Positions 1 through 64,000 of a stretch of 64,000 bases of DNA are shown piece by piece. The stretch lies in the NCBI RefSeq assembly GCF_003018235.1, contig NZ_CP027437.1; one strand, written 5' to 3'. The DNA is from Escherichia coli (GTDB lineage: Bacteria; Pseudomonadota; Gammaproteobacteria; Enterobacterales; Enterobacteriaceae). Within the stretch, counting starts at the first letter, position 1; every line of letters starts with the position of its first letter. Position numbers and translations under genes: made by a program. The notes under the pieces were generated by a model, which saw only the letters and a program-made list of their open reading frames with translations, ran no database searches and was not told where the DNA came from.

Positions 1-2
1 CT

Positions 3-65
3 GATAAGGCGCTGGAGTATCTGAAGCAGAACGGACTGATAAGCGTGGAGGATATTTTACGATGA
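3..65 (+). CDS. C-terminal end of an upstream prophage ORF (partial, ...DKALEYLKQNGLISVEDILR*)
   Basis: Frame open from window edge to TGA at 63-65; protein-like composition; identity unknown. Confidence 0.3.
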   Translation, partial: DKALEYLKQNGLISVEDILR

Positions 66-149
66 CCTGGCCTGAAGCATTCACCACGGCAGGAATTGCG
101 ATGGCGGTGGCACTGGTTGTGTATTCTATTTGTCGTTGGGGGTAAACAC

Positions 150-401
150 ATGTTCTCTCTGATTCAGCGTGGTCAGCGGTATGTTGATGCAGCTGGTTAT
201 CCTGTGGAGATTTGTTTTTGTTCTGCTGAGAAAGTGGTGTATCGCCGCCAGGACAATCAGACCCGTTCTGCAAGTATTGTTGACTTTAATCAGAATTTTG
301 AACGTCTGGATTATCACGAATATATACGGATTAAATCAGATATGGAGCAGACAGAACATCTGCGGAAATTAAGACGATTACACAAAAGAGGTGGGGAATA
401 A
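150..401 (+). CDS. hypothetical prophage protein (83 aa)
   Basis: ORF-track frame 96..401 (TTG); first ATG at 150; no recognisable motif. Confidence 0.35.
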   Translation: MFSLIQRGQRYVDAAGYPVEICFCSAEKVVYRRQDNQTRSASIVDFNQNFERLDYHEYIRIKSDMEQTEHLRKLRRLHKRGGE

Positions 402-864
402 CCACGGATAAAGAGAACTAAATTTCGTCAGAATTAACAGGAAATAACTGGAACGAAAAATACACCGCTTACGCGGCGGGGTTTCTGCAACCTTAAAACA
501 GGGTAAGAGAAATGGCAGAGATGATGAACAATAAACTCTTCATAACCAGTCTCTTTAAGTTGACTGGCCGGGAGTAACGACCAGTGGCAATACAAAAAAA
601 CCGCTTGCCAGCGTTTGTCTGGTCGGGTTACATTTCCCGTGCACCTCATAAAACGGGTGCCGGGATTCTCAACCCGCAGAAGAACAGAGCGCATAACCGC
701 GCCAGCGGTTTTTTTATGCGTGCCGTATCGTCACACCTTTTTCGCACACGAATTATGGCGGGGCGTACGGGGCCGACTTCGGTCGGGCCGGATCCTCTGT
801 TCTCCGGTGTTGAGAACCCCGTACGTCTCGCCACCCCGAGATTCTCAACTCTGGATGGTGAGTT

Positions 865-1125
865 ATGTCTATCACTGAACAGAGGTTACCCCTTATGGCA
901 AACCGTAAACAACAGCGCGCCCGCACTGAGCGTCGTCACATCCAGACCGAAATCAACCGCAGACTGTACCGGGCTATCACTGTCGCCAGAGTCATGTACT
1001 TCAATATGCTGTGTGATCAGGGATGCCAGATTGCACCTGATTACATTGCCTCCACGTTCAGTTACCTGGCAGACGATCTGCGGGATATGCAACGCCTGGT
1101 TAACGATCAGGCGCATAACCTGTAA
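865..1125 (+). CDS. hypothetical small basic protein upstream of replication gene
   Basis: ATG with GGTGAG RBS; Arg/Lys-rich N-terminus; 86 aa. Confidence 0.4.
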   Translation: MSITEQRLPLMANRKQQRARTERRHIQTEINRRLYRAITVARVMYFNMLCDQGCQIAPDYIASTFSYLADDLRDMQRLVNDQAHNL

Positions 1126-1203
1126 CGCACTTTTTCCTGAAATCATGAAACGGCACTCCGCTATCTGGCGGGGTGTCTGGCTGCCCGTTATCCGGGAGGA
1201 CAT

Positions 1204-3126
1204 ATGACCGTGTATTCAGCGGGAGGTCCGCGCATGCCTGAGCCGGAAGAAGAACAGGCATTCACTGAAGAGGTGAACAGCGCCTTTTCCGGGCTGCCTC
1301 GTTTTGTGTCTGTAAAGCTGGGGCGCAGGATCAGCAGCGCATGGCAGACAAAGGGTTTTGCCGGTGCACGGGAAAAATTTGCGCTGATGGTTCAGAAGGA
1401 TTTGCCGTTCATTACCGGGGTGAATAAACGTTATGCCATTAATCCGGATGAATTACCGGGGTGGCTGTTTGGTGGGCTGGCATCTGATCAGGCATACGGT
1501 GCGGTTCATTCCATGACCTGGCGATTTAATGCCATGGTGGATGGTGACGACGGGGATGCGCATTTACTGGCTCAGGATCTGTCCGTGTTTCTTATTGCTG
1601 AAATGCAGCACCTGAGTGTTCTTCTTGCGGATGAAGATGCGGATGCGGCGGCAGATGCCATTTATGCCATGGTTGCCGGGCTTGTTGAGCATTTCCGGAT
1701 GGAGCCACCGGACTGGAAGCGTTTTATTGGCAGAAAGCTGACACTGGAGCAACTGACTGTTGCCATCAGCCGGATGCTGAGTGTTCGCTGGTGGCAGGGA
1801 AAACTCAGGGCATTCTCCCGTCGCTGGCGTGAACATCTGCTTATAGCTATGGGTGTCGTTCGTCGGCAGTCTTCACCGCACTGCAGTTATGAATGGGTGC
1901 AGAGGTGGCTGGCGGGGCGTAAGCACGGTCGAAGGCTGATGGCGGAAACGGACGTTGAGGATGAAGAAACAGGAGAAAGATTTTCACTTCTCGATTTGGT
2001 TGACAGCAGCATTTCAGATGCGGAGAAACGCCGCGCAGAGCTGATGACCAGGGTTAAGGGGCTGGAAGATTTAGCCCGTTTTGAAGGTGTGGCGCAGGAG
2101 CAGGGGTATATCGGGCTTTTTTTCACGATGACCGCGCCATCAAAATATCATGCCTGGCTGGAGACAGGATATCGCAATCGTCGTTATAACGGCGCAAGCC
2201 CGAAAGACACACAAAATTATTTCTCCGGACTCTGGCGTCAGATCAGTGCAACGCTGAGGCGCAGGGGGATCGGGATTTTTGGATTAAGAAGTGCCGAACC
2301 GCATCATGACGGAACGCCGCACTGGCATGGTGTTCTCTATGTGCATCAGGAGCATGCTGCCGCCTTACAGGACATTCTTGAGTATTACGCCAACCGCGAT
2401 GATGACGCGGGAAAAACGCCCATCCGCAAAGCAGGAAGAAAATCCCACCTGGAAATAAAACCGGTTCTTGATGATCTGGGGAGTGCCTCTGCCTATATCG
2501 CCAAGCATATTGGAATGAATCTTGACGGTTGTGCGCCAGGCGGAATGAATCATGAAACGGGCCATACACTGGTGGTCACTGCCCGCCACGCCTCGGCGTG
2601 GGCGTCATTATGGGGGATCAAGCAGTTTCAGTTTATAGGCAGCACACCGGTAAGTGTATGGCGTGAGCTGCGTCGCTTTAACAATCAGGCTCATGCTGAC
2701 CGGATAAGCCCGGCGCTGGGTGAGTTACACCGTGCAGCCAGTGAGGGTGACTGGAAAACCTATACCAGGCTGCAGGGTGGACCGTTTGTGGCACGAAGAG
2801 ATCTGGTCCTTCGCACATGGTATCAGCGTTCGGAGGAGCCGGATGAGTGTGGGCTACACACCAGTGCGATCAAAGGTGTTTATATGCCGGGGCGTGATAC
2901 GCCACCGGTAGTGACGCGTTCACGTAACTGGAGGATCACCCGGAACGTTACAACAGGCGCTCTCAATGTTAACCGGGGGTCTGCTTTAACGCCCTGGACT
3001 TGTGTCAATAACTGCATTTCGGGCAGAAAACGACCAGATGGTCATCCTCCGGATCCAGGTATAAGGATCCCTGTTCAACTGGAACTGAACTTCGGGGAAG
3101 AGAATAAAGGGAAAAGTGAGCAGTAA
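1204..3126 (+). CDS. phage replication initiation endonuclease, HUH rolling-circle type (P2/186 gpA-like)
   Basis: 640-aa ORF with GGGAGGA RBS; HUH motif set FFTMTAP, PHWHGVLYV and YIAKHIG in canonical order. Confidence 0.7.
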   Translation: MTVYSAGGPRMPEPEEEQAFTEEVNSAFSGLPRFVSVKLGRRISSAWQTKGFAGAREKFALMVQKDLPFITGVNKRYAINPDELPGWLFGGLASDQAYGAVHSMTWRFNAMVDGDDGDAHLLAQDLSVFLIAEMQHLSVLLADEDADAAADAIYAMVAGLVEHFRMEPPDWKRFIGRKLTLEQLTVAISRMLSVRWWQGKLRAFSRRWREHLLIAMGVVRRQSSPHCSYEWVQRWLAGRKHGRRLMAETDVEDEETGERFSLLDLVDSSISDAEKRRAELMTRVKGLEDLARFEGVAQEQGYIGLFFTMTAPSKYHAWLETGYRNRRYNGASPKDTQNYFSGLWRQISATLRRRGIGIFGLRSAEPHHDGTPHWHGVLYVHQEHAAALQDILEYYANRDDDAGKTPIRKAGRKSHLEIKPVLDDLGSASAYIAKHIGMNLDGCAPGGMNHETGHTLVVTARHASAWASLWGIKQFQFIGSTPVSVWRELRRFNNQAHADRISPALGELHRAASEGDWKTYTRLQGGPFVARRDLVLRTWYQRSEEPDECGLHTSAIKGVYMPGRDTPPVVTRSRNWRITRNVTTGALNVNRGSALTPWTCVNNCISGRKRPDGHPPDPGIRIPVQLELNFGEENKGKSEQ

Positions 3127-3253
3127 ATTTTCCGGTTAAGTCAGCGGAAGAAACTGGACTTGTCCGGAGAATAAAAATACCGGTTTTACCTGGGCATGGT
3201 TTTATATACAGTGTCGCTGTATGGCGACAGTTAAGTGAAAAATGAGGTGGAAC

Positions 3254-3523
3254 ATGAGAGGACTGGAGCTTGAACGAATGACGCCGGAAAAAATGCATGC
3301 AATTGGTATGGAGTTCATCAGGAGATCTGAGGCCATGACGCAGGCGGGGATGACAAAAGACGCTGTCAGAAAAAATCTGCTTCCGGCGATACAGCGCCTG
3401 AACCGTGCAAAACATGAGCTTCAGATGGTGGTTGATCAGATGATCGATAAGGCAGCAGAGCTGGAAAAGTATAGCAGTGCGCTTGAAAAAATCATTCAGG
3501 ATATTGTGGGCACTGAGCAGTAA
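3254..3523 (+). CDS. hypothetical helical prophage protein (89 aa)
   Basis: ATG preceded by GAGGTGG RBS; first gene of a tightly spaced three-gene cassette. Confidence 0.4.
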   Translation: MRGLELERMTPEKMHAIGMEFIRRSEAMTQAGMTKDAVRKNLLPAIQRLNRAKHELQMVVDQMIDKAAELEKYSSALEKIIQDIVGTEQ

Positions 3524-3533
3524 GAGGTGGGGT

Positions 3534-4613
3534 ATGCAGGCGATCCTGACGGTATTCCCGCAGCGTAATGCCGGGATAACACTGATGAAAACAGGTAATC
3601 TGACAGCGCGGTTCAGGGACGGGCAGAGAATAATGATAAGGGATGTTCCGTCTGTGATGGCTGGGATGCCATCAGGAGAAATTCCGTCATCAGGACAGAG
3701 GCTGGCGGAAGAGGAAGGACTGACGGCTTTCTTTGCTGACGGAAGGGTAATAAAGCGTGCTGGTGGCAGTGATGCCATGGCGCGTTGGGTGAGCAGGATT
3801 GCAGGCTGCCAGTGTGAGAATGGTGATCACGTGGAGAACATGACAACAGCGCGGACAATGCAGGGAGAGGCGCTTCGGTTATGCCATGCCTGTGATAATC
3901 ATCATTATATGAAAGGATATCGGGCGCTGGCAGATGTGGCAGCCAGAAATCGTGCAGAATGGCTGATGGATTATATCAGGATGAGTCTGGGGCTGGGGGA
4001 AGATCATCAGGTGACCATTCCTGAGTTGTTTTGCTGGGCAGTGCTGAATGATGTGGCAGATGCTGTTCCGGTTATGATCGTAAGGCGTATCAGACAATTG
4101 CCGGAAGAGGAAAAGCTGAGCGGCACGATGAAAGAAGCAGATATTAATCCCTGGCAGACATCAGCAGGCACAGTGGTGAAGAAACTGGCAGATAATGCGA
4201 AGAGCGTTAATGTGTGCAATGTGCGGGTCAGACATGCAGTACGCCAGGAAGAACACAAAGAAATGGAAAAACCGGTGCTGAAACTTGTTGCAGACAGTGA
4301 TCCGGCTGCGGGCTATATGAGGAAGCCCAGAATGCAGCGGCTGTCTCTGCCGGGTTATACCTCGTGGGTGAAGCGTCAGCGATGCTGTGGATGCGGGAAA
4401 CCTGCAGATGATCCGCATCACATCACCGGGCACGGTTTTGGTGGTGCAGGGATAAAAGCCAGTGATTTGTTTGTGATCCCGCTGTGTCGGCAATGTCATC
4501 AGGAATTACACAATGACAGCAAGGCATGGGAGGAGAAAAACGGCAGTCAGTTGCTGTGGGTGATAAGGACGCTGGACAGGGCAGCGGGCATTGGCGCTTT
4601 AGTTGGGGGGTAA
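3534..4613 (+). CDS. Cys/His-rich prophage protein, resembles YdfU/DUF968 family (from memory)
   Basis: ATG with AGAGGTGGGG RBS; C-terminal CCGCGKPADDPHHITGHGFGG...IPLCRQCHQELHN zinc-binding-like cluster and internal CQCENGDH...CHACDNHHY cluster; size about 359 aa. Confidence 0.4.
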   Translation: MQAILTVFPQRNAGITLMKTGNLTARFRDGQRIMIRDVPSVMAGMPSGEIPSSGQRLAEEEGLTAFFADGRVIKRAGGSDAMARWVSRIAGCQCENGDHVENMTTARTMQGEALRLCHACDNHHYMKGYRALADVAARNRAEWLMDYIRMSLGLGEDHQVTIPELFCWAVLNDVADAVPVMIVRRIRQLPEEEKLSGTMKEADINPWQTSAGTVVKKLADNAKSVNVCNVRVRHAVRQEEHKEMEKPVLKLVADSDPAAGYMRKPRMQRLSLPGYTSWVKRQRCCGCGKPADDPHHITGHGFGGAGIKASDLFVIPLCRQCHQELHNDSKAWEEKNGSQLLWVIRTLDRAAGIGALVGG

Positions 4614-4614
4614 C

Positions 4615-5319
4615 ATGACACCGCAACAGATGGTATGGGCGAGAGAGCAGGTTATTTTTGCACTGAATCCACCGGATAAACGTCAGAAGGGGCAACTGGA
4701 GGCATTTGGTGATTTTGCCAGGTCAGACACCAGGCGTTACGGGAGGCAGAGAAACAGGACACTGAACATTGATGGCCGGTGGTATTGTCAGGATGGTGAT
4801 CCGGTACATGCTGCGGCAACAGCCTGTTATGCAATACAACCGGATATGATCACCAGGGAAGCGTTCAGAACGGCACAACTGAGGAGGAGGATTTATTGTC
4901 TGGAGGATTATCATCGGGCCTGGGTGTTATTCAGTTACAGCTTGCAGAAAAAACGAATACACCATCTTCTGGTCAGTGAGTACATCTGGATGAGGATGTT
5001 CGAGCGGTTGCAGGGGAAACGGGTTACGGACAGGATGACAGGAAATCTGATTGAAATAGCGAGGATGGCTGCATGGAATGCTGCAGTGACAGCCGGTGGG
5101 ATTGTTGCAGGTAAGGTTCTGATTGCTCCTTCATGTGCGGCGCAGATTGCAGGTGTAAAACCAAACACATGGAGTCAGCATTACAAGGCTCACTGGTGTT
5201 TTATGCATGAAGTATGCGATGAACTGGATCATGAGGCGCTGGTGACCATTACAGGAATAAAAAATCACCAAAAAAACGGCGAAAAATATAAATTTGCTAA
5301 AGTGAATATTTTAAGGTAG
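4615..5319 (+). CDS. hypothetical protein, candidate Q-type late antiterminator (by position and size only)
   Basis: Start 1 nt after upstream stop; 234 aa; followed immediately by promoter-like hexamers and a strong intrinsic terminator, as for Q/PR-prime/tR-prime. Confidence 0.3.
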   Translation: MTPQQMVWAREQVIFALNPPDKRQKGQLEAFGDFARSDTRRYGRQRNRTLNIDGRWYCQDGDPVHAAATACYAIQPDMITREAFRTAQLRRRIYCLEDYHRAWVLFSYSLQKKRIHHLLVSEYIWMRMFERLQGKRVTDRMTGNLIEIARMAAWNAAVTAGGIVAGKVLIAPSCAAQIAGVKPNTWSQHYKAHWCFMHEVCDELDHEALVTITGIKNHQKNGEKYKFAKVNILR

Positions 5320-5322
5320 ATT
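5294..5322 (+). promoter_or_regulatory. candidate sigma70 promoter (possible PR-prime analogue): TTGCTA, 17-nt spacer, TAGATT
   Basis: Hexamers read directly at 5294-5299 and 5317-5322, at the 3-prime end of the candidate Q gene. Confidence 0.25.
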
Positions 5323-5363
5323 TGAGGCAAATTTGATAGTCTGCCGTATTTGTAAGCAGAGCA

Positions 5364-5390
5364 TAAACCCGCATATTGCGGGTTTTTTTA
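5364..5390 (+). terminator. intrinsic terminator (AACCCGCA-TATT-TGCGGGTT plus T7)
   Basis: Perfect GC-rich hairpin followed by TTTTTTT. Confidence 0.65.
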
Positions 5391-5513
5391 TGCCCGAAAT
5401 TTTCCCTCAGCGCAATAAATACGCTGGTGGTTGTGAGTACCGGTCTTTCAGCTTGCTGGCTTTTTCGACAAGAGTTATTGGTATGCCACGTTAACCGGAC
5501 AGGGGGAAAAGAC

Positions 5514-5711
5514 ATGCTGAAACAGCAGGATATGACAGAAACCGCCAGGGTGGTGTTTAATGAATTAAGCATTACCGAACCGGCGACCGTCGGGGAAATA
5601 GCGCAGAATACCTGCCTTTCACGTGAACGCTGCCAGTTAATACTGACTCAGCTTGTTATGGCGGGTCTGGCTGACTATCAGTTCGGTTGTTACAGACGCC
5701 TTCAGCAATGA
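5514..5711 (+). CDS. small winged-helix-like DNA-binding protein (65 aa)
   Basis: ATG with AGGGGGAAAAG RBS; helix-turn-helix-like segment VGEIAQNTCLSRERCQLILTQLVMAGL. Confidence 0.45.
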   Translation: MLKQQDMTETARVVFNELSITEPATVGEIAQNTCLSRERCQLILTQLVMAGLADYQFGCYRRLQQ

Positions 5712-5862
5712 AGGCATTCTTTTATTGTGAAGATGGGCGACTGGTTAGGTGTTACAGCACCCAACCAGTCATTCGCTCATGCTTGAAGGTCACAAGCGAA
5801 CCCAGGCCCACCGCTTTTGCACAAAAGCCCGGAGAGCCTACCGGAGATGAGTTTGTTGATCT

Positions 5863-6930
5863 ATGACGCATGTTGTAAAAATATCAGAAAGTGAACTGGT
5901 CAATGCTGACTGCCTGGAATTTATACACACGTTGCCAGATGACAGTATTGACCTGATCGTTACCGATCCACCGTACTTTAAAGTGAAACCCAATGGCTGG
6001 GATAACCAGTGGAAGGGTGATGAAGATTACCTGAAGTGGCTGGATCAGTGTCTTGCGCAGTTCTGGCGGGTGCTGAAACCTGCCGGAAGTCTTTACCTGT
6101 TCTGTGGCCATCGCCTGGCATCTGACATCGAAATCATGATGCGTGAACGCTTTAATGTGCTGAACCATATTATCTGGGCGAAGCCGTCCGGACGCTGGAA
6201 CGGATGCAACAAGGAAAGCCTGAGGGCGTATTTCCCGGCCACAGAGCGCATTCTGTTCGCGGAACACTATCTGGAGCCGTATCGCCCGAAAGATGATGGT
6301 TATGAGGCGAAGGGCAGGGCACTGAAACAGCATGTGATGGCACCGCTGATTTCTTACTTTCGTGATGCGCGTGCCGCCCTTGGGATAACGGCAAAACAGA
6401 TTGCTGATGTCACAGGAAAGAAAAACATGGTGTCGCACTGGTTCAGTGCCAGTCAGTGGCAGCTGCCGAACGAAAGCGATTATCTGAAATTACAGGCGCT
6501 GTTTGCCCGGGTGGCAGAAGAGAAGCATCAGCGCGGAGAACTGGAAAAGCCACACCACCAGCTGGTGGTAACGTATACCTCACTGAACCGGCAGTATGCG
6601 GAGTTGCTGAGTGAATACAAAAATCTGCGCCGGTATTTTGGCGTGACGGCGCGGGTCCCGTACACCGATGTGTGGACGCACAAGCCGGTCCAGTTTTACC
6701 CGGGTAAACACCCCTGTGAAAAACCGGCGGAGATGCTGCGGCAGATAATTTGTGCGAGCAGCCGTCCTGGTGACATGGTGGCGGATTTCTTTATGGGGTC
6801 GGGCTCAACCATAAAAGCCGCTATGGCGCTGGGGCGTCGTGCAATTGGTGTTGAACTGGAAGAGGAACGTTTTGCGCAGACCGTGAAAGAGATTAGTCAT
6901 ATCCTGACAGGCTCAATTGATGACGGATAA
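5863..6930 (+). CDS. orphan DNA amino-methyltransferase (N6-adenine/N4-cytosine, beta-class motif order)
   Basis: TDPPYF (motif IV) near N-terminus and FFMGSGST (motif I) near C-terminus; no adjacent restriction endonuclease. Confidence 0.8.
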   Translation: MTHVVKISESELVNADCLEFIHTLPDDSIDLIVTDPPYFKVKPNGWDNQWKGDEDYLKWLDQCLAQFWRVLKPAGSLYLFCGHRLASDIEIMMRERFNVLNHIIWAKPSGRWNGCNKESLRAYFPATERILFAEHYLEPYRPKDDGYEAKGRALKQHVMAPLISYFRDARAALGITAKQIADVTGKKNMVSHWFSASQWQLPNESDYLKLQALFARVAEEKHQRGELEKPHHQLVVTYTSLNRQYAELLSEYKNLRRYFGVTARVPYTDVWTHKPVQFYPGKHPCEKPAEMLRQIICASSRPGDMVADFFMGSGSTIKAAMALGRRAIGVELEEERFAQTVKEISHILTGSIDDG

Positions 6931-7380
6931 GGATGGATAAAGACATGGTCAGTTCAGGATGCGAAGCAAGTAAACAGATAAGGCTATAAAAAAAACTGAC
7001 AGTAGAAAAATAGCTTTTTCCCAGGTATTCATGAACACAATCTCTTAAAAGCGCCCGCTGATACCAGCGGGCAATACATACTGGCATTGATGTTAAGTTT
7101 ACAGGTTTCATTTATCGTATCGTGCGACACGACGTTGTTATGTTAATAAGTGTGATTTTTGATGTGAAATGTTTGTTGCGTGTTTTTTGATGGGTTTCTC
7201 ATTTTTCAGGCATCATCTCGTCACTGATGTGCAGCACAGCGATGAGGTGCTACTACTTCCACGGAGCGGATTTTGTCTTTTTTGTGGGTGGTAAAAATCT
7301 CCTTATAGCAGGATGTGATAATTATTTATCAGTATAATCTTATGAGATTGACGCGATTTCTCCGGATTTGTTAGAAGATC

Positions 7381-7420
7381 ATGCATGGTGAATCCACCTC
7401 AGCGGTGGGTCATAATGACC
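7381..7420 (+). repeat. about 40-bp conserved motif, copy 1 (GCATGGTGAATCC-hairpin-CATAATGAC)
   Basis: 33 of 40 identical to copy 2 at 7940-7979. Confidence 0.5.
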
Positions 7421-7456
7421 GCCTGTTCGCCGGTTCAATCCCTGCGGGGGCCACCA
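7404..7456 (+). pseudogene. degenerate tRNA: ileX/ileZ-like 3-prime half (CAT anticodon, T-arm, GGGGGCC-A-CCA) lacking a pairing 5-prime acceptor strand
   Basis: 3-prime half aligns closely to E. coli ileX recalled from memory; no 5-prime sequence can pair with the acceptor 3-prime strand. Confidence 0.4.
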
Positions 7457-7457
7457 T

Positions 7458-7534
7458 GCGCCGTTAGCTCAGCTGGACAGAGCAATTGCCTTCTAAGCAA
7501 TCGGTCACTGGTTCGAATCCAGTATGGCGCACCA
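7458..7534 (+). tRNA. tRNA-Arg (anticodon TCT, reads AGA)
   Basis: Cloverleaf folded by hand: 7-bp acceptor stem, perfect 5-bp anticodon stem ATTGC/GCAAT, loop CTTCTAA, T-loop TTCGAAT, encoded CCA. Confidence 0.85.
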
Positions 7535-7535
7535 T

Positions 7536-7610
7536 GCGGTCATCGTATAATGGCTATTACCTCGGCCTTCCAGGCTGATGATGCGGGTTCGATTCCAGCT
7601 GGCCGCTCCA
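7536..7610 (+). tRNA. tRNA-Gly (anticodon TCC), glyT-like with one T-stem mismatch
   Basis: 75 nt, near-identical to E. coli glyT recalled from memory; anticodon loop CTTCCAG; acceptor stem with one G-U; T-stem GCGGG/CCAGC has a G-A mismatch. Confidence 0.7.
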
Positions 7611-7630
7611 TAGAGGATTATGGGGACTGT

Positions 7631-7768
7631 ATGTTGAGTATTTTTCTGCGTTACCTTTCATCGGTAAAAATAAACACACAACAACTATTTATGCTGGCAT
7701 TAGCAATGATAGTTATTGGTTTTCTCGGAACTTGTTTATTTATTTACTATATTTTTGTCGATAATTAA
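7631..7768 (+). CDS. small hydrophobic peptide ORF (45 aa, MLSIFLRYLSSVKINTQQLFMLALAMIVIGFLGTCLFIYYIFVDN)
   Basis: ATG ORF in AT-rich spacer after tRNAs; one predicted TM helix; weak RBS. Confidence 0.25.
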   Translation: MLSIFLRYLSSVKINTQQLFMLALAMIVIGFLGTCLFIYYIFVDN

Positions 7769-7939
7769 TATTTTTAGTATTTAGCCAGAGTGGCCCAAAC
7801 AGAAAATAAAGTTACTGTGAAACAGGGGGGCCTAATAAAAATAATCACCACTAAATTCGGGGCTTTAAAAATGCTAAGAACATCACATTTCATTATGCCG
7901 GGTACTGGAGAATAACATGATGTTTTGTTAAAAATGATT

Positions 7940-7979
7940 TTGCATGGTGAATCCCCCTGTGCGGCGGGGCATAATGACA
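7940..7979 (+). repeat. about 40-bp conserved motif, copy 2
   Basis: See copy 1; a partial inverted copy (GGTCATTGCAG...CACCATGCAG) lies at about 8021-8064. Confidence 0.5.
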
Positions 7980-8321
7980 GATGTTTGGTTGCGTATTGTA
8001 TAGGCAAGTTGCGGATTCTGTCTGGTCATTGCAGAATTCACCGGGAGGCACCCGGCACCATGCAGATAATTGTTTTGTGGATGATAATACCAGCCCCTCT
8101 CCGGAGGGGCTTTCTTATGGGCGAAAAAAAGCCCGGGGAGCCGGGCAATAGCATGAGATATACGTTTTTATAGACGTACAGATTTTAATCAGAATTTATG
8201 GGGCTGCGCAACTGCGTGGCCTTTTTTGTTTTGTGGGCTAAGGTTTTCCCCTTTGATTCGCCATGTGGCTGAACCTGTAGCCCGCCACTGTTCAGACGCA
8301 ATCCCGGCAAGGGGAGGAATA

Positions 8322-10349
8322 ATGGCATTTAAACACTACGATCTGGTCTCTGCCAGCAGCGGTGATGAACTGCAAAAGAAACTGACAGAAAAAATAAATG
8401 AAGGGTGGCAGCCATACGGTTCGCCGCTTGTTTCGTATGACGATAACGGGATGAAAATTATTCAGGCCATTGCAGCAGAGGGTGATGTCAGGATCCCGGT
8501 TGAAACGCCTGATGATGGTGGTGATTCACCGGTCACAATGACCTCCGGTGCACCTGATTATTATTATGTTGTTGTGCTTGCCGGACAGTCCAACGGCATG
8601 GCCTACGGTGAGGGGCTTCCGTTACCGGACTCTTATGACCGCCCGGACCCGCGCATTAAACAGCTGGCACGCCGCAGTACAGTGACGCCGGGTGGGGACG
8701 CCTGTGCATACAATGATGTGATTCCGGCTGACCATTGTCTGCATGATGTACAGGATATGAGCGGTGTTAATCATCCGAAAGCGGACCTGAATAAGGGGCA
8801 GTATGGCTGTGTCAGTCAGGGGCTGCATATTGCCAAAAAACTGCTGTCGTATATCCCGCAGAATGCAGGGATACTTCTGGTGCCCTGCTGCCGTGGTGGT
8901 TCTGCATTCACCACCGGGGCTGACGGCACATTCAGTGAGGTCACCGGCGCATCCGCTGACGCTGCACGCTGGGGTGCCGGTAAACCCCTGTATCAGGACA
9001 TGGTCAGCCGGACAAAAGCGGCGCTGGCCAAGAACCCGAAAAACAGGCTGCTGGCGGTGGTATGGATGCAGGGCGAGGCAGACCTTGCGTCAGGCAGTCA
9101 GCAGCATAACGGGTTATTCACGGCCATGGTTCAGCAGTTCCGGACTGACCTGTCCTCACTTGCTGCGCAGTGCGTGAGTGGCAATGCTGCCACGGTGCCG
9201 TGGATTTGTGGTGATACCACGTATTACTGGAAGGCCACTTATGGCACACAGTATGAAGCCATTTATGGAGCCTATAAGAATCTGTCCGCACAGAATATTT
9301 TCTTTGTACCGTTCCTGACAGATGAAAACGGCGCAAACACGCCAACGAACCAGCCAGCGGAAGACCCGGATATTGTGGCTGTGGGGTATTACGGTGCGGC
9401 ATCACGAACACAGGCGAACTGGACGACAGCGCAACGTGACAGCCATTTCAGCACCTGGGCGCGTCGCGGCATCATTTCTGACCGCCTTGCGTCAGCTATT
9501 CTGGTGCACGCGGGACGTACGTCAGGTTTCATTACCGGTGAAGTTTCTTCTCCGGACACTGCATCCGGTGACGGTGGTTCGTCCACTGATGCGGGTACGG
9601 ATGCGGGGACCGGCACTTCCGGAACAGGAAGTGATGACGCTACCGGAACGACACCAGCCACCGCTGCCATTATTCTGAGTGCAGACGGAGGGGATGTTTC
9701 GGCACAGGGCTGGACGGTGGAAGGCACCACGGTGACCACCACGGCAAACACGGTGACTTCATCGGGTGAGGCGCTGGCGCAGAATGTGCTGAGTGTTCCG
9801 AAACAGAGCGGGGCAGCATGGAAGCTTGTTCATACCACCACAGATGAGCCAGCGGAACTGCTGAACAATGGCGGTGAGTTCCTGTGTCGTTTCCGTATCA
9901 CGGATACTGCCATTGCTGAGGGGCGTTATGCCTTTGGTCTTTACTGGCTTCCGGACGCACAGAAGATACCAGCCGGTGCGACATTCAATAAAACAGGAAG
10001 CGGGATGTCCCCGTCCATGCTCAACTTCTATGTCCAGACGGATGGCAGCAACATAAACCTGTTATCACACTGCAGTACGAAGAGTGCAGGGAATCTGAAG
10101 ATTGGCTCATTCGGTGCATTTAACAATGAATGGCATACCTTCCGTCTTCGCTACCATGGTGGCAATACGGCAAGAGCAACGGTGACGCTGGACAGTCAGG
10201 TGGTGGGAGATATAACGCTGTTATGTGCGCCGTCAGCGGCCAGTGCCGGTGACACTCTGTCGATGATAAGTATCACATCGGGTGATACATACAGTATTGA
10301 AGTGGAAAGCCTGAGTGTGACGGTGAACGGGGCTGCGGCAGCGGCGTGA
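8322..10349 (+). CDS. prophage sialate O-acetylesterase-like protein (NanS-p-like) with long C-terminal Thr/Gly-rich domain
   Basis: GGGGAGGAATA RBS then ATG; SASA-type catalytic motif VLAGQSNGMAYGEG; N-terminal region resembling DUF1737; position equivalent to the esterase gene downstream of stx in Stx phages. Confidence 0.6.
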   Translation: MAFKHYDLVSASSGDELQKKLTEKINEGWQPYGSPLVSYDDNGMKIIQAIAAEGDVRIPVETPDDGGDSPVTMTSGAPDYYYVVVLAGQSNGMAYGEGLPLPDSYDRPDPRIKQLARRSTVTPGGDACAYNDVIPADHCLHDVQDMSGVNHPKADLNKGQYGCVSQGLHIAKKLLSYIPQNAGILLVPCCRGGSAFTTGADGTFSEVTGASADAARWGAGKPLYQDMVSRTKAALAKNPKNRLLAVVWMQGEADLASGSQQHNGLFTAMVQQFRTDLSSLAAQCVSGNAATVPWICGDTTYYWKATYGTQYEAIYGAYKNLSAQNIFFVPFLTDENGANTPTNQPAEDPDIVAVGYYGAASRTQANWTTAQRDSHFSTWARRGIISDRLASAILVHAGRTSGFITGEVSSPDTASGDGGSSTDAGTDAGTGTSGTGSDDATGTTPATAAIILSADGGDVSAQGWTVEGTTVTTTANTVTSSGEALAQNVLSVPKQSGAAWKLVHTTTDEPAELLNNGGEFLCRFRITDTAIAEGRYAFGLYWLPDAQKIPAGATFNKTGSGMSPSMLNFYVQTDGSNINLLSHCSTKSAGNLKIGSFGAFNNEWHTFRLRYHGGNTARATVTLDSQVVGDITLLCAPSAASAGDTLSMISITSGDTYSIEVESLSVTVNGAAAAA

Positions 10350-10481
10350 GGATAAAAAAAGCTGCCGTGGAAAGTGTCCTGAACCGGCAGCAAGGTCAAA
10401 TGATGGATATACCAATAAGGTTTAATAGGCGCAGATATTTCTAACCGGAAGGCACTTAACGGTCAATAATGGAGGTTGGTA

Positions 10482-10667
10482 ATGACATTTATACAACTGA
10501 TACTGCTATATTTCTGCACGGTGGTCTGTGCGTTATATCTGGTGAGCGGTGGCTATAAAGCCATCAGAAATTATGTCCGCCGAAAAATTGATGATGCAGC
10601 GGCTGAGAAGCTCAGCAGAACAACACAGGCTGCCTCATCCCCGAACGAACCAACCCTTCCACAGTAA
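10482..10667 (+). CDS. small single-pass membrane protein (61 aa)
   Basis: GGAGG RBS 6 nt upstream of ATG; N-terminal hydrophobic helix. Confidence 0.45.
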   Translation: MTFIQLILLYFCTVVCALYLVSGGYKAIRNYVRRKIDDAAAEKLSRTTQAASSPNEPTLPQ

Positions 10668-10689
10668 CGTCTCTCAGCGGGAAAATACC

Positions 10690-11025
10690 ATGACAGAACT
10701 GAACAAACTGGTCACTGCAGATGCAGTGAAGGCCGCACTGCGCTCTGAAGAAGTGCGGGGAAAACTGAAGGAAACCATCCGCAAAACGTTTGAGGCACAG
10801 ATTGATGCGGATGTGGAAGCGGTGCTGGATGAGCTTATCGGGCCTGCGGAAGCTCAGCCGGGAGCACCGGCCGGAGAGGATGCGCAGGCGGATGACACGT
10901 CAGCGGAAAACGGTGCGGCACAACCGGAACCTGAATCAGGAACCGAAGCTCAACCGGACGCTGCTTCCGGAACAGGAACGCAACCGGAGGGTACCCCGGA
11001 GCCGGAACCGGCGACGTTGCTGTAA
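10690..11025 (+). CDS. acidic low-complexity protein (112 aa)
   Basis: ATG in frame of ORF 10549..11025; C-terminal E/P/A/G/T-rich tail. Confidence 0.4.
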
Positions 11026-11102
11026 CACCTCATACTCAGGCCACCAGCATACAGCGGTGGCCTTTTGTTATCGTGCGCTTCCGGAGAACGGGAGACGGGG
11101 AT

Positions 11103-11318
11103 ATGTACCAGATGGAAAAAATCACAACAGGGGTGTCATACACCACGTCAGCGGCGGGAACGGGATACTGGTTACTGCAGCTGCTGGACAGGGTCTCCCC
11201 GTCCCAGTGGGCGGCGATAGGCGTGCTGGGGAGTCTGCTGTTTGGTCTGCTGACGTACCTGACGAACCTGTATTTTAAAATCAGAGAGGACCGTCGTAAG
11301 GCGGCGCGGGGAGAATAA
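11103..11318 (+). CDS. holin, phage-21 S-type (pinholin-like) with dual-start motif MYQM
   Basis: Near-identity to S21 C-terminal region ([14 protein letters not shown]...[22 protein letters not shown], from memory); two TM segments. Confidence 0.8.
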
Positions 11319-11321
11319 ATA

Positions 11322-11953
11322 ATGAACCATGAAGAAATGAATCAGCGCTTCAGTCGCCTGGAAAATGAAATTGCCGGACTGAATAAAAAACTGTCGGCGC
11401 TGGTGACTTCTGAAGATGAAAAAAAAAACGCCGCGATGAACAGGAGGCGGCGTTTTATGATTATTGCATCAAAGTTGCCCGCAGGACCTTTGCGAATTTT
11501 TTGCAGGAAAAGCTATCACCGACCACATCGTCAGAAAAGTACTCCATTACGGTTGAAAGTGCCGGAGAGGAAGGCAATAAACGTTATTTTATTGCGTCTG
11601 CACCGGATAAAGACGAGGAACCCCGTCGGCCTTTCAGGGTTTCCTATGAAGAGGGGGAGTTCGTCGTTTATGAGAACGGAAAACCTGTCCGGGCATCGCA
11701 TCATCACTGCCTGAAAATTATTGATCTCGCTATTGGATGCCTGAAAGACGAAAACACCAGGGTTATGAAACGCATTGGCCGTTGCATGGGGTATCTGCAG
11801 GTGGCGGCAGAGATTGAAGCACTTGACAGTGGTGCTGACAGGGATACAGCGGTGCGGGAGTTCCTTCTTCGTGATTTCAATACCACGCCCTTTAAAAAAG
11901 TGCCTTATGACTGGATCCAGCCGGGCCTGACTTATCTCAAAGGGCGTATATGA
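11322..11953 (+). CDS. hypothetical gene between holin and endolysin, split into two frames at an A10 tract (11419-11428); fused product about 210 aa if -1 shift
   Basis: Frame 0 ORF 11322.. is protein-like for about 33 codons then junk-like; frame -1 is protein-like from the A-run to 11953 but has no ATG start; A10 tract followed by 7-bp-stem hairpin ACGCCGC...GCGGCGT. Confidence 0.35.
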
Positions 11954-11995
11954 GTTGGCATGTTATCTGTGGCCGATAAATCCTGATAAATATCC

Positions 11996-12529
11996 ATGAA
12001 CGCAAAAATCAGATACGGCCTGTCGGCTGCCGTTCTGGCGCTGATTGCCGCAGGGGCTTCTGCGCCAGAAATCCTTGACCAGTTTCTGAATGAAAAAGAA
12101 GGTAATCACACCACGGCATACCGTGATGGTGCGGGTATCTGGACCATCTGCCGTGGTGCCATTCTGGTGGACGGTAAGCCTGTTGTTCCCGGCATGAAGT
12201 TGTCGAGGGAAAAATGCGACCAGGTTAACGCCATCGAACGTGACAGGGCGCTGGCATGGGTGGAGAAAAACATCAAAGTGCCGCTGACCGAACCGCAGAA
12301 AGCGGGGATTGCGTCATTCTGCCCGTACAACATCGGTCCTTCGAAATGCTTCACCTCAACGTTTTACCGGAGACTGAACGCCGGAGACCGTAAGGGGGCA
12401 TGTGCTGAAATCCGTCGGTGGATATATGACGGTGGCAGGGACTGCCGTATCCGCTCAAACAACTGCTACGGTCAGGTATCCCGGCGTGACCAGGAGAGTG
12501 CGCTGGCGTGCTGGGGTATCGACAGATAA
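11996..12529 (+). CDS. SAR endolysin (lysozyme, phage-21 R-type)
   Basis: N-terminal signal-anchor-release helix LSAAVLALIAAGASA followed by lysozyme catalytic region EGNHTTAYRDGAGIWTICRG. Confidence 0.8.
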   Translation: MNAKIRYGLSAAVLALIAAGASAPEILDQFLNEKEGNHTTAYRDGAGIWTICRGAILVDGKPVVPGMKLSREKCDQVNAIERDRALAWVEKNIKVPLTEPQKAGIASFCPYNIGPSKCFTSTFYRRLNAGDRKGACAEIRRWIYDGGRDCRIRSNNCYGQVSRRDQESALACWGIDR

Positions 12530-12619
12530 GCAGAATATTTTGCTGAAAAATGAGATTTTCCCACGCGTCCGGAAAACACAAAATCCTTCATAAAGGTATT
12601 TCAGTAGTGAATAAAAGTA

Positions 12620-12660
12620 AAAACCCCGATTGCGCTAACAGTCGGGGTTTTGTGTTTCTG
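12620..12660. terminator. bidirectional intrinsic terminator-like hairpin (AAAACCCCGA...TCGGGGTTTT)
   Basis: GC stem flanked by A-run and T-run. Confidence 0.5.
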
Positions 12661-12749
12661 ACCTTGAATAAGGCAAGGGAGAAATTATCAGGTAGGGAGG
12701 TGCTTTCCCTGTGAGGAAGTATAAAAGATTCTTTCTGAGGTTGTCCATT

Positions 12750-12863
12750 ATGAAAGGCATTGAAGTGGAGACGCCAGCCAGTCTGGATTTAACAAGAGCA
12801 GCAGCCTTTGCCATTCGTATTGTGGCAATTGCCATACTGGTCTGGGCAATCCGCTGGTGGTGA
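12750..12863 (+). CDS. small hydrophobic ORF (37 aa) overlapping the Rz start
   Basis: ATG ORF ending TGGTGATATG where Rz starts; one TM-like helix; weak RBS. Confidence 0.2.
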
Positions 12864-12864
12864 T

Positions 12865-13332
12865 ATGAACCGTGTTCTGTATGTGTTGATTATTGTCCTG
12901 CTGGTGGCCTGCGGTGCGCTGTGGCTGGCAACAGACCATTACCGCGATAATGCCATCACTTACAAAGCGCAGCGCGATAAAAAAGTCAGAGAACTGAAGC
13001 TGGCTGACGCCACCATTACTGACATGCAGCAGCGCCAGCGTGATGTTGCTGCACTCGATGCAAAATACACAAAGGAGTTAGCCGATGCGAGAGCTGAAAA
13101 TGAAACTCTGCGCGCTGATGTTGCTGCTGGTCGTAAGCGCCTGCGTGTCAACGCCACCTGTGTGTCCGCCACAGACAAAGCCACCGGCACCGCCCGCGTG
13201 GGTAATGCTGCCCGCCCCAGACTGGCAGACGCCGCTCAACGGTATTATTTCACCCTCAGAGAGCGGCTGATGACGATGCAGAAGCAACTGGAAGGGGCAC
13301 AGGAATATATCAGGACGCAATGCGTGAAATAG
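12865..13332 (+). CDS. i-spanin Rz
   Basis: N-terminal TM helix then coiled-coil periplasmic domain; embedded Rz1 frame. Confidence 0.7.
13100..13270 (+). CDS. o-spanin Rz1 (lipoprotein embedded in Rz in +1 frame)
   Basis: Lipobox LLVVSAC and Pro-rich mature region, fully inside Rz. Confidence 0.65.
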
Positions 13333-13759
13333 GTTTTCTCAGTGCGTTGTATCGTCGCCGTATTCCCGCATTAACAGAGACCGCAGCCCGACGGGGAGAC
13401 TCCTCTGCGCGAGTGTGCGGGAATAATCAGAAACGATGCACACCGGGTTTTGCCGCGTAAACAGGACGCGGACTGCACCCACATGGTCGCCTGTCCGGTG
13501 CGATGGTGGAAGAAACCGGAACACTCAGTACTCACCTGGAATAAAAAAAGCCGCAGGTGGTATGCGGCATAAAATGGCACGAATTAGTGGATGTTTCTTT
13601 TTTCGTTTGTATTTTTATCTGATTTCCTGAGGTGTAATCAATTCGAAAAATACGTGAGAACAGAGCGTGTATTTTCGACCTTTTTTTGCTGGAAGAAACC
13701 TGATGTAAACACAATTGATAATTATTATCATTTGTGGGGTCCTCCTGGCGGGGTTGGCC

Positions 13760-13795
13760 TGTCCACGGGGCGGGTCGGCGCGGAAAAAGGCGCAT
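13760..13795. other. candidate cos site (cosN-like ACGGGGCGGGTCGGCGCGG)
   Basis: Resembles lambda cosN region ACGGGGCGGCGACCTCGCGG recalled from memory; lies between lysis genes and terminase as in lambda. Confidence 0.4.
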
Positions 13796-13970
13796 TTTTG
13801 TGATTTTATCGTCATCATCATCATGTGTTTAACGTATTGATTTTAAGTGAATTCATCCTGAAAAGATGATGATTGTGGTTAATTTTTGTTCGACATCTTT
13901 GTGTGGCGCTGTTTCTTTACAAAAAAAACAGAGTCACTTCTGTTTTGCGGTATTTGTGGAGGAGGAATAA

Positions 13971-14447
13971 ATGGACGGCGAGCTGAAAAATATGAAGTTC
14001 AATATTAATCAACTGGCATTCCTTTCAGGCCTGCACCGGCAGACTGTTGCCGCCAGAATGGCGGATGTTCCTCTTGCGCCAGGCAGTAATGAAAAGAAAA
14101 AACTTTATCTCCTGACGGATTTGATTAGTTCGTTACTGGAAAAACCACCCTCTTCCGAAGATGAGGAGATGGATCCACACGATCGCAAGGCATGGTATCA
14201 GTCCGAGCGCGAGCGCCTTAAATTTCAGCATGAAACTGTTCAGCTTGTGCCCGTCAGTGATGTCAGGCGGTCGTTTTCCGTCGTGGTGAAAGCCATTGTG
14301 CAGATACTGGAAACCTGGCCTGACAGGCTGGAAAGGGACAGGGGGTGGACTGCATCACAACTGAACGAAGTGCAGATCGTTGTTGATGAGATCCGTGACA
14401 CGCTGGAAAAGGCAGTGATTGCCTGCTGTGATGAGGCCGATATGTGA
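13971..14447 (+). CDS. terminase small subunit (Nu1-like)
   Basis: GGAGGAATAA RBS then ATG; N-terminal HTH like lambda Nu1; overlaps large subunit start. Confidence 0.7.
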   Translation: MDGELKNMKFNINQLAFLSGLHRQTVAARMADVPLAPGSNEKKKLYLLTDLISSLLEKPPSSEDEEMDPHDRKAWYQSERERLKFQHETVQLVPVSDVRRSFSVVVKAIVQILETWPDRLERDRGWTASQLNEVQIVVDEIRDTLEKAVIACCDEADM

Positions 14448-16567
14448 ATCAGGTGAACGAGAGCCACAGCCGCGCATCAGATATCTGGCGCGAAGTGGCC
14501 TCACTGTTTCGCCCACCAGGCCGGTTACCTGTGGCGGAAGCCATCAGGCGTTACATGCGGGTACCACGGGGAGCCAATACTTCCGGTCCGTGGGAGTCAT
14601 CGCTGACGCCCTACATGATTGACCCCATTAATACATTATCAGCCCGTGAATATGACGCGGTGGTGTTTGTGGGACCGGCGCGAACCGGGAAAACCGAAGG
14701 GCTGATTGATGGCTGGATTGTGTATGGCATTATCTGCGATCCGGCGGATATGCTGGTGGTGCAGATGACCGAAACAAAGGCGCGGGAGCATTCCAGAACG
14801 CGTCTTTCCAGGACATTTCGTCACAGTCCGGAGGTCAGTAAACGCCTCAGCCCTTCCCGTAATGACAACAACGTCCACGATAAAATGTTTCTTGACGGCT
14901 CCTTTCTGAAAATTGGCTGGCCGTCGATCACCGTATTTTCCTCCTCAGATTACCGCCGGGTGGCGCTGACGGACTATGACCGTTTTCCTGAGAACGTCGA
15001 CGGTGAAGGGGATGCCTTCACGCTGGCATCAAAGCGTACCACCACCTTTATGTCCTCAGGGATGACCCTGGTCGAAAGTTCACCCGGGCGGGATATCACC
15101 GACACCAAATGGCGATGTGGTGGTGCACATGAGGCTCCGCCAACAACGGGGATCCTGTCGCTGTATAACCGGGGAGACCGCCGCCGGTGGTACTGGCCGT
15201 GTCCGCACTGCGGGGAATATTTTCAGCCGGTGATGGATAACATGACCGGTTACCGTAATAACCCAGATTTTGTGGCTGCGGGTCAGGCTGCCCGTCTGAT
15301 GTGTCCGCACTGTCGCGGGCTGATTGCTCCGGAACAGAAACGCGAACTGAATAACAGGGGGATCTGGCTGCGGGAAGGTGAACGGGCGGCGGCGGACGGC
15401 AGCATCACCGGAACGCCACGAAATTCCAGGATTGCGTCATTCTGGATGGAGGGTCCGGCTGCGGCGTTTCAGACCTGGGAACAACTGATTTTTAAGCTGC
15501 TGGCGGCAGAAGAAGAGTATGAGCGAACCGGCAGTGAAGAGACCCTGAAAGCGGTGGTGAATACCGATATCGGACGGCCTTATCTGCCCCGTTCAGCCAC
15601 GGAACAGCGTAAAAGTGAACTGCTTGAACAGCGTGCTGAGCCGGTTCCCCGGCGGTGTGTGCCGGATGGGGTGCGCTTCATTGAGGCAACGGTTGACGTA
15701 CAGGGCGGTAAAAACCGCCGGTTTGTGGTGCAGATCACCGGATATGGAGAGCAGGGGGAACGCTGGATTGTTGATCGCTACAACATCCGGCAATCACTGC
15801 GATGCAGTCCCGGTGGTGAGAGCCTGCCGGTTGATCCGGCGGCCTATCCGGAAGACTGGGAACTGTTGCTGACAGATGTGTTTCACAAAACCTGGCCGCT
15901 GGCGTCTGATCCGGATGTGCATATGCGGCTCATGGCGATGGCCGTGGATACGGGCGGTGAAGCCGGGGTGACGGATAACGCCTATCGTTTCTGGCGGCAG
16001 TGCCGCCGGGAAGGGCTGGGTAACCGGGTGTTTCTGTTCAAGGGGGATGGTCTTCGTCGCGACAGACTGATTAACCGGACATTCCCGGATAACACCGGCA
16101 GAAGCGCCCGCCGGGCCAGGGCGAGCGGTGACGTTGCCCTGTGGCTGGTACAGACCGATGCGTTTAAGGACCGGGTGAATAATGCGCTGTGGCGTGACAC
16201 ACCGGGGCCGAACTATATCCACTTTCCTGACTGGCTGGGACGGTGGTTTTTCGATGAGCTGACCTATGAGGAGCGCGGCAGTGACGGAAAATGGCGAAAA
16301 CCGGGCAGAGGCGCTAACGAAGCGTTTGACCTGCTGGTCTATGCGGATGCGCTTGCCGTTCTGCATGGCTACGAGAAGATACGCTGGCCGTCTGCACCGG
16401 ACTGGGCGCAGCGGGAAACATGGCTTGTCGGTCCGGAGGAGCGTTCAGGGCTGACAACATCACGGGCGCTGCCGGAAAGGAAAGAAAAACGCCGTCGCAG
16501 GCAGGAAAAACTGCGCGCAGAGCGGGCAGAGGATAATCCGTGGATAACATCAGGAGGCTGGTTGTGA
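14444..16567 (+). CDS. terminase large subunit (lambda gpA-like)
   Basis: Walker A VVFVGPARTGKTEG; zinc-binding CPHCGE...CPHCRG as in lambda A; 707 aa; GTG start overlapping upstream stop. Confidence 0.9.
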   Translation: MNQVNESHSRASDIWREVASLFRPPGRLPVAEAIRRYMRVPRGANTSGPWESSLTPYMIDPINTLSAREYDAVVFVGPARTGKTEGLIDGWIVYGIICDPADMLVVQMTETKAREHSRTRLSRTFRHSPEVSKRLSPSRNDNNVHDKMFLDGSFLKIGWPSITVFSSSDYRRVALTDYDRFPENVDGEGDAFTLASKRTTTFMSSGMTLVESSPGRDITDTKWRCGGAHEAPPTTGILSLYNRGDRRRWYWPCPHCGEYFQPVMDNMTGYRNNPDFVAAGQAARLMCPHCRGLIAPEQKRELNNRGIWLREGERAAADGSITGTPRNSRIASFWMEGPAAAFQTWEQLIFKLLAAEEEYERTGSEETLKAVVNTDIGRPYLPRSATEQRKSELLEQRAEPVPRRCVPDGVRFIEATVDVQGGKNRRFVVQITGYGEQGERWIVDRYNIRQSLRCSPGGESLPVDPAAYPEDWELLLTDVFHKTWPLASDPDVHMRLMAMAVDTGGEAGVTDNAYRFWRQCRREGLGNRVFLFKGDGLRRDRLINRTFPDNTGRSARRARASGDVALWLVQTDAFKDRVNNALWRDTPGPNYIHFPDWLGRWFFDELTYEERGSDGKWRKPGRGANEAFDLLVYADALAVLHGYEKIRWPSAPDWAQRETWLVGPEERSGLTTSRALPERKEKRRRRQEKLRAERAEDNPWITSGGWL

Positions 16568-16587
16568 GTATTGATGATGTCAGGAAC

Positions 16588-16776
16588 ATGATACAGCGGT
16601 ACCGCGATGCGGAAATGGCGGTACTGGAAGGAAAATCCGTCACATTTAACGGGCAGCAACTGACGCTGGAAAGTCTGTCCCAGATCCGCGCCGGTCGGCA
16701 GGAGTGGGAGCGAAGACTTACGGCGATGGAGAACCGCAGACGGGGGAGTCCGGGGTTTAAACTGGTGAGGTTCTGA
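16588..16776 (+). CDS. head-tail joining protein (gpW-like)
   Basis: C-terminal RRRGSPGF resembles lambda W end; start uncertain (GTG 16564 or ATG 16588). Confidence 0.55.
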   Translation: MIQRYRDAEMAVLEGKSVTFNGQQLTLESLSQIRAGRQEWERRLTAMENRRRGSPGFKLVRF

Positions 16777-18278
16777 TGGCGATTAGTGATGATGTGATTG
16801 GTTTTTTCTCGCCCGGCTGGAAAGCGGCGCGATTACGCTCAAGGGCGTTAATTATGGCCTATGAGGCCGTGAAACCCACCCGCACGCACAAAGCCCGGCG
16901 GGAAAACCGTTCTGCCGATCAGCTCAGTAAATACGGTGCGGTTTCCCTGCGCGAGCAGGCCCGCTTTCTGGATATCAATCATGACCTGGTGATAGGCGTG
17001 TTTGACAAGCTGGAGGAGCGGGTGATTGGCGCCAGGGGGATCACCGTTGAACCTCATCCGGTGCTGAAAAACGGGAAGATTGCGGCGGAGCTGGCAGCGG
17101 ATATCCGGCGGCTGTGGGCGGAATGGTCTGTCAGTCCGGATGTGACCGGACAGTACACCCGTCCCATGCTTGAACGTCTGCTGCTGCGCACCTGGCTGCG
17201 GGACGGGGAAGTGTTTGCGCAGATGGTCAGTGGTGCGGCAGGCGGTCTTAAGCGGTCTGCCGGTGTGCCTTTCTGGCTTGAGGCGATGGAGCCGGATTTT
17301 GTGCCCATGCGCAGTGATGAATCTGCCGGACTGAATCAGGGCGTTTTTCTGGATGAGTGGGGCAGGCCGAAAAAATATCTGGTTTACAAAAATTATCCGG
17401 TTTCCGGGATACAGAGTGATACCAAAGAGATCGCCGCAGACAATATGGTGCACCTGAAGTTCACCCGTCGCCTGCACCAGACGCGTGGCACATCCATGCT
17501 GTCAGGGGTGCTGATGCGGATCAGTGCGCTTAAGGAATATGAAGACGCCGAGCTGACTTCGGCACGTGTTGCGGCGGCGCTGGGGCTGTATATCCGTAAA
17601 GGGGACGGACAGGACTATGAAGATCCGGGGGTGAAAGACAACGAACGTGAAGTGCATATCACCCCGGGCATTATCTATGACGATTTGCGCAAGGGTGAGG
17701 ATATCGGCATGGTCAAATCAGACCGTCCGAATCCCAATCTTGAGAATTTTCGTAACGGCCAGCTGCGTGCGGTGGCGGCAGGCAGTCGTCTGAGCTTTTC
17801 CAGTGCGGCGCGCAACTACAACGGCACCTACAGTGCCCAGCGGCAGGAGCTGGTGGAGTCCACCGATGGTTATTTTATCCTTCAGGACTGCTTTATTGGC
17901 GCGGTAACCCGTCCGGTATACCGGGCATGGCTGAATATGGCGGTTGCGGCAGGTCTGCTGAAAATCCCGACTGGCCTGGATATGAAGACGTTATATAACG
18001 CGACGTATTCCGGTCCGGTGATGCCGTGGATTGACCCGGTTAAGGAAGCTGAAGCCTGGCGGATACAGATCAGGGGTGGTGCCGCGACGGAATCCGACTG
18101 GATCCGCGCAAGCGGGCGCAACCCGGATGAGGTCAAACGTCGCCGTAAGGCTGAAACTGATGAAAACCGCAGGCTGGGGCTGGTCTTTGATACTGACCCC
18201 GTCAACGACAAAGGAGGCAACAGTGCCGGAACTGAACAACAGCGTCAGCAGGCCACCGACAGCCAGCATGAAGAATAA
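16776..18278 (+). CDS. portal protein (lambda gpB-like)
   Basis: 500-aa ORF directly after W with ATGA overlap; lambda-like head gene order. Confidence 0.8.
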   Translation: MAISDDVIGFFSPGWKAARLRSRALIMAYEAVKPTRTHKARRENRSADQLSKYGAVSLREQARFLDINHDLVIGVFDKLEERVIGARGITVEPHPVLKNGKIAAELAADIRRLWAEWSVSPDVTGQYTRPMLERLLLRTWLRDGEVFAQMVSGAAGGLKRSAGVPFWLEAMEPDFVPMRSDESAGLNQGVFLDEWGRPKKYLVYKNYPVSGIQSDTKEIAADNMVHLKFTRRLHQTRGTSMLSGVLMRISALKEYEDAELTSARVAAALGLYIRKGDGQDYEDPGVKDNEREVHITPGIIYDDLRKGEDIGMVKSDRPNPNLENFRNGQLRAVAAGSRLSFSSAARNYNGTYSAQRQELVESTDGYFILQDCFIGAVTRPVYRAWLNMAVAAGLLKIPTGLDMKTLYNATYSGPVMPWIDPVKEAEAWRIQIRGGAATESDWIRASGRNPDEVKRRRKAETDENRRLGLVFDTDPVNDKGGNSAGTEQQRQQATDSQHEE

Positions 18279-20238
18279 ATCCTGGTTCAGGATGCAGGCG
18301 GGTGGTCAGGGTGAGGCGGATATTTATATTTATGACGAGATTGGTTTCTGGGGGGTTACGGCGAAGCAGTTTATCAGTGATCTGAATGCGCTTGGCGACA
18401 TCACCCACATTAATCTCCATATCAATTCACCGGGTGGCGAGGTCTTTGAAGGCATCGCCATTTTTAATACCCTCAGAAATCACGGTGCAGGCATTACCGT
18501 GTATGTGGACGGGGTTGCCGCGTCGATGGCATCCCTGATTGCGATGGCCGGTGACACGGTCATTATGCCGGAAAATGCCTTCATGATGATCCATAAGCCC
18601 TGGGGGATCAGCGGTGGTGACGCGGAGAAAATGCGCACTTATGCCGATCGCCTCGACAAACTTGAGTCGGTTATGGTGCCGGTATATGCGCAGAAAACCG
18701 GGAAAACCACCGATGAAATTGCTGCCATGCTGGCGGATGAGACCTGGATGTCCGGTGCGGAATGTCTGGCACACGGATTTGCAGACCAGGTGACGCCAGC
18801 CGTTAAGGCAATGGCATGTATTCAGTCAAAACGTACAGAGGAATTTAAAAAGATGCCGGAATCCATCAGAAATATGATCACACAACCGTCTGACCGTACC
18901 CCGCGTGAGGCGACCACCACACAGGCAGTCACAGAACCCGCCCCGGCACCGGCAGCGCCAGATGAGGAGACCATCCGGGCCAGTGTACTGGCGGAGCAGA
19001 AGGCCCGTATGTCAGGCATTAACGATCTGTTTGCCATGTTTGGTGGTCGTTATCAGGCACTTCATGCGCAGTGTGTGGCCGATCCCGGCTGCTCGCTGGA
19101 GATGGCCCGAGAGCGTCTGCTGAATGAAATGGGTAAGGAGTCCTCGCCGACTAACAAAACCACACCGGCACATATTTATGCCGGAAACGGTAATTTTGTG
19201 GGTGACGGGATCCGTCAGGCGCTGATGGCCCGCGCCGGATTTGAGACTACGGAGAAGGATAATGCCTATAACGGGATGACCCTGCGTGAATGCGCCCGCA
19301 TGTCACTGACGGAGCGGGGGATCGGGGTGGCCAGTTACAACCCCATGCAGATGGTGGGGCTGGCGCTGACGCACAGCACCTCGGATTTTGGCAATATCCT
19401 GCTGGATGTGTCGAATAAGGGACTGATTCAGGGCTGGGAGGAATCAGAGGAAACCTTCCAGAAATGGACCCGCAAAGGTCGCCTGTCTGACTTCAAAACG
19501 GCATACCGTGTGGGGATGGGGGGCTTTGGTTCACTGCGTCAGGTGCGCGAAGGGGCAGAGTACAAGTACATCACCACCTCAGACCGCAGGGAAACCATCG
19601 CGCTGGCGACCTACGGGGAAATTTTCTCCATCACCCGTCAGGCCATTATCAATGATGACCTGAATATGCTGGTGGATGTCCCGATGAAGATGGGGCGTGC
19701 CGCGAAGGCAACGATTGGTGACCTGGTGTATGACGTGCTGACAAAAAATCCGAAACTGTCAGACGGCAAGGCGCTGTTCCATGCCGATCACCAGAATATT
19801 GCCACCGGCGGGATCTCCGTTTCCGGTCTGGATGCGGCACGTCAGATGATGCGTCTGCAGAAGGAGGGGAATCGTGCACTGAATATCCGTCCGGCCTTCA
19901 TGCTGGTACCGGTGGCGCTGGAGACGGTGGCAAACCAGACCATCAAATCGGCCAGTGTGAAAGGGGCGGATGCGAATGCCGGTGTCATTAACCCGATTCA
20001 GAACTTTGCCGAAGTGATTGCGGAAGCGCGTCTTGATGCGGCAGATCCGAAAACCTGGTATCTGGCGGCGGCACAGGGGACCGATACGATAGAAGTGGCC
20101 TGGCTGGATGGTGTGGACACGCCGTATATTGATCAGCAGGAAGGCTTCACCACTGACGGTATCGCCACAAAAATCCGTATTGATGCCGGTGTGGCACCGC
20201 TTGACTGGCGCGGACTGGTACGATCATCTGCTGCCTGA
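18268..20238 (+). CDS. prohead protease (ClpP/S14 family) fused to major capsid protein
   Basis: N-terminal ClpP-like region INSPGGEVFEGIAIFNTLRNH...ASMASLIAMAGD; about 450 aa C-terminal extension in capsid position. Confidence 0.7.
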   Translation: MKNKSWFRMQAGGQGEADIYIYDEIGFWGVTAKQFISDLNALGDITHINLHINSPGGEVFEGIAIFNTLRNHGAGITVYVDGVAASMASLIAMAGDTVIMPENAFMMIHKPWGISGGDAEKMRTYADRLDKLESVMVPVYAQKTGKTTDEIAAMLADETWMSGAECLAHGFADQVTPAVKAMACIQSKRTEEFKKMPESIRNMITQPSDRTPREATTTQAVTEPAPAPAAPDEETIRASVLAEQKARMSGINDLFAMFGGRYQALHAQCVADPGCSLEMARERLLNEMGKESSPTNKTTPAHIYAGNGNFVGDGIRQALMARAGFETTEKDNAYNGMTLRECARMSLTERGIGVASYNPMQMVGLALTHSTSDFGNILLDVSNKGLIQGWEESEETFQKWTRKGRLSDFKTAYRVGMGGFGSLRQVREGAEYKYITTSDRRETIALATYGEIFSITRQAIINDDLNMLVDVPMKMGRAAKATIGDLVYDVLTKNPKLSDGKALFHADHQNIATGGISVSGLDAARQMMRLQKEGNRALNIRPAFMLVPVALETVANQTIKSASVKGADANAGVINPIQNFAEVIAEARLDAADPKTWYLAAAQGTDTIEVAWLDGVDTPYIDQQEGFTTDGIATKIRIDAGVAPLDWRGLVRSSAA

Positions 20239-20325
20239 TAACCGGCCCGACACAATCACTGCCCGTAAGGGCTTTTTTTATGCCTGAAAACAGCCCCGCC
20301 GGGGGCTGTCCGGAGATACAGCATT

Positions 20326-20652
20326 ATGGCGAAAAATTTTGTACAGGACGGCACCACCATTGAACTGGTGAATGCCGGGGATCAGACCATTCTGAGCGGT
20401 GCCGCTGTGGTGGTCGGCAGCATGGTGGCGGTGGCCATTACCGATATTCCTGCCGGGGAAACCGGTGACGGGTTCGCAGAAGGCGTGTTCCTGCTGCCAA
20501 AACAGTCAGTTGATGATATTCCGCAGGGGACGGTGGTTTATCTGAAGGATGGCCTTGTGCAGCCTGCGGCGGATGGTGCAGTGGCGGCAGGGGTGGCATG
20601 GGAACATGCGACGGCAGGCAGCGACACAGTGGCGGTCAGAATCAATGCCTGA
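20326..20652 (+). CDS. small head-associated protein (DUF2190-like, from memory)
   Basis: 108 aa Gly/Ala/Val-rich ORF after capsid gene; GGAGA RBS. Confidence 0.45.
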   Translation: MAKNFVQDGTTIELVNAGDQTILSGAAVVVGSMVAVAITDIPAGETGDGFAEGVFLLPKQSVDDIPQGTVVYLKDGLVQPAADGAVAAGVAWEHATAGSDTVAVRINA

Positions 20653-20926
20653 TTTGCTTTCACGGATGTGCCGCCATATGGATCTGGCGACGGTGCGCAT
20701 GATGGGAAAAACGGCGGAGATTAACGGCGTCAGTTATGACGTGATACCGGAGTATGAGTCCGCTGATATGGGGGCGCTTTCCGGCAGTCAGTTGTCACTG
20801 GTGGTGTTTTCAGCGCAGTACCGGCCTGCCCGCGATGATGTGGTTGTGTTTGACGGTCGCTCACTGGTGGTGACCCGTTATGACACTTACAACGGTAAAC
20901 CCCGGATTTTTGTCGAACAGGAGTAA
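20645..20926 (+). CDS. head-tail adaptor/head completion protein (93 aa)
   Basis: Position between capsid and tail genes; ATG in ORF 20549 frame. Confidence 0.4.
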   Translation: MPDLLSRMCRHMDLATVRMMGKTAEINGVSYDVIPEYESADMGALSGSQLSLVVFSAQYRPARDDVVVFDGRSLVVTRYDTYNGKPRIFVEQE

Positions 20927-20928
20927 GT

Positions 20929-21552
20929 ATGGCGATAAAAGGTCTGGCGCAGGCCATGAAAAATCTGGATGCCATTGATCGCCGTGCCGTTCCCCGTGCT
21001 GCTGCCACGACGCTTAACCGTGTGGCGGCGTCCGTTATTGCGAAAACAGCCTCTTCGGTTGCCCGGGAGCTGGCGGTCCCACGACGTCTTATCCGTGAGC
21101 GTATCCGCCTGCAACAGGCCAGCGCAGACAGGGTTTATGCGAAGGTCATCATCAACACCGGTAATCTGCCCGCCATAAAACTGGGGACGGCCAGCGTGCG
21201 GCTTTCCCGCAGAAAGCGGCGAAAGAAAGGCGAGCGATCGGTCACGAAAGGCGGTGGCAGCGTGCTGATTGTCGGGAAACGGCGGATCCCGAATGCCTTT
21301 ATTACCCGGCTGGAAAATGGCCGGTGGCATGTGATGCAGCGTATGCCGTGGGCGTCGTCGTCAACCGGTGTTGACCGTAAGGGCAGGCCTGCGCGTTATC
21401 GTCTGCCGATTGATGTGGTGAAAATCCCGACGGTAAAACCGCTGACAGAAACCTTTGAGCGTGAACGTGAGCGAATGTACCGGGAGAAATTACCGGAACA
21501 GATGATGAAAGCCATGACGCAGCAGTTGCGTCTGGTCATGAAACGAAAATGA
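20929..21552 (+). CDS. tail completion protein (gpZ-like)
   Basis: Position and size; AGGAG RBS. Confidence 0.5.
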   Translation: MAIKGLAQAMKNLDAIDRRAVPRAAATTLNRVAASVIAKTASSVARELAVPRRLIRERIRLQQASADRVYAKVIINTGNLPAIKLGTASVRLSRRKRRKKGERSVTKGGGSVLIVGKRRIPNAFITRLENGRWHVMQRMPWASSSTGVDRKGRPARYRLPIDVVKIPTVKPLTETFERERERMYREKLPEQMMKAMTQQLRLVMKRK

Positions 21553-21563
21553 CAGGGGGTGGC

Positions 21564-21962
21564 ATGAAACACCGTGAGATACGGGCGGCAATACTGTCTG
21601 CCCTGAAGGCAAATATTGCTGAGCGGGTGACCTGGTTTGACGGGCGACCTGTTTTTATTGACGAGCAGGAGCTTCCGGCAGTGGCGGTCTACCTGACTGA
21701 CGCGTCAGCGGCTGACGAGTTTGTGGATGAGGATACCTGGGAGGCGGTACTGCATGTCGAAGTGTTTCTCAGGGCAAAAGAGACGGACTCCGTACTGGAT
21801 ACATGGATGGAAGAAAAAATTTTTCCGGCGCTGGAAGGCGTTCCCGGTCTCAGTGCACTGCTGCTGAAAATGAATCTTCAGGGGTACGACTACAGCCGTG
21901 ATGATGAATTCATGATGTGGGGATCGGCAGATCTCCGGTGGAACATTACCTACGAAATGTGA
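21564..21962 (+). CDS. minor tail protein (gpU-like, tail terminator)
   Basis: Position immediately before major tail gene; 132 aa; AGGGGG RBS. Confidence 0.55.
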
Positions 21963-21969
21963 GGACGAT

Positions 21970-22728
21970 ATGTCAACACCTAATCCTCTTGAGCCGGTAA
22001 AAGGCTCCGGCACCACACTCTGGCTTTATTCCGGAAATGGTGATGCTTATGCAAATCCACTGTCTGATGATGACTGGACGCGACTGGCAAAAATCAAGGA
22101 ACTGACGCCGGGCGATATGACGGCAGAATCCTATGACGATAACTACCTGGATGATGAGGATGCCGACTGGGTTTCCACCGGGCAGGGACAGAAATCGGCG
22201 GGTGATACCAGTTTCACCCTGGCCTGGAAGCCCGGTGAGGCAGGCCAGCAGGCGCTGTTGCGGTGGTTTGATGAGGGCGATACCCGTGCCTATAAAATCC
22301 GTTTTCCCAATGGCACGGTCGATGTGTTCCGTGGCTGGGTGAGCAGTATTGGCAAGGCCGTCACCGCAAAAGAAGTGATCACCCGTACGATAAAAGTCAC
22401 CAATATTGGTCGTCCGTCGCTGGCGGAAGACAGCGGAACCATCACGCCGGTGACGGGGATCACCGTCACACCGGCCACGGCTTCTGTTGAGGCGGGGAAA
22501 ACGGTGGAACTGACGGTGGCCGTTCAGCCGGATACGGCATCGGACAAAACCTTCCGGGTGTCATCTGACCACAACAATGTGGCGACGGTGACCGTGAAGG
22601 ATAACGTCATCACGGTGAAAGGGGTGGCAAAAGGTACCGCGCTTATCCCGGTCATGAGTAATGGTGGCGCTTTCGCTGCCGTGGCCACCGTAACGGTCAC
22701 AACACCTGCAGCACAGCCTGCCACTTAA
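21970..22728 (+). CDS. major tail protein (gpV-like) with C-terminal Ig-like domain
   Basis: 252 aa, lambda V-like; C-terminal Big_2-like segment. Confidence 0.75.
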
Positions 22729-22746
22729 TTTTCCGGGAGTGAATTC

Positions 22747-23163
22747 ATGTTTCTGAAAACGGAACCGTTTGAATATAACGGGCAGACTGTCACGCTCAGC
22801 GAACTGTCCGCCCTGCAGCGCCTCGAGTATCTGGCCTGGGTGAAGGAGAAGGAAGAACAGCGGGGGGAGGGTGTCAGTGAACAGCAGGCGCTCACTGACA
22901 TCATCAGCGAAGGTGCCCTGCTGGTGGCCATGTCGCTCTGGCATCACCATGAGCTGAACGGAGCGTCATCCTCACTGCGTGAAGAGACGGACAGGCTCAT
23001 GCAGGAAGTCCTGACCTCCTGGCCGGTGGAAGCCATCGCCGCAGGCCGGAACGTGGTGGCACGTCTGAGTGGTATGTCGGCTCCGGCAGGTGAAAAATCC
23101 CCCGCTCAGGGGGGTAAAACAGACGAACCGGTAACGGCAAAAAAGCGTACGAAGGGGAGCTGA
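22747..23163 (+). CDS. tail assembly chaperone G
   Basis: 138 aa, lambda G position; ends ...VTAKKRTKGS. Confidence 0.7.
   Translation: MFLKTEPFEYNGQTVTLSELSALQRLEYLAWVKEKEEQRGEGVSEQQALTDIISEGALLVAMSLWHHHELNGASSSLREETDRLMQEVLTSWPVEAIAAGRNVVARLSGMSAPAGEKSPAQGGKTDEPVTAKKRTKGS
23139..23145 (+). other. programmed -1 ribosomal frameshift slippery heptamer A_AAA_AAG giving the G-T fusion
   Basis: Heptamer in G frame 7 codons before stop; -1 frame stays open to 23471. Confidence 0.6.
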
Positions 23164-23460
23164 TTTTTGCCCTGCAACTGGCGCGCGAGATGGGCCGTCC
23201 TGACTGGCGTGCCATGCTGGCCGGGATGTCATCAACCGAGTATTCCGACTGGCGTCATTTTTACCGCACGCATTATTTTCAGGATGCACAACTGGATATG
23301 CATTTTGCCGGGCTGACGTATGCCGTACTCAGCCTGTTTTTTGCCGATCCTGATATGAGTCCGTCTGATTTCAGCCTGCTGAACCGGCGTGGTGCTGAAG
23401 AAGAGCCTGAAGATGATGTGCTGATGTCGGTATCAGAAGGTATAGCAGGAGGTGTCCGCT

Positions 23461-26058
23461 ATGGCGGGTAACTTTGCAGATCTGACAGCAATTCTGACCC
23501 TGGATTCCACCCGCTTTTCTGAAGAAATGGGGCGGGTGAAAAAAGAGCTTGGCGAAACCAGCTCACTGGCAGACACGATGTCAGGCAAGGTCAGCCAGTC
23601 CCTGAATAAATCCGCAGAGGCCATTGAGCAGAGTCTGAGCCGTCAGGCGCTGGCCGCACAGAAAGCGGGGATTTCCGTCGGGCAGTATAAAGCCGCCATG
23701 CGTATGCTGCCTGCACAGTTCACGGATGTCGCCACGCAGCTTGCAGGCGGGCAAAGTCCGTGGCTGATCATGCTGCAACAGGGGGGCCAGGTGAAGGACT
23801 CCTTTGGCGGGATAATCCCTATGTTCAGGAGCCTTGCCGGTGCTGTCACCCTGCCGATGGCCGGGCTCACCTCGCTGGCGGTGGCGACAGGTGCGCTGGT
23901 GTATGCCTGGTACAAGGGTGATACCGTCCTGTCTGAATTTAATAAAACGCTGGTTCTTTCCGGTAATCAGTCGGGACTGACGGCAGATCGTATGTTGTCC
24001 CTGACCAGAGCCGGGCAGGCGGCAGGGCTGACGTTTAACCAGACCAGTGAGGCACTGACGGCGCTGGTGAATGCCGGTGTGCGTGGTGGTGAGCAGTTTG
24101 AAGCCATCAGCCAGAGTGTGGCACGTTTCTCCGCCGCATCGGGTGTGGAGGTGGACAAGGTTGCTGAAGCCTTCGGGAAGCTGACCACCGACCCGACGTC
24201 GGGGCTGACGGCGATGGCGCACCAGTTCCATAACGTGACGGCGGAGCAGATTGCGTATGTTGCTCAGTTGCAGCGTTCCGGCGATGAAGCCGGGGCATTG
24301 CAGGCGGCGAACGAGGCCGCAACGAAAGGGTTTGATGACCAGACCCGCCGCCTGAAAGAAAACATGGGGACACTGGAGACCTGGGCAGACAGGACAGCAC
24401 GGGCATTCAAATCCATGTGGGATGCGGTGCTGGATATTGGTCGTCCTGATACCGCGCAGGAGATGCTGATTAAGGCAGAGGCCGCGTTTAAGAAAGCGGA
24501 CGATATCTGGAATCTGCGCAAGGATGATTATTTTGTTAACGATGAAGCGCGGGCGCGTTACTGGGATGATCGTGAAAAGGCCCGTCTTGCGCTTGAAGCC
24601 GCCAGAAAGAAGGCAGAACAGCAGAGTCAACAGGACAAAAATGCGCAGCAGCAGAGCGATACCGAAGCGTCACGGCTGAAATATACCGAAGAGGCGCAGA
24701 AGGCTTACGAACGGCTGCAGACGCCGCTGGAAAAATACACCGCCCGTCAGGAGGAGCTGAATAAAGCCCTGAAGGCCGGGAAAATCCTGCAGGCGGACTA
24801 CAACACGCTGATGGCGGCGGCGAAAAAGGACTATGAGTCGACGCTGAAAAAGCCGAAACAGTCAGGCGTGAAAGTGTCAGCAGGCGATCGTCAGGAGGAC
24901 AACACCCGTACAGCGCTGCTGGCGCTGCAGACTGAGCTGCGGACACTTCAGGCCCACGCCGGGGCGAATGAAAAAATCAGCCAGCAGCGTCGGGAACTGT
25001 GGAAGGCGGAAAGTCAGTATGCGGTACTGGCGGAGGCGGCACAACGTCGCCAGTTATCCGCACAGGAGAAATCCCTGCTGGCGCATAAAGACGAGACGCT
25101 GGAGTACAGACGCCAGCTGGCTGACCTGGGCGACAAGGTTGAATACCAGAAACGGCTGAACGAGCTGGCAGACCAGGCGGAGAAATTTGCACAGCAGCAG
25201 CGGGCAAAACAGGCTGCCATCAGTGCAAAAGGCAGGGGGCTGACTGACAGGCAGGCGCAGCGGGAGTCAGAAGAGCAGCGGTTGCGCGAGGTGTATGGTG
25301 ATAATCCGCAGGCGCTGGTGAAGGCAACAGGTGCGCTGAAACAGACATGGGCTTCGGAAGACCAGCTGAATGGCAGCTGGATGGCCGGGCTTCAGTCGGG
25401 CTGGAGCCAGTGGGCTGAGAGTGCGATGGACAGTTTTTCGCAGGTGAAAAGTGTGTCCATGCAGACCTTTGACGGGATTGCGCAGAATATGGCAGCAATG
25501 CTGACCGGCAGTGAACAGAACTGGCGCAGCTTCACCCGTTCGGTGTTGTCGATGCTGACAGAAATTCTGCTGAAGCAGGCCATGGCCGGAATGGTCGGAA
25601 GTGCGATCAGTGCCATTGGCAGCGCTTTCGGCGGTGGTGCGTCGGCTTCAGCCGGTACGGCCATTCAGGCTGCGGCGGCGAACTTCCATTTTGCGACCGG
25701 AGGATTTACGGGCACGGGTGGCAAATATGAGCCTGCGGGGATTGTTCACCGCGGGGAGTTTGTCTTCACGAAGGAGGCAACCAGCCGGATTGGTGTCGGT
25801 AACCTGTACCGCCTGATGCGGGGCTATGCGGAAGGTGGTTATGTGGGCGGTGCCGGAAGTCCGGCGCAGATGCGGCGGGCGGAAGGTATCCGGTTTGAGC
25901 AGAACAACAGCGTGGTGATTCAGAACGACGGTACCAACGGGCAGGCGGGACCGCAACTGATGAAGGCGGTGTATGACATGGCCCGCAAAGGGGCGCAGGA
26001 TGAGATTCAGGCGCAGATGCGTGATGGCGGCGTATTTTCCGGAGGAGGTGGACGATGA
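23461..26058 (+). CDS. tail tape measure protein (lambda gpH-like)
   Basis: Near-colinear match to lambda H recalled from memory; AGGAGG RBS. Confidence 0.9.
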   Translation: MAGNFADLTAILTLDSTRFSEEMGRVKKELGETSSLADTMSGKVSQSLNKSAEAIEQSLSRQALAAQKAGISVGQYKAAMRMLPAQFTDVATQLAGGQSPWLIMLQQGGQVKDSFGGIIPMFRSLAGAVTLPMAGLTSLAVATGALVYAWYKGDTVLSEFNKTLVLSGNQSGLTADRMLSLTRAGQAAGLTFNQTSEALTALVNAGVRGGEQFEAISQSVARFSAASGVEVDKVAEAFGKLTTDPTSGLTAMAHQFHNVTAEQIAYVAQLQRSGDEAGALQAANEAATKGFDDQTRRLKENMGTLETWADRTARAFKSMWDAVLDIGRPDTAQEMLIKAEAAFKKADDIWNLRKDDYFVNDEARARYWDDREKARLALEAARKKAEQQSQQDKNAQQQSDTEASRLKYTEEAQKAYERLQTPLEKYTARQEELNKALKAGKILQADYNTLMAAAKKDYESTLKKPKQSGVKVSAGDRQEDNTRTALLALQTELRTLQAHAGANEKISQQRRELWKAESQYAVLAEAAQRRQLSAQEKSLLAHKDETLEYRRQLADLGDKVEYQKRLNELADQAEKFAQQQRAKQAAISAKGRGLTDRQAQRESEEQRLREVYGDNPQALVKATGALKQTWASEDQLNGSWMAGLQSGWSQWAESAMDSFSQVKSVSMQTFDGIAQNMAAMLTGSEQNWRSFTRSVLSMLTEILLKQAMAGMVGSAISAIGSAFGGGASASAGTAIQAAAANFHFATGGFTGTGGKYEPAGIVHRGEFVFTKEATSRIGVGNLYRLMRGYAEGGYVGGAGSPAQMRRAEGIRFEQNNSVVIQNDGTNGQAGPQLMKAVYDMARKGAQDEIQAQMRDGGVFSGGGGR

Positions 26059-26384
26059 AAACCTTCCGCTGGAAAGTGAAGCCGGATATGGAGGTCAGTT
26101 CGCAGCCATCGGTACGGGAGGTGCGCTTTGGTGATGGTTATTCCCAGCGTGCGCCTGCCGGGCTGAATGCCGACCTGAAAACGTACAGCGTGACGCTTTC
26201 TGTCTCCCGGGAGGAGGCCCGGTATCTGGAAGCATTCCTGGCAGAGCACGGAGGCTGGAAGGCGTTTCTGTGGACGCCGCCTTATGGTTACAGGCAGATA
26301 AAGGTGACCTGCGCCAGGTGGTCATCCCGGGTGGGAATGCTGCGAGTGGAATTCAGCGCGGAGTTTAAACAGGTGGTGAACTGA
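26055..26384 (+). CDS. minor tail protein M
   Basis: 109 aa as in lambda M; GGAGGAGG RBS; ATGA overlap with H. Confidence 0.8.
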   Translation: MKTFRWKVKPDMEVSSQPSVREVRFGDGYSQRAPAGLNADLKTYSVTLSVSREEARYLEAFLAEHGGWKAFLWTPPYGYRQIKVTCARWSSRVGMLRVEFSAEFKQVVN

Positions 26385-27082
26385 TGCAGGAAATTCACGA
26401 AGAGAGCCTGAACGAGTCGGTAAAATCAGAGCAGTCAGCCCGCGTGGTGCTGTGGGAAATCGACCTGACAGCGGTCGGTGGTGAACGGTATTTTTTCTGT
26501 AATGAGCTGAATGAAAAAGGGGAGCCTGTGACCTGGCAGGGCAGGGAGTATCAGGCATACCCGATTGACGGCAGCGGTTTTGAGATGAACGGAAAGGGCA
26601 GCAGTGCCCGCCCGTCACTGACGGTGTCCAATCTTTTCGGGCTGGTCACCGGCATGGCGGAGGACCTGCAGAGCCTGGTGGGGGCCACAGTGGTCCGCCG
26701 CCGGGTGTATGCCCGTTTTCTGGATGCGGTGAATTTTGTGGCGGGAAATCCGGAGGCTGACCCGGAGCAGGAGCTGACGGACCGCTGGGTGGTGGAGCAG
26801 ATGTCAGAGCTCACAGCCATGAAGGCCTCGTTTGTGCTGGCGACACCGACGGAGACGGACGGGGCGCTGTTTCCCGGTCGCATCATGCTGGCGAACACCT
26901 GCACCTGGGATTACCGGGGGGAGGAGTGCGGTTATGACGGTCCGGCAGTCGCAGATGAATATGACCAGCCCACATCTGATATCGCGAAGGACAAGTGCAG
27001 TAAATGCCTGCGCGGGTGTGAGCTGCGCGGGAATGTGGCAAACGGCGGTTTTTTCCTTTCCATCAATAAGCTTTCGCAGTGA
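26384..27082 (+). CDS. minor tail protein L
   Basis: 232 aa as in lambda L; C-terminal Cys cluster CTWDYRGEECGY...CSKCLRGC. Confidence 0.8.
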   Translation: MQEIHEESLNESVKSEQSARVVLWEIDLTAVGGERYFFCNELNEKGEPVTWQGREYQAYPIDGSGFEMNGKGSSARPSLTVSNLFGLVTGMAEDLQSLVGATVVRRRVYARFLDAVNFVAGNPEADPEQELTDRWVVEQMSELTAMKASFVLATPTETDGALFPGRIMLANTCTWDYRGEECGYDGPAVADEYDQPTSDIAKDKCSKCLRGCELRGNVANGGFFLSINKLSQ

Positions 27083-27831
27083 TTATCATGAAACAGACAG
27101 AATCAGACATTCTGGCGCATGCCCGGCGGTGTGCGCCAGCGGAGTCGTGCGGCTTCGTGATAACCACGCCGGAGGGTGAACGGTACCAGCCGTGTGTGAA
27201 TATTTCCGCAGAGCCGGAGGCGTATTTTCGTATTGCTCCGGAAGACTGGCTGCGGGCGAAGATGTCGGGGGAGATTGTGGCGCTGGTCCACAGTCATCCC
27301 GGCGGCCTGGCCTGGCTGAGTGAGGCAGACCGGCGTCTGCAGATAAAAAGCGCACTGTCCTGGTGGCTGGTCTGCCGGGGAGACATTCATAAATTCCGCT
27401 GTGTTCCACACCTGACCGGGCGGCGTTTTGAGCACGGGGTGACGGACTGTTACACGCTGTTCCGGGATGCATACCATCTGGCGGGGATTGAGATGCCGGA
27501 TTTTCACCGCGAGGATGAGTGGTGGCGAAACGGTCAGAACCTGTACCTGGACAATATGGAGGCAACGGGCTTTTACCGGGTGCCCCTGTCCTCTGCACAG
27601 GCGGGCGATATTCTGCTGTGCTGCTTTGGTTCATCGGTACCGAACCATGCCGCGGTTTACTGTGGCAACGGCGAGCTGCTTCACCATATACCTGAACAAC
27701 TGAGTAAACGGGAGAGGTATTCCGAAAAATGGCAACGACGAACGCATTCAGTCTGGCGTCACCGCCACTGGCACGCATCTGCCTTCACGGGGATTTACAA
27801 CGATTTGGCCGCCGCATCAGCCTGTATGTGA
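27079..27831 (+). CDS. tail tip assembly protein K (JAB/MPN plus NlpC/P60-like)
   Basis: VALVHSHPGG JAB/MPN motif; overlaps L and I; start GTG 27079 or ATG 27088. Confidence 0.7.
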   Translation: MIIMKQTESDILAHARRCAPAESCGFVITTPEGERYQPCVNISAEPEAYFRIAPEDWLRAKMSGEIVALVHSHPGGLAWLSEADRRLQIKSALSWWLVCRGDIHKFRCVPHLTGRRFEHGVTDCYTLFRDAYHLAGIEMPDFHREDEWWRNGQNLYLDNMEATGFYRVPLSSAQAGDILLCCFGSSVPNHAAVYCGNGELLHHIPEQLSKRERYSEKWQRRTHSVWRHRHWHASAFTGIYNDLAAASACM

Positions 27832-28373
27832 ACACGGCAGCGGAGGCCATCCGTGCCCTGTCGTTACAGGTGCCCGGTTTTCGCCGTCAGATGAACGAAG
27901 GCTGGTACCGGGTGCGTATTGCCGGTGAGGATACCTCGCCGGAACAGATAATGACACGACTGCATGAGCCGTTGAGCCACGGGGATATCATTCATCTGAT
28001 CCCCCGGACCGAAGGTGCCAAAAGCGGTGGTGTTTTTCAGGCGGTGCTGGGAGCTGCACTGGTTGTTGCCTCCATCTGGATGCCGGGTATCGGTATTGCT
28101 GCCAGCAACATTATGTTTTCCATGGGGGCAGCAATGGCGCTGGGGGGTGTCGCACAACTGCTGGCCCCGAAGGCAAAGACGCCGGAGTACAGAAGCACGG
28201 ATAACGGTAAACAGAACACGTATTTCTCCTCACTGGACAACATGATTGCCCAGGGCAACCCGATGCCGGTGCCTTATGGTGAGATGCTGGTGGGTTCACG
28301 ACGGATATCCCAGGACATCAGCACCCGGGATGAAGGCGGTGACGGAAAAGTGGTGGTTATCGGTCGGGGGTGA
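27729..28373 (+). CDS. tail assembly protein I
   Basis: Strong match to lambda I recalled from memory (ARICLHGDLQRFGRRI, GAKSGGVFQ, DNGKQNTYFSSLDNM). Confidence 0.85.
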   Translation: MATTNAFSLASPPLARICLHGDLQRFGRRISLYVNTAAEAIRALSLQVPGFRRQMNEGWYRVRIAGEDTSPEQIMTRLHEPLSHGDIIHLIPRTEGAKSGGVFQAVLGAALVVASIWMPGIGIAASNIMFSMGAAMALGGVAQLLAPKAKTPEYRSTDNGKQNTYFSSLDNMIAQGNPMPVPYGEMLVGSRRISQDISTRDEGGDGKVVVIGRG

Positions 28374-28618
28374 GAATAAAAAAATACCCACAGTGTTGGC
28401 CAGGCTGTGGGGAATACGATGAAAAACCATGTGAAGGAGTTATTTTTATGTACGGTGAAACTGTAACGCTGTGCAATTATCAGCGCCACAGGTATTTTGC
28501 AGAAATGTGAAGAAATTCAGAATTTTTATTCAGTCAGTCAACAGACAGGCACCCCACGGGGTGCCTGTTGTTTTTGGGTATAAACAGATTCAGGCATCAG
28601 GCTGGACAGGGGGACAGA

Positions 28619-31600
28619 GTGGGTAAAGGTGGTGGTAAGGCGCACACGCCGGTTGAGGCGAAAGATAACCTGAAATCCACGCAGATGATGAGCGTGATTG
28701 ACGCGATTGGCGAAGGCCCGGTGGAAGGTCCGGTTAACGGTCTGCAGAGTATTCTGGTGAACAAAACCCCGCTGACGGACACGGACGGCAATCCCGTGAT
28801 ACACGGTGTGACAGCCGTCTGGCGTGCCGGGGAGCAGGAGCAGACACCGCCGGAAGGCTTTGAGTCCTCCGGGGCGGAAACCGCGCTGGGTGTGGAAGTC
28901 ACGAAGGCAAAGCCGGTGACGCGCACCATCACATCAGCGAACATTGACCGTCTGCGGGTGACCTTCGGGGTGCAGTCACTGGTGGAGACCACCTCACAGG
29001 GTGACCGTAATCCTTCTTCAGTCCGCCTGCTGATTCAGGTGCAGCGTAACGGCAACTGGGTGACGGAGAAGGATATCACCATTAACGGCAAGACCACCTC
29101 GCAGTACCTGGCGTCGGTGATAATCGGTAACCTGCCTCCCCGCCCCTTTAACATCCGGATGGTCAGGGAAACGGCGGACAGCACCACGGACCAGCTGCAG
29201 AACAGGACGCTGTGGTCGTCATACACCGAAATCATCGATGTGAAACAGGGTTACCCGAACACGGCCATTGTGGGGCTGCAGGTGGATGCGGAGCAGTTCG
29301 GCGGCCAGCAGATGACGGTGAACTACCATATCCGCGGTCGCATCATCCAGGTGCCGTCAAACTATGACCCGGAAAAACGCACATACAGCGGTATCTGGGA
29401 CGGGAGTCTCAAACCGGCATACAGCAACAACCCGGCCTGGTGCCTGTGGGACATGCTGACGCACCCGCGCTACGGGATGGGAAAACGCCTGGGGGCAGCG
29501 GATGTGGACAAGTGGGCACTGTATGCCATCGGACAGTACTGTGACCAGCGTGTTCCGGACGGCTTCGGAGGGACAGAGCCGCGGATGACGTTTAATGCGT
29601 ACCTGTCACAGCAGCGTAAGGCGTGGGACGTTCTCAGTGATTTCTGCTCGGCAATGCGCTGTATGCCGGTATGGAACGGCCAGACGCTGACGTTCGTTCA
29701 GGACCGCCCGTCGGATGTGGTGTGGCCGTACACCAACAGCGATGTGGTGGCGGATGATAACGGCGTGGGGTTCCGCTACAGCTTCAGCGCCCTGAAGGAC
29801 CGGCACACGGCGGTGGAGGTGAACTGGACCGACCCGCAGAACGGCTGGCAGACCTCCACAGAGCTGGTTGAGGACCCGGAAGCGATACTGCGCTACGGGC
29901 GCAATCTGCTGAAGATGGATGCGTTCGGCTGTACCAGCCGCGGTCAGGCCCACCGTGCCGGACTGTGGGTGATAAAGACCGAACTGCTGGAAACACAGAC
30001 GGTGGATTTCACACTCGGGTCACAGGGGCTGCGCCACACGCCGGGTGACATCATTGAAATCTGTGATAACGACTATGCCGGGACCATGACCGGCGGGCGC
30101 ATTCTGTCCGTTGACGCTGGCAGCCGGACCCTGACGCTGGACCGTGAGGTGACGCTTCCGGAAACCGGCACATCCACGGTGAACCTGATTAACGGCAGCG
30201 GTAAGCCGGTAAGTGTGGACATCACCGCACAACCGGCCCCTGACCGGATACAGGTCAGCGCCCTGCCAGATGGCGTGGAGACATACGGTGTGTGGGGACT
30301 GAAAATACCCGGTCTTCGCCGTCGCCTGTTCCGCTGTGTGTCCATCCGGGAAAACACGGACGGCACCTTTGCCATCACGGCGGTGCAGCATGTGCCGGAG
30401 AAGGAAGCCATTGTGGATAACGGGGCCACCTTTGAGCCGCTGTCCGGTTCGCTGAACAGTGTCACACCTCCTGCCGTGCAGCACCTCACGGTGGCGGTGA
30501 GTGCGTCTGACGGCCAGTATCTGGCGCAGGCGAAATGGGACACGCCACGGGTGGTGAAGGGCGTGCGCTTCAGTCTTCGCCTGACCAGCGGAAGCGGAGA
30601 AGACAGCCGTCTGGTGACCACTGCCATCACCGCAGACACGGAGCACCGTTTCAGTGGCCTGCCGCTCGGGGAATACACCCTGACCGTGAGAGCGATAAAC
30701 AGTTACGGCCAGCAGGGGGAGCCTGCCGGTACCACGTTCCGGATTGACGCCCCGGCAGCGCCTGTAACCATTGAACTGATACCGGGATATTTTCAGATAA
30801 CGGCGGTCCCGAAACTGGCCATTTATGACCCGACGGTGCAGTTTGAGTTCTGGCTCTCGGAAAAGCAGATTGCGGATGTTCGTCAGGTTGAAACCACCGC
30901 CCGTTATCTTGGTACGGCGCTGTACTGGAGTACCGCCAGTAATATCAGGCCGGGGTATGATTATTATTTTTATATCCGCAGCGTCAACCTGGTGGGCAAA
31001 TCGGCATTCGTGGAGGCCGTCGGCCGGGCCAGCGATGATGCGGAAGGTTACCTGGATTTTTACAAAGGGCTGATTAATAAAACACATCTCGGTAAAGAGC
31101 TGCTGGAAAACGCTGAACTGACGGAGGATAACGCCAGTAAGCTGGAGCAGTTCTCGAAAGAGTGGAAGGACGCGAACGATAAATGGAATGCCATGTGGGG
31201 CGTCAGAATTGAGCAGACCGAAGACGGTAAGCATTATGTTGCCGGGCTTGGTCTCAGCATGGAGGATACGGAAGAAGGCAAGCTGAGCCAGTTTCTGGTT
31301 GCCGCCAGCCGTATTGCGTTTATTGACCCGGCAAACGGGAATGAAACGCCGATGTTTGTGGCGCAGGACGGGCAGATATTCATGAACGACGTGTTCCTGA
31401 AACGCCTGACGGCTCCCACCATTACCAGCGGCGGAAATCCACCGGTATTTTCCCTGACACCGGACGGAAAGCTGACTGCCAGAAATGCGGATATCAGCGG
31501 CAGTATCACCGCCAGTTCGGGTACGCTCAACAATGTGACGATAAACCAGGACTGTGTGATTAAGGGCAATTTATCCGCGGCACAGATAACCGGAGATATT

Positions 31601-31915
31601 GCGAAGACGTATGTGCTTAACGGGAACAGTGTGTATATCCCTGCTCAGGTATTTACCATGAATCTGGTGATGCTGGGCGGTGCCGGACACCTGTACTTTA
31701 ACGGTAACGAGCAGACACCGGTTTCCTCTGCGATCCTTTCGAGGATGCAGACAGACAGTGTCTGGAGCGGCGGAAGTCCGGGGCATGGTGGCGGCAGTTA
31801 CAGACCTGTTTACAGCACAATCTGGATCAAGGTGTTCAGGCTTAATGCGGGGACACCCGTGACGGTGTCGGTTTCAGACAATGCCGTGACGGTTATCTGG
31901 ATGTCGAAGGCGTAA
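28619..31915 (+). CDS. central tail fibre / host specificity protein J with divergent C-terminal receptor-binding region
   Basis: GTG start giving [11 protein letters not shown]; near-colinear to lambda J for about 980 aa; last about 110 aa unrelated to lambda J. Confidence 0.9.
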
Positions 31916-32001
31916 ATTTGTTAACTCGTTGAAATATTTATAACCCCGGTACGGGCACCAGAAATGGTGCCTTTTTTATTGCAGAAAAGCGAGAGGTCAT
32001 T

Positions 32002-32601
32002 ATGCGTAAATTATGTGCAGTTATTTTGTCTGCAGCTGTCTGGCTGGTTGCTGCTGTTGTGCCAGCGGGTGCCGCAGAGTATCAGTCCACACTGAGTGCC
32101 GGATATCTTCATGCCCGTTCCGGGATGTCCGGCAGTGATGATTCAGCCGGATTCAATGTGAAATACCGTTATGAATTAACGGACACACTGGGGATGGTGA
32201 CGTCATTCAGCTATGCAGGAGACAGGAATTGCCAGCTGACCCGTTACAGCGATACCCGCTGGCATGAGGATTCCGTGCGTAACCGCTGGTTCAGCGTGAT
32301 GGCGGGGCCGTCTGTGCGCGTGAATGAATGGTTCAGCGCGTATGCGATGGCGGGTGTTGCTTACAGCCGTGTGTCGACCTTCTCCGGGGATTATCTTCGC
32401 GTGACTGACAACAAGGGAAAAACGCACGATGTGCTGACCGGAAGTGATGACGGTCGCCACAGCAACACGTCACCGGCGTGGGGGGCTGGCGTGCAGTTTA
32501 ACCCGACCGAATCCGTGGCCATTGATATTGCTTATGAAGGCTCCGGCAGTGGTGACTGGCGCACTGACGGTTTCATTGTGGGTGTCGGTTATAAATTCTG
32601 A
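32002..32601 (+). CDS. lom: Lom-like outer membrane protein (Ail/Lom/PagC family)
   Basis: Signal peptide and beta-barrel pattern; position after J as in lambda. Confidence 0.8.
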   Translation: MRKLCAVILSAAVWLVAAVVPAGAAEYQSTLSAGYLHARSGMSGSDDSAGFNVKYRYELTDTLGMVTSFSYAGDRNCQLTRYSDTRWHEDSVRNRWFSVMAGPSVRVNEWFSAYAMAGVAYSRVSTFSGDYLRVTDNKGKTHDVLTGSDDGRHSNTSPAWGAGVQFNPTESVAIDIAYEGSGSGDWRTDGFIVGVGYKF

Positions 32602-32665
32602 TTAGCCAGGTGACACAGTGTTATGACAGCCCGCCGGTTCAGGCGGGCTTTTTTGTGGGGGGAAT

Positions 32666-33859
32666 ATGCCAGTACAGATTTCAGGTGTGCTGAAGGATGG
32701 TACAGGAAAACCGGTACCGGAGTGCACCATAGAGCTGAAAGCCGTGAGAACCAGTGAGACGGTGGTGGTCACCACGGTGGCGGAGTGTCAGCCGGGGGAA
32801 ACAGGCAGTTACAGCATGCAGGTTGAGCCGGGGCGTTATCGTGTGACCCTGTGCGTGGAAGGTCGCCAGCCAGCATATGCCGGAGAGATTGATGTCATGG
32901 CAGACGACAAACCGGGTACCCTGAATGCCTTTCTGCTCCGTGAAACGGATGCTGCGTATTACCCTGATGCACTGAAGAAACTGGAAGCGGCGGCGGATGA
33001 GGCTGTGCGCAGGGCGCGGGAAGCTGCTGAGAAAGCGGAAACTGCCGTGGGGCCACAGGGGCCAAAGGGAGATAAAGGCGAGAAGGGGGAGCAGGGGCCA
33101 AAGGGTGATAAGGGAGACACCGGTGCACAGGGGCCGAAGGGAGAAACCGGCGCTAAGGGTGACAAAGGTGATACAGGCCCCGCAGGTCCGAAAGGTGAGC
33201 GGGGCGACCCTGGCGGCCCACAGGGGCCAAAAGGGGATACGGGAGCCGCAGGTCCGGCAGGCCCACAGGGGCCGAAAGGGGATACCGGAGCCACAGGCCC
33301 GGCAGGCCCACAGGGACCAAAAGGAGATACCGGAGCCGCAGGTCCGGCAGGCCCACAGGGACCGAAAGGAGATACAGGAGCCACCGGTCCGGCAGGCCCA
33401 CAGGGACCGAAAGGAGATACGGGGGCCGCAGGCCCGGCAGGCCCACCGGGACCGAAAGGAGATACCGGAGCCACTGGTCCGGCAGGCCCACTGGGACCGA
33501 AAGGGGATACGGGAGCCACCGGTCCGGCAGGTCCGCAGGGGCCGAAAGGCGATACCGGAGCCACCGGTCCGGCAGGTCCGCAGGGTCCGGCGGGAAGTTC
33601 TGACAGCGGGTTGTTTGGCGTCGGTTCTTTTGTTCTTGCAGCGTATTACCCGACGAGTTACTCGGGGGACATGCCACCGGGCACAACTGTTGCCGGGTCA
33701 TCACTGTCTGCATGCTGCCTTTCGAATGGTACTCCCCTGATTGCGTCCGGTAATGTGGGGGAAACCCGTTTACCGGGGACGTGGCGTGCATGTGGTCCGT
33801 TAATATGGACATCTGCTGCGGGTATCAGACAGGCAGGATTATTTCAGCGCATATCATGA
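32666..33859 (+). CDS. side tail fibre protein (Stf-like) with collagen-like Gly-X-Y repeats
   Basis: N-terminus [17 protein letters not shown] matches lambda Stf N-terminus; about 160 aa of GPKGDTGA-type triplets. Confidence 0.75.
33040..33600 (+). repeat. tandem 45-bp (15-aa [15 protein letters not shown]) collagen-like repeats inside stf
   Basis: Repeated nucleotide unit read directly; generates spurious ORFs on both strands. Confidence 0.7.
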
Positions 33860-33869
33860 GGAGGTCAGG

Positions 33870-34475
33870 GTGGATAAGGGAAAAGAGATTCTTGCAGTAC
33901 GAAATGCCGGTTACAACGAATACGGCGGTATAAACTGTGAGGTGCAGTTTGAAGGCGCGGTGAATGAAAAAGGTGAAGCGTTATGGCTGCCATATACGGC
34001 AACGGAAACGGATAATACTGAACACGGAAAAGCATTATGGTCTGGTCTGACAGCAGGAAAGTACGGAGATGTGACCGCCTTTGCTGCCACGGAAGCTGTT
34101 CTTGAGGCGGCAAAATCGGTGAAAAGGGAGGAGATTAATCTCTGGCGGGACGTGCAGGAAAATATGGAATACGTGATGGAATTCAACGGAAGAAAATGGG
34201 ATTACGGCAAGAAGACATTGTCCAGGATAAGCACGACGCGCCTGATGGCGGAAAAAAACAGTCTTCCGGAAGGATTTGCGTGGACGGATGGTGAAAATAA
34301 TGTGGTGCCGGTGACGGCGGCGGAAGTTATCGCGCTGTCGGATGCGATAGAGAAGGCGATGTTTGCGAAGGGGGTGGAGATTAACACCAGACAGTTGCAG
34401 ATGAAAGCAGAGGTTGAGGCGCTGACAGAGCTGAAGTCCATCAGAAGTTATGTTGTTGGCTGGCCTGCCAGTTGA
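33870..34475 (+). CDS. hypothetical protein in tail-fibre-assembly position, not lambda Tfa-like
   Basis: GAGGAGG RBS then GTG; 201 aa; no similarity to lambda Tfa recalled. Confidence 0.4.
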   Translation: MDKGKEILAVRNAGYNEYGGINCEVQFEGAVNEKGEALWLPYTATETDNTEHGKALWSGLTAGKYGDVTAFAATEAVLEAAKSVKREEINLWRDVQENMEYVMEFNGRKWDYGKKTLSRISTTRLMAEKNSLPEGFAWTDGENNVVPVTAAEVIALSDAIEKAMFAKGVEINTRQLQMKAEVEALTELKSIRSYVVGWPAS

Positions 34476-35135
34476 ATAAAAAAAGCGGGGCCACCCCCGG
34501 GCCCCGACATAACGAAGTATCAGATGTTTATAATTATTAGCTTACTAACTGTGCCATATCAGAATACTGCAGGAAGTGATGTTGTTATCATTTTTGCAAG
34601 CAGGGCGTTTCTGGAGGGAATCGATTGGTGATGGAGTGTGCAATGATGAAGGGAATAAGCCTCTGCAAAACAAAAAAAGACTTTAACAAAATCAAGCTCG
34701 CTTAGTGGCGCATCTGCCCGTATCCGCACCAGTCGTCCGGAAAATGATTCAAACACCGGGCGGCAAAAGTATTACCAGTGTAGCAACCTGGAATGCGGCG
34801 TATGCTTCTCAACTCTGGCAGCTTTCCATAAATTCACATCGAAACACGCTTCCGGCGTTCACTCTTCAGAAGGTATCCCGTGGCATGAACTGCCAGCTTC
34901 ACACTGGTGAAACAATCAGATGACTTTTCCTTTACCTCAAATTAACAGGCAGAATTGCCGGAGTAACAAAAAAACGATAGATTACGCGCGGGTGCCTTTC
35001 GGCTGATGGTCGGAGGGAATACCCGAAGGCCAGATGTGGAAAGGCCCCGGAAAACACTTTTGTTTAACCGAGGCCCTAACCGTCTACCCTAAGCAAGTGA
35101 TAGGTTAGCGCCTCCCCGAAAAAGGAGCAAGCGCT

Positions 35136-35276
35136 ATGTCGCAAAAATCGCTGATCGCCATCACGCTCTGCGTGACAGCAACCCTCATCATCTGGATATT
35201 GCACGGTTCGCTGTGTGAGATACGGATGAGTTTCTGGGGAGCGGAGTTTGCGGCGTTCTTACAGTGTAAGCAGTAA
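35136..35276 (+). CDS. Hok/Gef-family type I toxin (46 aa)
   Basis: AAGGAG RBS; TM helix then SLCEIR...EFAAFLQCK matching Hok signature SLCEIRYRDGHREVAAF (from memory); structured flanking RNA. Confidence 0.6.
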   Translation: MSQKSLIAITLCVTATLIIWILHGSLCEIRMSFWGAEFAAFLQCKQ

Positions 35277-35417
35277 GGAGACCGCGACGGGGGAGTAATC
35301 CCCCGTCAATCGGTTGTCAGGGTAAGGTCGAAGTGGCACCCAAATTTAAATAGAGGCCCACCAGTAAGAGTAAGAGCGGTGGGCTTAGCACTTGTTTAAA
35401 TTTGAAAGGAATTCTTT

Positions 35418-35714
35418 ATGAGTGAAATGGTATTTTGTCGCGGCTGCGGCAAGGAAATACATAAAAATGCCATATCTTGCCCCAATTGTGGAGCACCTCA
35501 AAGAACAGCAAGTTCAAAAAGCAGGATTACAGCTGCACTACTGGCTTTCTTTTTTGGTGGTCTCGGTGCACACAAATTTTATTTAGGTAAAGTGGGACAA
35601 GGATTTCTTTATCTTATTTTTTGCTGGACATTCATTCCGGCAATCGTGGCTTTTATTGAGTTTATTATCTATCTATGCACCTCAGATGAAGATTTCGCCC
35701 GCAAATATGGCTGA
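35418..35714 (+). CDS. zinc-ribbon plus TM2-domain membrane protein (98 aa)
   Basis: CRGCG...CPNCG zinc ribbon; TM2-like motif FFFGGLGAHKFYLG and two TM helices. Confidence 0.6.
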   Translation: MSEMVFCRGCGKEIHKNAISCPNCGAPQRTASSKSRITAALLAFFFGGLGAHKFYLGKVGQGFLYLIFCWTFIPAIVAFIEFIIYLCTSDEDFARKYG

Positions 35715-35749
35715 CATCTAGCGGACGAATCAGAATGACAAACCCGCAA

Positions 35750-35780
35750 CCCGCAGCGTAAAAACTGCGGGTTTTCTTTT
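35750..35780 (+). terminator. intrinsic terminator after TM2-domain gene
   Basis: CCCGCAG...CTGCGGG hairpin followed by TTTTCTTTT. Confidence 0.6.
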
Positions 35781-35960
35781 GCTACCCATCACGAATGAGG
35801 GCACCATAAAGAAAGCCCACAGCATAGTGGTTGCGGGCTTTTTACATTCAAAGATGGACGTTTTATGGACATTGAAAGTTTAAATCCTTTAACTTTCAAC
35901 TGGTTGATGCTAATTTTAACGCACCCGAAGGCGCGTTGGCGATACACTCAATATAAAGGA

Positions 35961-36356
<396 letters not shown>

Positions 36357-36572
36357 TCAAAATGTGTGATGGAAATCTCATAATTTTGTCACTTTTTGTC
36401 AACGAATCTTTTTTGTGAGAAATCGCAGGAAGAGGTGTTTTTTTACTTGAGGAATATCTCAAAGCGAGCCATATTTGATGAGATCGATAGTGACTAAATC
36501 GCTTCAGTTTCACAACTAACAGAATAAAAAAACGGCAGCTCAAGGGCTGCCGTTTTGTGTTTCAGGTTTTTG

Positions 36573-37310
36573 TTATGTATTGCTGCTGTTTGCAGCGATG
36601 ATTTTCGCTACTTTTTCAGCTTGCGCATTCATCTGCATCTGACGGTATGCATTTTCCATCAGCGGCAGCGCATCACGCGTCGCCTGGGTATCCGGGTAGT
36701 CGCGCAACATGCCTTCTACGCGGTTAACGACGGCAACCCATGCACCACGTTCTGTATAGTACTCGGCAACGGAGTATTCATATTTCGCCAGACGATCTTT
36801 CAGGAATACCAGACGTTTGGTGGCATCGGTGGTGTACTGACTGTTCGGATAGCCGCGCACCAGTTTGGAAAAGTCACTAAACGCAGCTCGTGCATGTTGA
36901 GGATCGCGATCGCTACGGTCAACGCCAAAGAACCCTTGCAGCGCACTGTCATCGAGCGCCATATTGGTCAGGCCACGCATGTACATGACATAATCGATAT
37001 TCGGATGGGTCGGGTTAAGGCGAATAAAACGATCGATGGCAGCCTGTGCTAACGGCAAATCGGCGTTTTTATAGTAGGCGTAGATGAGATCCAGCTGCAC
37101 CTGCTGCGAATATGGACCAAACGGATAGCGATTATCTAACGCTTCCAGTTGCGTTATTGCCTGTCTCCAGTTACCGTCCTGCAGCTTTTGTTGTGCAGTC
37201 GCGTAAATTTCATTTGGCGGATTATCAGGTACTTCTTCCTTTGACCCCGAGCAACCCGCCAAAAACAGGCTTAGTGTGGCGGCTGCCACCAGATATTTCA
37301 TGCGCGTCAT
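36573..37310 (-). CDS. bamD: outer membrane protein assembly factor BamD
   Basis: 245 aa, lipoprotein signal LAGCSG, TPR-like; K-12 synteny. Confidence 0.95.
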
Positions 37311-37444
37311 GACGTTTTGACTTTCCTCAAAATGTAATACGGGAGATTCTCTGTTCCTGCTCCCGGTTAAGACCAGCTACAATAGCACACTATATTAAAC
37401 GGCAAAGCCGTAAAACCCCAACGATAAACGAAGAAGCAGTATAT

Positions 37445-38425
37445 ATGGCACAACGAGTACAGCTCACTGCAACGGTGTCCGAAAACCAACTCGGTCAACG
37501 CTTAGATCAGGCTTTGGCCGAAATGTTCCCGGATTATTCACGTTCGCGGATAAAAGAATGGATCCTCGACCAGCGCGTGCTGGTTAACGGCAAAGTTTGT
37601 GATAAGCCGAAAGAAAAAGTATTGGGTGGCGAGCAGGTTGCCATCAACGCAGAGATTGAAGAAGAAGCGCGTTTTGAACCGCAGGATATCCCGCTGGATA
37701 TCGTCTATGAAGATGAAGACATCATCGTCATTAATAAACCGCGCGACCTGGTGGTTCATCCTGGCGCGGGTAACCCGGATGGCACGGTACTGAATGCGTT
37801 GCTTCATTACTATCCGCCCATTGCCGATGTACCGCGTGCGGGCATCGTCCATCGTCTGGATAAAGACACCACTGGCCTGATGGTTGTGGCAAAAACCGTT
37901 CCGGCTCAGACGCGTTTAGTCGAATCTTTGCAACGGCGTGAAATTACTCGTGAGTATGAAGCGGTGGCAATTGGTCATATGACCGCTGGCGGTACAGTAG
38001 ATGAACCAATCAGCCGCCACCCGACCAAACGTACTCACATGGCGGTACATCCCATGGGCAAACCGGCGGTCACTCACTATCGCATCATGGAACACTTCCG
38101 TGTGCACACGCGTCTGCGGTTGCGTCTGGAAACCGGACGTACGCACCAGATCCGCGTGCATATGGCCCATATCACTCATCCGCTGGTGGGCGATCCGGTT
38201 TATGGTGGCCGTCCGCGTCCGCCAAAAGGTGCTTCGGAAGCGTTTATCTCCACGCTGCGTAAGTTTGACCGCCAGGCGCTTCATGCAACCATGTTGCGTC
38301 TTTATCACCCAATCTCCGGCATCGAAATGGAATGGCATGCGCCTATTCCACAAGATATGGTGGAGCTGATTGAGGTGATGCGCGCCGATTTCGAAGAGCA
38401 TAAGGATGAAGTGGACTGGTTATGA
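37445..38425 (+). CDS. rluD: 23S rRNA pseudouridine synthase RluD
   Basis: 326 aa; S4 domain and RluA-family catalytic motif HRLDKDTTGL. Confidence 0.95.
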   Translation: MAQRVQLTATVSENQLGQRLDQALAEMFPDYSRSRIKEWILDQRVLVNGKVCDKPKEKVLGGEQVAINAEIEEEARFEPQDIPLDIVYEDEDIIVINKPRDLVVHPGAGNPDGTVLNALLHYYPPIADVPRAGIVHRLDKDTTGLMVVAKTVPAQTRLVESLQRREITREYEAVAIGHMTAGGTVDEPISRHPTKRTHMAVHPMGKPAVTHYRIMEHFRVHTRLRLRLETGRTHQIRVHMAHITHPLVGDPVYGGRPRPPKGASEAFISTLRKFDRQALHATMLRLYHPISGIEMEWHAPIPQDMVELIEVMRADFEEHKDEVDWL

Positions 38426-39153
38426 GTAAGCTGATTGTCCCGCAGTGGCCGCTGCCAAAAGGTGTTGCGGCCTGTAGCTCCACTCGTATCGGCGGCGTGA
38501 GCTTGCCCCCGTATGACTCGCTCAACCTCGGTGCTCATTGTGGCGATAACCCGGATCACGTTGAGGAGAATCGTAAGCGACTTTTTGCTGCGGGCAATTT
38601 GCCTTCAAAACCGGTCTGGCTTGAGCAGGTACACGGCAAAGATGTGCTTAAGCTTACTGGCGAACCTTATGCCTCAAAACGAGCAGATGCCTCTTATAGC
38701 AACACGCCGGGCACGGTTTGCGCAGTGATGACTGCCGACTGCCTCCCCGTGCTGTTTTGCAATCGAGCGGGAACGGAAGTCGCCGCCGCTCATGCTGGCT
38801 GGCGTGGACTGTGCTCAGGCGTGCTGGAAGAGACGGTTTCCTGTTTTGCTGATAATCCGGAAAATATTCTCGCCTGGTTAGGGCCGGCAATTGGTCCACG
38901 CGCGTTTGAAGTGGGGGCGGAGGTTCGCGAGGCGTTTATGGCAGTAGACGCCAAAGCGAGTACAGCTTTCATTCAGCATGGTGATAAGTATCTGGCGGAT
39001 ATTTATCTCCTTGCCCGGCAGCGTCTGGCGAACGTCGGTGTCGAACAAATTTTCGGCGGTGACCGTTGTACATATACGGAAAATGAGACTTTCTTCTCTT
39101 ATCGTCGCGACAAGACCACCGGTCGTATGGCAAGTTTCATTTGGCTGATATAA
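38422..39153 (+). CDS. yfiH: YfiH/PgeF family protein
   Basis: 243 aa; synteny between rluD and clpB. Confidence 0.9.
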   Translation: MSKLIVPQWPLPKGVAACSSTRIGGVSLPPYDSLNLGAHCGDNPDHVEENRKRLFAAGNLPSKPVWLEQVHGKDVLKLTGEPYASKRADASYSNTPGTVCAVMTADCLPVLFCNRAGTEVAAAHAGWRGLCSGVLEETVSCFADNPENILAWLGPAIGPRAFEVGAEVREAFMAVDAKASTAFIQHGDKYLADIYLLARQRLANVGVEQIFGGDRCTYTENETFFSYRRDKTTGRMASFIWLI

Positions 39154-39214
39154 CCTAAAGAATCAAGACGATCCGGTACGCGTGATTTTCTTTTCACATT
39201 AATCTGGTCAATAA

Positions 39215-39243
39215 CCTTGAATAATTGAGGGATGACCTCATTT
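39215..39243 (+). promoter_or_regulatory. sigma32 heat-shock promoter of clpB (CCTTGAA, 14-nt spacer, CCTCATTT)
   Basis: Match to sigma32 consensus CTTGAAA / CCCCATNT. Confidence 0.6.
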
Positions 39244-39282
39244 AATCTCCAGTAGCAACTTTGATCCGTTATGGGAGGAGTT

Positions 39283-41856
39283 ATGCGTCTGGATCGTCTT
39301 ACTAATAAATTCCAGCTTGCTCTTGCCGATGCCCAATCACTTGCACTCGGGCACGACAACCAATTCATCGAACCACTTCATTTAATGAGCGCCCTGCTGA
39401 ATCAGGAAGGGGGTTCGGTTAGTCCTTTATTAACATCCGCTGGCATAAATGCTGGCCAGTTGCGCACAGATATCAATCAGGCATTAAATCGTTTACCGCA
39501 GGTTGAAGGTACTGGTGGTGATGTCCAGCCATCACAGGATCTGGTGCGCGTTCTTAATCTTTGCGACAAGCTGGCGCAAAAACGTGGTGATAACTTTATC
39601 TCGTCAGAACTGTTCGTTCTGGCGGCACTTGAGTCTCGCGGCACGCTGGCCGACATCCTGAAAGCAGCAGGGGCGACCACCGCCAACATTACTCAAGCGA
39701 TTGAACAAATGCGTGGAGGTGAAAGCGTGAACGATCAAGGTGCTGAAGACCAACGTCAGGCTTTGAAAAAATATACCATCGACCTTACCGAACGAGCCGA
39801 ACAGGGCAAACTCGATCCGGTGATTGGTCGTGATGAAGAAATTCGCCGTACCATTCAGGTGCTGCAACGTCGTACTAAAAATAACCCAGTACTGATTGGT
39901 GAACCCGGCGTCGGTAAAACTGCCATCGTTGAAGGTCTGGCGCAGCGTATTATCAACGGCGAAGTGCCGGAAGGGTTGAAAGGCCGCCGCGTACTGGCGC
40001 TGGATATGGGCGCGCTGGTGGCTGGGGCGAAATATCGCGGTGAGTTTGAAGAACGTTTAAAAGGCGTGCTTAACGATCTTGCCAAACAGGAAGGCAACGT
40101 CATCCTGTTTATCGACGAATTACATACCATGGTCGGCGCGGGTAAAGCCGATGGCGCAATGGACGCCGGAAACATGCTGAAACCGGCGCTGGCGCGTGGT
40201 GAATTGCACTGCGTAGGTGCCACGACGCTTGACGAATATCGCCAGTACATCGAAAAAGATGCTGCGCTGGAACGTCGTTTCCAGAAAGTGTTTGTTGCCG
40301 AGCCTTCTGTTGAAGATACCATTGCGATTCTGCGTGGCCTGAAAGAACGTTACGAATTGCACCACCATGTGCAAATTACTGACCCGGCAATTGTTGCAGC
40401 GGCGACGTTGTCTCATCGCTACATTGCTGACCGTCAGCTGCCGGATAAAGCCATCGACCTGATCGATGAAGCAGCATCCAGCATTCGTATGCAGATCGAC
40501 TCAAAACCAGAAGAACTCGACCGACTCGATCGTCGTATCATCCAGCTTAAACTGGAACAACAGGCGTTAATGAAAGAGTCTGATGAAGCCAGTAAAAAAC
40601 GCCTGGATATGCTCAACGAAGAACTGAGCGACAAAGAACGTCAGTACTCCGAGTTAGAAGAAGAGTGGAAAGCAGAGAAAGCATCGCTTTCTGGTACACA
40701 GACCATTAAAGCGGAACTGGAACAGGCGAAAATCGCTATTGAACAGGCTCGCCGTGTGGGTGACCTGGCGCGGATGTCTGAACTGCAATACGGCAAAATC
40801 CCGGAACTGGAAAAGCAACTGGAAGCCGCAACGCAGCTCGAAGGCAAAACTATGCGTCTGTTGCGTAATAAAGTGACCGATGCCGAAATTGCTGAAGTGC
40901 TGGCGCGTTGGACGGGGATTCCGGTTTCTCGCATGATGGAAAGCGAGCGCGAAAAACTGCTGCGTATGGAGCAAGAGCTGCACCATCGCGTTATTGGTCA
41001 GAACGAAGCGGTTGATGCGGTATCTAACGCTATTCGTCGTAGCCGTGCGGGGCTGGCGGATCCAAATCGCCCGATTGGTTCATTCCTGTTCCTCGGCCCA
41101 ACGGGTGTGGGGAAAACTGAGCTTTGTAAGGCGCTGGCGAACTTTATGTTTGATAGCGACGAGGCGATGGTCCGTATCGATATGTCCGAGTTTATGGAGA
41201 AACACTCGGTGTCTCGTCTGGTTGGTGCGCCTCCGGGATATGTCGGTTATGAAGAAGGTGGCTACCTGACCGAAGCGGTGCGTCGTCGTCCGTATTCCGT
41301 CATCCTGCTGGATGAAGTGGAAAAAGCGCATCCGGATGTCTTCAACATTCTGTTGCAGGTACTGGATGATGGGCGTCTGACTGACGGGCAGGGGAGAACG
41401 GTCGACTTCCGTAATACGGTTGTCATTATGACCTCTAACCTCGGTTCCGATTTGATTCAGGAACGCTTCGGTGAACTGGATTATGCGCACATGAAAGAGC
41501 TGGTGCTCGGTGTGGTAAGCCATAACTTCCGTCCGGAATTCATTAACCGTATCGATGAAGTGGTGGTCTTCCATCCGCTGGGTGAACAGCACATTGCGTC
41601 GATTGCGCAGATTCAGTTGAAACGTCTGTACAAACGTCTGGAAGAACGTGGTTATGAAATCCACATTTCTGACGAGGCGCTGAAACTGCTGAGCGAGAAC
41701 GGTTACGATCCGGTCTATGGTGCACGTCCTCTGAAACGTGCTATCCAGCAGCAGATCGAAAACCCGCTGGCACAGCAAATACTGTCTGGTGAATTGGTTC
41801 CGGGTAAAGTTATTCGCCTGGAAGTTAATGAAGACCGGATTGTCGCCGTCCAGTAA
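39283..41856 (+). CDS. clpB: chaperone ClpB; internal GTG at 39727 for the short isoform
   Basis: 857 aa with two AAA+ modules ([16 protein letters not shown]); internal GTG with GGAGGTGA RBS. Confidence 0.97.
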
Positions 41857-41862
41857 TGATAA

Positions 41863-41890
41863 AACGAGCCCTTCGGGGCTCGTTTTTGTC
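41863..41890 (+). terminator. intrinsic terminator after clpB
   Basis: ACGAGCCC-TTCG-GGGCTCGT hairpin plus TTTTT. Confidence 0.7.
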
Positions 41891-41970
41891 TATAAATTAG
41901 ACGGAAAAGACTATGCTTAAGATGTTTTGCCTGAAAAATGAGCGAACGATAAAGTTTTTATATTTTTTGC

Positions 41971-41998
41971 TTGTCAGGCCGGAATAACTCCCTATAAT
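41971..41998 (+). promoter_or_regulatory. rRNA operon promoter P1 (TTGTCA, 16 nt, TATAAT) with upstream AT-rich UP element
   Basis: Hexamers read directly; classical rrn P1. Confidence 0.8.
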
Positions 41999-42088
41999 GC
42001 GCCACCACTGACACGGAACAACGGCAAACACGCCGCCGGGTCAGCGGGGTTCTCCTGAGAATCTCAACAGAGTCAAGCAAGAAAATGC

Positions 42089-42116
42089 TTGACTCTGTAG
42101 CGGGAAAGCGTATTAT
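42089..42116 (+). promoter_or_regulatory. rRNA operon promoter P2 (TTGACT, 16 nt, TATTAT)
   Basis: Hexamers read directly. Confidence 0.8.
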
Positions 42117-42153
42117 GCACACCCCGCGCCGCTGAGAAAAAGCGAGGCGGCAC

Positions 42154-42166
42154 TGCTCTTTAACAA
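42154..42166 (+). promoter_or_regulatory. rrn leader boxA antitermination element (TGCTCTTTAACAA)
   Basis: Exact boxA consensus; second boxA-like TGCTCTTTAAAAA in 16S-23S spacer near 44076. Confidence 0.75.
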
Positions 42167-42297
42167 TTTATCAGACAATCTGTGTGGGCACTCGAAGATA
42201 CGGATTCTTAACGTCGCAAGACGAAAAATGAATACCAAGTCTCAAGAGTGAACACGTAATTCATTACGAAGTTTAATTCTTTGAGCATCAAACTTTT

Positions 42298-43839
<1,542 letters not shown>

Positions 43840-43924
43840 CCTTAAAGAACTGTGCTTTGCAGTGCTCACACAGATTGTCTGATGAAAAGTGAAAAGCAAG
43901 GCGTCTTGCGAAGCAGACTGATAC

Positions 43925-44000
43925 GTCCCCTTCGTCTAGAGGCCCAGGACACCGCCCTTTCACGGCGGTAACAGGGGTTCGAATCCCCTAGGGGACGCCA
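43925..44000 (+). tRNA. gltW: tRNA-Glu (anticodon TTC) in 16S-23S spacer
   Basis: Exact E. coli tRNA-Glu sequence GTCCCCTTCGTCTAGAGGCCCAGGACACCGCCCTTTCACGGCGGTAACAGGGGTTCGAATCCCCTAGGGGACGCCA. Confidence 0.98.
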
Positions 44001-44203
44001 CTTGCTGGTTTGTGAGTGAAAGTCACCTGCCTTAATATCTCAAAACTCATCTTCGGGTGACGTTTGAGATATTTGCTCTTTAAAAATCTGGATCAAGCTG
44101 AAAATTGAAACACTGAACAACGAAAGTTGTTCGTGAGTCTCTCAAATTTTCGCAACACGATGATGAATCGAAAGAAACATCTTCGGGTTGTGAGGTTAAG
44201 CGA

Positions 44204-47097
<2,894 letters not shown>

Positions 47098-47189
47098 ACA
47101 ACGCCGAAGCTGTTTTGGCGGATGAGAGAAGATTTTCAGCCTGATACAGATTAAATCAGAACGCAGAAGCGGTCTGATGAAACAGAATT

Positions 47190-47309
47190 TGCCTGGCGGC
47201 CTTAGCGCGGTGGTCCCACCTGACCCCATGCCGAACTCAGAAGTGAAACGCCGTAGCGCCGATGGTAGTGTGGGGTCTCCCCATGCGAGAGTAGGGAACT
47301 GCCAGGCAT
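47190..47309 (+). rRNA. rrfG: 5S ribosomal RNA
   Basis: 120 nt TGCCTGGCGGC...GCCAGGCAT. Confidence 0.97.
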
Positions 47310-47323
47310 CAAATTAAGCAGAA

Positions 47324-47350
47324 GGCCATCCTGACGGATGGCTTTTTTGC
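47324..47350 (+). terminator. rRNA operon terminator
   Basis: GGCCATC-CTGACG-GATGGCC hairpin plus TTTTT. Confidence 0.75.
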
Positions 47351-47631
47351 ATTGGCGCAGAAAAAATGCCGGATGCGACGCTGGCGCGTCTTATACTCCC
47401 ACATAAGCTAGATTCAGCAGCGAATACGGCTTCCCAAACTTGCCCACCTCCATACGTGTCCTCCTTACCAGAAATTTATCCTTAAGCTCCTCAATAACCA
47501 TTTTCCTGCTAACTAAATTCATGGTTAAGGTTGCATAATGATGCGCAACAAATGTATAACATTTTCTTTACCAAAAAAATAAACAACAGCGACCGACAAA
47601 AGCATCGGATTACGGCAGGAGATATAATGGC

Positions 47632-48930
47632 ATGGCTGAAAGTACTGTAACGGCAGACAGCAAACTGACAAGTAGTGATACTCGTCGCCGCATTTGGGCA
47701 ATTGTGGGGGCCTCTTCAGGTAATCTGGTCGAGTGGTTCGATTTCTATGTCTACTCGTTCTGTTCACTCTACTTCGCCCACATCTTCTTCCCTTCCGGGA
47801 ACACGACGACTCAACTACTGCAAACAGCAGGTGTTTTTGCTGCGGGATTTCTGATGCGCCCGATAGGCGGTTGGCTATTTGGCCGCATAGCCGATAAACA
47901 TGGTCGCAAAAAATCGATGCTGTTATCGGTGTGTATGATGTGTTTCGGCTCACTGGTTATCGCCTGTTTGCCAGGCTACGAAACAATCGGTACCTGGGCT
48001 CCGGCATTATTGCTTCTTGCTCGTTTATTCCAGGGATTATCCGTTGGCGGAGAATATGGCACCAGCGCCACCTATATGAGTGAAGTTGCCGTTGAAGGGC
48101 GCAAAGGTTTTTACGCATCATTTCAGTATGTGACGTTGATCGGCGGGCAATTGCTAGCTCTACTGGTTGTCGTGGTTTTACAACACACCATGGAAGACGC
48201 TGCACTCAGAGAGTGGGGATGGCGTATTCCTTTCGCGTTAGGAGCTGTGTTAGCTGTTGTGGCGTTGTGGTTACGTCGTCAGTTAGATGAAACTTCACAA
48301 CAAGAAACACGCGCTTTAAAAGAAGCTGGATCTCTGAAAGGATTATGGCGCAATCGCCGTGCATTCATCATGGTTCTCGGTTTTACCGCTGCGGGCTCCC
48401 TTTGTTTCTATACCTTCACCACTTATATGCAGAAGTATCTGGTAAATACTGCGGGAATGCATGCCAACGTGGCGAGTGGCATTATGACTGCCGCATTGTT
48501 TGTATTCATGCTTATTCAACCACTTATTGGCGCGCTGTCGGATAAGATTGGTCGTCGTACCTCAATGTTATGTTTCGGTTCGCTGGCAACCATTTTTACC
48601 GTTCCTATTCTCTCAGCATTGCAGAACGTTTCTTCGCCTTATGCCGCTTTTGGTCTGGTGATGTGCGCCCTGCTGATAGTGAGTTTTTATACTTCAATCA
48701 GTGGAATACTGAAGGCTGAGATGTTCCCGGCACAGGTTCGCGCATTAGGCGTTGGTCTGTCATATGCGGTCGCCAATGCTATATTTGGTGGCTCAGCAGA
48801 GTATGTAGCGTTGTCGCTGAAATCAATAGGAATGGAAACAGCCTTCTTCTGGTATGTGACCTTGATGGCCGTGGTGGCGTTTCTGGTTTCTTTGATGCTA
48901 CATCGCAAAGGGAAGGGGATGCGCCTTTAA
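47632..48930 (+). CDS. kgtP: alpha-ketoglutarate permease (MFS)
   Basis: 432 aa matching E. coli KgtP ([39 protein letters not shown]...). Confidence 0.95.
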
Positions 48931-49271
48931 TTATGCGCCAACTGCCAGACGGTATAGCCAGTAGTTGCACCGGCGACATCCCAGGTAAAATCTTTCCAGC
49001 TCCAGCCGCTCCCCTCGGGGCGGCTATCCCAAAGTTCTTTTGACGCGCCCAGCCCAACAGAGAACATCAGCCCGAAAGTGGCACTGCGATCTCGACTCAT
49101 CCCCTGATGCTGTGCATATTCATTTCCGGCGGCGGAAAGCATCGCCGAGGCGATAAAGTGTTGAGCTTTATCCTGCCCGCTCCAGCTATCGTTAGCCATA
49201 TGGCTGCATCCAGAAAGTAACAATAGCGAACAGACAAAAAGAATACGCAAAACGTGGCCTCCAAAAAACAA
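48927..49271 (-). CDS. yfiM: lipoprotein YfiM
   Basis: Lipobox LLLSGCS; synteny; start codon uncertain (TTG in ORF track). Confidence 0.8.
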
Positions 49272-49295
49272 ACCCCGTACAGGACGGGGTTGTGA

Positions 49296-50651
49296 TTACA
49301 GGATGCGGCTAATTAATCGGTCGATGCGGATACGGCGCAAACGACGGATGAGTTTACGAACCTTCACCGGATAATCGGCAATACTTTGCAGATCGCGATA
49401 GTGCTTAACGATGGTGGTATGCTCGCGGATCAGCTCCAGTTCTTTCTCTCGCTGTGGCGCAAGCTCCAGTTGCGGATCGTGGATCAAAATGGCGTTTTCC
49501 AGATCCAGACGCCAGGCGCGCGGGTTCAGGTTATTACCAGTGATCAACATCCACTTATCATCAACCCACATCCCTTTCAGGTGATAGGTGTTGTCGTCAT
49601 CTTTCCATAACCGAACCACTAACTGGTCAGTGTTGACGTAATACTGTAAACGGCTCAGGAAACGACGCAGATTGATCTCATAGAGATAAGGCAATGCGCC
49701 AATTATCTTGAAAGGTTCATCTTCCGGAATGTAGAAGTCATTCGCGGTTTTATCACCAACAATAATTTCGACCTTTTTCCCTTCGCGCAGCAACTGGATG
49801 ATATTGCGCACAAGGATTGCTGGCAGGTTGAAGTATGGCGTACAGATGGTTAGTTTCTGCTCGGCACAAGGCATAAGGTGGAAAATGGTCTTGTTTAACA
49901 GACTCGATTTCCCCAGTCCCACTAGCGGCGTTACGGAAAGCTGATCGTTGTCGGCATCGCCCTGGAAATGATAAGCGGCATCACGCAGCTCCTGGCGGAA
50001 CAGACGAATATCGTTCTTGATTTCCGGGCTTTTTGGCCGATTAACATCATCCAGACGATTAACGCCGCGGCCATTCATAATATTCTGTGTAACCCATTCA
50101 AACATAATGTCTGACATCTTACGGTTACGGATCAGATGATAACGGTCGTAGCGATATTTATCGTGCTGATGCAGGTAAACATCGTTCAGGCTGGCACCGC
50201 TATAAAGTACGCTATCGTCGATGATAAAGCCTTTAAAGTGCAGAACACCAAGGGCTTCACGGGTATTGATTGGAACGCCATAAACCGGAACATCTACGCC
50301 CGGATTTTCCTGCGCCATGCGGCAGTACCAGTCAGCGTTAGTGTTAGATGCCGCAGCGCCAATGCGTCCACGTTGTGCACGATGCCAGTCGACCAGCACC
50401 CGCACATCCAGTTCCGGACGCTGCCTTTTAGCCTCATACAACGCGTTCAGAATGCCTTTGCCACCGTCATCCTGTTCGAGATACAGGGCGACAATGCAAA
50501 TGCGCTGCTTCGCGCTGGCTATTTTTTCCAGCAGCGTCTCCCGGAAGTCGGCGGGAGCGTAAAAGAAATCGACATCATCAACTGATTGAGAAATCTTGGG
50601 TAGTTGGGCAAGGTGTTGTTGATGTTTATTACGCTTAAATTTTGACAACAT
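49296..50651 (-). CDS. pssA: CDP-diacylglycerol-serine O-phosphatidyltransferase
   Basis: 451 aa matching E. coli PssA (MLSKFKRNKHQQHLAQLPKISQSVDDVDFFYAPADF...). Confidence 0.95.
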   Translation of the reverse strand: MLSKFKRNKHQQHLAQLPKISQSVDDVDFFYAPADFRETLLEKIASAKQRICIVALYLEQDDGGKGILNALYEAKRQRPELDVRVLVDWHRAQRGRIGAAASNTNADWYCRMAQENPGVDVPVYGVPINTREALGVLHFKGFIIDDSVLYSGASLNDVYLHQHDKYRYDRYHLIRNRKMSDIMFEWVTQNIMNGRGVNRLDDVNRPKSPEIKNDIRLFRQELRDAAYHFQGDADNDQLSVTPLVGLGKSSLLNKTIFHLMPCAEQKLTICTPYFNLPAILVRNIIQLLREGKKVEIIVGDKTANDFYIPEDEPFKIIGALPYLYEINLRRFLSRLQYYVNTDQLVVRLWKDDDNTYHLKGMWVDDKWMLITGNNLNPRAWRLDLENAILIHDPQLELAPQREKELELIREHTTIVKHYRDLQSIADYPVKVRKLIRRLRRIRIDRLISRIL

Positions 50652-50764
50652 CACAGTGCATTTCTTCTCTGTTCATTGAAGGGTCCTCTGTGCAATGCAG
50701 ACGACATAAGCGGGCAATAATAACACCAGTCCCGATTAAGTGGTCAACATTTCCAGTACCTTAC

Positions 50765-53425
50765 TCATGATTCCTCGCGCTGGGCAAGATTTAGCGTAAG
50801 CCCAACGATCCCCTCTTCGAGCTGGATATCAACGTTAAACCCGAGCTTGCGGGCCAGCGCCACCATGCCACGATTGTTTGGCATCGTAATACCATTCAGA
50901 CGTTGTAGTCCGTGATCTCGCGTATAGGTAATCAACTTTTCCATTAAGCGTCGACCTAAGCCTAACCCTTTGAGATCCGAGCGAACCAGCACGGCAAATT
51001 CGGCATCGATGTTATCAGGGTCGGAGATCGCACGCGTGACGCCGAGGATCTCTTCCGTTTGTTCAATACGTCGTACTGCTACAAACGCCATTTCCCGATC
51101 GTAGTCGATCTGCGTCATGTTGGCTAAATCTTCATGGGTAAATTCGTTGATCTCGCTAAAGTAGCGGTAATAAAGATCTTCTTTGGTGACTCGCGAAATG
51201 AATTGCTGAAGTTGTGGCTCATCTTCTGGCAAAATCGGGCGGAACAAGCAGCGTTCACCGTTTTTCAATTCTACCCATTCTTCCAGCTGATGCGGATAAG
51301 GGCGCACTGCCAGCCGACTCTCGTTATCGCCTTCAAACGGCGCGATATCCAGCGTGACATCCAGCGCGGTAAATTCACTGCCAGAAGCCAGCAAAGGATG
51401 AATATCCAGACGCTGAATTTCCGGGCAATCGACAATCAAGTTAGAAACCTGCACCAGAAGCTGGCTCAAGCCTGCAACATCTAATGGGCGTAGCGCACTG
51501 CGCGCACGAATCTTTTTACTTTTGATCCCCTGAATAACCAGATAGCGGGCCAGGTTCATGTTCAGCGGCGGTAGTGCGACGACGGCTTGATCTTCAGGAC
51601 GCCACTCCACACCGCCTTCGCCCAGCATGATCAACGGCCCGAAAACCGGATCGTGCTCAACCACAACCCGCAACTCCTGAGCGCCAGCACGGTTAGCCAT
51701 ACTTTGCACCAACAGGCCGTGGATCCGCGCCTGCGGCCAGGCCATTTTTACGCGATCGAAAATAGCGTTTGCCGCTTGCTGGACTTCATTAGCTGTACGC
51801 AGGTAGAGCATTACGCCCTGAACTTCCGATTTATGTGGAATATCCGGCGAACGCAATTTCAGCGCCACCGGATAACCAATCTGTTCGGCAATATGCACCG
51901 CTTCGGTGCTATCGCTGGCAATCCAGGTGGGGAGCGTGTTCATGCCATACGCTTGCAGGATGGGCTGAACTTCATGGGTATCGAGCGACGTAGCCCCTTC
52001 GGCAATCGCCTGTTGCAACAGAAGATGTGCTTCTGCGGTATTGGAGGTCAGATTGCTGGGCAACGCCGGCGTTTCGCGTAGTTGCTTCTGATTACGTCGG
52101 TACTCCACCATATGCATAAAAGCAGTGATGGTTCCTTCCGGCGTGCGATAGGTCGGCAGCCCGGCTTCACTGAATAATCGTCGTGCCTCTTGAGAGGAGT
52201 GCTCGCCGCACCAGTTCGTCAGCAGAGAAACATACTTGCTGCGGGGATGATGCTTTACCGCTTCAATTAATACTTGCGCGCTTTCTGTTGCGGGAGCAGC
52301 GGCGCTGGGCGAATGAATAACCATCAGCGCATCAAAATCCTGGCTGTGGAGCAGAATGTCCAGCGTTTTGACATAATGCTCGCTGCTGGCGTCATCGCGT
52401 AGATCGAGCGGGTTAGAGACTGCCACATGTTCTGGCAGTGCATCGCGCAGTTTCTGGCAGGTTTCTTCGCTTAGTGTTGCCAGCTTGCCATTGCGTGACC
52501 ATAAGGCATCCAGCGCCAGCGCGGCAGGCGCAGCACCGTTGCTGATAATCATCAACCGGTCGCCACGCAGCGGGCGCATATGGCTAAGGGTTTCTACCGC
52601 CGAAAACAGTTCGTGGGTGTCCTGTACCCGCAACAAACCGGCACGCTGAATAGCCGCATCCCACGCCGGATCCATTCCTGCCGTGGTGTTCAACAGACGT
52701 TGAGCCGCCGGGCTACGTCCGCTTTTAATCACCAGAATCGGTTTATTGCGAGAGGCACTACGGGCCGCCGAAACAAAGCGTCGCGCGTCGCTTAACTGTT
52801 CGAGATAGAGCAGGATGGCGCTGGTTTTACTGTCGCGCGCCAGATAGTCGAGCAATTCATCAACGTCGATATCCAGGCTGTCGCCGAGCGCAATAAAGTA
52901 GGAAAAGCCCATCTCACGCTGTTGCGCCCAGTCGAGGATGGTATTGGAGACGGCAGCCGATTGCGAAATAAACGCCAGCTTGCCGCGTTTAATCGGCACA
53001 GGTGAAAAGCTGGCATTTAGACCTTGCCAGGGAGCCAGTAAACCCAGACTGTTTGGTCCTAGCAGGCGCATGTTATGGCGCAGGGCGCAGGCGCGGAGAT
53101 CTTCGTGTTGCGATGCCGGGGCGGAAAGAATAATGCAGGTTTTACAGCCTTTCTCGCCGAGCTCTTCCAGAAGAGCAAGATTACGGCTGGCATTGGTACA
53201 TAAAACCGCAAGGTCGGGTGTAAAGGGCAAGCTGGCAATATCCGGCCAGGCCAACACACCCAACACCGCTTTCCAGGCAGGCGTCACCGGGAGTACCGGT
53301 CCGTTAAAGCCTCCCGCCAGCAGGTTACGCATCATCAGGTAACCTGCGCGATTGGGTTTCATCGATGCGCCAATTACCGCAATCGATTTTGGTCGCAGTA
53401 GTGCTTCCAGTCCTCGCTGACTCAT
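50765..53425 (-). CDS. patZ: protein lysine acetyltransferase PatZ/Pka
   Basis: 886 aa; N-terminal CoA-binding/acyl-CoA synthetase-like region and C-terminal GNAT domain. Confidence 0.95.
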   Translation of the reverse strand: MSQRGLEALLRPKSIAVIGASMKPNRAGYLMMRNLLAGGFNGPVLPVTPAWKAVLGVLAWPDIASLPFTPDLAVLCTNASRNLALLEELGEKGCKTCIILSAPASQHEDLRACALRHNMRLLGPNSLGLLAPWQGLNASFSPVPIKRGKLAFISQSAAVSNTILDWAQQREMGFSYFIALGDSLDIDVDELLDYLARDSKTSAILLYLEQLSDARRFVSAARSASRNKPILVIKSGRSPAAQRLLNTTAGMDPAWDAAIQRAGLLRVQDTHELFSAVETLSHMRPLRGDRLMIISNGAAPAALALDALWSRNGKLATLSEETCQKLRDALPEHVAVSNPLDLRDDASSEHYVKTLDILLHSQDFDALMVIHSPSAAAPATESAQVLIEAVKHHPRSKYVSLLTNWCGEHSSQEARRLFSEAGLPTYRTPEGTITAFMHMVEYRRNQKQLRETPALPSNLTSNTAEAHLLLQQAIAEGATSLDTHEVQPILQAYGMNTLPTWIASDSTEAVHIAEQIGYPVALKLRSPDIPHKSEVQGVMLYLRTANEVQQAANAIFDRVKMAWPQARIHGLLVQSMANRAGAQELRVVVEHDPVFGPLIMLGEGGVEWRPEDQAVVALPPLNMNLARYLVIQGIKSKKIRARSALRPLDVAGLSQLLVQVSNLIVDCPEIQRLDIHPLLASGSEFTALDVTLDIAPFEGDNESRLAVRPYPHQLEEWVELKNGERCLFRPILPEDEPQLQQFISRVTKEDLYYRYFSEINEFTHEDLANMTQIDYDREMAFVAVRRIEQTEEILGVTRAISDPDNIDAEFAVLVRSDLKGLGLGRRLMEKLITYTRDHGLQRLNGITMPNNRGMVALARKLGFNVDIQLEEGIVGLTLNLAQREES

Positions 53426-53456
53426 ACCGGTCTCCCGCAGAAGTGACCGAATGATT

Positions 53457-54155
53457 TTAAACGCTTTCTAACTGTTCTGCTGTGATGCTACCCAGATGTT
53501 GCGTTTTTCCTGCCAGATAGCGTGTTTTAAAGCGGGTAAAATGCTCGCCTAACCCTGCCGCCGCCCCGGTATCGCCGGCCATATCTAACAGTGCGATGGC
53601 TACCTCGGCAGTACAATATTGGCCTTCAGCCTGGGCTTCACGCAGGCGATAGGCAGAAAGCCGGGAAAGATCGACGGAAATGACGGGAAGATTATCCAGA
53701 TACGGACTTTTACGAAACATCTTGCGAGCTTCAGGCCAGGTACCATCGAGCATGATAAATAGCGGAGGCTTACCGGCAGGTGGTGTGAAGATCACTTCCC
53801 GTTGCTCATCAGCATATGAGGCGGGAAAGACCACCATTGGCTGATAGTCCGGGTTTTGTACCAGATCCAGCAAATCTAGCGAGGGTTCGGTACGCGACCA
53901 TTGAAACGCAACGGTATCAGGCAAAATATCAGCAATCAGACGCCCGGTATTACTGGGCTTCATTGGCTCGGTGTCGAACATCAGCAAACAGAAGCGACTT
54001 TTTGCTTGTGCTGGGGTAATTGTCGAACAGAGACATAATTTCTCTGGCAAAAGACAGCGTTGGCAGCGACGAACGCGATTACCGCGGGCAAGAAAAGGAC
54101 GTGTTGCGCGCGCAATACGCTCGGCGCGTAACTGGAGAACAGCGTTTTCGGTCAT
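53457..54155 (-). CDS. yfiP: DTW-domain tRNA-uridine aminocarboxypropyltransferase YfiP
   Basis: 232 aa from MTENAVLQLRAE; Cys cluster and DTW-like motif FIMLDGTWPEA. Confidence 0.9.
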   Translation of the reverse strand: MTENAVLQLRAERIARATRPFLARGNRVRRCQRCLLPEKLCLCSTITPAQAKSRFCLLMFDTEPMKPSNTGRLIADILPDTVAFQWSRTEPSLDLLDLVQNPDYQPMVVFPASYADEQREVIFTPPAGKPPLFIMLDGTWPEARKMFRKSPYLDNLPVISVDLSRLSAYRLREAQAEGQYCTAEVAIALLDMAGDTGAAAGLGEHFTRFKTRYLAGKTQHLGSITAEQLESV

Positions 54156-54223
54156 AAGAGAGCGTCGAAAAAACGCCATTGTCGCAGAGGAGAAAACGGG
54201 GCACAAGATGCGCCCCGGTAAGA

Positions 54224-54643
54224 TTAAAGAGATTCGTTCAGCCAGCTATCAAACGGCGCTTTCGGTACTGCGCCATTAAGCATGTCGACAACCTGACCGT
54301 TTTTGAAAATCATGATCGTCGGTATACTACGAATTCCAAAGCGACTGCTCAATTCACGTTCAGCTTCGGTATTCACTTTCACAAAGCGCACTTTACCGCT
54401 ACGCTCTTGCGCGACATCTTCAAAAATTGGTGCGAAATTACGGCAGGGGCCGCACCACGGTGCCCAGAAGTCGATCACCACAGGTAGATCATCTTTCAGC
54501 AATTTGTCGAGCGTTTCACCGGTCGCATTAATCACCTCTCCGTCAAACAAGTCGTGACCGCAGCGTCCGCATTTTGCCGCATCTTCGATCCGATCGTCGG
54601 GAATGCGATTGATGGCCTGACAATGGGTACAAACGGTATTCAT
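54224..54643 (-). CDS. trxC: thioredoxin 2
   Basis: 139 aa; N-terminal zinc-binding CxxC pairs and WCGPC active site. Confidence 0.97.
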
Positions 54644-54849
54644 AACTAACCTCGGGATGAGTAAGGAGACTTATCGGCAACGACGCCGGTATGTTTCTAA
54701 TATGTTACATATTATCGGGGACATTGTTCCAGACAACAATCTGTTTTATTCAATAGGTATGATAGTCGCAGGCTTTGGTACGAAATCATGGCGAACCGCG
54801 CGGACTTCGGGTAATCTGCGCGCTTCGCGCAGCGCTGGTGGAGAAAAGC

Positions 54850-55887
54850 ATGAACGATGAAATGAAAGGTAAAAGCGGCAAGGTCAAAGTGATGTATGTC
54901 CGCAGTGATGATGATTCTGATAAACGTACCCACAACCCGCGTACCGGGAAAGGGGGCGGGCGTCCAGGAAAATCTCGTGCTGACGGTGGCCGTCGCCCCG
55001 CCCGCGATGACAAACAGAGTCACCCCCGTGACCGCAAGTGGGAAGATTCGCCGTGGCGCACGGTTTCCCGCGCGCCGGGTGATGAGACGCCGGAAAAGGC
55101 CGATCACGGTGGCATCAGTGGTAAAAGTTTTATTGATCCGGAAGTTTTGCGTCGTCAACGTGCGGAAGAAACCCGCGTCTACGGCGAAAACGCCTGTCAG
55201 GCACTGTTCCAGAGCCGTCCGGAAGCGATTGTTCGCGCCTGGTTTATCCAGAGTGTAACGCCGCGTTTTAAAGAAGCCTTGCGCTGGATGGCAGCAAACC
55301 GCAAAGCGTACCATGTGGTAGATGAAGCGGAACTGACAAAAGCGTCAGGCACGGAACATCACGGCGGCGTTTGCTTCCTGATCAAAAAGCGTAATGGTAC
55401 AACCGTGCAGCAGTGGGTAAGCCAGGCAGGCGCGCAGGATTGTGTACTGGCGCTGGAAAACGAATCTAACCCGCATAACCTGGGCGGCATGATGCGTAGC
55501 TGTGCGCACTTCGGCGTGAAAGGTGTTGTGGTGCAGGATGCAGCACTGCTGGAGTCTGGGGCGGCTATCCGTACCGCAGAAGGCGGCGCAGAGCACGTTC
55601 AGCCGATTACTGGCGACAACATTGTTAACGTGCTGGATGATTTCCGTCAGGCGGGTTACACCGTAGTGACAACTTCCAGCGAGCAGGGGAAACCGCTGTT
55701 CAAAACCAGCCTGCCAGCGAAAATGGTACTGGTGCTGGGTCAGGAATATGAAGGGTTACCGGATGCCGCACGCGATCCGAACGATCTGCGCGTGAAGATT
55801 GACGGTACGGGCAACGTTGCCGGGCTGAATATCTCTGTTGCAACCGGCGTTTTGCTTGGTGAATGGTGGCGTCAGAATAAAGCCTGA
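54850..55887 (+). CDS. yfiF: SpoU-family RNA methyltransferase YfiF
   Basis: 345 aa from [12 protein letters not shown]; basic N-terminus, SpoU/TrmH-like C-terminus. Confidence 0.9.
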
Positions 55888-55934
55888 TAAATCAGCCGGG
55901 TGGCAACTCTGCCATCCGGCATTTTCCCGCAAAT

Positions 55935-56624
55935 TTACTCACTCTCTGCCGGTAATACTGGCATCCAGTCAATCGGCGTCTCGCCATGTTGTTCCAGCCA
56001 CTGATTTGCCAGCACAAAATGGTTACAGCCAAAGAATCCACGATGCGCAGAAAGCGGTGACGGATGCGGTGCTTTCAGTACGTGATGGCGTTGCTTATCT
56101 ATAATCGCCCCTTTCTTTTGCGCATGCGATCCCCACAACAAAAACACCACGCCTTCGCGATGCTGGTTAATCAGGCTGATGACTTTATCAGTAAACGTCT
56201 CCCAACCGAGGCTGGCATGGGAATGCGCCTGACCTGCGCGAACCGTCAACACAGTATTGAGTAGCAGAACGCCCTGACGCGCCCAGCTTTCAAGATAACC
56301 ATGATTAGGGCGGGTGAAACCGGGAATAGTATTTTCCAGCTCTTTATACATATTCAGCAGTGACGGCGGTGTCGCAATGCCGGGGCGAACGGAAAATGCC
56401 AGACCATGCGCCTGTCCCGGTCCGTGATAAGGATCCTGGCCGAGAATCACCACTTTAACGTCACCCAACTCGGTAAAGCGGAACGCGTTAAAGACATCTT
56501 TTTGTGGTGGATAGATAGTGACGCCGGACTGCCGCTCGCTGGCGACGGTCTGTAGGGTATTAAGAAAATAGGGTTGTTGCTTCTCTTCAGCCAGCACGTC
56601 ATGCCAGGTTAATTCGTTTGCCAT
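55935..56624 (-). CDS. ung: uracil-DNA glycosylase
   Basis: 229 aa; motifs GQDPYH and HPSPLS. Confidence 0.97.
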
Positions 56625-56927
56625 CTCGCTCTCCCGCGAATCTTCAATCCGCCTAGCTTAACTGCTTCTTTCTACAGAACAAAATCATGCTCATTTTTTA
56701 GACTTAAACGAGTGCAAAAAATGTAAATTGGTAAAATTTCACACCTGCATAAGTTGATGTAAAACAATAAAATCCATTTGCGACCATGCTTGATGTGTGG
56801 TTTTTATTGATTTAAATCAAAGATTCAAGGGTGTTTGAGGAGTATATATACACTCAAGCAACAATGGTTTTACCAATTGGCCGCGACAGGCTGAACAAAT
56901 CAAATAATTTTGCCGGGGAGGCATCAC

Positions 56928-57311
56928 ATGATTACAGGTATCCAGATTACTAAAGCCGCTAACGACGATCTGCTGAACTCTTTCTGGCTGCTGGACAGCG
57001 AAAAAGGCGAAGCGCGTTGCATCGTTGCGAAAGCAGGTTTTGCAGAAGACGAAGTGGTTGCAGTAAGCAAACTGGGTGACATTGAGTACCGTGAAGTTCC
57101 AGTAGAAGTGAAACCAGAAGTTCGCGTTGAAGGTGGTCAACACCTGAACGTAAACGTTCTGCGTCGTGAAACTCTGGAAGATGCAGTTAAGCATCCGGAA
57201 AAATATCCGCAGCTGACCATCCGTGTATCCGGTTATGCAGTTCGCTTTAACTCTCTGACTCCGGAACAGCAGCGCGACGTTATCGCTCGTACCTTTACTG
57301 AAAGCCTGTAA
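56928..57311 (+). CDS. grcA: autonomous glycyl radical cofactor GrcA
   Basis: 127 aa; C-terminal glycyl-radical motif RVSGYAV. Confidence 0.97.
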
Positions 57312-57365
57312 GGCTTAAGTAGCAAGTTACTAAGCGGAAGAGGGCGACCTCTTCCGCTTTTTTCA

Positions 57366-57953
57366 TTAATAGAAAATGCGTACCGCGCAATAGACCAGCA
57401 GCAGCGCGAGCACGATATTTAACTGGCGACCATACTGGCGAAACAATCGCTGAAACAGGTGCCCCGCCAGCGCCCAGCACACATTGCCAAACGTCCCAAT
57501 CATCGCCAGCAAAACGCTGACGCCAATTACCCAGCTTAGCGCCTGCGTTTGCGGCAGGACAAACGTCGACAGTGCTGTAATGCCATACAAAATGATTTTG
57601 ACGTTCACAAACTGCAAAGCAAAGCTGGCCCAAAAACTGATTGGTTTTGTCTGAAGCCCATCTTCCTTTGTTGGACTGGTAGCGATTTTCCACGCCAGCC
57701 AGACAATATATGCCGCCCCCGCCCAACTCAACAGATGCACTGCTACCGGGTCGATAACAGCCAGTGAAAACGAAATGCCCGCGCATAGCAACATGACGAT
57801 TAAAAATCCCAGACTCATCCCTGCCAGCACGCGAGTACTCTGACGAAATCCGTGCGTTGTGGCTGAGCTAAGGGCGAGAATATTGTTCGGTCCTGGCGTC
57901 ATGGCGGTAATCAGGGTGTAAGTCCAAAAAGCACTTAAAAGGGTCGGTGTCAC
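57366..57953 (-). CDS. eamB: cysteine/O-acetylserine exporter EamB (LysE family)
   Basis: 195 aa, multi-TM; synteny. Confidence 0.93.
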   Translation of the reverse strand: MTPTLLSAFWTYTLITAMTPGPNNILALSSATTHGFRQSTRVLAGMSLGFLIVMLLCAGISFSLAVIDPVAVHLLSWAGAAYIVWLAWKIATSPTKEDGLQTKPISFWASFALQFVNVKIILYGITALSTFVLPQTQALSWVIGVSVLLAMIGTFGNVCWALAGHLFQRLFRQYGRQLNIVLALLLVYCAVRIFY

Positions 57954-58055
57954 TTGTTATCTCCTCTGTTTTGGTAGACAGTACCCGACACGGAATATTT
58001 AAAAAAATGAATGTTTTTACATTCTAAATTCGATATTTTCGATAGGTTTGGGGTT

Positions 58056-58937
58056 ATGGATCTGCGCCGTTTTATTACGCTTAAAACCGTGGTGGAAGAG
58101 GGTTCCTTTTTGCGAGCTTCGCAAAAATTGTGCTGCACACAATCGACGGTGACTTTTCATATTCAGCAGCTTGAGCAGGAGTTCTCAGTACAGTTATTTG
58201 AGAAAATTGGTCGACGAATGTGCCTTACCCGCGAAGGAAAAAAGCTGCTGCCGCACATTTATGAACTTACCCGAGTGATGGATACCCTTCGTGAGGCTGC
58301 CAAAAAAGAGTCGGATCCGGACGGGGAACTACGCGTTGTTTCAGGCGAAACGTTGCTTTCTTACCGAATGCCGCAGGTGTTGCAGCGTTTTCGGCAACGC
58401 GCACCAAAAGTGCGTTTATCGTTGCAGTCTCTGAACTGTTACGTGATCCGTGATGCGCTACTGAATGATGAGGCTGATGTCGGCGTCTTTTACCGCGTAG
58501 GGAATGATGATGCTCTAAACCGACGAGAATTGGGTGAGCAATCGCTGGTGCTGGTAGCTTCACCGCAAATTGCAGATGTCGATTTTACTGAGCCGGGAAG
58601 ACATAACGCCTGTAGCTTTATTATCAACGAACCGCAATGTGTATTCCGGCAGATATTTGAGAGCACGCTGCGCCAGCGGCGGATCACGGTGGAAAACACC
58701 ATTGAGCTGTTAAGCATTGAAAGTATCAAACGTTGTGTCGCGGCGAATATCGGGGTCAGCTACCTGCCGCGCTTTGCGGTAGCAAAAGAATTGGCGAGCG
58801 GCGAGTTAATCGAATTGCCTTTTGGCGAACAGTCGCAGACGATTACAGCAATGTGCGCACACCATGCTGGAAAAGCGGTTAGCCCGGCGATGCACACTTT
58901 TATTCAGTGTGTTGAAGAGTGTTTTTTGCCGGGATAA
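58056..58937 (+). CDS. yfiE: LysR-family transcriptional regulator YfiE
   Basis: 293 aa from MDLRRFITLKTVVEEGSFLRAS (LysR HTH). Confidence 0.92.
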   Translation: MDLRRFITLKTVVEEGSFLRASQKLCCTQSTVTFHIQQLEQEFSVQLFEKIGRRMCLTREGKKLLPHIYELTRVMDTLREAAKKESDPDGELRVVSGETLLSYRMPQVLQRFRQRAPKVRLSLQSLNCYVIRDALLNDEADVGVFYRVGNDDALNRRELGEQSLVLVASPQIADVDFTEPGRHNACSFIINEPQCVFRQIFESTLRQRRITVENTIELLSIESIKRCVAANIGVSYLPRFAVAKELASGELIELPFGEQSQTITAMCAHHAGKAVSPAMHTFIQCVEECFLPG

Positions 58938-58969
58938 AAATAATGCCGGGCTTAAACCCGGCATTGAGA

Positions 58970-60304
58970 TTACTCTTCTGTCGTTTGCGGTGGCACGCCC
59001 GTTCCGCTCGGTTTACGGCGCTTACCAATATTTTTGGTGTCGCGATGGCGTTTTTTCACCCGCGGCTTCTCTTTCTCTTTAGCTTTTTTCTTCTCGGCGC
59101 GTTTTGCCAGTACTTTCTTCGATGGCTTGCCGGTTTGCTTCTCGCTTGGCGCACGCGTTTTCGGGCGTAACTCATCAATTACACGAGCTTTAATTGGCTC
59201 TTCAATATAGCGACCAACTTTGCCCAGCAGCAGATGGTCATGGGCTTCTACCAGCGAAATTGCGGTGCCTTTACGACCGGCGCGCGCGGTACGTCCGATA
59301 CGGTGCAAATAAGTATCACCACTGCGCGGCATATCGAAGTTAAAGACGTGGCTGACATCAGGAATGTCGATACCGCGTGCAGCAACATCGGTGGCAACCA
59401 GTACGTTTACGCGGCCTTCGGTCAAACGCTTGATCGCTTCGTTACGCTTGCCTTGTACCATCTCACCTTCGAGATAGCAGTTGTTGATGCCCGCTTCGCG
59501 CAGCCAGTTTGCCAGCTCATGCACACGCTCACGCTTACGCACAAACACAATTGAGCGGGTCGCTTCCGGCTGTTTTAACAGATGCACCAGCAATGCGGTT
59601 TTATGTTCCAGGTCATCGGCGCGGTAATACCACTGATGAATTTTTTTGCGCTCACGGGTGGACGGATTGGCAGAAACCTCCACCGGATCTTCCAGCAGAC
59701 GCTCGGCAAAGTCTTGAATCGCATCGCCTTCCAGAGTTGCCGAAAAGAGCAGGGTCTGTTTACGCCAGCGCGTTTCGCCAGCAATATGTTCGATATCCTG
59801 AGCGAAGCCCATATCCAGCATACGGTCTGCTTCGTCGAGGATCAGCGTTTCAACCGCGCGGCAATCGAAGTTCTCTTCTTTTATGTATTGCAGCAGACGT
59901 CCGGTCGTGGCGACCACGATGTCCTGATTTTCGCTGAACACTTCCGCGTGGTTCATATAGGCTACGCCGCCGGTGATGGTGGCAATATCCAGATGCGTAT
60001 GTTTCGCCAGTTCGCGGGCATGATCGGCTACCTGCATCGCCAGCTCGCGAGTTGGGGTGAGGATCAAAATACGCGGCGGACCGGATTTCTTACGTGGGAA
60101 ATCGAGCAGGTGCTGCAACGCTGGCAGCAGATACGCCGCCGTTTTACCGGTGCCTGTCGGCGCAGAACCGAGTACATCACGGCCATCGAGCGCAGGCGGA
60201 ATGGCGGCAGCCTGAATGGCGGTCGGGCGAGTGAAACCTTTATCCTGGAGGGCTTCCAGCAGGCTTTCGTCGAGTTCAAGTTCGGAAAAAGTCGTTACAG
60301 TCAT
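58970..60304 (-). CDS. srmB: ATP-dependent RNA helicase SrmB (DEAD-box)
   Basis: 444 aa; motifs [25 protein letters not shown]. Confidence 0.97.
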
Positions 60305-60435
60305 GTTCTACCTCTGTGTGGGGCGCTGATTATAGACGTTACGGCTGCAATCTTCATCTGTTTGTATGGATATCGCTTCTCGGGTATTGTTCTCACCCGG
60401 TGCTATCGCCGTTTTTCCTGCAAGGTTTTATTTTC

Positions 60436-62789
<2,354 letters not shown>

Positions 62790-63077
62790 TTAATTTACTA
62801 AACACGGTTTGGTCAGCATAGCATCATGTTGTGCGATTAAACACCTGCTATTTTAATATTTGTTACAGTGGCTAAACACGCTGACGCAGGGCGGCGAGAA
62901 AAAGAGAAGTTACTGGCTGGTGGAGGATTAGGTGGTGAAATAAAAAGGCCGTTGGGTTACTCTTCAGGCAGTTAAATGGGCATTTCTACACAGATAATGC
63001 GATGTTCAGATTCTGTAGACTTATAATGATAGATAATGATCCGTCTACAGCATGACAAACAAAAACAGATGCGTTAC

Positions 63078-63105
63078 GGAACTTTACAAAAACGAGACAC
63101 TCTAA
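63078..63105 (+). promoter_or_regulatory. sigmaE-dependent rpoE promoter (GGAACTT, 16 nt, TCTAA)
   Basis: Exact match to sigmaE consensus hexamers and spacing. Confidence 0.8.
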
Positions 63106-63187
63106 CCCTTTGCTTGCTCAAATTGCAGCTAATGGAGTGGCGTTTCGATAGCGCGTGGAAATTTGGTTTGGGGAGACTTTACCTCGG

Positions 63188-63763
63188 ATGAGCGAGCAGT
63201 TAACGGACCAGGTCCTGGTTGAACGGGTCCAGAAGGGAGATCAGAAAGCCTTTAACTTACTGGTAGTGCGCTATCAGCATAAAGTGGCGAGTCTGGTTTC
63301 CCGCTATGTGCCGTCGGGTGATGTTCCCGATGTGGTACAAGAAGCTTTTATTAAAGCCTATCGTGCGCTGGATTCGTTCCGGGGAGATAGCGCTTTTTAT
63401 ACATGGCTGTATCGGATTGCTGTAAATACAGCGAAAAATTACCTGGTTGCTCAGGGGCGTCGTCCACCTTCCAGTGATGTGGATGCCATTGAAGCTGAAA
63501 ACTTCGAAAGTGGCGGCGCGTTGAAAGAAATTTCGAACCCTGAGAACTTAATGTTGTCAGAAGAACTGAGACAGATAGTTTTCCGAACTATTGAGTCCCT
63601 CCCGGAAGATTTACGCATGGCAATAACCTTGCGGGAGCTGGATGGCCTGAGCTATGAAGAGATAGCCGCTATCATGGATTGTCCGGTAGGTACGGTGCGT
63701 TCACGTATCTTCCGAGCGAGGGAAGCTATTGATAACAAAGTTCAACCGCTTATCAGGCGTTGA
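63188..63763 (+). CDS. rpoE: RNA polymerase sigma factor sigmaE
   Basis: 191 aa from MSEQLTDQVLVERVQKGDQKAFNLLV. Confidence 0.98.
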   Translation: MSEQLTDQVLVERVQKGDQKAFNLLVVRYQHKVASLVSRYVPSGDVPDVVQEAFIKAYRALDSFRGDSAFYTWLYRIAVNTAKNYLVAQGRRPPSSDVDAIEAENFESGGALKEISNPENLMLSEELRQIVFRTIESLPEDLRMAITLRELDGLSYEEIAAIMDCPVGTVRSRIFRAREAIDNKVQPLIRR

Positions 63764-63795
63764 CGATAGCGGGATACTGGATAAGGGTATTAGGC

Positions 63796-64000
63796 ATGCA
63801 GAAAGAACAACTTTCCGCTTTAATGGATGGCGAAACGCTGGATAGTGAGCTGCTTAACGAACTGGCTCATAACCCAGAAATGCAGAAAACCTGGGAAAGC
63901 TATCACTTAATCCGTGACTCAATGCGGGGTGATACTCCCGAGGTGCTCCATTTCGATATCTCTTCACGCGTGATGGCCGCCATTGAAGAAGAGCCAGTAC
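63796..64000 (+). CDS. rseA: anti-sigmaE factor RseA (5-prime partial, runs off window)
   Basis: MQKEQLSALMDGETLDSELLNELAHNPEMQKTWESYHLIRDSMRGD matches RseA N-terminus. Confidence 0.95.
   Translation, partial: MQKEQLSALMDGETLDSELLNELAHNPEMQKTWESYHLIRDSMRGDTPEVLHFDISSRVMAAIEEEPV

What the first reader, a model, noticed from the sequence alone, without database searches (positions are those of the whole stretch)
420..860. Structured non-coding region with inverted repeats upstream of the replication module
About 440 bp lack a convincing ORF, with several overlapping short frames. It contains a terminator-like hairpin (ACCGCGCCAGCGGT plus T-run, about 695-715), a UUCG-type tetraloop hairpin (GGCCGAC-TTCG-GTCGGGCC, about 770-790) and the inverted repeat GTTGAGAA...TTCTCAAC (811-852), with ATTCTCAAC also at 664-672. 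This could encode a regulatory RNA or operator set controlling early genes.
Basis: seen in the sequence. Interest (0 to 1): 0.3.

Follow-up and report, generated by a model that had tools for sequence, protein, structure and literature searches.

The report
Phage IsrK–C4 antisense RNA immunity cassette
The "structured non-coding region" is a known prophage control module (a promoter, a short IsrK/seqA-type RNA and the C4/CI antisense RNA) whose two recognition sequences match the ribosome-binding region of the next gene; it probably keeps an anti-repressor-like gene and the replication gene silent, as described for phages P1, P4 and Gifsy-1.

Summary
Rfam places two full-length families here, both above their curated thresholds: isrK (641-715, +) and C4 antisense RNA (751-838, +). 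A sigma-70-like promoter (605-634) sits where phage P1 has its annotated c4 promoter. Its UUCG hairpin is an internal C4 hairpin. Its GTTGAGAA/TTCTCAAC repeats are one C4 recognition sequence (a') with its two targets (a1 in IsrK, a2 downstream). Site b2 covers the Shine-Dalgarno of an ATG at 895 that is invariant in 15 aligned cassettes. In all 15 cassettes, P1 included, a'/b' and both target sets change together. The gene after the cassette is a 76-aa relative of the P4 epsilon "derepression" protein, followed by the GPA replication gene. Bases 402-577 are not part of the element; they are the remnant of a deleted Rha-family gene. Function is inferred by homology, and no expression data were available. 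Interest is low.

The parts
402..577 (+). Not part of the RNA element. This is the remnant of a Rha-family regulator locus: its 5' UTR, the ATG at 512 plus the first 8 codons (512-535), a junction (536-557), and the last codons with TAA at 575-577.
   Evidence: Window 382-535 and 558-919 each match E. coli SCU-171 (L015) at 86%. In SCU-171 the two matches are separated by the 643-nt body of a 229-aa Rha gene. The segment 402-600 is found in only 6 of 5426 E. coli genomes.
605..634 (+). Sigma-70-like promoter of the cassette: -35 TTGCCA at 605-610, 18-nt spacer, -10 TACATT at 629-634. It predicts a transcription start at about 641.
   Evidence: Consensus scan. The hexamers align with the annotated P1c4 (P51b) -35 TTGACC and -10 TATAGT of phage P1. 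The IsrK model starts at 641. The block conserved in about 1160 E. coli genomes begins at 592.
641..715 (+). IsrK-type RNA, equivalent to P4 seqA and the P1 a1/b1 leader. It has hairpin 1 (641-660), hairpin 2 (661-676) with a1 UUCUCAAC (666-673) in its loop, b1 AGAACAGAG (681-689), and an intrinsic terminator at 695-710 followed by U7.
   Evidence: Rfam RF01394 at 65.4 bits (threshold 50), full length. Fold z = -3.0. Terminator scan. Complementarity to C4. Covariation of a1/b1 with a'/b'.
751..838 (+). C4/CI-type antisense RNA. It has an outer stem (756-772 with 817-833), a UUCG hairpin (773-786), and a hairpin at 787-808 whose loop carries b' (CCUCUGUUCU, 794-803). The single-stranded a' GUUGAGAA lies at 809-816, and the 3' tail CCCCG at 834-838 follows GCCA.
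   Evidence: Rfam RF01695 at 77 bits (threshold 45), positions 1-87 of 87. MFE -49.8 kcal/mol, z = -4.2. 94% of cells are paired and 19 pairs show compensatory changes across 15 cassettes, 0/500 shuffles.
842..849 (+). Target site a2 (UUCUCAAC), complementary to C4 a'.
   Evidence: Exact 8-nt complement. An a2 matching its own a' is present in all 15 cassettes, with at least 9 different sequences.
877..885 (+). Target site b2 (GAACAGAGG), complementary to the C4 b' loop. It contains the Shine-Dalgarno AGAGG (881-885), 9 nt before the ATG at 895.
   Evidence: Exact 9-nt complement. Predicted duplex of C4 790-819 with 841-886 is -31.5 kcal/mol, and the summed a+b energy was reached by 0/1000 shuffled targets. 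b2 ends 9-14 nt before the invariant ATG in all 15 cassettes, as for P1 b2 and icd.
895..1125 (+). First regulated gene: a 76-aa protein related to P4 epsilon, annotated 'derepression protein' in relatives. The true start is the ATG at 895, not the ATG at 865.
   Evidence: The ATG at 895 is invariant in 15 cassettes, while the ATG at 865 is not conserved. phrog_3688 matches residues 1-74 of a 76-position profile, E = 5.5e-32. The protein is 58% identical to the P88 protein, which passes the Pfam PF25738 threshold; P4 epsilon scores 170 bits on that model and the window protein only 19.9. Codon periodicity is 0.40/0.30/0.61.
1204..3126 (+). GPA-type replication endonuclease. It lies downstream in the same transcription unit and is presumed to be controlled indirectly, by polarity.
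   Evidence: Pfam PF05840 at 259 bits. The gene order matches P88-type phages and the 99%-identical prophage in E. coli SCU-111. Control by C4 is inferred only.
755..1207 (+). Unexplained 150-codon open frame. It starts at the AUG in the C4 5' tail (the position of Gifsy-1 orf45), crosses the epsilon-like gene in its +1 frame, and ends in ATGA on the GPA start codon.
   Evidence: The same arrangement is seen in 7 of 7 E. coli and phage relatives. There is no coding signature, and the frame is truncated or shifted in some viral contigs.

Best explanation
Bases 592-894 are one copy of the IsrK-C4 (P4 seqA-CI-seqC; P1 a1b1-c4-a2b2) RNA immunity cassette, embedded in the early operon of a P2-like/lambdoid hybrid prophage.

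Proposed mechanism, with each step marked as shown or inferred:
1. A constitutive sigma-70 promoter (605-634) starts transcription at about 641. This is inferred from the consensus match and from positional homology to the P1 promoter.
2. Most transcripts stop at the IsrK terminator and give the roughly 75-nt IsrK RNA. Read-through transcripts carry C4 (751-838), which in P1 and P4 is cut out by RNase P and 3' trimming. Processing is inferred here.
3. Free C4 pairs through its loop b' (794-803) and single-stranded a' (809-816) with a2 (842-849) and b2 (877-885) on any mRNA of the same specificity. The complementarity and its co-variation are shown here.
4. Site b2 covers the Shine-Dalgarno of the ATG at 895, so translation of the 76-aa epsilon-like protein is blocked. 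By analogy with P1 icd-ant and the P4 left operon, the untranslated leader then suffers premature (Rho-dependent) termination. That would also keep the GPA replication gene off in the lysogen and in a superinfecting phage of the same type. This step is inferred.
5. IsrK carries a second copy of the targets (a1, b1). It can either sequester C4 within the same read-through transcript or titrate C4 in trans, as proposed for Gifsy-1, which would make the switch reversible. This step is inferred.
For: Family identity:
- Both Rfam models match at full length and above threshold.
- P4 seqA and CI hit the same two models at 60.8 and 74.9 bits.
- The layout matches the feature table of phage P1: promoter, a1, b1, C4, a2, b2, then the icd ATG about 10 nt after b2.
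- The predicted promoter hexamers align with the P1 hexamers.

Recognition sites:
- There are exact 8- and 9-nt complements at both target sets.
- Predicted duplex energies are -31.5 kcal/mol (downstream) and -32.4 kcal/mol (IsrK). Shuffled targets reached the summed a+b values in 0/1000 and 5/1000 trials.
- In 15 cassettes with at least 10 specificities, every C4 has 7-10-nt complements both upstream and downstream.
- For a1/b1 against a'/b', 82% of cells are paired and 70 cells carry double changes. No shuffle in 500 reached this. The covariation score is 0.69, against 0.22 or less when the partners are slid.
- Matches of a C4 to its own downstream targets average 15.9 nt, against 8.8 nt to the targets of other cassettes.
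- Compared with its close relative SCU-171, 29 of 66 recognition-site positions differ against 19 of 237 elsewhere (p = 1e-10).

Structure and context:
- The internal helices co-vary.
- The predicted fold of the read-through RNA pairs IsrK a1/b1 with C4 a'/b', like 'structure A' of Gifsy-1.
- All 80 viral-contig loci that encode the epsilon-like gene (52 distinct upstream-region-plus-gene sequences) were examined. Thirty-nine distinct loci showed the C4 loop pattern in a pattern scan, and the other 13 were confirmed by Rfam to carry isrK and C4 at the same fixed distance.

Literature:
- PMC3632133 names the 'IsrK-C4 immunity system' and equates it with P4 seqA/CI.
- PMC4825925 says the same for IsrK and STnc1160.
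- PMC2864571 defined the c4 and c4-a1b1 motifs.
Against: - No transcript, processing or repression data exist for this locus. Everything functional rests on homology.
- The promoter is a 9/12 consensus match only.
- The Rfam c4-a1b1 model (RF03163) does not hit the window at E <= 1. Only the isrK model does.
- The column-wise covariation test for a2/b2 is weak (61% paired; a slide of -3 gives 0.245 against 0.277) because indels shift the register. Support for a2/b2 therefore comes from the alignment-free tests.
- The downstream protein scores below the Pfam threshold for the epsilon family (19.9 against 27) and has no direct BLAST similarity to P4 epsilon. Its antirepressor role is a guess.
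- In Gifsy-1 the experimentally shown effect of IsrK is activation, not repression.
Confidence: 0.85

Rival explanations
1. The cassette works mainly as an activator switch, as shown for Gifsy-1. The read-through mRNA is locked in an inactive fold, with the middle of IsrK paired to the C4 region. Short IsrK made in trans opens that fold, allowing translation from the AUG in the C4 5' tail (the orf45 position, window 755) and, by ribosome transit, of downstream genes. On this view C4 as a free antisense repressor is secondary.
For: Gifsy-1 experiments are reported in PMC4825925. The MFE of window 641-910 pairs IsrK a1/b1 with C4 a'/b'. The AUG at 755 is conserved (AUUAUGG) and opens a 150-codon frame that ends in ATGA on the GPA start codon. 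The same arrangement is found in 7 of 7 relatives.
Against: The a2/b2 sites co-vary with C4 and bracket the SD and ATG at 895, which is the geometry of P1-type repression. There is no recognisable SD before the AUG at 755. The long frame is shifted or truncated in L044, L046 and L091, and is closed after 14 codons in P1. It has no codon periodicity. The two models are not mutually exclusive.
Confidence: 0.3
2. The region encodes a protein, the 'Ash family protein' or P4 'cI repressor', from the 207-aa ORF at 584-1207. On this view the RNA structures are incidental.
For: This frame has no stop across the cassette in 14 of 15 copies. Pfam PF10554 and PHROGs 995, 821 and 6928 match translations of the cassette in relatives or in the window. 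PGAP annotates 'ash family protein' at this position in other genomes.
Against: The window ORF itself gets no Pfam or NCBIfam hit. Variation by codon position in this frame is flat or inverted (0.79/0.84/0.71). Base-pair covariation and G-U tolerance are RNA signatures. The protein-family matches stop where the RNAs stop. P1 has stops in this frame. The P4 immunity factor is stated to be an RNA. The C-terminal 110 aa overlap a gene that has a proper coding signature.
Confidence: 0.04
3. The repeats are DNA operators for a repressor protein, for example the prophage's P2 C-like repressor, controlling an early promoter.
For: The repeats are inverted and direct 8-9-mers near a promoter-like site, and P1 has a C1 operator just upstream of its c4 promoter.
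Against: The three copies follow the order and strand logic of antiparallel RNA pairing: target order a then b, C4 order b' then a'. They lie inside or after transcribed structured RNAs rather than around the promoter. Some relatives keep the pairing only through G-U. Specificities vary among phages whose neighbouring proteins are nearly identical.
Confidence: 0.02
4. The cassette is intact in sequence but is a silent relic, because the prophage is defective. The adjacent Rha gene has already been deleted.
For: There is a deletion scar immediately upstream. Pseudogenes are present in the 99%-identical SCU-111 prophage.
Against: All six recognition sites are perfectly matched, both RNAs score as well as those of active phages such as P88 and P1, and the downstream ORFs are intact.
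Confidence: 0.1

Closest known systems
Phage P1/P7 immI region (P51b promoter, a1 b1, c4 RNA, a2 b2, icd, ant)
   Same: The order, strand and spacing of the promoter, both target sets and C4 are the same. The site b2 lies about 9-10 nt before the first ORF's ATG. C4 has the same three-helix structure. Specificity sits in two short sequences that differ between phages (heteroimmunity).
   Different: The leader here has the IsrK three-hairpin form with its own strong terminator. The controlled genes are an epsilon-like 76-aa protein and GPA, not icd and ant. The host element is a P2-like/lambdoid prophage, not a plasmid prophage. No C1-type operator was identified.
Satellite phage P4 immunity (PLE, seqA, CI RNA with seqB, seqC, then kil/eta, epsilon, alpha)
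   Same: P4 seqA hits the isrK model and CI hits the C4 model. The cassette precedes an epsilon-family gene and the replication gene. It is thus an RNA immunity placed in front of replication functions.
   Different: Here the epsilon-like gene is the first ORF after the cassette. The replication protein is a P2 GPA-type endonuclease, not the alpha primase-helicase. The element also carries a P2-type C/Cox protein switch, seen in the 99%-identical relative, so the RNA is a second layer of control rather than the only immunity.
Salmonella Gifsy-1 isrK, orf45 (STnc1160), anrP locus
   Same: The isrK family is the same, the terminator read-through design is the same, and IsrK is complementary to the downstream processed RNA. 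The predicted inactive fold is the same.
   Different: The downstream gene in Gifsy-1 is an antirepressor that induces AntQ. The experimentally shown role of IsrK there is activation in trans. Here nothing has been tested, and the orf45-equivalent frame is 150 codons long rather than 45.
P88-type Peduoviridae (Xuanwuvirus) and about 1160 E. coli prophages carrying the same cassette
   Same: They share 82-88% identical cassette DNA from 592 to 884, and the gene order is the same: cassette, epsilon-like gene, then replication endonuclease.
   Different: The window's b specificity (CUCUGUUCU) was not seen in any other cassette examined, and its a specificity is shared with only some of them. The window lacks the small gene that sits between epsilon and GPA in P88. 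The late region of this prophage is lambdoid, with Q and lysis genes.

Membership tests
C4 antisense RNA (Rfam RF01695; P1 c4 / P4 CI) | A full-length covariance-model match above the curated threshold | tested here: met
   77 bits against a gathering score of 45, model positions 1-87 of 87, E = 1.2e-14.
C4 antisense RNA (Rfam RF01695; P1 c4 / P4 CI) | A long closing stem enclosing two hairpins, supported by compensatory changes | tested here: met
   The MFE equals the family structure, at -49.8 kcal/mol and z = -4.2. The outer stem is 98% paired with 7 covarying pairs, and all 5 pairs of the UUCG hairpin covary.
C4 antisense RNA (Rfam RF01695; P1 c4 / P4 CI) | Two exposed recognition sequences (a', b') complementary to a2/b2 on the same-strand mRNA just downstream, with b2 at the ribosome-binding site of the first ORF | tested here: met
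   8- and 9-nt exact complements at 842-849 and 877-885. b2 includes the SD, 9 nt before the ATG at 895. Own versus other-cassette matches: 15.9 nt against 8.8 nt.
C4 antisense RNA (Rfam RF01695; P1 c4 / P4 CI) | A second target pair (a1, b1) upstream in the same transcript | tested here: met
   Sites at 666-673 and 681-689. Covariation score 0.69, 0/500 shuffles.
C4 antisense RNA (Rfam RF01695; P1 c4 / P4 CI) | Excision from a longer precursor by RNase P (tRNA-like stem followed by a CCA-like 3' tail) | not testable with these tools
   The stem is followed by GCCACC, and the CC.CC columns are invariant in 15 cassettes. Processing itself needs experiments. RNase P processing of c4 and CI is recalled from the literature and was not verified here.
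C4 antisense RNA (Rfam RF01695; P1 c4 / P4 CI) | Represses translation and transcription of the downstream operon in trans, and confers immunity | not testable with these tools
   There are no expression or genetic data for this locus.
isrK / P4 seqA-type leader RNA (Rfam RF01394) | A full-length covariance-model match above the curated threshold | tested here: met
   65.4 bits against 50, positions 1-77 of 77. The P4 seqA region scores 60.8 bits on the same model.
isrK / P4 seqA-type leader RNA (Rfam RF01394) | Three hairpins, the last being a Rho-independent terminator | tested here: met
   Structure line. Terminator at 695-710 plus T7. Hairpin 1 has 5 covarying pairs.
isrK / P4 seqA-type leader RNA (Rfam RF01394) | Its own promoter immediately upstream, so that the 5' end is a primary transcript start | tested here: inconclusive
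   A 9/12 consensus promoter ends 7 nt before 641 and aligns with the annotated promoter of P1. No transcription-start data are available.
isrK / P4 seqA-type leader RNA (Rfam RF01394) | Hfq binding | not testable with these tools
   This is a biochemical property.
c4-a1b1 motif (Rfam RF03163) | A covariance-model match | tested here: not met
   No hit at E <= 1 in window 1-3000. That model hits P4 and some other cassettes. The a1/b1 function is nevertheless present here, inside an isrK-type leader.
P4 epsilon 'Derepression' protein family (Pfam PF25738), for the downstream ORF 895-1125 | A profile match above the gathering score | tested here: not met
   19.9 bits against 27, and no BLASTP similarity to P4 epsilon. 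Homology is only transitive: the window protein is 58% identical to the P88 protein, which scores 31.8 bits.
Ash protein family (Pfam PF10554), for the ORF 584-1207 | A profile match plus a protein-coding signature | tested here: not met
   No hit at E <= 0.01 for the window ORF, and no codon periodicity. In relatives the profile covers only the translated RNA cassette.

The most novel reading that the evidence does not exclude
The open frame that starts at the conserved AUG inside the C4 5' tail (window 755) may be deliberately kept open as a ribosome 'transit lane'. It crosses the whole epsilon-like gene in its +1 frame and ends in ATGA exactly on the start codon of the next gene (GPA here). 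If so, C4 DNA would double as the start of a long overlapping uORF that translationally couples replication-gene expression to the RNA switch. That would extend the 45-codon orf45-anrP coupling of Gifsy-1 to a 150-codon out-of-frame overlap.
Probability: 0.12. Interest if true: 0.45.

Novelty: already known. Interest (0 to 1): 0.14.

Why it matters
Practically, it corrects annotation. Neither RNA is annotated in the 99%-identical RefSeq genome, and the same cassette is called 'ash family protein', or is fused onto Rha proteins, in other genomes. The ATG at 895, not the ATG at 865, is the start of the downstream gene.

Biologically, it shows that this P2-like/lambdoid hybrid prophage carries a P1/P4-style RNA immunity in front of its epsilon-like gene and its replication gene. 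It also shows that such cassettes sit in about 30% of complete E. coli genomes (1666 of 5426) with many reassorting specificities. That is useful background for prophage-prophage and prophage-satellite cross-immunity, but it is not a new principle.

Tried and rejected
- NCBIfam on the four local ORFs gave nothing.
- The ATG at 865 was rejected as the gene start. It is not conserved, whereas the ATG at 895 is invariant and fits the 76-position PHROG profile.
- Direct BLASTP of the 76-aa protein against P4 epsilon found no similarity. Only a transitive link through the P88 protein remains.
- The column-based covariation test for a2/b2 was weak because indels shift the register. It was replaced by alignment-free complement searches and a matrix comparing each C4 with its own and with other cassettes' targets.
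- The 'Ash' protein reading was rejected.
- The minus-strand ORF at 434-694, annotated as hypothetical in P88, has no family support.
- Trans targets elsewhere in the window were sought. The other TTCTCAAC and GAACAGAG copies are isolated and never paired.
- A function for 402-600 was sought. It proved to be a rare deletion scar.
- Synonymous-codon randomisation of the epsilon-like gene, to test whether the overlapping frame is selectively kept open, was ambiguous. P(no stop) is 0.004-0.37 with E. coli codon usage but 0.2-0.8 with the gene's own codons (an earlier run, timed out).
- The P4 primary paper PMC176756 is not held in the library.

Full report
**1. What is in the sequence**

The interval lies between a DUF4222 gene (150-401) and a small ORF that is followed by a GPA-type replication endonuclease at 1204-3126.
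- the terminator hairpin AACCGC-GCCA-GCGGTT at 695-710, plus T7;
- the UUCG hairpin at 773-786;
- GTTGAGAA at 809-816 with its complement TTCTCAAC at 842-849;
- a further TTCTCAAC at 666-673.

CUCUGUUC(U) at 794-803 has complements AGAACAGAG at 681-689 and GAACAGAGG at 877-885. Both words are over-represented in the 64-kb window only because of this cluster.

**2. Identity**

An Rfam scan returns two full-length matches above the curated thresholds. They are isrK (RF01394, 641-715, 65.4 bits against 50) and C4 antisense RNA (RF01695, 751-838, 77 bits against 45), both on the + strand. No other family reached its gathering score within 1-3000, and neither family has a second copy elsewhere in the window.

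A sigma-70-like promoter (TTGCCA, 18 nt, TACATT; 605-634) ends 7 nt before the IsrK 5' end. The GenBank record of phage P1 annotates the experimentally studied layout: P1c4 promoter, a1, b1, C4 RNA, a2, b2, then the icd start about 10 nt after b2. The window aligns to it element by element, promoter hexamers included.

P4's seqA and CI regions hit the same two Rfam models. The equivalence of IsrK with seqA and of C4 with CI, under the name 'IsrK-C4 immunity system', is already in the literature (PMC3632133; PMC4825925). The c4 and c4-a1b1 motifs were defined in PMC2864571.

**3. Anatomy**

In the C4 fold (-49.8 kcal/mol, z = -4.2):
- b' is the loop of the second hairpin;

Site a1 sits in the loop of IsrK hairpin 2, and b1 lies between that hairpin and the terminator. 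Site a2 follows C4 by 3 nt. Site b2 contains the Shine-Dalgarno AGAGG, 9 nt before the ATG at 895.

The predicted duplexes of C4 790-819 are -31.5 kcal/mol with 841-886 and -32.4 kcal/mol with IsrK. Shuffled targets reached the summed a+b energies in 0/1000 and 5/1000 trials. The read-through RNA 641-910 is predicted to fold with IsrK a1/b1 paired to C4 a'/b'. This corresponds to the inactive 'structure A' described for Gifsy-1.

**4. Evidence from relatives**

The block 592-884 is present at 82-88% identity in about 1160 complete E. coli genomes, and recognisably in 1666 of 5426. It is also found in P88-type Peduoviridae, a Citrobacter phage and Stx2a phages.

I collected 15 cassettes, including P1.
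- In every one, a' and b' have exact 7-10-nt complements downstream, and a' also has one upstream. The upstream b1 match is 7-9 nt in 12 cassettes and shorter as an exact match in three, where at least one keeps the pairing through G-U. There are at least 10 different specificities.
- Column-wise, a1/b1 against a'/b' is 82% paired, with 70 double-change cells. No shuffle in 500 reached this, and slid controls gave 0.22 or less against 0.69.
- The internal helices of both RNAs are 94% paired, with 19 covarying pairs.
- A matrix comparing each C4 with its own and with other cassettes' downstream targets gives 15.9 nt against 8.8 nt.
- Compared with the closest different-specificity relative (SCU-171), differences pile up in the six recognition sites: 29 of 66 positions against 19 of 237 elsewhere (p = 1e-10).
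- Eighty viral-contig loci encode the downstream protein (52 distinct upstream-region-plus-gene sequences). Thirty-nine distinct loci showed the C4 loop pattern in a pattern scan, and the other 13 were confirmed by Rfam to carry isrK and C4 at the same fixed distance. The a and b types reassort freely while the protein barely changes.

This is the P1/P7 heteroimmunity logic on a larger scale.

**5. What it controls**

The conserved start is the ATG at 895. It is invariant in all 15 cassettes, whereas the ATG at 865 is peculiar to this lineage. The 76-aa product matches phrog_3688 end to end and has a normal coding signature. It is 58% identical to the P88 'derepression protein', which passes the Pfam threshold of the P4 epsilon family. 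The window protein itself does not pass it (19.9 against 27 bits) and has no direct similarity to epsilon. GPA follows 78 nt later.

By analogy with P1 (icd-ant) and P4 (left operon), blocking translation of the first ORF should also terminate transcription before the replication gene. That step is inference. In the 99%-identical prophage of E. coli SCU-111 the cassette lies in the rightward early operon of an element with a P2-type integrase, C and Cox, and with lambdoid Q and lysis genes. Two further C4 cassettes of other specificities lie upstream of the window's start.

**6. The left part of the interval**

Bases 402-577 are not part of the element. Window 382-535 and 558-919 match E. coli SCU-171 at 86%, either side of a 229-aa Rha-family gene that is missing here. 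The window keeps only that gene's RBS, its first 8 codons (ATG 512) and its last codons. The segment occurs in 6 of 5426 genomes. This explains the ORF-free, 'several short frames' appearance.

**7. Rivals**

*Protein-coding 'Ash' ORF (584-1207).* One frame is stop-free across 14 of 15 cassettes, and Pfam PF10554 and several PHROGs match it. However, those matches end where the RNAs end. There is no codon periodicity, P1 has stops in this frame, and the window ORF gets no hit. I read these protein families as conceptual translations of the RNA cassette, like the old P4 'cI protein' entry.

*DNA operators.* The strand and order logic and the G-U tolerance argue against this.

*Gifsy-1-type activation by IsrK.* This is compatible with the anatomy and may coexist with C4 repression.

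**8. Unexplained residue**

The frame opened by the AUG in the C4 5' tail (755, the position of Gifsy-1 orf45) runs 148-150 codons in all seven E. coli and phage relatives of the epsilon group. It crosses the epsilon-like gene in its +1 frame and always ends in ATGA on the next gene's start codon.

Synonymous randomisation is ambiguous. The frame is shifted or truncated in L044, L046 and L091 and ends differently in L072, L075 and L080. I therefore give the 'ribosome transit' reading a low probability.

**9. Verdict**

The finding is a correct observation of an already described system. The interpretation as a regulatory RNA is supported. Function here is inferred by strong homology and covariation, without expression data. 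Novelty: already known. Interest is low.

Noticed in passing
window 402-577: A deletion scar of a Rha-family regulator gene. Only its RBS, first 8 codons (ATG 512) and last codons (TAA 575-577) remain. E. coli SCU-171 has the intact 229-aa gene between the two flanks.
   Followed up: yes
window 584-1207; L003 2493-3110; L004 2461-3312; L006 2444-3112: Pfam PF10554 (Phage_ASH) and PHROGs 995, 821 and 6928 ('transcriptional regulator/repressor') match only the conceptual translation of the isrK-C4 cassette. PGAP's 'ash family protein' CDSs and N-terminally extended 'Rha family' CDSs cover the RNAs. These are likely artefactual protein families.
   Followed up: partly
window 755-1207: A 150-codon frame starts at the AUG in the C4 5' tail, overlaps the epsilon-like gene in its +1 frame and ends in ATGA on the GPA start codon. 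The same is true in 7 of 7 relatives, but the frame is truncated or shifted in a few viral contigs. The +1 frame of the epsilon-like gene has no stop in any homolog examined.
   Followed up: partly
L005 2498-3609; L004 1859-2703; L001 4479-4925 and 12265-12462: Cassettes occur in tandem or several per prophage: three in E. coli 2012C-4502 (each followed by an Icd-like ORF), two in TUM11356, and three in the SCU-111 prophage that is 99% identical to the window. Where a'/b' could be read (one L001 cassette escaped the pattern scan), the recognition sequences differ between copies.
   Followed up: partly
L016-L095 (viral contigs): Among P88-type phages the a and b recognition sequences reassort independently (at least 6 a types and at least 8 b types) while the downstream 76-aa protein is nearly invariant. 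This suggests diversifying selection on RNA immunity specificity.
   Followed up: partly
window 7458-8122: Three tRNA genes (7458-7607) are followed by an STnc100 sRNA match (7912-8122, 145.6 bits), downstream of the Q antiterminator and methyltransferase region of the prophage.
   Followed up: no
window 39164-47307: RyfD sRNA (39164-39302) and a complete rRNA operon (16S 42298-43839, a tRNA, StyR-44, 23S 44194-47097, 5S 47192-47307) show that the right part of the window is host chromosome, so the prophage ends before about 39 kb.
   Followed up: no
L009 1716-2190: In a Qin/DicB-type prophage region of E. coli strain 222, DicF, an STnc100-like sequence, isrK and C4 lie in a row upstream of a Rha gene and dicB.
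   Followed up: no

What the first reader, a model, noticed from the sequence alone, without database searches (positions are those of the whole stretch)
1204..3126. P2/186-type HUH rolling-circle replication protein in an otherwise lambda-like prophage
The replication gene carries HUH motifs (FFTMTAP, HWH, YxxK) typical of gpA-type nickases rather than lambda O/P-type initiators, while the tail module is almost lambda-identical. This mosaic implies a different replication mode from the lambda paradigm.
Basis: partly seen in the sequence, partly recalled or inferred. Interest (0 to 1): 0.35.

Follow-up and report, generated by a model that had tools for sequence, protein, structure and literature searches.

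The report
One-tyrosine P2-type replicase in chimeric prophage
The gene is a genuine P2-type nicking replication initiator with its origin inside its own coding sequence, but it belongs to an undescribed lineage that has lost one of the family's two catalytic tyrosines and always sits in P2/lambda chimeric prophages.

Summary
ORF 1204-3126 (+, 640 aa) matches Pfam Phage_GPA (E 5.5e-77) and PHROG 91, and it carries FFTMTAP, HHDGTPHWH and Y431-IAK.

A P2/186-type origin lies inside its 3' end. GTCAATAACTG is identical in P2, 186 and every relative, at the position of their annotated nick sites, and synonymous sites are frozen there.

- **The prophage is not "otherwise lambda-like".** Its integrase, C-type repressor and Cox are P2-like, with a truncated ogr relic at the right end. 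A P1/P4-type isrK/C4 RNA switch sits just upstream of the gene. Only Q, lysis, head and tail are lambdoid, and the tail is 70-81% identical to lambda in DNA.
- **The protein is not ordinary P2/186 type.** It is 32-37% identical to them and belongs to a monophyletic clade of about 640 aa in E. coli, Salmonella and Yersinia.
- **The second catalytic tyrosine is gone.** It is invariant in 151/151 other family sequences (149 diverse representatives plus P2 and 186) but is His here, with Asn or Tyr in rare clade members.

All 11 clade loci carry gpA-small ORF-DUF968-Q, while the nearest Y..Y relatives sit in canonical P2 prophages. dN/dS is 0.08. No deposited phage genome carries the clade.

I judge it a new variant of a known kind. 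Whether one tyrosine changes the replication product is untested.

The parts
641..715 (+). isrK-like RNA element that contains the upstream pair of C4 target sites (666-673 TTCTCAAC, 681-689 AGAACAGAG)
   Evidence: Rfam RF01394 scores 65.4 bits against a gathering score of 50. The target sites are complementary to unpaired parts of the C4 RNA. A terminator-like hairpin lies at 695-710.
751..838 (+). C4-type antisense RNA (P1 c4 / P4 CI family)
   Evidence: Rfam RF01695 scores 77 bits against a gathering score of 45. The predicted fold is -49.8 kcal/mol and leaves 795-803 and 809-816 unpaired. An RNA of the same family lies 350-450 nt upstream of gpA in L005, L007, L011 and L013.
842..885 (+). 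Downstream pair of C4 target sites (842-849 and 877-885) bracketing the ATG at 865
   Evidence: Exact 8- and 9-nt complementarity to the same two C4 loops. This is the arrangement known for P1 c4/icd (my own knowledge).
865..1125 (+). Small ORF (86 aa) resembling P4 epsilon-type 'derepression' proteins
   Evidence: PGAP names the orthologue 'derepression protein'. The Pfam Derepression PF25738 match is E 6e-4, below the curated cut-off. Conserved upstream of gpA in 9 clade loci.
1204..3126 (+). gpA-family HUH replication endonuclease, 640 aa, of the one-tyrosine clade
2119..2139 (+). Motif 1, FFTMTAP (aa 306-312)
2302..2328 (+). HUH metal-binding motif HHDGTPHWH (aa 367-375)
   Evidence: It is the most conserved DNA and protein block of the gene.
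2494..2508 (+). Catalytic helix motif Y431-I-A-K-H435, where His replaces the second catalytic Tyr
   Evidence: Both residues lie in predicted helix 428-439.
2983..3015 (+). Predicted origin of rolling-circle replication, GCTTTAACGCCCT|GGACTTGTGTCAATAACTGC, with the nick predicted at about 2995/2996
   Evidence: Homologous to the annotated nick sites of P2 (29892) and 186 (28576). The block is nearly invariant in 14 loci. Third-codon positions are 6/10 invariant against a mean of 0.33. The motif occurs once in the window.
3281..3523 (+). Conserved small ORF (80 aa) between gpA and DUF968
   Evidence: PHROG 2565, function unknown. A homologue (46-92% identity) is detected in 7 of the 9 clade loci compared, but not in the two Yersinia loci. 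A called ORF of 77-102 aa occupies this position in all 11 clade loci.
3537..4613 (+). DUF968 / HNH-like protein (YdfU-like, from the lambdoid nin region)
   Evidence: Pfam DUF968 E 5.6e-57. PHROG 96. The same gene precedes Q in Stx2_95.
4633..5319 (+). Q-type late antiterminator
   Evidence: Pfam Phage_antiter_Q E 2.3e-27.
5365..5385 (+). Strong intrinsic terminator downstream of Q (tR'-like)
   Evidence: 9-bp stem followed by a T run.
34722..34910 (+). ogr/Delta-like zinc-finger relic that lacks the first CxxC pair and a canonical start codon

Best explanation
The gene encodes the prophage's replication initiator, a P2 gpA-family HUH nickase. After derepression it is expected to nick the + strand at an origin inside its own 3' end, at about 2995/2996 within GCTTTAACGCCCT|GGACTTGTGTCAATAACTGC. 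It would bind the 5' end covalently through Tyr431 and let host enzymes copy the circle by the rolling-circle mode. It represents a distinct, selectively maintained lineage. The second catalytic tyrosine (P2 Tyr454) is replaced by His435, two other invariant residues (R415, K438) are changed, and the long C-terminal extension is absent. This lineage is inherited as a cassette: isrK/C4 RNA, derepression ORF, gpA, small ORF, DUF968, Q. The cassette joins a P2-type lysogeny arm to lambdoid late genes. Family membership, motifs, origin conservation, clade-specific substitutions, synteny and purifying selection are shown here. The nicking chemistry, the strand nicked, control by the C4 RNA, and any consequence of having one tyrosine are inferred.
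For: - **Origin.** GTCAATAACTG and the GGA just upstream are identical in P2, 186, the window and all relatives, at the position of the annotated P2 and 186 nick sites. Synonymous sites are frozen there. The encoded peptide lies in a tail predicted to be disordered, residues 583-640 with pLDDT below 50, which points to a constraint on the DNA rather than the protein.
- **One tyrosine.** All clade clusters read YI[AT]K[H/N], apart from one Yersinia sequence with Y. Outside the clade, 151/151 sequences (149 diverse 50%-identity representatives plus P2 and 186) read Y..Y. R415 and K438 are 46/46 invariant outside the clade and changed inside it.
- **Clade structure.** The clade is monophyletic, with His at its base.
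- **Selection.** dN/dS is 0.08 against a 93%-identical relative.
- **Synteny.** 11/11 clade loci have gpA-small ORF-DUF968-Q, while 3/3 nearest outgroup loci lack that cassette, and the two with gene calls (L017, L018) are canonical P2 prophages.
- **No competitor.** No other initiator, helicase or loader is present in the prophage.
Against: There is no biochemical or genetic evidence for this protein or any member of its clade, and no virion or induced phage carrying it was found. All six IMG/VR loci have identifiers that look like isolate-genome predictions, which is my reading of the ids and was not checked. In the near-identical SCU-111 copy, some prophage genes (J, recE, ea22-like) are annotated as pseudogenes, so this particular copy may not produce phage. 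A family-defining residue, the second Tyr, is missing, so the classical two-tyrosine cycle cannot operate as described for phiX174 and P2. The strand and exact nick position rest only on homology to the P2 and 186 annotations.
Confidence: 0.8

Rival explanations
1. The mechanism is unchanged from P2. The Tyr-to-His change is functionally silent because a second protomer of an oligomer supplies the second nucleophile, so unit-length circles are made exactly as in P2.
For: Everything else in the catalytic core is conserved. One clade member in Yersinia still has Tyr at this position within the same architecture. From my own knowledge, many one-tyrosine HUH Reps still complete rolling-circle rounds.
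Against: The tyrosine is invariant in 151/151 sequences outside the clade, yet it is His, Asn or Tyr inside it. R415 and K438, both invariant outside, change along with it. That pattern is a shift in constraint at the active site, not neutral drift at a single residue.
Confidence: 0.35
2. The gene is a decaying relic of a P2-like prophage that was overwritten by lambdoid DNA, and it no longer functions in replication.
For: An ogr relic and several pseudogenes are present in the element.
Against: The ORF is intact with a good ribosome-binding site. dN/dS is 0.08-0.15. About 100 clusters at 90% identity, some with over 1000 member sequences, keep the full length and the motifs. The origin DNA is conserved.
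Confidence: 0.05
3. It is a non-replicative HUH enzyme, either a conjugative relaxase or a transposase.
Against: Profile searches place it only in Phage_GPA / PHROG 91. The other hits are a weak Rep hit and a chance TetR_C hit, and there is no relaxase or transposase family. Its context is an early phage operon with no transfer genes or terminal repeats. No GpA-family structure is solved, so only distant HUH folds are available for comparison.
Confidence: 0.02

Closest known systems
Bacteriophage 186 A protein and P2 gpA (Pfam PF05840, superfamily I rolling-circle initiators)
   Same: The same family by profile. It shares motif 1, the HUH motif, the first catalytic Tyr followed by xxK, and an origin inside the 3' part of its own gene with the identical GTCAATAACTG core. 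Like them, it sits downstream of an int-C-cox type lysogeny arm.
   Different: Identity is only 37% (186) and 32% (P2). The second catalytic Tyr is His, and R415 and K438 are changed. The protein is 640 aa against 694 and 761, and it ends 36 residues after the origin. No P2 B homologue is present. It is followed by DUF968-Q and lambdoid late genes rather than P2 late genes.
Long-tailed lambdoid Stx phages (Stx2_95, 1720a-02, VT1-Sakai, phiP27)
   Same: The same Q-proximal region (TrmB-like gene, DNA methylase, tRNAs, STnc100), plus lysis, terminase, portal, ClpP/capsid fusion and lambda-like tail, at 87-88% DNA identity over most of the late region.
   Different: Those phages have lambda-type int/xis, CI/Cro, and O plus helicase or DnaC-type replication genes. 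This prophage has none of these and carries no stx.
P1 immI (c4-icd-ant) and the P4 CI RNA-epsilon-alpha operon
   Same: A C4-family RNA has two loops complementary to paired target sites both upstream and at the start of the next ORF. That ORF is epsilon-like, and the replication gene follows it.
   Different: The downstream replication gene is a gpA nickase rather than the P4 alpha primase-helicase. The epsilon-like assignment is weak, below the Pfam cut-off. Regulation has not been tested.
One-tyrosine rolling-circle initiators such as pC194 RepA (Tyr plus an acidic residue)
   Same: A single nucleophilic Tyr, with a non-nucleophilic polar residue one helical turn away. The comparison with pC194 is from my own knowledge.
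   Different: A different Rep family, a His rather than a Glu, and on the opposite side of the Tyr. No evidence shows that His435 activates water.

Membership tests
Phage_GPA / P2 gpA-type rolling-circle initiators | Significant match to the family profile over the catalytic region | tested here: met
   PF05840 E 5.5e-77, covering profile positions 12-320 of 321. PHROG 91 E 1.8e-173.
Phage_GPA / P2 gpA-type rolling-circle initiators | Motif 1 (FxTLTxP) and the HUH metal-binding motif | tested here: met
   FFTMTAP at aa 306-312 and HHDGTPHWH at aa 367-375, aligned with P2 and 186.
Phage_GPA / P2 gpA-type rolling-circle initiators | Two catalytic tyrosines spaced YxxxY (P2 Y450/Y454) | tested here: not met
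   The window has Y431...H435. Outside the clade, 151/151 sequences have Y..Y.
Phage_GPA / P2 gpA-type rolling-circle initiators | Origin and nick site inside the gene's own 3' coding region | tested here: met
   Met at sequence level only. The DNA block is conserved at the position of the annotated P2 and 186 nick sites, with frozen synonymous sites.
Phage_GPA / P2 gpA-type rolling-circle initiators | Site-specific single-strand cleavage with a covalent 5'-phosphotyrosine link, acting in cis | not testable with these tools
   Needs biochemistry and genetics.
HUH endonuclease superfamily | HUH fold | tested here: met
P2-like phages (Peduoviridae) | P2-type lysogeny and regulatory arm (int, C, cox) | tested here: met
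   In the near-identical SCU-111 prophage, Int is 45% and C is 31% identical to P2, and Pfam Phage_Cox matches at E 1.2e-6. This arm lies just outside the window.
P2-like phages (Peduoviridae) | P2-type late genes (Q, P, O, N, M, L and a contractile tail) under Ogr control | tested here: not met
   The late genes are lambdoid, with a lambda-type terminase, portal_2, ClpP/MCP fusion and lambda tail. The ogr gene is a truncated relic.
Lambdoid phages | Q antiterminator with a downstream terminator, followed by lysis and lambda-like morphogenesis genes | tested here: met
Lambdoid phages | CI/Cro-type switch and O/P-type (or helicase-type) theta replication module | tested here: not met
   None was found in the annotation or in PHROG scans of the early region. 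Relatives that share the late region do have them.
C4 / CI antisense RNA immunity (P1 immI, P4) | C4-family RNA plus complementary a/b target pairs flanking it | tested here: met
   RF01695 scores 77 bits. Two loops are complementary to 666-673/681-689 and to 842-849/877-885.

The most novel reading that the evidence does not exclude
Loss of the second tyrosine is an adaptation to the lambdoid late module. Without the second nucleophile the nickase cannot cut and reseal at each passage of the origin. The rolling circle would then run on and yield concatemers, which is the substrate that lambda-type terminases need. Two-tyrosine P2 gpA instead yields the monomeric circles that P2 terminase packages. 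If this is right, one active-site residue would set the form of the replication product and would have had to change for a P2 replication module to drive a lambda packaging module.
Probability: 0.2. Interest if true: 0.7.

Novelty: new variant of a known kind. Interest (0 to 1): 0.5.

Why it matters
It extends the known repertoire of replication modules attached to lambdoid late regions. It also shows that a whole P2 lysogeny and replication arm, together with a P1/P4-type RNA switch, can be fused to Q-controlled lambda morphogenesis.

The lineage is common in Salmonella and present in E. coli and Yersinia, yet no deposited phage genome carries it.

The clade also offers a natural experiment on a long-standing question in rolling-circle replication: what the second tyrosine of superfamily I initiators is for, and how replication products are matched to the packaging machinery. 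A few point mutants and an analysis of replication intermediates would test this directly.

Tried and rejected
- **NCBIfam scan.** No family matched.
- **PDB sequence search.** The only hits were spurious DARPin/ankyrin matches to residues 380-426, so no GpA-family structure is solved.
- **Hairpins and iterons around the origin (2800-3300).** Only short repeats that look like chance were found. The promoter scan found no more sites than shuffled sequence.
- **att core repeats.** I compared the pheA-side end in SCU-111 with the window's right end and found no exact repeat of 12 nt or more in the ranges tried. The prophage ends are therefore not defined.
- **P2 B, orf80-83, orf91 and 186 cII, orf81, orf84, Tum, orf97.** None has a homologue in the prophage.
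- **Literature.** I could not retrieve Odegrip & Haggard-Ljungquist 2001, Liu & Haggard-Ljungquist 1994, Odegrip 2000 or the Christie & Calendar P2 review. Searches for P2 'monomeric circles' found nothing. Searches for a described P2-early/lambda-late hybrid found only the inverse mosaic (PMC3448106) and surveys of lambdoid replication modules that do not mention gpA (PMC12315714).
- **Strict link between the substitution and the hybrid architecture.** I rejected the idea that Tyr-to-His is strictly required for the hybrid architecture, because the Yersinia member keeps Tyr within a Q/HK97-type context.

Full report
**1. The observation**

The ORF is real and sits exactly where stated: 1204-3126 on the + strand, 640 aa, with an ATG preceded by GGAGG.
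- It matches Pfam Phage_GPA (PF05840) at E 5.5e-77 over nearly the whole profile, and PHROG 91 'nicking at origin of replication' at E 1.8e-173.
- The only other Pfam hits are a weak Rep-family hit and a chance TetR_C hit.
- The motifs lie at aa 306-312 (FFTMTAP), aa 367-375 (HHDGTPHWH) and aa 431-434 (YIAK).
- No GpA-family structure is solved.

**2. The origin**

The P2 and 186 GenBank records annotate the nick site inside gene A.
- In a protein-guided alignment, that position corresponds to window position about 2996.
- The 11-mer GTCAATAACTG and the GGA just upstream are identical in P2, 186, the window and all 11 further relatives' loci examined, although the proteins are only 32-60% identical.
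- Within the clade, a 33-nt block at 2983-3015 (GCTTTAACGCCCTGGACTTGTGTCAATAACTGC) is nearly invariant, while its flanks diverge.
- Across ten genes, 6 of 10 third-codon positions are invariant at codons 594-607, against a gene-wide mean of 0.33.
- The peptide encoded there lies in the tail that is predicted to be disordered, residues 583-640.
- The constraint is therefore on the DNA. This is the expected signature of a cis-acting origin, and the exact motif occurs only once in the 64-kb window.
- The nick position and the strand are inferred from homology alone.

**3.

P2 and 186 read G-Y-[IV]-A-K-Y, whereas the window reads A-Y-I-A-K-H.
- The change is not private to this sequence. Roughly 100 clusters at 90% identity from E. 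coli, Salmonella and Yersinia, 629-655 aa long for the full-length clusters, read YI[AT]KH. Two have Asn and one Yersinia cluster has Tyr.
- In an exhaustive HMMER search of 1.84 billion 50%-identity representatives, the whole clade collapses to one representative (942 bits). The next hit drops to 481 bits.
- All 149 other representatives listed, together with P2 and 186, have Y..Y, which is 151 of 151.
- Of the ten positions that are at least 90% conserved outside the clade but differ inside it, three are 46/46 invariant outside: R415, Y435 and K438. All three lie on or next to the catalytic helix.
- No new conserved tyrosine appears nearby.
- A neighbour-joining tree makes the clade monophyletic, with a His-bearing sequence at its base and the Yersinia Tyr nested inside. 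This suggests Tyr changed to His on the stem and later reverted. Only a distance tree supports this.
- dN/dS against a 93%-identical relative is 0.08, so the gene is under strong purifying selection.
- The clade also lacks the C-terminal extension of about 50-200 residues present in P2, 186 and the nearest relatives.

**4. Genomic context**

The window matches the E. coli SCU-111 chromosome at 99.5% identity over bases 1-5400 and 98.65% over bases 1-6881, and diverges more in later segments. Only 6 of 5,426 complete E. coli genomes carry the 5.4-kb module. In SCU-111 the prophage lies between pheA and raiA.

Its gene order is as follows.
- A P2-like integrase (45% identical to P2 Int), a C-like repressor (31% identical to P2 C) and a Cox-family gene.
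- Recombination and accessory genes.
- The isrK/C4 RNA, the derepression-like ORF, gpA, a small ORF and DUF968.
- Q, followed by a TrmB-like gene, a DNA methylase, tRNAs and STnc100.
- Lysis genes, a lambda-type terminase, a portal, a ClpP/capsid fusion, a lambda-like tail and tail fibres.
- An ogr/Delta-like gene and hok.

The ogr-like ORF in the window (34722-34910) lacks the first CxxC pair and a canonical start codon, so it is a relic. Together with the P2-type left arm, this suggests a P2-like ancestor whose late region was replaced by lambdoid DNA. That history is inference.

No O/P, DnaC, helicase or P2 B homologue is present. Lambdoid Stx phages that share the late region at 87-88% identity use CI/Cro together with O/helicase or DnaC-type modules. 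The tail is 70-81% identical to lambda in DNA.

**5. The cassette is the unit of inheritance**

- All 11 clade loci examined carry gpA-small ORF-DUF968-Q. They come from Salmonella, Yersinia, E. coli, IMG/VR and a Logan contig holding the most divergent member.
- Nine of the 11 also carry the derepression-like ORF. In the four of these scanned with Rfam, a C4 RNA and an isrK element lie just upstream of gpA.
- The three nearest outgroup loci lack the cassette. The two with gene calls encode 41-46%-identical, 813-844 aa, Y..Y proteins and are canonical P2-type prophages with P2 portal, terminase, scaffold and capsid genes.
- No record among the 50,697 deposited phage genomes encodes a protein more than 37.5% identical.

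**6. Regulation (noticed, then partly followed up)**

The C4-family RNA at 751-838 folds into a long hairpin that leaves two unpaired stretches. These stretches are exactly complementary to 666-673/681-689 upstream and to 842-849/877-885, which bracket the ATG at 865.

From my own knowledge, this is the P1 c4 a1b1/a2b2 layout. The order RNA, epsilon-like ORF, replication gene also mirrors the P4 CI-epsilon-alpha operon. I infer that gpA expression is gated by this RNA, but this is untested.

**7. Mechanism**

- **Shown:** family membership, catalytic motifs, the origin DNA, and selection.
- **Inferred from the family:** Tyr431 attacks the origin on the + strand, a 5'-phosphotyrosyl intermediate forms, and host helicase and polymerase drive rolling-circle synthesis.
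- **Open:** how a round is terminated with only one tyrosine.

From memory and not verified here, the two tyrosines of phiX174 gpA alternate to cut and reseal at each passage of the origin. P2 makes monomeric double-stranded circles, which its terminase packages. One-tyrosine Reps such as pC194 RepA use an acidic residue to terminate by hydrolysis.

Lambda-type packaging needs concatemers (PMC12315714). The most interesting reading is therefore that the one-tyrosine enzyme makes concatemers suited to the lambdoid terminase.

The Yersinia member argues against a strict requirement, because it keeps Tyr in a Q/HK97-type context. I give this reading about 0.2.

**8. Verdict**

I file it as a new variant of a known kind. 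It works like a P2/186 A protein but fails one defining feature of that family, the second catalytic tyrosine.

The literature I could search describes the inverse mosaic, P2 late genes with lambda-type regulatory genes (PMC3448106).

Noticed in passing
window 641-885: A complete P1-type c4 layout lies immediately upstream of the replication gene. It consists of an isrK-like element holding target sites a1/b1, a C4 RNA, and target sites a2/b2 bracketing the start of an epsilon-like 'derepression' ORF. About 1,640 of 5,426 complete E. coli genomes hold DNA roughly 86% identical to 592-1016.
   Followed up: partly
window 34722-34910: An ogr/Delta-like ORF at the right end of the prophage lacks the first CxxC zinc ligands and a canonical start codon. 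It is probably a fossil of a P2-like ancestor. A hok/gef gene and a TM2-domain gene follow it before raiA.
   Followed up: partly
window 7355-8230: The position where Stx phages carry stx holds two tRNAs (7458-7531, 7536-7607), an STnc100 sRNA (7912-8122, 145.6 bits), and sub-threshold AsxR/AgvB-like matches on the minus strand (8124-8179). No toxin genes are present. The window diverges from SCU-111 here: no alignment over 6882-7922, and 80% identity over 7923-9490.
   Followed up: no
window 32666-33859: A tail-fibre gene contains a long collagen-like (GPxGxKGDTGA) repeat array. Its length differs from the SCU-111 copy, which gives an offset of about 360 nt.
   Followed up: no
L001 12999-13358 and window 865-1125; L005, L011 and L013 each have two C4 RNAs: The prophage and its Salmonella relatives carry two copies of the C4 RNA/Ash-type module. 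One lies near Cox and the other just before gpA.
   Followed up: no
window 3537-4613: The DUF968 protein has an HNH-like C-terminal region (PHROG 96 'HNH endonuclease', Pfam HNHc_6 weak). It is invariably placed between gpA and Q in the clade, and its role is unknown.
   Followed up: no
L001 14844-16298, L001 17685-18095, L002 5807-8797: In the SCU-111 copy, recE, an ea22-like gene and the tail-tip gene J are annotated as pseudogenes, so that copy may be defective. The window copy was not checked gene by gene.
   Followed up: no
window aa 382-426 of the gpA protein (nt about 2347-2481): The insert between the HUH strand and the catalytic helix gives spurious phmmer hits to designed ankyrin repeats (E down to 5e-11). 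This is a compositional or consensus-like artefact. Residues 402-411 are low-confidence in the model.
   Followed up: no

Follow-up and report, generated by a model that had tools for sequence, protein, structure and literature searches.

A phage 82-type antiterminator Q with a predicted 82-like late promoter and a terminator in a lambdoid-type prophage of Escherichia coli

Introduction

A stretch of 64,000 nt from Escherichia coli (contig NZ_CP027437.1; hereafter, the window, with positions counted from its first letter) carries three tightly packed genes near its start, and the end of the third is accompanied by promoter-like hexamers and a hairpin. Does this cassette end in an antiterminator Q with its own late promoter, PR', and terminator, tR', and, if so, to which kind of Q switch does it belong? 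Here, we identify the locus as the late-gene switch of a lambdoid-type prophage in the E. coli chromosome, and we give this reading as a whole a probability of about 85%. The switch is of an ordinary kind and is a divergent new case among already known Q switches.

Results

A sequence-only reading of the window had described genes starting at 3254, 3534 and 4615 with gaps of 10 and 1 nt, and these spans are exact (Table 1): 10 nt lie between the stop codon of gene 1 (3521-3523) and the ATG of gene 2, and 1 nt lies between the stop codon of gene 2 (4611-4613) and the ATG of gene 3. Each start has its own Shine-Dalgarno sequence, i.e., GAGGTGG upstream of 3254 and of 3534 and GGGGGG upstream of 4615. 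The three co-oriented genes, for a small protein, a DUF968/YdfU protein of the HNH nuclease type by prediction and Q, follow a P2 gpA-type replication gene and probably form the distal end of the early-operon transcript. In relatives in which Q is 42 to 49% identical, the order gpA-(small gene)-DUF968-Q also holds, and so does the layout of PR', pause element and terminator. The reverse-strand frames 3005-3778, 4161-4499 and 5297-5572 were treated as spurious because they lack any informative match to a family and lie over conserved genes of the forward strand. A search of NCBIfam returned zero matches for every protein tested.

Table 1. Coordinates of genes and of observed and predicted control elements in the window.
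Feature	Position	Strand	Basis or remark
Inverted repeat TGTCGC-N6-GCGACA	3212-3229		Chance level, unconserved
Gene 1, 89-aa protein	3254-3523	+	C-terminal part of phrog_2565
Gene 2, 359-aa DUF968/YdfU-type protein	3534-4613	+	Putative zinc-binding Cys/His module in the middle; at the C terminus, a predicted nuclease domain of the HNH type, similar to P1 Ref and YbcO
Gene 3, 234-aa antiterminator Q, phage 82 family (PF06323)	4615-5319	+	Profile and full-length alignment
PR' -35, TTGCTA	5294-5299	+	Inside codons for the Q C terminus (FAK); homologous to TTGCAA of 82 pR'
Spacer, 17 nt, AAGTGAATATTTTAAGG, candidate Q-binding element	5300-5316	+	Between -35 and -10 as in phage 82
PR' -10, TAGATT	5317-5322	+	Overlaps the Q stop codon TAG (5317-5319); TAAATT in relatives
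Predicted +1, A5329	5329	+	Aligned in register with 82 pR'
Predicted leader RNA in the absence of Q, about 60 nt	5329-5389	+	Folding and register
Predicted sigma70-dependent pause element	5334-5345	+	TG at +6/+7, -10-like TAGTCT at +9 to +14, GCC discriminator at +15 to +17, as in 82 pR'
Predicted pause at +25 (T) and +26 (A), proposed site of Q loading onto RNA polymerase	5353-5354	+	Register of 82 pR'
Intrinsic terminator tR', 9-bp stem, 3-nt loop, seven T	5365-5389	+	Terminator scan, folding, relatives

The Salmonella orthologue of gene 1 is 48% identical and aligns from residue 1 (MRGLELER/MRGIDFER). We, therefore, favor the start at 3254 over the RefSeq start, which corresponds to position 3278. 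Gene 1 is missing from one related cassette (L133), and its product has no similarity to Rem of Qin.

Profile searches bear out the suggestion that gene 3 encodes a Q. Phage_antiter_Q (PF06323) matches the protein at 97.4 bits (cutoff, 25) over positions 4 to 215 of the 220 in the profile, and PHROGs agrees (phrog_304, "anti-termination protein Q-like"; E = 7.8e-42). PF06323 is named as the Q82 family (PMC9388147), and the window protein aligns with Q82 over its full length (residues 1 to 232) at 28.8% identity (tblastn; E = 7e-24). In an alignment of 18 sequences of the Q family covering both clades, 20 columns are invariant. Neither the single sequence nor a profile of the window Q gave a match among solved structures.

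The promoter-like hexamers reported after gene 3 exist and are weak, and they are not fully downstream of the gene: the -35 lies inside Q, and the promoter overlaps the last nine codons of Q and its stop codon. TTGCTA-17 nt-TAGATT matches the consensus at 8 of 12 positions and was not flagged by a consensus scan; the significance of the hexamers derives from their homology to pR' of phage 82 and not from the consensus match. This homology is seen in four ways. First, the window reads TTGCTA-17 nt-TAGATT-6 nt-AAATTTGATAGTCTGCCGTATTTGTA after Q, and PhiR47_2, in which the DNA of the Q gene is 98.3% identical to the Q gene of phage 82, reads TTGCAA-17 nt-TATATT-6 nt-AAATCTGATATTTTGCCAATGTTGTA at the same place. 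Correspondingly, the initial transcribed region AAATTTGATAGTCTGCC of the window matches AAATCTGATATTTTGCC of phage 82. Second, the pause element of 82 pR' resembles a -10 and includes an extended -10; GCC at +15 to +17 is the discriminator, U occupies +25, and pausing occurs at +25/+26 (PMC5001585). Each of these features lines up in the window at the sequence level. The register is shared with PhiR47_2 and phage 434, and the window by this measure carries an 82-type PR' with a predicted pause element. Third, a composite pattern derived from phage 82 occurs once in the 64-kb window (5294-5345) and in 0 of 100 shuffles. Fourth, AAATNTGATANTNTGCC matched 120 loci when viral contigs were scanned, and about 40 of the matches directly follow a gene of the Q82 family with a product that is 25 to 100% identical to Q82.

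The start predicted from this homology, A5329, falls within the interval 5320-5335 proposed earlier for transcript initiation. Based on the extended -10-like element at +6 to +14, GCC at +15 to +17 and T at +25, RNA polymerase is predicted to pause at 5353/5354. Alternatively, TGaTAGTCT (5334-5342) could be the real promoter rather than a pause element, in which case transcription would start at about 5349, the leader would be about 40 nt long and a sigma-dependent pause would be lacking. TGnTAGTCT could reasonably serve as an extended -10, promoters of this type need no -35, and the hexamers upstream have the low consensus score given above. However, the homologous element of phage 82 in the same register, located at +6 to +17 of a transcript with its start upstream, was shown experimentally to induce pausing (PMC5001585), and the -35, the 17-nt spacing and the -10 upstream of the pause element are kept at every Q82-family locus examined. 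Moreover, only 16 nt would separate a start at 5349 from the terminator stem, too short for pausing and loading of Q. Thus, we regard the alternative as very unlikely and favor initiation near A5329.

Contrary to expectation, the PR' block as a whole is not more conserved than the Q coding region (71 to 88% versus 72 to 86%); within the block, only specific functional subelements are invariant. All four aligned sequences, from three lineages, share the 19-nt block ATAAATTTGCTAAAGTGAA without a change, and the block is read in different frames depending on the lineage (...KFAKVNILR* versus ...INLLK*).

A strong terminator had been described after gene 3, and the terminator scan identified it: the stem AAACCCGCA/TGCGGGTTT at 5365-5385 runs into seven T at 5383-5389. 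The 64-nt leader folds with -17.7 kcal/mol (z = -3.0). In L003 and L004, two related loci, as well as in an Stx2a phage and phiP27, the stem is conserved and the loop varies. Homology between L003 and the window stops just past the terminator, at 5387; Q, PR' and tR' thus move as one module. The terminator and the DNA 3' of it are common to Stx2a phages (Stx2_14040) and phiP27, and this DNA leads into the late/lysis operon. The arrangement of Q, PR' and tR' proposed for this locus is, thus, upheld by homology to phage 82 pR'.

In a scan of 5200-5600 against Rfam 15, no family matched the leader; the best matches, to Trp leader, isrF and isrK, were driven by the terminator hairpin, and their scores of 25.9, 23.8 and 20.5 bits were all below the gathering scores of 41, 40 and 50. 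We considered the leader as an isrK homologue and rejected this assignment; isrK of Gifsy-1 follows a gene of the Q82 family but is an immunity leader of the c4/ant type with a different promoter.

A near-identical prophage (96 to 99%) in NZ_CP076709 continues on the 3' side with a TrmB-like gene, a methylase, tRNAs, an esterase-like gene, holin, lysozyme, Rz1, terminase and portal; judged from this prophage, Q lies directly upstream of the late/lysis operon. The early module is P2-like (integrase, Cox and gpA), and such a module would be compatible with a P2-lambda hybrid in which the hairpin serves only to end early transcription of gpA-DUF968-Q. The Q-like gene would then be a relic, with another means of driving the late genes, e.g., an Ogr/Delta-like gene. 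A reading frame of the Ogr/Delta type is found at 34722-34907. Additionally, the scan detected no strong plus-strand terminator between gpA and 5365, suggesting that early transcription ends at the hairpin. However, the Ogr-like frame has neither a start codon nor the N-terminal half. The Q frame is intact, and relatives with as little as 42% identity have conserved it along with the block of PR', pause element and terminator. Downstream lie late genes of lambdoid phages, of the kind found in Stx phages and known to depend on Q, and ending the early operon and serving as tR' are compatible roles for one hairpin. We, therefore, consider a relic Q very unlikely and retain the Q-dependent switch.

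The assignment of gene 2 to DUF968 is clear (PF06147; 192.9 bits; cutoff, 27.8; Pfam E = 5.6e-57), and its likeness to YdfU, suspected earlier along with its Cys/His-rich composition (11 Cys and 12 His), extends over the full length (37% identity to K-12 YdfU over 344 residues; E = 2e-82). The motifs CQC, CHAC, HH, CCGC, HH and CRQC are invariant across 24 homologues. The C-terminal domain resembles the HNH nucleases P1 Ref and YbcO of DLP12 and phage 82; DUF968 is three times longer than these proteins, with an extra N-terminal and middle region that has its own Cys/His cluster and for which no solved relative was found. The structure model has low confidence except for residues 53 to 186 and 272 to 352. 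YdfU-type proteins had been named as neighbors of Q-like genes in Qin-type prophages. In K-12, ydfU indeed lies immediately upstream, by 13 nt and on the same strand, of ydfT (quuQ), a putative antiterminator Q gene; however, YdfT belongs to PF03589 (lambda-Q family) rather than PF06323, has a zinc-finger region and shares no detectable similarity with the window Q.

This adjacency, which recurs in the clade studied here, in Qin and in an Stx2a phage, and the 1-nt spacing in the window would be accounted for if DUF968 and Q formed a functional pair, with the nuclease as a cofactor or regulator of antitermination. However, the Q partners in the three contexts are unrelated (PF06323 in the window, PF03589 in Qin and a 126-aa Q in the Stx2a phage), and in other phages with a Q82-family protein, the slot just 5' of Q is occupied by RusA, NinG or other nucleases. 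We give a functional pair a very low probability. Rather, the resemblance of its C-terminal domain to P1 Ref and YbcO fits DUF968 as a recombination/repair nuclease of the nin-region type that merely shares the operon.

Upstream of the cassette, the palindrome TGTCGC-N6-GCGACA, suggested as an operator, is present and starts at 3212, one base before the 3213 given initially. Perfect 6-bp inverted repeats of this type occur at 3.3 per kb in the window; at this frequency, 0.42 are expected in the 127-nt intergenic region, and the probability of at least one is about 0.34. In L003, one arm has a mismatch, and in L004, the palindrome is absent. Based on the chance frequency and the lack of conservation, the palindrome is probably not an operator. 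The possible promoter beside it also found no support, as the consensus scan called no plus-strand promoter there.

Discussion

Our findings are consistent with a model in which host RNA polymerase with sigma70 would initiate at about A5329 from a PR' that overlaps the 3' end of the Q gene and would be held at about +25 because sigma70 re-binds the extended -10-like TGaTAGTCT-GCC at +6 to +17. If Q is absent, the polymerase would leave the pause, stop at the hairpin and T-run and release the short leader RNA. Once accumulated, Q would bind a DNA element in the spacer, a candidate site by its position, and join the paused complex, giving a terminator-resistant polymerase. Transcription could then pass tR' and later terminators into the late genes, i.e., the TrmB-like gene, the DNA methylase, two tRNAs, the esterase-like gene, the lysis genes, terminase and the structural genes.

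Among the closest known systems is Q of phage 82 with pR'82 and its terminator, to which phage 434 and PhiR47_2 also belong. The window shares with phage 82 the PF06323 protein, the -35 (TTGCxA) within the last Q codons, the 17-nt spacer, a near-identical initial transcribed region with the TG-extended -10-like pause element, GCC at +15 to +17 and GTA at +24 to +26, and an intrinsic terminator at most about 65 nt from the start. Phage 434 has an equally close terminator, in a surrounding sequence (AAACCCGC...GGGTTTTTTTTATGCCC) that resembles that of the window. By contrast, the spacer, i.e., the presumed Q-binding element, differs (AAGTGAATATTTTAAGG in the window versus AACTGGATTAAAAAGCA in phage 82), and the Q stop codon lies in the -10 in the window and in the spacer in phage 82. 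Moreover, the upstream neighbor is DUF968 instead of RusA and YlcG, and the replication module is of the P2 gpA type instead of lambdoid.

Downstream, the locus resembles Stx phages. Stx2_14040 has ydfU, Q, the terminator plus about 130 nt homologous to window 5357-5499, a TrmB-like gene, a DNA methylase and a tRNA; however, a different protein, of 126 aa, serves as its Q. The late control region of Stx phages has the order Q-PR'-tR'-methylase-tRNAs-stx and includes the small RNA StxS, and in lysogens, transcription from PR' ends early (PMC7547250). By contrast, the window has no stx genes, and its PR'-tR' region is about 60 nt, while the region encoding StxS is 258 nt (PMC7547250). Gifsy-1 AntQ (STM2617) is a Q82-family protein with about 23 to 25% identity to the window Q and is also followed by a small RNA gene, that of IsrK. 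Nevertheless, IsrK belongs with the c4/ant immunity leaders of the P1 type (Rfam isrK, 79 bits; c4-a1b1; C4) and is not an 82-type PR' leader, and the window reaches only 20.5 bits with the isrK model.

Only 6 of 5,426 complete E. coli genomes carry the cassette, only nine clusters of this Q clade were found in the protein database, and viral contigs contained only one close relative of the window Q. In the near-identical prophage of NZ_CP076709, recE, tail gene J and tail assembly gene T are among several pseudogenes; the element may be defective and the switch perhaps never used. The switch itself matters little: it is late-gene control of a prophage, and near-identical copies in E. coli already carry the RefSeq annotations "DUF968" and "antitermination protein Q."

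What the locus adds concerns the families. A slot for the putative DUF968 nuclease is now documented ahead of three unrelated kinds of Q. Also, the -35 and the presumed Q-binding DNA sit within the Q reading frame, and among relatives this DNA is read in two frames. Finally, the Q82 family is without a solved structure; with a Q that is 29% identical to Q82, an almost unchanged pause element and a different promoter spacer, the window and phage 82 form a natural pair for mapping the DNA specificity of Q82-family proteins.

Results

A phage 82-type Q gene in a three-gene cassette

On sequence grounds, the locus belongs to the phage 82 Q family as a divergent member and has a late promoter (PR'), pause element and terminator (tR') of the 82 type. 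All defining features of a Q82-type system that sequence can address were found here; Q binding, pausing and read-through are predicted functions of the locus. The three forward frames proposed in the sequence-only reading are borne out by the reading frames in the window, with gaps of 10 nt between genes 1 and 2 and of 1 nt between genes 2 and 3, and all three starts have a good ribosome-binding site. No family support was found for reverse-strand frames. RefSeq places the start of gene 1 at the equivalent of window position 3278; we prefer the start originally proposed, 3254, because a Salmonella orthologue (48% identical) aligns from the first residue of that frame.

The candidate Q was confirmed by an HMM scan, in which the gene 3 product scored 97.4 bits against PF06323 (cutoff, 25 bits); it also matches phrog_304. 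Of the three unrelated Q families, PF06323 is that of Q82 (PMC9388147). The product can be aligned over its whole length with phage 82 Q (28.8% identity), and 20 columns are invariant across 18 members of the family.

Features of the cassette, its late promoter and the flanking prophage regions
Feature	Position	Strand	Register	Description
gpA	1204-3126			P2-type replication endonuclease; early module
Gene 1	3254-3523	+		89 aa; C-terminal part of phrog_2565 matched
Gene 2	3534-4613	+		359 aa; DUF968 (PF06147)
Gene 3	4615-5319	+		234 aa; PF06323 Q
Predicted transcription start	A5329	+	+1	register with 82 pR'
Extended -10 TG	5334-5335	+	+6/+7	register with 82 pR'
-10-like TAGTCT	5337-5342	+	+9 to +14	register with 82 pR'
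Discriminator GCC	5343-5345	+	+15 to +17	register with 82 pR'
Predicted pause base T	5353	+	+25	register with 82 pR'
TrmB-like gene	5514-5711			late region
Methylase	5863-6930			late region
tRNA-Arg(TCT) and tRNA-Gly(TCC)	7458-7610			late region
Esterase-like gene	8226-10349			707 aa, DUF6645/SASA; late region, 3' of tRNAs

The middle protein had been described as Cys/His-rich and YdfU-like, and both descriptions hold. It contains 11 Cys and 12 His residues, in CxC, CxxC and HH motifs that are invariant among 24 homologues; a profile search assigned it to DUF968 (E 5.6e-57), and it is 37% identical to K-12 YdfU over its full length. The same search gave a below-threshold HNH match at the C-terminus, and the protein also matches phrog_96, "HNH endonuclease". 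DUF968 genes adjoin three unrelated types of Q, i.e., a PF06323 Q in the window, a PF03589 Q in the cryptic K-12 prophage Qin (where the DUF968 protein is YdfU) and a 126-aa Q in an Stx2a phage. Other Q82-family phages carry RusA, NinG, DUF1364 or HNH genes in the DUF968 slot. The simplest reading is that DUF968 would be a nin-region-type nuclease that shares the operon, and not a partner of Q.

Late promoter and pause element

The phage 82 record stops at the Q stop codon; PhiR47_2 and phage 434, whose Q genes are 98.3% and 91% identical in DNA to that of phage 82, served as stand-ins downstream. PhiR47_2 past Q reads TTGCAA-17 nt-TATATT-6 nt-AAATCTGATATTTTGCCAATGTTGTA, and PR' in the window reads TTGCTA (5294-5299)-17 nt-TAGATT (5317-5322)-6 nt-AAATTTGATAGTCTGCCGTATTTGTA, the last from 5329. 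At 82 pR', the -10-like pause element is near consensus and has an extended -10, GCC forms the discriminator (+15 to +17), and polymerase pauses mainly at +25 and +26, with U as the +25 base (PMC5001585). The position of +1 in PhiR47_2 and the window was set by placing GCC at +15 to +17. A single match to the composite 82-derived pattern was found in the 64-kb window, against no match in any of 100 shuffles. Because the Q-binding element in such phages lies between -35 and -10 (PMC4914094), 5300-5316 is a candidate Q-binding element.

Scanning viral contigs with AAATNTGATANTNTGCC gave 120 loci, and at ~40 of these the match is directly 3' of a Q82-family gene with a product 25-100% identical to Q82. 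Because all of these ~40 loci have the same -35, spacing and -10, with a terminator within ~40-70 nt, the PR' architecture is, by this comparison, a trait of the Q82 family that is present in the window. On the minus strand of this A/T-rich region (5285-5314), the consensus scan also returned a promoter-like TTAAAA-18 nt-TATATT (9/12 positions), which probably reflects base composition.

Conservation of Q among the E. coli relatives L001, L003 and L004 is lowest in the C-terminal tail (60-74%), where indels also occur. Despite this variability, a 19-nt block within the Q reading frame, ATAAATTTGCTAAAGTGAA (5286-5304), spanning the -35 and the beginning of the presumed Q-binding element, is invariant among the E. 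coli relatives. The block is translated in two frames, as ...KFAKVN... in the window versus ...INLLK* in L003 and L004. In L001, the A-run just upstream (window 5271-5277) differs by one base, a slip that truncates Q early. These alignments provide evidence that the constraint at the Q 3' end would act on DNA rather than on the protein tail; however, conservation of the PR' block as a whole is not higher than that of the Q coding DNA.

Upstream spacer

The palindrome TGTCGC-N6-GCGACA is present at 3212-3229, but its proposed role as an operator was not supported: repeats of its kind occur at 3.3 per kb in the window, with 0.42 expected by chance in the 127-nt spacer, one relative has a degenerate copy and another has none, and the consensus scan found no consensus promoter beside it. 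The gpA-gene 1 spacer also has two blocks with conservation across three lineages, AAATTTTCCGGTTAAGTCAGCGGA (3124-3148) and GTTTTACCTG...TGnTTTTATATACAGT (3183-3212), and a possible extended -10, TGnTTTTAT, falls in the latter.

Discussion

[quoted passage not shown] Lysis, terminase and tail genes come after the esterase-like gene; an Ogr/Delta-like zinc-finger frame without start codon and N-terminal half lies at the far end (34722-34907), and the remainder consists of host genes (raiA and an rRNA operon, through rpoE). Where phiP27 has tRNAs and stx2e, the window has tRNAs and the esterase-like gene, and no toxin genes are present at this position (7458-10349). In relatives with a 42-49% identical Q, the order gpA-(small gene)-DUF968-Q is kept, except that one lacks the small gene, and the PR'-pause-terminator layout is the same. 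Because the terminator scan found no strong + strand terminator between gpA and 5365, the early transcript probably has Q as its last gene.

Existing annotation of near-identical copies of the cassette already names DUF968 and antitermination protein Q. The clade is rare, with nine protein clusters and occurrence in 6 of 5,426 complete E. coli genomes. From its shape, the ~60-nt predicted leader could be thought to act as a small RNA like StxS, but we consider this improbable; the leader matched no Rfam family. In Gifsy-1 (L009), directly 3' of the Q82-family gene antQ, isrK overlaps a c4-a1b1 target element and a C4 antisense RNA follows (Rfam; L009 3198-3396). Because of this arrangement, the IsrK locus looks like a P1/P7-type immI (c4/ant) leader.

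The strong terminator expected 3' of Q is an intrinsic terminator at 5365-5389, whose CCCGC/GCGGG stem is kept and whose loop varies in the L001/L003/L004 alignment, Stx2a phage and phiP27. Directly 3' of the TrmB-like gene, a terminator-like hairpin, GCCTTCAGCAATGAAGGC, with a T-rich tail (5698-5715) may be a further terminator for Q-modified polymerase to read through. In L003, homology to the window ends directly past tR' and a different module follows, and 5357-5499, comprising the terminator and ~130 nt up to the TrmB-like gene, shares 82-89% identity with Stx2a phages and phiP27, in which it sits behind the unrelated 126-aa Q. For these two reasons, tR' is, from the sequence comparisons, where the Q/PR' module joins a late module that is shared. 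Matches to 5357-5499 were found in 2,031 of 5,426 E. coli genomes, with differing Q genes, a pattern that suggests a recombination joint at tR' that is widely shared.

Follow-up and report, generated by a model that had tools for sequence, protein, structure and literature searches.

The 64,000-nucleotide stretch of Escherichia coli DNA analysed here (the window) carries, in a lambdoid prophage of the chromosome, a two-gene cassette that sits 3′ of the gene for the Q antiterminator and ahead of the lysis genes. We consider it likely that this cassette encodes an M.EcoGII-like methyltransferase that is made late and in dependence on Q, stays silent in the lysogen and methylates the DNA of the phage progeny irrespective of sequence. 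By sequence comparison, the methyltransferase is a prophage copy of an already characterised M.EcoGII-type enzyme and not a novel orphan. The kind of enzyme was already known; the conserved folded leader that precedes its gene and the small winged-helix protein that accompanies it are uncharacterised. The anatomy of the locus, its homology and conservation, the predicted fold and terminators and the covariation of the leader were all computed in this work, and the features on which the argument draws are the following:

4603..5319, + strand: gene for the Q antiterminator, 238 aa (Pfam PF06323 Phage_antiter_Q, E 1.4e-27)
5365..5392, + strand: intrinsic terminator, tR′-like, whose 9-bp stem AAACCCGCATATTGCGGGTTT precedes a T run
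5393..5513, + strand: leader ahead of the small ORF, conserved in a block at ~5449-5495 and carrying a G-rich ribosome-binding site (alignment, promoter scans)
5514..5711, + strand: small ORF (ATG 5514, TGA 5711) for a 65-aa winged-helix protein of PHROG 331, function unknown (ORF and AlphaFold2 model)
5698..5725, + strand: second terminator-like hairpin, which has a T-rich tail and lies across the stop codon of the small ORF (terminator scan)
5730..5862, + strand: leader of the methyltransferase (~130 nt), conserved, with no Shine-Dalgarno and a predicted fold (alignments, folding)
5733-5780, + strand: predicted helix P1 (leader alignments)
5788-5797 with 5851-5861, + strand: predicted helix P2 (leader alignments)
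5813-5828, + strand: predicted helix P3, a 16-bp palindrome (leader alignments)
5863..6930, + strand: gene (ATG 5863, TAA 6930) for a 355-aa beta-class N6-adenine methyltransferase of the M.EcoGII clade (PF01555; PHROG 67 ‘DNA methyltransferase’)
7458..7610, + strand: tRNA-Arg(tct) and tRNA-Gly(tcc), the downstream boundary of the cassette

The original prediction had proposed an orphan DNA methyltransferase with DPPY ahead of FxGxG, preceded by a 65-aa wHTH protein, and the coordinates of both genes proved exact. The methyltransferase matches the N6_N4_Mtase profile PF01555 over residues 29-341 (profile search, E 9.5e-44, 150.4 bits, cut-off 26.7). Read from the translation, DPPY (motif IV, residues 35-38, nt 5965-5976) does precede motif I: it is followed by the target-recognition region (~6340-6573) and then by FMGSG, the FxGxG of motif I (residues 310-314, nt 6790-6804), which is the motif order of the beta class. 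Among the solved relatives closest in sequence are M.RsrI and CcrM, both of them adenine methyltransferases of the beta class. Over its full length, the protein is identical to M.EcoGII at 302 of 350 positions (86%) with 2 gaps, the reference being supplement file 5 of PMC11551740, a PDF read by machine, with a few reading errors and with the gaps at likely such errors. This identity covers the charged linker and the recognition region, where 73 of the 78 residues from 160 to 237 are the same by our own count. The homologue P0133 was considered as the exact M.EcoGII protein and discarded; it is only 90% identical, and the sequence given in that supplement therefore served for the comparison. 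The enzyme of phage 1720a-02, described as ‘very similar’ to M.EcoGII (PMC5778455), is 88% identical to the window enzyme and 93% to M.EcoGII.

The non-specificity, the silence in the lysogen and the harm that we attribute to the window enzyme are taken from the literature on its homologues. M.EcoGII methylates adenine whatever the sequence context; it is not expressed in its own lysogen, its gene cloned alone yields active enzyme, and clones that express it constitutively grow slowly and are unstable (PMC5778455). Non-specificity, lysogen silence and harm on expression are reported for the clade (PMC5778455, PMC12707154), whose reconstructed ancestors Anc291, Anc289 and Anc284 (SUPREM) also methylate in assays (PMC11551740), and lysogen methylomes show no methylation signal from homologues (PMC5778455; PMC6602927). 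The window enzyme is probably non-specific too, given its 86% identity to M.EcoGII. A different view would make it a site-specific orphan, active in the lysogen and altering the expression of host genes, as orphans such as Dam and CcrM do (PMC5778455), and the relatives of the enzyme are indeed named ‘site-specific DNA-methyltransferase’ by NCBI. However, these names are automatic, the identity to a proven non-specific enzyme extends to the recognition region, the homologues are silent in those methylomes, and the gene stands behind two terminators with no promoter-like site; a lysogen-active, site-specific enzyme is thus very improbable.

Of the roles that had been suggested for a phage orphan, protection against restriction agrees with the one proposed in the literature for the M.EcoGII family, whereas an epigenetic effect on gene expression in the lysogen is unlikely for a lysogen-silent clade. 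The orphan reading itself stands as far as a DNA amino-methyltransferase without a nuclease partner is concerned, and gives way on novelty, since the enzyme falls at ~86% identity within an already known clade. Membership of that clade also means that there is probably no motif to find, so the search for one in lysogen versus cured strain that had been advised would probably come out blank and is the wrong test for an M.EcoGII-type enzyme. RNA, too, is methylated by M.EcoGII in vitro, which makes moot the proviso that the protein might turn out to be an RNA methyltransferase.

Placement in the late region, another element of the original prediction, is borne out by the annotation. The gene for Q, the homologue of which is named ‘bacteriophage antitermination protein Q’ by PGAP, ends at 5319, and further 3′ of the cassette lie tRNAs, a nanS-p-like esterase, a holin and a lysozyme; the tRNA pair at 7458-7610 occupies the spot where Stx phages have tRNAs and stx. 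No restriction endonuclease gene is found among the neighbours of the cassette (DUF968, Q, tRNAs, esterase and lysis genes), nor in the annotation of a 97%-identical E. coli relative over ~6 kb on either side, so that the absence of a restriction partner holds. The DUF968 gene, two genes upstream, was weighed as a hidden nuclease partner and rejected, its HNH-like match scoring 23.8 bits against a cut-off of 26.6; we take this gene to be a frequent neighbour of Q in prophages devoid of such a methyltransferase. The Q-adjacent position is common in relatives: among the nearest upstream ORFs of 34 related loci, 23 of 63 are Q antiterminators, from three Pfam families, and DNA similarity to Stx-type phages with different Q genes begins at window position 5357-5378 or later. 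Matches of at least 95% to the prophage occur in only two complete E. coli genomes, and DNA related to the cassette stretch is present in around 40% of them, in up to 8 places in some. In many Shiga-toxin phages, the related stretch lies directly upstream of the stx genes.

The region between Q and the methyltransferase has the anatomy of a silenced segment. Four of its features were missing from the original prediction: the 151-nt gap between the two genes, the conserved non-coding leader that fills it, the two terminator-like hairpins and a 52-aa ORF. A promoter scan of the window detected nothing resembling a sigma-70 promoter on the + strand from Q to the methyltransferase, and terminator-like sites were called at 5365-5385 and 5698-5715. 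The hairpin at 5365-5392 is also present in aligned relatives, less clearly in Pantoea, and a hairpin of varying sequence equivalent to that at 5698-5725 occurs in most of the 33 diverse loci that were folded, including those devoid of the small ORF. This second hairpin is followed by a strong T run in phage 1720a-02 and by a weak T tract in many relatives, where it may therefore terminate inefficiently. The same combination of terminators with no promoter-like site on the + strand is found in phage 1720a-02 and in Kosakonia. With no promoter-like site of its own and a tR′-like terminator upstream, the cassette reads as a Q-dependent late gene. The corresponding PR′ promoter was not detected by the scan; a candidate chosen by eye (TTGCTA at 5294, 17 nt, TAGATT ending at 5322) matches at only 8 of 12 positions. 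Weak Rfam matches to Trp_leader and isrK at 5328-5391 were rejected, being sub-threshold and coincident with the terminator, and the leader of the small ORF gave no match to a known RNA family.

The leader of the methyltransferase is the more unusual part of the cassette. Its identity among relatives is higher than that of the coding sequence (81% versus 74%), in 93% of 383 divergent pairs, and its RNAfold z-score is -4.9. In the alignments, 92.5% of the cells in the predicted helices are paired, against 28-46% in slid controls, and two-sided pair changes number 11, against 4.3 in shuffles, a covariation signal that draws on few independent lineages and on helices derived from the same sequences tested. 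Compensatory changes in P1 occur in Gilliamella and in the related locus L135. The 3′ strand of P2, TGATC, stops 2 nt short of the ATG of the methyltransferase, and in Gilliamella it extends over the ATG itself. In a more distant clade, the leader is replaced by an ordinary AAGGAG site. No Rfam 15 family matched 5712-5862 at E up to 1, and nothing credible was found for the Buttiauxella copy at E up to 5. Among the E. coli copies, the leader in the window is the most diverged. Moreover, the leader is retained in 7 of the 8 species-level loci without the small ORF, and must therefore function without the small protein, unless this is supplied by another prophage. It may be speculated that the folded leader, deprived of a Shine-Dalgarno, represents, alone or together with the small protein, a dedicated cis-regulatory RNA of a hitherto undescribed kind, which would keep the methyltransferase off in lysogens and dose it in the lytic cycle, as a counterpart of com-mom built from unrelated parts in prophages of Enterobacterales and Orbales; we hold this to be rather unlikely.

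Other readings of the leader region were considered and discarded. A leader peptide, MGGWWVL, with tandem Trp codons, has a stop that ranges from 7 to more than 40 codons between loci, and in Gilliamella and L135 its sequence shifts while the base pairing stays. Its ‘tandem Trp’ turns out to be the Chi octamer. Chi as the cause of the conservation was rejected in turn: the window has 17 copies of Chi where 2.8 are expected, an enrichment that extends throughout, and Chi has been lost from P1 in the window, Gilliamella and L135, yet the helix is retained. Finally, an ORF of 52 aa at 5708-5866 on the + strand, with ATGA overlaps with both neighbours, looked like a translationally coupled third gene. 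It was judged not to be a gene, as 1-nt indels break its frame in relatives and it has no start codon in 1720a-02, and searches of Pfam and PHROG with it gave no match.

The small protein is, in contrast to that ORF, real, as its median dN/dS of 0.036 indicates purifying selection. AlphaFold2 with an alignment of 21 sequences predicts a winged helix (helix, helix, helix, beta-hairpin) with a pLDDT of 92.5, in accordance with the wHTH assignment; this model replaced a poor one obtained from the single sequence (pLDDT 63.5). The protein is labelled ‘TrmB family transcriptional regulator’ by PGAP, but its Pfam matches are sub-threshold (TrmB, PF01978, 18.0 versus 25.6 bits; DprA_WH, 16.8 versus 22.9) and no NCBIfam model matches it; the TrmB label reflects the generic winged-helix fold. 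Structure searches offer no functional lead either, since the top Foldseek matches are generic winged helices, wHTH domains of the MarR/IclR type, at E ~1e-3. The family is narrow, with 59 representative clusters among 1.84 billion. In the window, the small ORF and the methyltransferase gene are 151 nt apart, and a methyltransferase start ~150 nt 3′ of the small ORF is found in 85 of 90 related loci. A variant of 48% identity holds the same position in an Stx2c phage. The role that had been suggested for this protein, regulator of the methyltransferase, has in its favour a tight linkage (85 of 90 loci) and against it the dispensability of the small ORF, which is absent from 8 of 27 species-level methyltransferase loci and is not needed for activity when the M.EcoGII gene is cloned alone (PMC5778455). 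We regard the protein as an accessory of the cassette that is conserved yet dispensable, with a regulatory role as a working hypothesis.

Three accounts of what the small protein does have to be weighed. The first holds that it has a function of its own, unrelated to the expression of the methyltransferase, and merely shares with it an insertion hot-spot after Q; it could then act on host or phage transcription, or on an effect of heavy m6A, for instance methylation-dependent restriction. Terminator-like hairpins bracket the small ORF as in a self-contained module, three loci have lost the methyltransferase and kept the small ORF, the methyltransferase stands alone in those 8 species-level loci, and other, unrelated genes are inserted at the same post-Q position in relatives. 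However, outside the three deletion derivatives the protein is found only ahead of the methyltransferase and at a constant distance, and its family is very narrow; we consider a separate function somewhat unlikely.

The second account is that of a transcription factor of the controller type, which would control the transcription of the methyltransferase from binding sites on DNA close to the cassette. C-proteins of Type II restriction-modification systems have an Xre-type HTH, bind C-boxes in front of their own gene and time the nuclease. Like them, the window protein is a small HTH-type protein encoded just ahead of a modification gene that points the same way; its winged helix shows the usual recognition-helix pattern, with the invariant segment RCQLILTQL in helix 3, synteny is tight, and both leaders contain conserved blocks, the palindrome at 5813-5828 among them. 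The likeness to controller proteins that had been drawn fails, however, on several points: the protein is a winged helix and not an Xre-type HTH, Pfam HTH_3 does not match it, and there is no nuclease gene whose action would need delay. Inspection of the alignment by eye recognised no C-box in the conserved block upstream of the small ORF. Nor was an operator recognised by eye, and there is no promoter-like site inside the cassette to control. The palindrome is kept in loci without the protein and the indel at its centre varies among relatives, and the net charge of the protein, ~ -1 by direct count, is unusual for a DNA binder. Control of this type is accordingly unlikely.

Com of phage Mu is a zinc-finger protein that binds leader RNA. 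The third account would make the small protein a post-transcriptional regulator like Com, which would bind the leader RNA and open, or close, the helix at the start of the methyltransferase, thereby restricting translation of the harmful enzyme to the proper moment and amount. As in Mu, a small ORF precedes a harmful, lysogen-silent, DNA-modifying enzyme; the methyltransferase has no Shine-Dalgarno, its spacing from the small ORF is constant, and its conserved leader has predicted helices, with a P2 strand near the ATG that covers it in Gilliamella. Against this, the window protein is predicted to be a winged helix and, on direct reading of its 65 residues, lacks CxxC pairs, seven loci without the small ORF keep the leader, and the leader, which is nearly invariant, does not change in step with the three types of the protein (A, B and C). 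Although the parallel between Mom and M.EcoGII has also been drawn in a review (PMC12707154), we judge a Com-like action to be distinctly unlikely.

The resemblance to com-mom is in any case an analogy and not homology. The modification that Mom introduces is not m6A formed by SAM-dependent methyl transfer, and no counterpart of the control of com-mom by Dam/OxyR or by a dedicated transcriptional activator is seen in the window. What the two systems would have in common is a late DNA-modifying enzyme, lysogen-silent and harmful, with broad protection against restriction, preceded by a small ORF and by a leader that holds the translation start in secondary structure. Other nuclease-less methyltransferases are also borne by phages, such as T4 Dam and P1 Dmt (PMC12707154) or those of the M.HaeV type (PMC5778455), and have been proposed to protect against restriction or to act in the life cycle; the target of T4 Dam and of P1 Dmt is GATC and that of M.HaeV, of relaxed specificity, is BA, whereas the M.EcoGII clade has no known sequence requirement. 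The nearest systems are M.EcoGII and M.EcoGI, from prophages of E. coli O104:H4 C227-11, and the homologue in phage 1720a-02, which share with the window enzyme the beta-class fold, the motif order and the prophage location after Q, and M.EcoGII also its helix-turn-helix recognition region and the charged linker. In phage 1720a-02, the small ORF, both terminators and the leader are all present as in the window. In comparison with M.EcoGII, the window enzyme differs in ~14% of residues and has a C-terminus 6 residues longer, and its cassette follows a Q of a different family (PF06323), in a rarer prophage.

From this anatomy and the reported behaviour of homologues we infer a Q-dependent, anti-restriction cassette with a part for the small protein, which may work as follows. 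In the lysogen, the cassette would be silent, lying behind the post-Q terminator at 5365-5392 with no promoter-like site of its own; the hairpin at 5698-5725 would part the small ORF from the methyltransferase, whose start codon, without a Shine-Dalgarno, would lie at the foot of the conserved folded leader. Upon induction, RNA polymerase modified by Q would pass both terminators, and the methyltransferase would be made late, as one of the first late genes. The enzyme would then methylate adenines of the replicating phage DNA irrespective of sequence, and the packaged genomes would be shielded from restriction enzymes of Types I, II and III, many of which are blocked by adenine methylation. 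Our best guess for the small protein is that it would tune the amount of methyltransferase, through the DNA of the cassette or the leader RNA. The anti-restriction role is itself unproven: at 80% m6dA, the efficiency with which plasmid DNA transforms non-restricting E. coli falls 10^4 to 10^5-fold (PMC5778455), so saturating methylation might harm the phage.

This family of enzymes is well known as a source of laboratory reagents (M.EcoGII, SUPREM); our search of the literature on the native expression or regulation of the cassette found nothing specific. The conserved leader and the small winged-helix protein are candidates for the control of a harmful enzyme. If the enzymes do fire at induction, they would bear on why the DNA of these phages, if heavily methylated, keeps its infectivity when equally methylated plasmids fail to transform, and on how Stx phages cross the restriction barriers between strains.

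The window holds a lambdoid prophage in the E. coli chromosome, whose tail genes are adjoined by clpB and rluD; from 42 to 64 kb the sequence shows 99% identity to core genes of E. coli, among them patZ, nadB, pssA and an rRNA operon. The original prediction had described, in the late region of this prophage, a small ORF followed by a methyltransferase with the DPPY motif ahead of FxGxG and with no restriction partner nearby, and the description holds as written. Small ORF, folded leader and methyltransferase gene are here called the cassette, and the features of the region are, in window positions:

3477-4613: DUF968 protein, upstream of the cassette and next to Q
4603-5319: Q antiterminator (PF06323), upstream of the cassette
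5365-5385, then a T run to 5392: intrinsic terminator, tR'-like, 46 nt after Q
5514 (ATG) to 5711 (TGA): small ORF of 65 aa, from the ORF list and the sequence
5698-5715 with a T-rich tail: second terminator-like hairpin, spanning the small ORF stop codon
5730-5862: conserved leader of the methyltransferase, with a predicted fold
5733-5780: P1, the predicted long hairpin of this leader
5863 (ATG) to 6930: methyltransferase ORF of 355 aa, from the ORF list and the sequence
7458-7610: tRNA-Arg(tct) and tRNA-Gly(tcc), downstream of the cassette
8322-10349: nanS-p-type esterase of 675 aa (DUF1737, sialate O-acetylesterase domain SASA, DUF6645)

The methyltransferase matches Pfam N6_N4_Mtase (E 9.5e-44), and its DPPY (residues 35-38) comes before FMGSG (310-314), the order of motifs that marks the beta class; M.RsrI and CcrM are among its best solved relatives by sequence. 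In an E. coli relative of 97% identity, whose annotation was read over some 6 kb to either side of the cassette, no restriction endonuclease-like gene was found; holin and lysozyme come next downstream there. What the original interpretation, only partly right, had missed is that the enzyme belongs to a known and unusual family. It is 86% identical (302/350) to M.EcoGII, a characterised non-specific adenine methyltransferase whose reference copy (supplement of PMC11551740) is machine-read with a few obvious errors, so that the true identity is probably slightly higher. By manual count, 73 of the 78 residues of the recognition region (160-237 according to PMC11551740) are shared. The homologue of phage 1720a-02 is 88% identical to the window enzyme and 93% to M.EcoGII. 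Members of this family methylate adenine in every dinucleotide context, with maxima of 99% of dA in vitro and 86% in vivo; RNA is methylated too, and M.EcoGII methylation blocked 12 of 12 six-base cutters and the six four-base cutters tested (PMC5778455). Because of these identities and of the family properties in the literature, we place the METHYLTRANSFERASE of the window, on sequence grounds, in the M.EcoGII clade. Matches to the DNA from 5300 to 7000 occur in 39 phage records, which are almost all of Stx-converting phages and include 1720a-02, and in 2156 of 5426 complete E. coli genomes, at up to eight places per genome.

M.EcoGII is not expressed in its own lysogen, and clones expressing it constitutively grow slowly and are unstable (PMC5778455); homologues in O111 STEC left no methylation signal in lysogen methylomes (PMC6602927). 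The lysogen methylome proposed as a test by the original prediction would probably show nothing. A scan of the + strand between Q and the methyltransferase found no sigma-70-like site, and phage 1720a-02 has the same two terminators and likewise no promoter-like site. In lambdoid phages PR' is constitutive and its transcript ends at tR' unless Q modifies the polymerase (PMC7547250). From the terminators, the lack of a promoter-like site and this rule, the cassette reads as the first late transcription unit, whose dependence on Q we infer. Similarity to Stx phages with other Q genes starts at the first terminator, and of the 63 ORFs lying nearest upstream in 34 related loci, 23 encode Q proteins of three Pfam families (eight PF06323, eight PF03589 and seven PF06530); the cassette is thus a portable module placed after whichever Q the phage carries. 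A PR' candidate at 5294-5322 (TTGCTA, 17 nt, TAGATT) is weak and was picked by eye. With the terminator at 5365-5392 it would yield a short RNA of about 60 nt, similar in layout to StxS, the PR'-to-tR' transcript of Stx phages (PMC7547250), and with no sequence match to a known sRNA.

The DUF968 protein has a sub-threshold C-terminal HNH-nuclease-like match (23.8 bits vs 26.6), and phage phiP27 has a protein of the GIY-YIG nuclease family between the Q-like gene and the cassette. The tRNA pair occupies the position of the ileZ/argN/argO-type tRNAs that stx follows in Stx phages, and no toxin genes are found there in the window prophage; the usual place of the esterase is downstream of stx. The sRNA STnc100 has a strong Rfam match at 7912-8122 (+; 145.6 bits, gathering score 47), and on the opposite strand, shortly upstream of the esterase gene, 8126-8176 (-) has a sub-threshold match to the prophage anti-sRNAs AsxR (44.5 bits vs 63) and AgvB. 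The Chi octamer GCTGGTGG occurs 17 times in the whole window against 2.8 expected, with 15 of the copies on the + strand; one copy lies at 5423-5430, in the small ORF leader. Relatives carry a copy inside P1 that the window has lost.

The original prediction also overlooked a conserved leader with a predicted fold. The 151 nt separating small ORF and methyltransferase are not a gene: a 52-aa ORF at 5708-5866, with ATGA overlaps at both neighbours, was rejected as single-base indels break its frame in relatives. Conservation is nevertheless high over the 130-150 nt that lead up to the methyltransferase ATG, across Escherichia, Buttiauxella, Mixta, Pantoea and Mangrovibacter. Across 29 loci the leader averages 81% pairwise identity vs 74% for the coding sequence, which it exceeds in 93% of the 383 pairs with coding identity below 80%. 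No Shine-Dalgarno sequence precedes the ATG; an invariant TGATC does, with predicted pairing to GGTCA some 70 nt upstream, and in Gilliamella (methyltransferase 57% identical) the equivalent predicted helix covers the ATG itself. P1 pairing is kept with different sequences in three groups: GGCUGGUGGGUG with CACCC.ACCAGCC in Enterobacteria, GACUGCUACAUG with CAUGUAGCAGUC in Gilliamella, and GAUCGGAGAG with CUCUUCCGAUC in a further locus, L135. In a 37-sequence alignment 92.5% of cells are paired vs 28-46% with slid partners, and both sides have changed in 11 pairs vs 4.3 in shuffles (0 of 500 reach 11), eight of them in the inner part of P1; the compensatory changes come from few independent lineages, and the helices were derived from the same sequences. 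The fold is more stable than shuffled sequence (z -4.9 for the window copy, -3.7 for that of Buttiauxella), and neither copy matches Rfam. In most of the 33 loci folded, the leader has on its 5' side a hairpin whose sequence varies and which a T-rich tract often follows. In place of the folded leader, a more distant methyltransferase clade (L126-L134, IMG/VR; some 59% identity to the Gilliamella enzyme) has a plain terminator, with AAGGAG as its ribosome-binding site. The leader may have a DNA-level role. A Dam site, GATC, lies within TGATC[T/C]ATG at the start codon (5857-5865) and is retained by almost every enterobacterial leader in the alignment.

The small ORF is a real gene, with a median dN/dS of 0.036 (64 distinct homologous sequences; 898 pairs with dS > 0.2), and its product is 95-98% identical across loci whose methyltransferases are 83-97% identical. 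Pfam winged-helix matches are all sub-threshold, no NCBIfam model matches, and the protein falls in PHROGs family 331, of unknown function. A search of 1.84 billion representative proteins returned only 59 clusters, many of them fragments, and the named members come from Enterobacterales, so the family is narrow. Its three sequence types share an N-terminal MLKQQDMT and the helix-3 segment RCQLILTQL; the net charge, counted directly, is about -1. The AlphaFold2 model (21-sequence alignment, pLDDT 92.5) has three helices (9-16, 26-33, 37-49) and a beta-hairpin (53-62). Its Foldseek matches, each with E ~1e-3, are MarR and IclR winged helices and the winged-helix domains by which O-methyltransferases dimerise. 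The proposed likeness to a restriction-modification controller protein fails on its fold class and on the lack of a nuclease; inspection by eye recognised no C-box, and no operator was identified.

Linkage of the two genes is strong, not absolute. The methyltransferase starts about 150 nt 3' of the small ORF in 85 of 90 related loci, and in three it is deleted together with the leader while the small ORF is kept. These variants (L016, L032 and L038, IMG/VR prophage contigs) also retain the small ORF hairpin, joined directly to the tRNA/STnc100/esterase region. In a methyltransferase-seeded scan, one genome per species, the small ORF is present at 19 of 27 loci and absent from eight (two each in Kosakonia, Trabulsiella and Enterobacter, one each in Erwinia and Kluyvera), seven of these keeping the leader. 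Since the cloned M.EcoGII gene by itself also gives active enzyme (PMC5778455), the small protein is an accessory.

On the reading with the best support, the enzyme is made late under Q and marks progeny DNA by non-specific adenine methylation. In the lysogen it would be held off by the two terminators and by a folded leader that is poorly translatable, with the winged-helix protein as a dispensable modulator. In phage Mu the mom gene is preceded by the small com gene, and Com, a zinc finger, makes translation possible by opening a hairpin in the leader. The anatomy of the cassette (small ORF, leader, modification gene) invites the same idea of control, by analogy only, whereas its small protein is a winged helix and its leader persists without the small ORF. 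With 80% m6dA in plasmid DNA, transformation of non-restricting E. coli fell by a factor of 10^4 to 10^5 (PMC5778455), which is awkward for a simple anti-restriction role. This defect may be the reason why expression is built weak, or the real role of the enzyme may be another one. The family is already known, and the window enzyme adds another member; the moderate interest of the cassette lies in two parts that are uncharacterised, namely the winged-helix partner protein and the conserved leader with its predicted fold.

Follow-up and report, generated by a model that had tools for sequence, protein, structure and literature searches.

STnc100 and PasD are prophage small RNAs (sRNAs) that adjoin an esterase gene (bioRxiv 10.64898/2026.05.13.724894; PMC12370729). 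In the record of the Stx2 phage 933W, a methylase remnant and the promoter pT are followed by the tRNA genes ileZ-argN-argO, stx2AB, an STnc100-like element, the esterase gene and the lysis genes, and in O157:H7 both kinds of gene, tRNA-array and STnc100, occur within one module at a distance of about 300 nt. An intact form of the array was found in E. coli SHP24 (L016; L numbers label the loci that were compared), where the methylase, a homologue of 7031-7210 of the DNA studied here and pT precede tRNA-Ile(CAT), tRNA-Thr(TGT), tRNA-Arg(TCT) and tRNA-Gly(TCC). The SHP24 tRNAs were each set apart by one T, and the 8-mer CACCATGC was already present at every junction of this parent array.

The window, by which we mean the whole 64,000-nt stretch of E. 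coli DNA that was analysed, contains the late region of a lambdoid prophage. The antiterminator gene Q is followed there by a methyltransferase gene, the hybrid element that is the subject of this report, tRNA-Arg, tRNA-Gly, a small ORF, STnc100, a nanS-p-type SASA esterase gene and the holin and lysozyme genes (Table 1), and this is the same module as in 933W. Region 7150-8350 was 99.9% identical to that of E. coli O158:H23 strain CFIAFB20140388. The 5' segment of the hybrid has a resident relative in the complete STnc100 gene, which lies ahead of the nanS-p-type esterase gene. The hybrid lies in the same slot as ileZ of 933W and other phage tRNA-Ile2 (CAT) genes: it is the first member of an array flanked by the methylase (or its remnant) on one side and by the esterase and lysis genes on the other. 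However, positions 1-38 of ileZ and of the host ileX/ileY (acceptor 5' strand, D-arm and 5' strand of the anticodon stem) are absent from it. The hybrid is a chimera of a 5' piece of an sRNA gene and a 3' piece of tRNA-Ile2 from which no cloverleaf can be formed. As a tRNA pseudogene, truncated and located at a phage mosaic junction, it is undescribed so far and of an ordinary kind; the apparent "odd tRNA" is a lambdoid mosaic junction, and annotation as a tRNA is unwarranted. Most probably the hybrid is a non-functional pseudogene that was produced by a single illegitimate recombination between an STnc100-type sRNA gene and a phage ileZ-type tRNA-Ile2 gene, and that today is an inert leader.

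Table 1. Coordinates of the hybrid, its parts and the neighbouring genes in the window.
Feature	Position	Strand	Evidence or location
DNA methyltransferase gene	5863-6930		5' of the hybrid
5' segment of the hybrid, copy of the STnc100-family 5' region	7367..7418	+	Local alignments, repeat search, partial Rfam match
5' strand of the STnc100 closing helix, GCATGGTG, kept in the hybrid	7383..7390	+	Rfam structure, minimum free energy (MFE) folds, alignment
CATAA, common to both parents (junction zone)	7411..7415	+	Overlap of the two alignment sets
3' segment of the hybrid, equivalent to tRNA-Ile2 (ileZ type) positions 39-76	7419..7456	+	Ungapped identity, z-scores, phage-database matches
CACCATGC, able to pair with 7383-7390	7452..7459	+	Used as closing strand in the STnc100 model alignment
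tRNA-Arg (anticodon TCT), intact, adjoining the hybrid 3' end	7458..7534	+	ARAGORN; Rfam tRNA, 69.3 bits; RefSeq in a near-identical genome
tRNA-Gly (anticodon TCC), intact	7536..7610	+	ARAGORN; Rfam tRNA, 46.6 bits
Complete STnc100-family sRNA gene with terminator	7912..8122	+	Rfam RF02076, 145.6 bits, full-length model 1-206

Parentage of the two segments

The 3' segment contains the 3' strand of the anticodon stem, the variable loop, the T-arm, the acceptor 3' strand, the discriminator A and CCA. The CCGCC at 7419-7423 matched that anticodon-stem strand; the T-arm is made up of GCCGG (7429-7433), TTCAATC (7434-7440) and CCTGC (7441-7445), and the acceptor strand GGGGGCC (7446-7452) is followed by A7453 and the CCA at 7454-7456. 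When 7412-7456 was aligned locally with ileZ of 933W, the CAT tRNA of phi296, the tRNA-Ile pseudogene of an ST866 strain (L006) and what we take to be the ileX sequence, z was 10.5-12.2, and 0 of 300 shuffles scored as well as the Ile2-type match. The tRNAs for Arg, Gly, Glu and Thr gave z of only -0.2 to 2.7, and since values of at least 10 were reached with Ile2 tRNAs alone, the resemblance to tRNA-Ile2 is specific. A sequence-only reading had compared the 3' part with tRNA-Ile2 and had called for alignment with phage ileZ and host ileX, and these values bear the comparison out. The same 38 nt were 33/38 identical, without gaps, to the intact syntenic tRNA-Ile of SHP24 in the window and 34/38 identical in the hybrid of O170:H18 (L002), a range of 87-89%. 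In the phage-database search, the only matches to the 3' half of the hybrid were CAT-anticodon tRNAs of Salmonella phages. By these similarities, the ancestor of the 3' part is the ileZ-type tRNA-Ile2 gene that stands first in this phage tRNA array in relatives (L016, 933W). The segment is a tRNA remnant in that isotype-specific similarity in a syntenic position goes together with loss of essential elements.

A functional tRNA was not detected by any tool. ARAGORN did not call the hybrid, and the Rfam tRNA model (RF00005) gave no match at the gathering score or at E<=10, also when the 3' half was submitted alone, so that the covariance-model check proposed in the sequence-only reading found no complete fold. 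No 7-mer in 7200-7425 had more than 5 Watson-Crick pairs with the acceptor 3' strand, and the 250 nt upstream offered no substitute for the expected partner. Of the 7 pairs expected with that partner, 7381-7387 (ATGCATG), 2 were formed, a Watson-Crick pair and a G-U pair, in agreement with the earlier statement that an upstream acceptor partner is lacking. The D-arm, the 5' strand of the anticodon stem and a 7-nt anticodon loop were absent from the hybrid, the sequence 5' of CAT being the STnc100 hairpin, and in the predicted folds CAU was placed within a 3-nt loop (lineage A, defined below) or a loop of about 10 nt (lineage B). The T-arm letters given in the sequence-only reading are present at 7429-7445. 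However, in this window one pair of the stem (GCCGG/CCTGC) is a C·U mismatch, whereas in lineage B the stem is intact (GCTGG/CCGGC). Because the acceptor 5' strand is missing, as are the D-arm and the 7-nt anticodon loop, the hybrid can form no cloverleaf and can neither be charged nor decode AUA; the prophage lineage is without an AUA-decoding tRNA of its own and has kept tRNA-Arg(UCU) and tRNA-Gly(UCC). In RefSeq/PGAP the hybrid was unannotated in every genome that carries it, and only Arg and Gly were annotated at the locus. ARAGORN also called two borderline members of the array, a tRNA-Thr in L016 (1845-1920) and a tRNA-Gly in L008 (1888-1962), neither of which was annotated by PGAP.

The 5' segment begins with TTTGTTAG, continues with GCATGGTG and the first hairpin, and ends at CATAATGA. 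Local alignments placed 7366/7367-7419/7421 on STnc100 genes, including the window copy (7924-7978) and those of mouse strain M8 (L003) and O157:H7 TW14359 (L013). A repeat search paired 7377-7419 with 7936-7978 (84% over 43 nt), and the partner at 7936 proved to be the start of the STnc100 gene (Rfam RF02076), which identifies the motif that had been noticed to recur near 7940. Compared with STnc100, the hybrid has the first 52 nt or so (TTTGTTA, GCAUGGUG and the first hairpin), and the closing helix can form; it lacks the core hairpins and the terminator and is followed directly by tRNA genes. The Rfam STnc100 model matched the hybrid partially, with 20.1 bits in the window and 37.3 bits (E 3.4e-7) in O170:H18. 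Both scores are below the gathering score of 47 bits; only model positions 1-124 (window) and 1-159 (L002) were covered, with large deletions. The closing strand GCAUGGUG, the first hairpin and the closing helix with CACCAUGC were all present in the hybrid. Genuine STnc100 genes (window 7908-7937; L004, L005, L006, L008, L013, L014) had TTTGTTAAAAA in common about 17 nt before GCATGGTG, and farther upstream they split into at least 3 unrelated classes. The sRNA copy in the hybrid begins at TTTGTTA and lacks the conserved stretch that precedes genuine STnc100 genes.

Duplication of the resident STnc100 gene was rejected as the origin of the 5' segment. The best alignment score was obtained with L003 (72), followed by L013 (61) and the window copy (59), and this closer similarity to an L003-type variant than to the resident copy makes exchange between phages more likely. 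Three further proposals about STnc100 were discarded. An impression by eye, from L003, that CATAAT-type STnc100 variants carry ileZ-derived sequence past CATAAT was not upheld, with z<=2.3 against ileZ, which is no higher than for other STnc100 variants. STnc100 itself is not tRNA-like or tRNA-derived, as had been considered for its closing strand CACCAUGC, the Rfam tRNA model being silent on 7935-8070 at E<=10. Nor is STnc100 or the repeated motif a Q-dependent pR' leader, for in 933W pR'/qut lies directly after Q and the STnc100-like element after stx2B.

The two sets of alignments overlapped at the junction. Alignments to ileZ-type genes spanned 7410-7457, those to STnc100-type genes ended at 7419-7421, and the overlap was TCATAATGAC. 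CATAA is at the same time the anticodon loop of the parent tRNA-Ile2 (CTCATAACCGCC) and part of the STnc100 sequence CATAATGAC, which is also found in the intact copy at 7970-7978; STnc100 variants read GGGGCATAATGAC(A/C)G, and the 5' half of the hybrid aligned to STnc100 genes from TTTGTTA to CATAATGAC(CG). The "intact CAT anticodon" of the sequence-only reading is correct as to the letters, which stand at 7411-7413. However, because CAT lies in the segment common to both parents, it is not assignable to the tRNA and gives no evidence of a preserved anticodon.

Distribution and proposed history

The 28-nt junction sequence of the hybrid is CATAATGACCGCCNGNTCGCNGGTTCAA. Among 5,426 complete E. 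coli genomes the junction was present in 9, which fall into two lineages. Exact-pattern scans of viral contigs, of metagenome contigs and of a collection with a single genome for each prokaryotic species returned no copy of it, and the phage-database search likewise did not find the hybrid. Lineage A consisted of the window, L001, L008, L009, L011 and L012 (including A8, pig and human strains) and had the order hybrid-Arg-Gly; lineage B consisted of L002 and L010 (O170:H18 and STEC299) and had the order hybrid-Thr-Arg-Gly. The same junction was found in both lineages, indicating a single origin. Lineage A differed from lineage B by a 77-nt deletion that ends within the repeated CACCATGC junction and by which tRNA-Thr was lost.

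The difference from the intact parent locus is confined to about 208 nt (7211-7418). The donor of this stretch was not found, 7211-7365 being limited to the same 9 genomes, and the number of recombination steps is therefore uncertain. The parents would have been an STnc100-family gene of a lambdoid phage (the CATAATGAC variant) and an ileZ-type tRNA-Ile2 (CAT) gene standing first in its tRNA array. In the simplest history, one illegitimate crossover would have joined a phage carrying [7211-7365]-STnc100 to a phage carrying the Ile-Thr-Arg-Gly array. The crossover would have occurred inside the shared CATAA, possibly including CCG, and would have exchanged tRNA positions 1-38 for about 52 nt of the sRNA 5' region; a homologous exchange farther downstream would have completed the event. 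Later, the lineage that includes the window would have dropped tRNA-Thr by deletion between CACCATGC repeats. The suggestion in the sequence-only reading of a recombination scar rather than a functional tRNA has held: both segments were traced to a type of parent gene, one junction is common to two diverged lineages, and no tool gave a cloverleaf.

Judged from the gene order, the hybrid probably does no more than precede tRNA-Arg and tRNA-Gly in their common precursor, as an inert 5' leader that RNase P removes. It would be transcribed solely as this leader, either by read-through of the late operon or from a weak local promoter, perhaps the TATAAT at 7333-7338, which was not called in a consensus promoter scan; the -10 element of the parental pT has been lost. 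The cut by RNase P would fall at 7457/7458 and would free the leader for degradation. The STnc100 promoter and its true 5' end could not be placed from sequence.

The same Arg-Gly array is headed in the ST866 strain (L006) by an unannotated, full-length, decayed tRNA-Ile2 pseudogene (1468-1540), an example of tRNA gene decay in a cryptic lambdoid prophage. It has the anticodon loop TTAATAA, its 3' end reads GCACGA (CCACCA in the intact form), and it scored 28.3 bits, the Rfam tRNA gathering score being 29 bits. In both cases the same gene of the same array has lost its function, and neither is annotated. However, the decay in L006 is by point mutations, whereas the hybrid arose by truncation and fusion to foreign sequence. 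The phage tRNA array appears to be eroding one gene at a time across prophages. The tRNA array and the STnc100/PasD slot recombine via very short shared sequences (CATAA, CACCATGC), and the hybrid adds a data point on the reshuffling of a virulence-associated module, which is the site of the stx genes in Stx phages. Its wider importance is limited unless the hybrid RNA turns out to be expressed and stable.

Folding, divergence and competing readings

The Rfam STnc100 consensus pairs GcaUGGUG with CACCAugC, the GCAUGGUG/CACCAUGC closing helix. In the hybrid, the downstream strand CACCATGC is composed of the tRNA 3' end (C72, A73, CCA), the 1-nt spacer T and GC, the first two bases of tRNA-Arg, and the 8-mer was present at 7452, 7530 and 8056. 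The closing strand is thus re-created by the tRNA junction, and the hybrid can be folded as a miniature STnc100. The helix was formed in every MFE fold and was 8/8 paired in five aligned hybrid sequences, but it is invariant. In the structure made up of closing helix, 5' hairpin and T-arm, 93% of cells were paired. Covariation was zero, with no pair changed on both sides among the aligned hybrid copies; the T-stem had one variable pair, which lineage B has as U·G and which in lineage A is an unpaired C·U. The MFE z-scores of the hybrid were -1.3 to -2.0, compared with -4.0 for real ileZ. A window-specific change, C7396A, gave a fully paired 5' hairpin (CCACC/GGTGG).

Between the window and L002, divergence was 14.8% in the 5' part of the hybrid and 7.9% in its 3' part, compared with about 6.5% in the spacers, 3.9% in tRNA-Arg and 4.0% in tRNA-Gly, showing that the hybrid evolves no slower than the flanking spacers. 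The high value in the 5' part may be due to gene conversion with resident STnc100 copies rather than to neutral drift. The 8-bp helix, the 5' hairpin and the T-arm-like hairpin were retained despite this marked local divergence and the later deletion, and such persistence leaves room for some residual RNA function.

The strongest alternative builds on this structure and takes the hybrid for an expressed sRNA, a "mini-STnc100" that acts like STnc100 or competes with it. The T-arm would stand in place of the variable core, the tRNA 3' end plus UGC would restore the closing helix, and RNase P would set the 3' end. It agrees with the alignment of the L002 hybrid to the Rfam model (37.3 bits, with the closing helix GCAUGGUG/CACCAUGC), with a closing helix that is found in all MFE folds and is 100% paired in all copies, with the hairpin completed by C7396A and with the maintenance of the hybrid in two diverged lineages. 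We nevertheless regard it as unlikely. The scores remain under the gathering score of 47 (20.1 bits in the window), the terminator and core hairpins are absent, covariation is zero and the variable pairs are broken in some copies. Moreover, the fold z-scores fall short of significance, the sequence has diverged no less than the spacers, and CACCATGC is accounted for by the tRNA junction of the parent array. The hybrid is also very rare (9/5,426), and its copy begins at TTTGTTA, without the conserved sequence upstream of genuine STnc100 genes. A bolder form of the idea, in which the hybrid is a newly born regulatory RNA whose STnc100-type start captured a T-arm and CCA end and which RNase P releases as a tRNA-tailed, stable mini-sRNA, seems to us quite improbable; if true, it would be an example of sRNA evolution via fusion with a tRNA gene.

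The anticodon loop is the classic crossover position of integrases. Orphan tRNA 3' fragments at the att sites of prophages and islands run, like the fragment in the hybrid, from the anticodon loop to CCA, and the hybrid could accordingly be read as the att-site remnant of an element once integrated into the anticodon loop of tRNA-Ile2. The position of the break in the anticodon loop and the extension of the fragment to the CCA end fit this reading. However, ARAGORN found no second, intact tRNA-Ile in the 64-kb window, only about 208 nt were replaced, and neither an integrase nor an inserted element is present. The DNA that abuts the fragment is the 5' part of the sRNA gene of the neighbouring module and not the end of an element, so that an att-site origin is very improbable. 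That the hybrid is a functional non-canonical tRNA, a truncated or split AUA decoder, can practically be dismissed, for although the CAT triplet, the T-loop TTCAATC, the discriminator A and the encoded CCA are present, the acceptor 5' strand and D-arm are missing, CAT is predicted in a 3-nt (lineage A) or roughly 10-nt (lineage B) loop, neither ARAGORN nor the Rfam tRNA model, also at E<=10, recognises the hybrid, and the T-stem is mismatched in the window.

Related elements in the window and in other loci

Each inter-tRNA junction of the Ile-Thr-Arg-Gly array has the 8-mer that also serves STnc100 as its 3' closing strand, CACCAUGC. Strands of the 8-mer helix were located in the window at 7383-7390, 7452-7459, 7530-7537, 7942-7949 and 8056-8063. 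The sharing of this 8-mer between STnc100 and the tRNA junctions may be a coincidence, or it may mark a common recombination or processing site. In O157:H7 TW14359 (L013, 1519-1640), STnc100 has GCATGATG...CATCATGC instead of GCATGGTG...CACCATGC. The closing helix of this gene is GCAUGAUG/CAUCAUGC, a double compensatory change that backs the long-range helix of the Rfam model.

A small hydrophobic ORF of 45 aa (MLSIFLRYLSSVKINTQQLFMLALAMIVIGFLGTCLFIYYIFVDN) is located directly 3' of tRNA-Gly at 7632-7768 (+). It was assigned to no family in a PHROG search and is absent from the RefSeq annotation; a counterpart follows the same tRNA array in L002, L006, L008 and L016. In E. coli O121 RM8352 (L015, approximately 1890-2050), a different hairpin-rich element (CCCTCCCTCAGCGGGGGGGC ... 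terminator) replaces the tRNAs and STnc100 and occupies the methylase-iraM slot; it may be a candidate PasD-type relative. Elsewhere in the window, and unrelated to the hybrid, Rfam identified isrK and C4 antisense RNA near the window start (641-715 and 751-838), RyfD at 39164-39302, and a complete rrn operon with tRNA-Glu and StyR-44 at 42298-47307.
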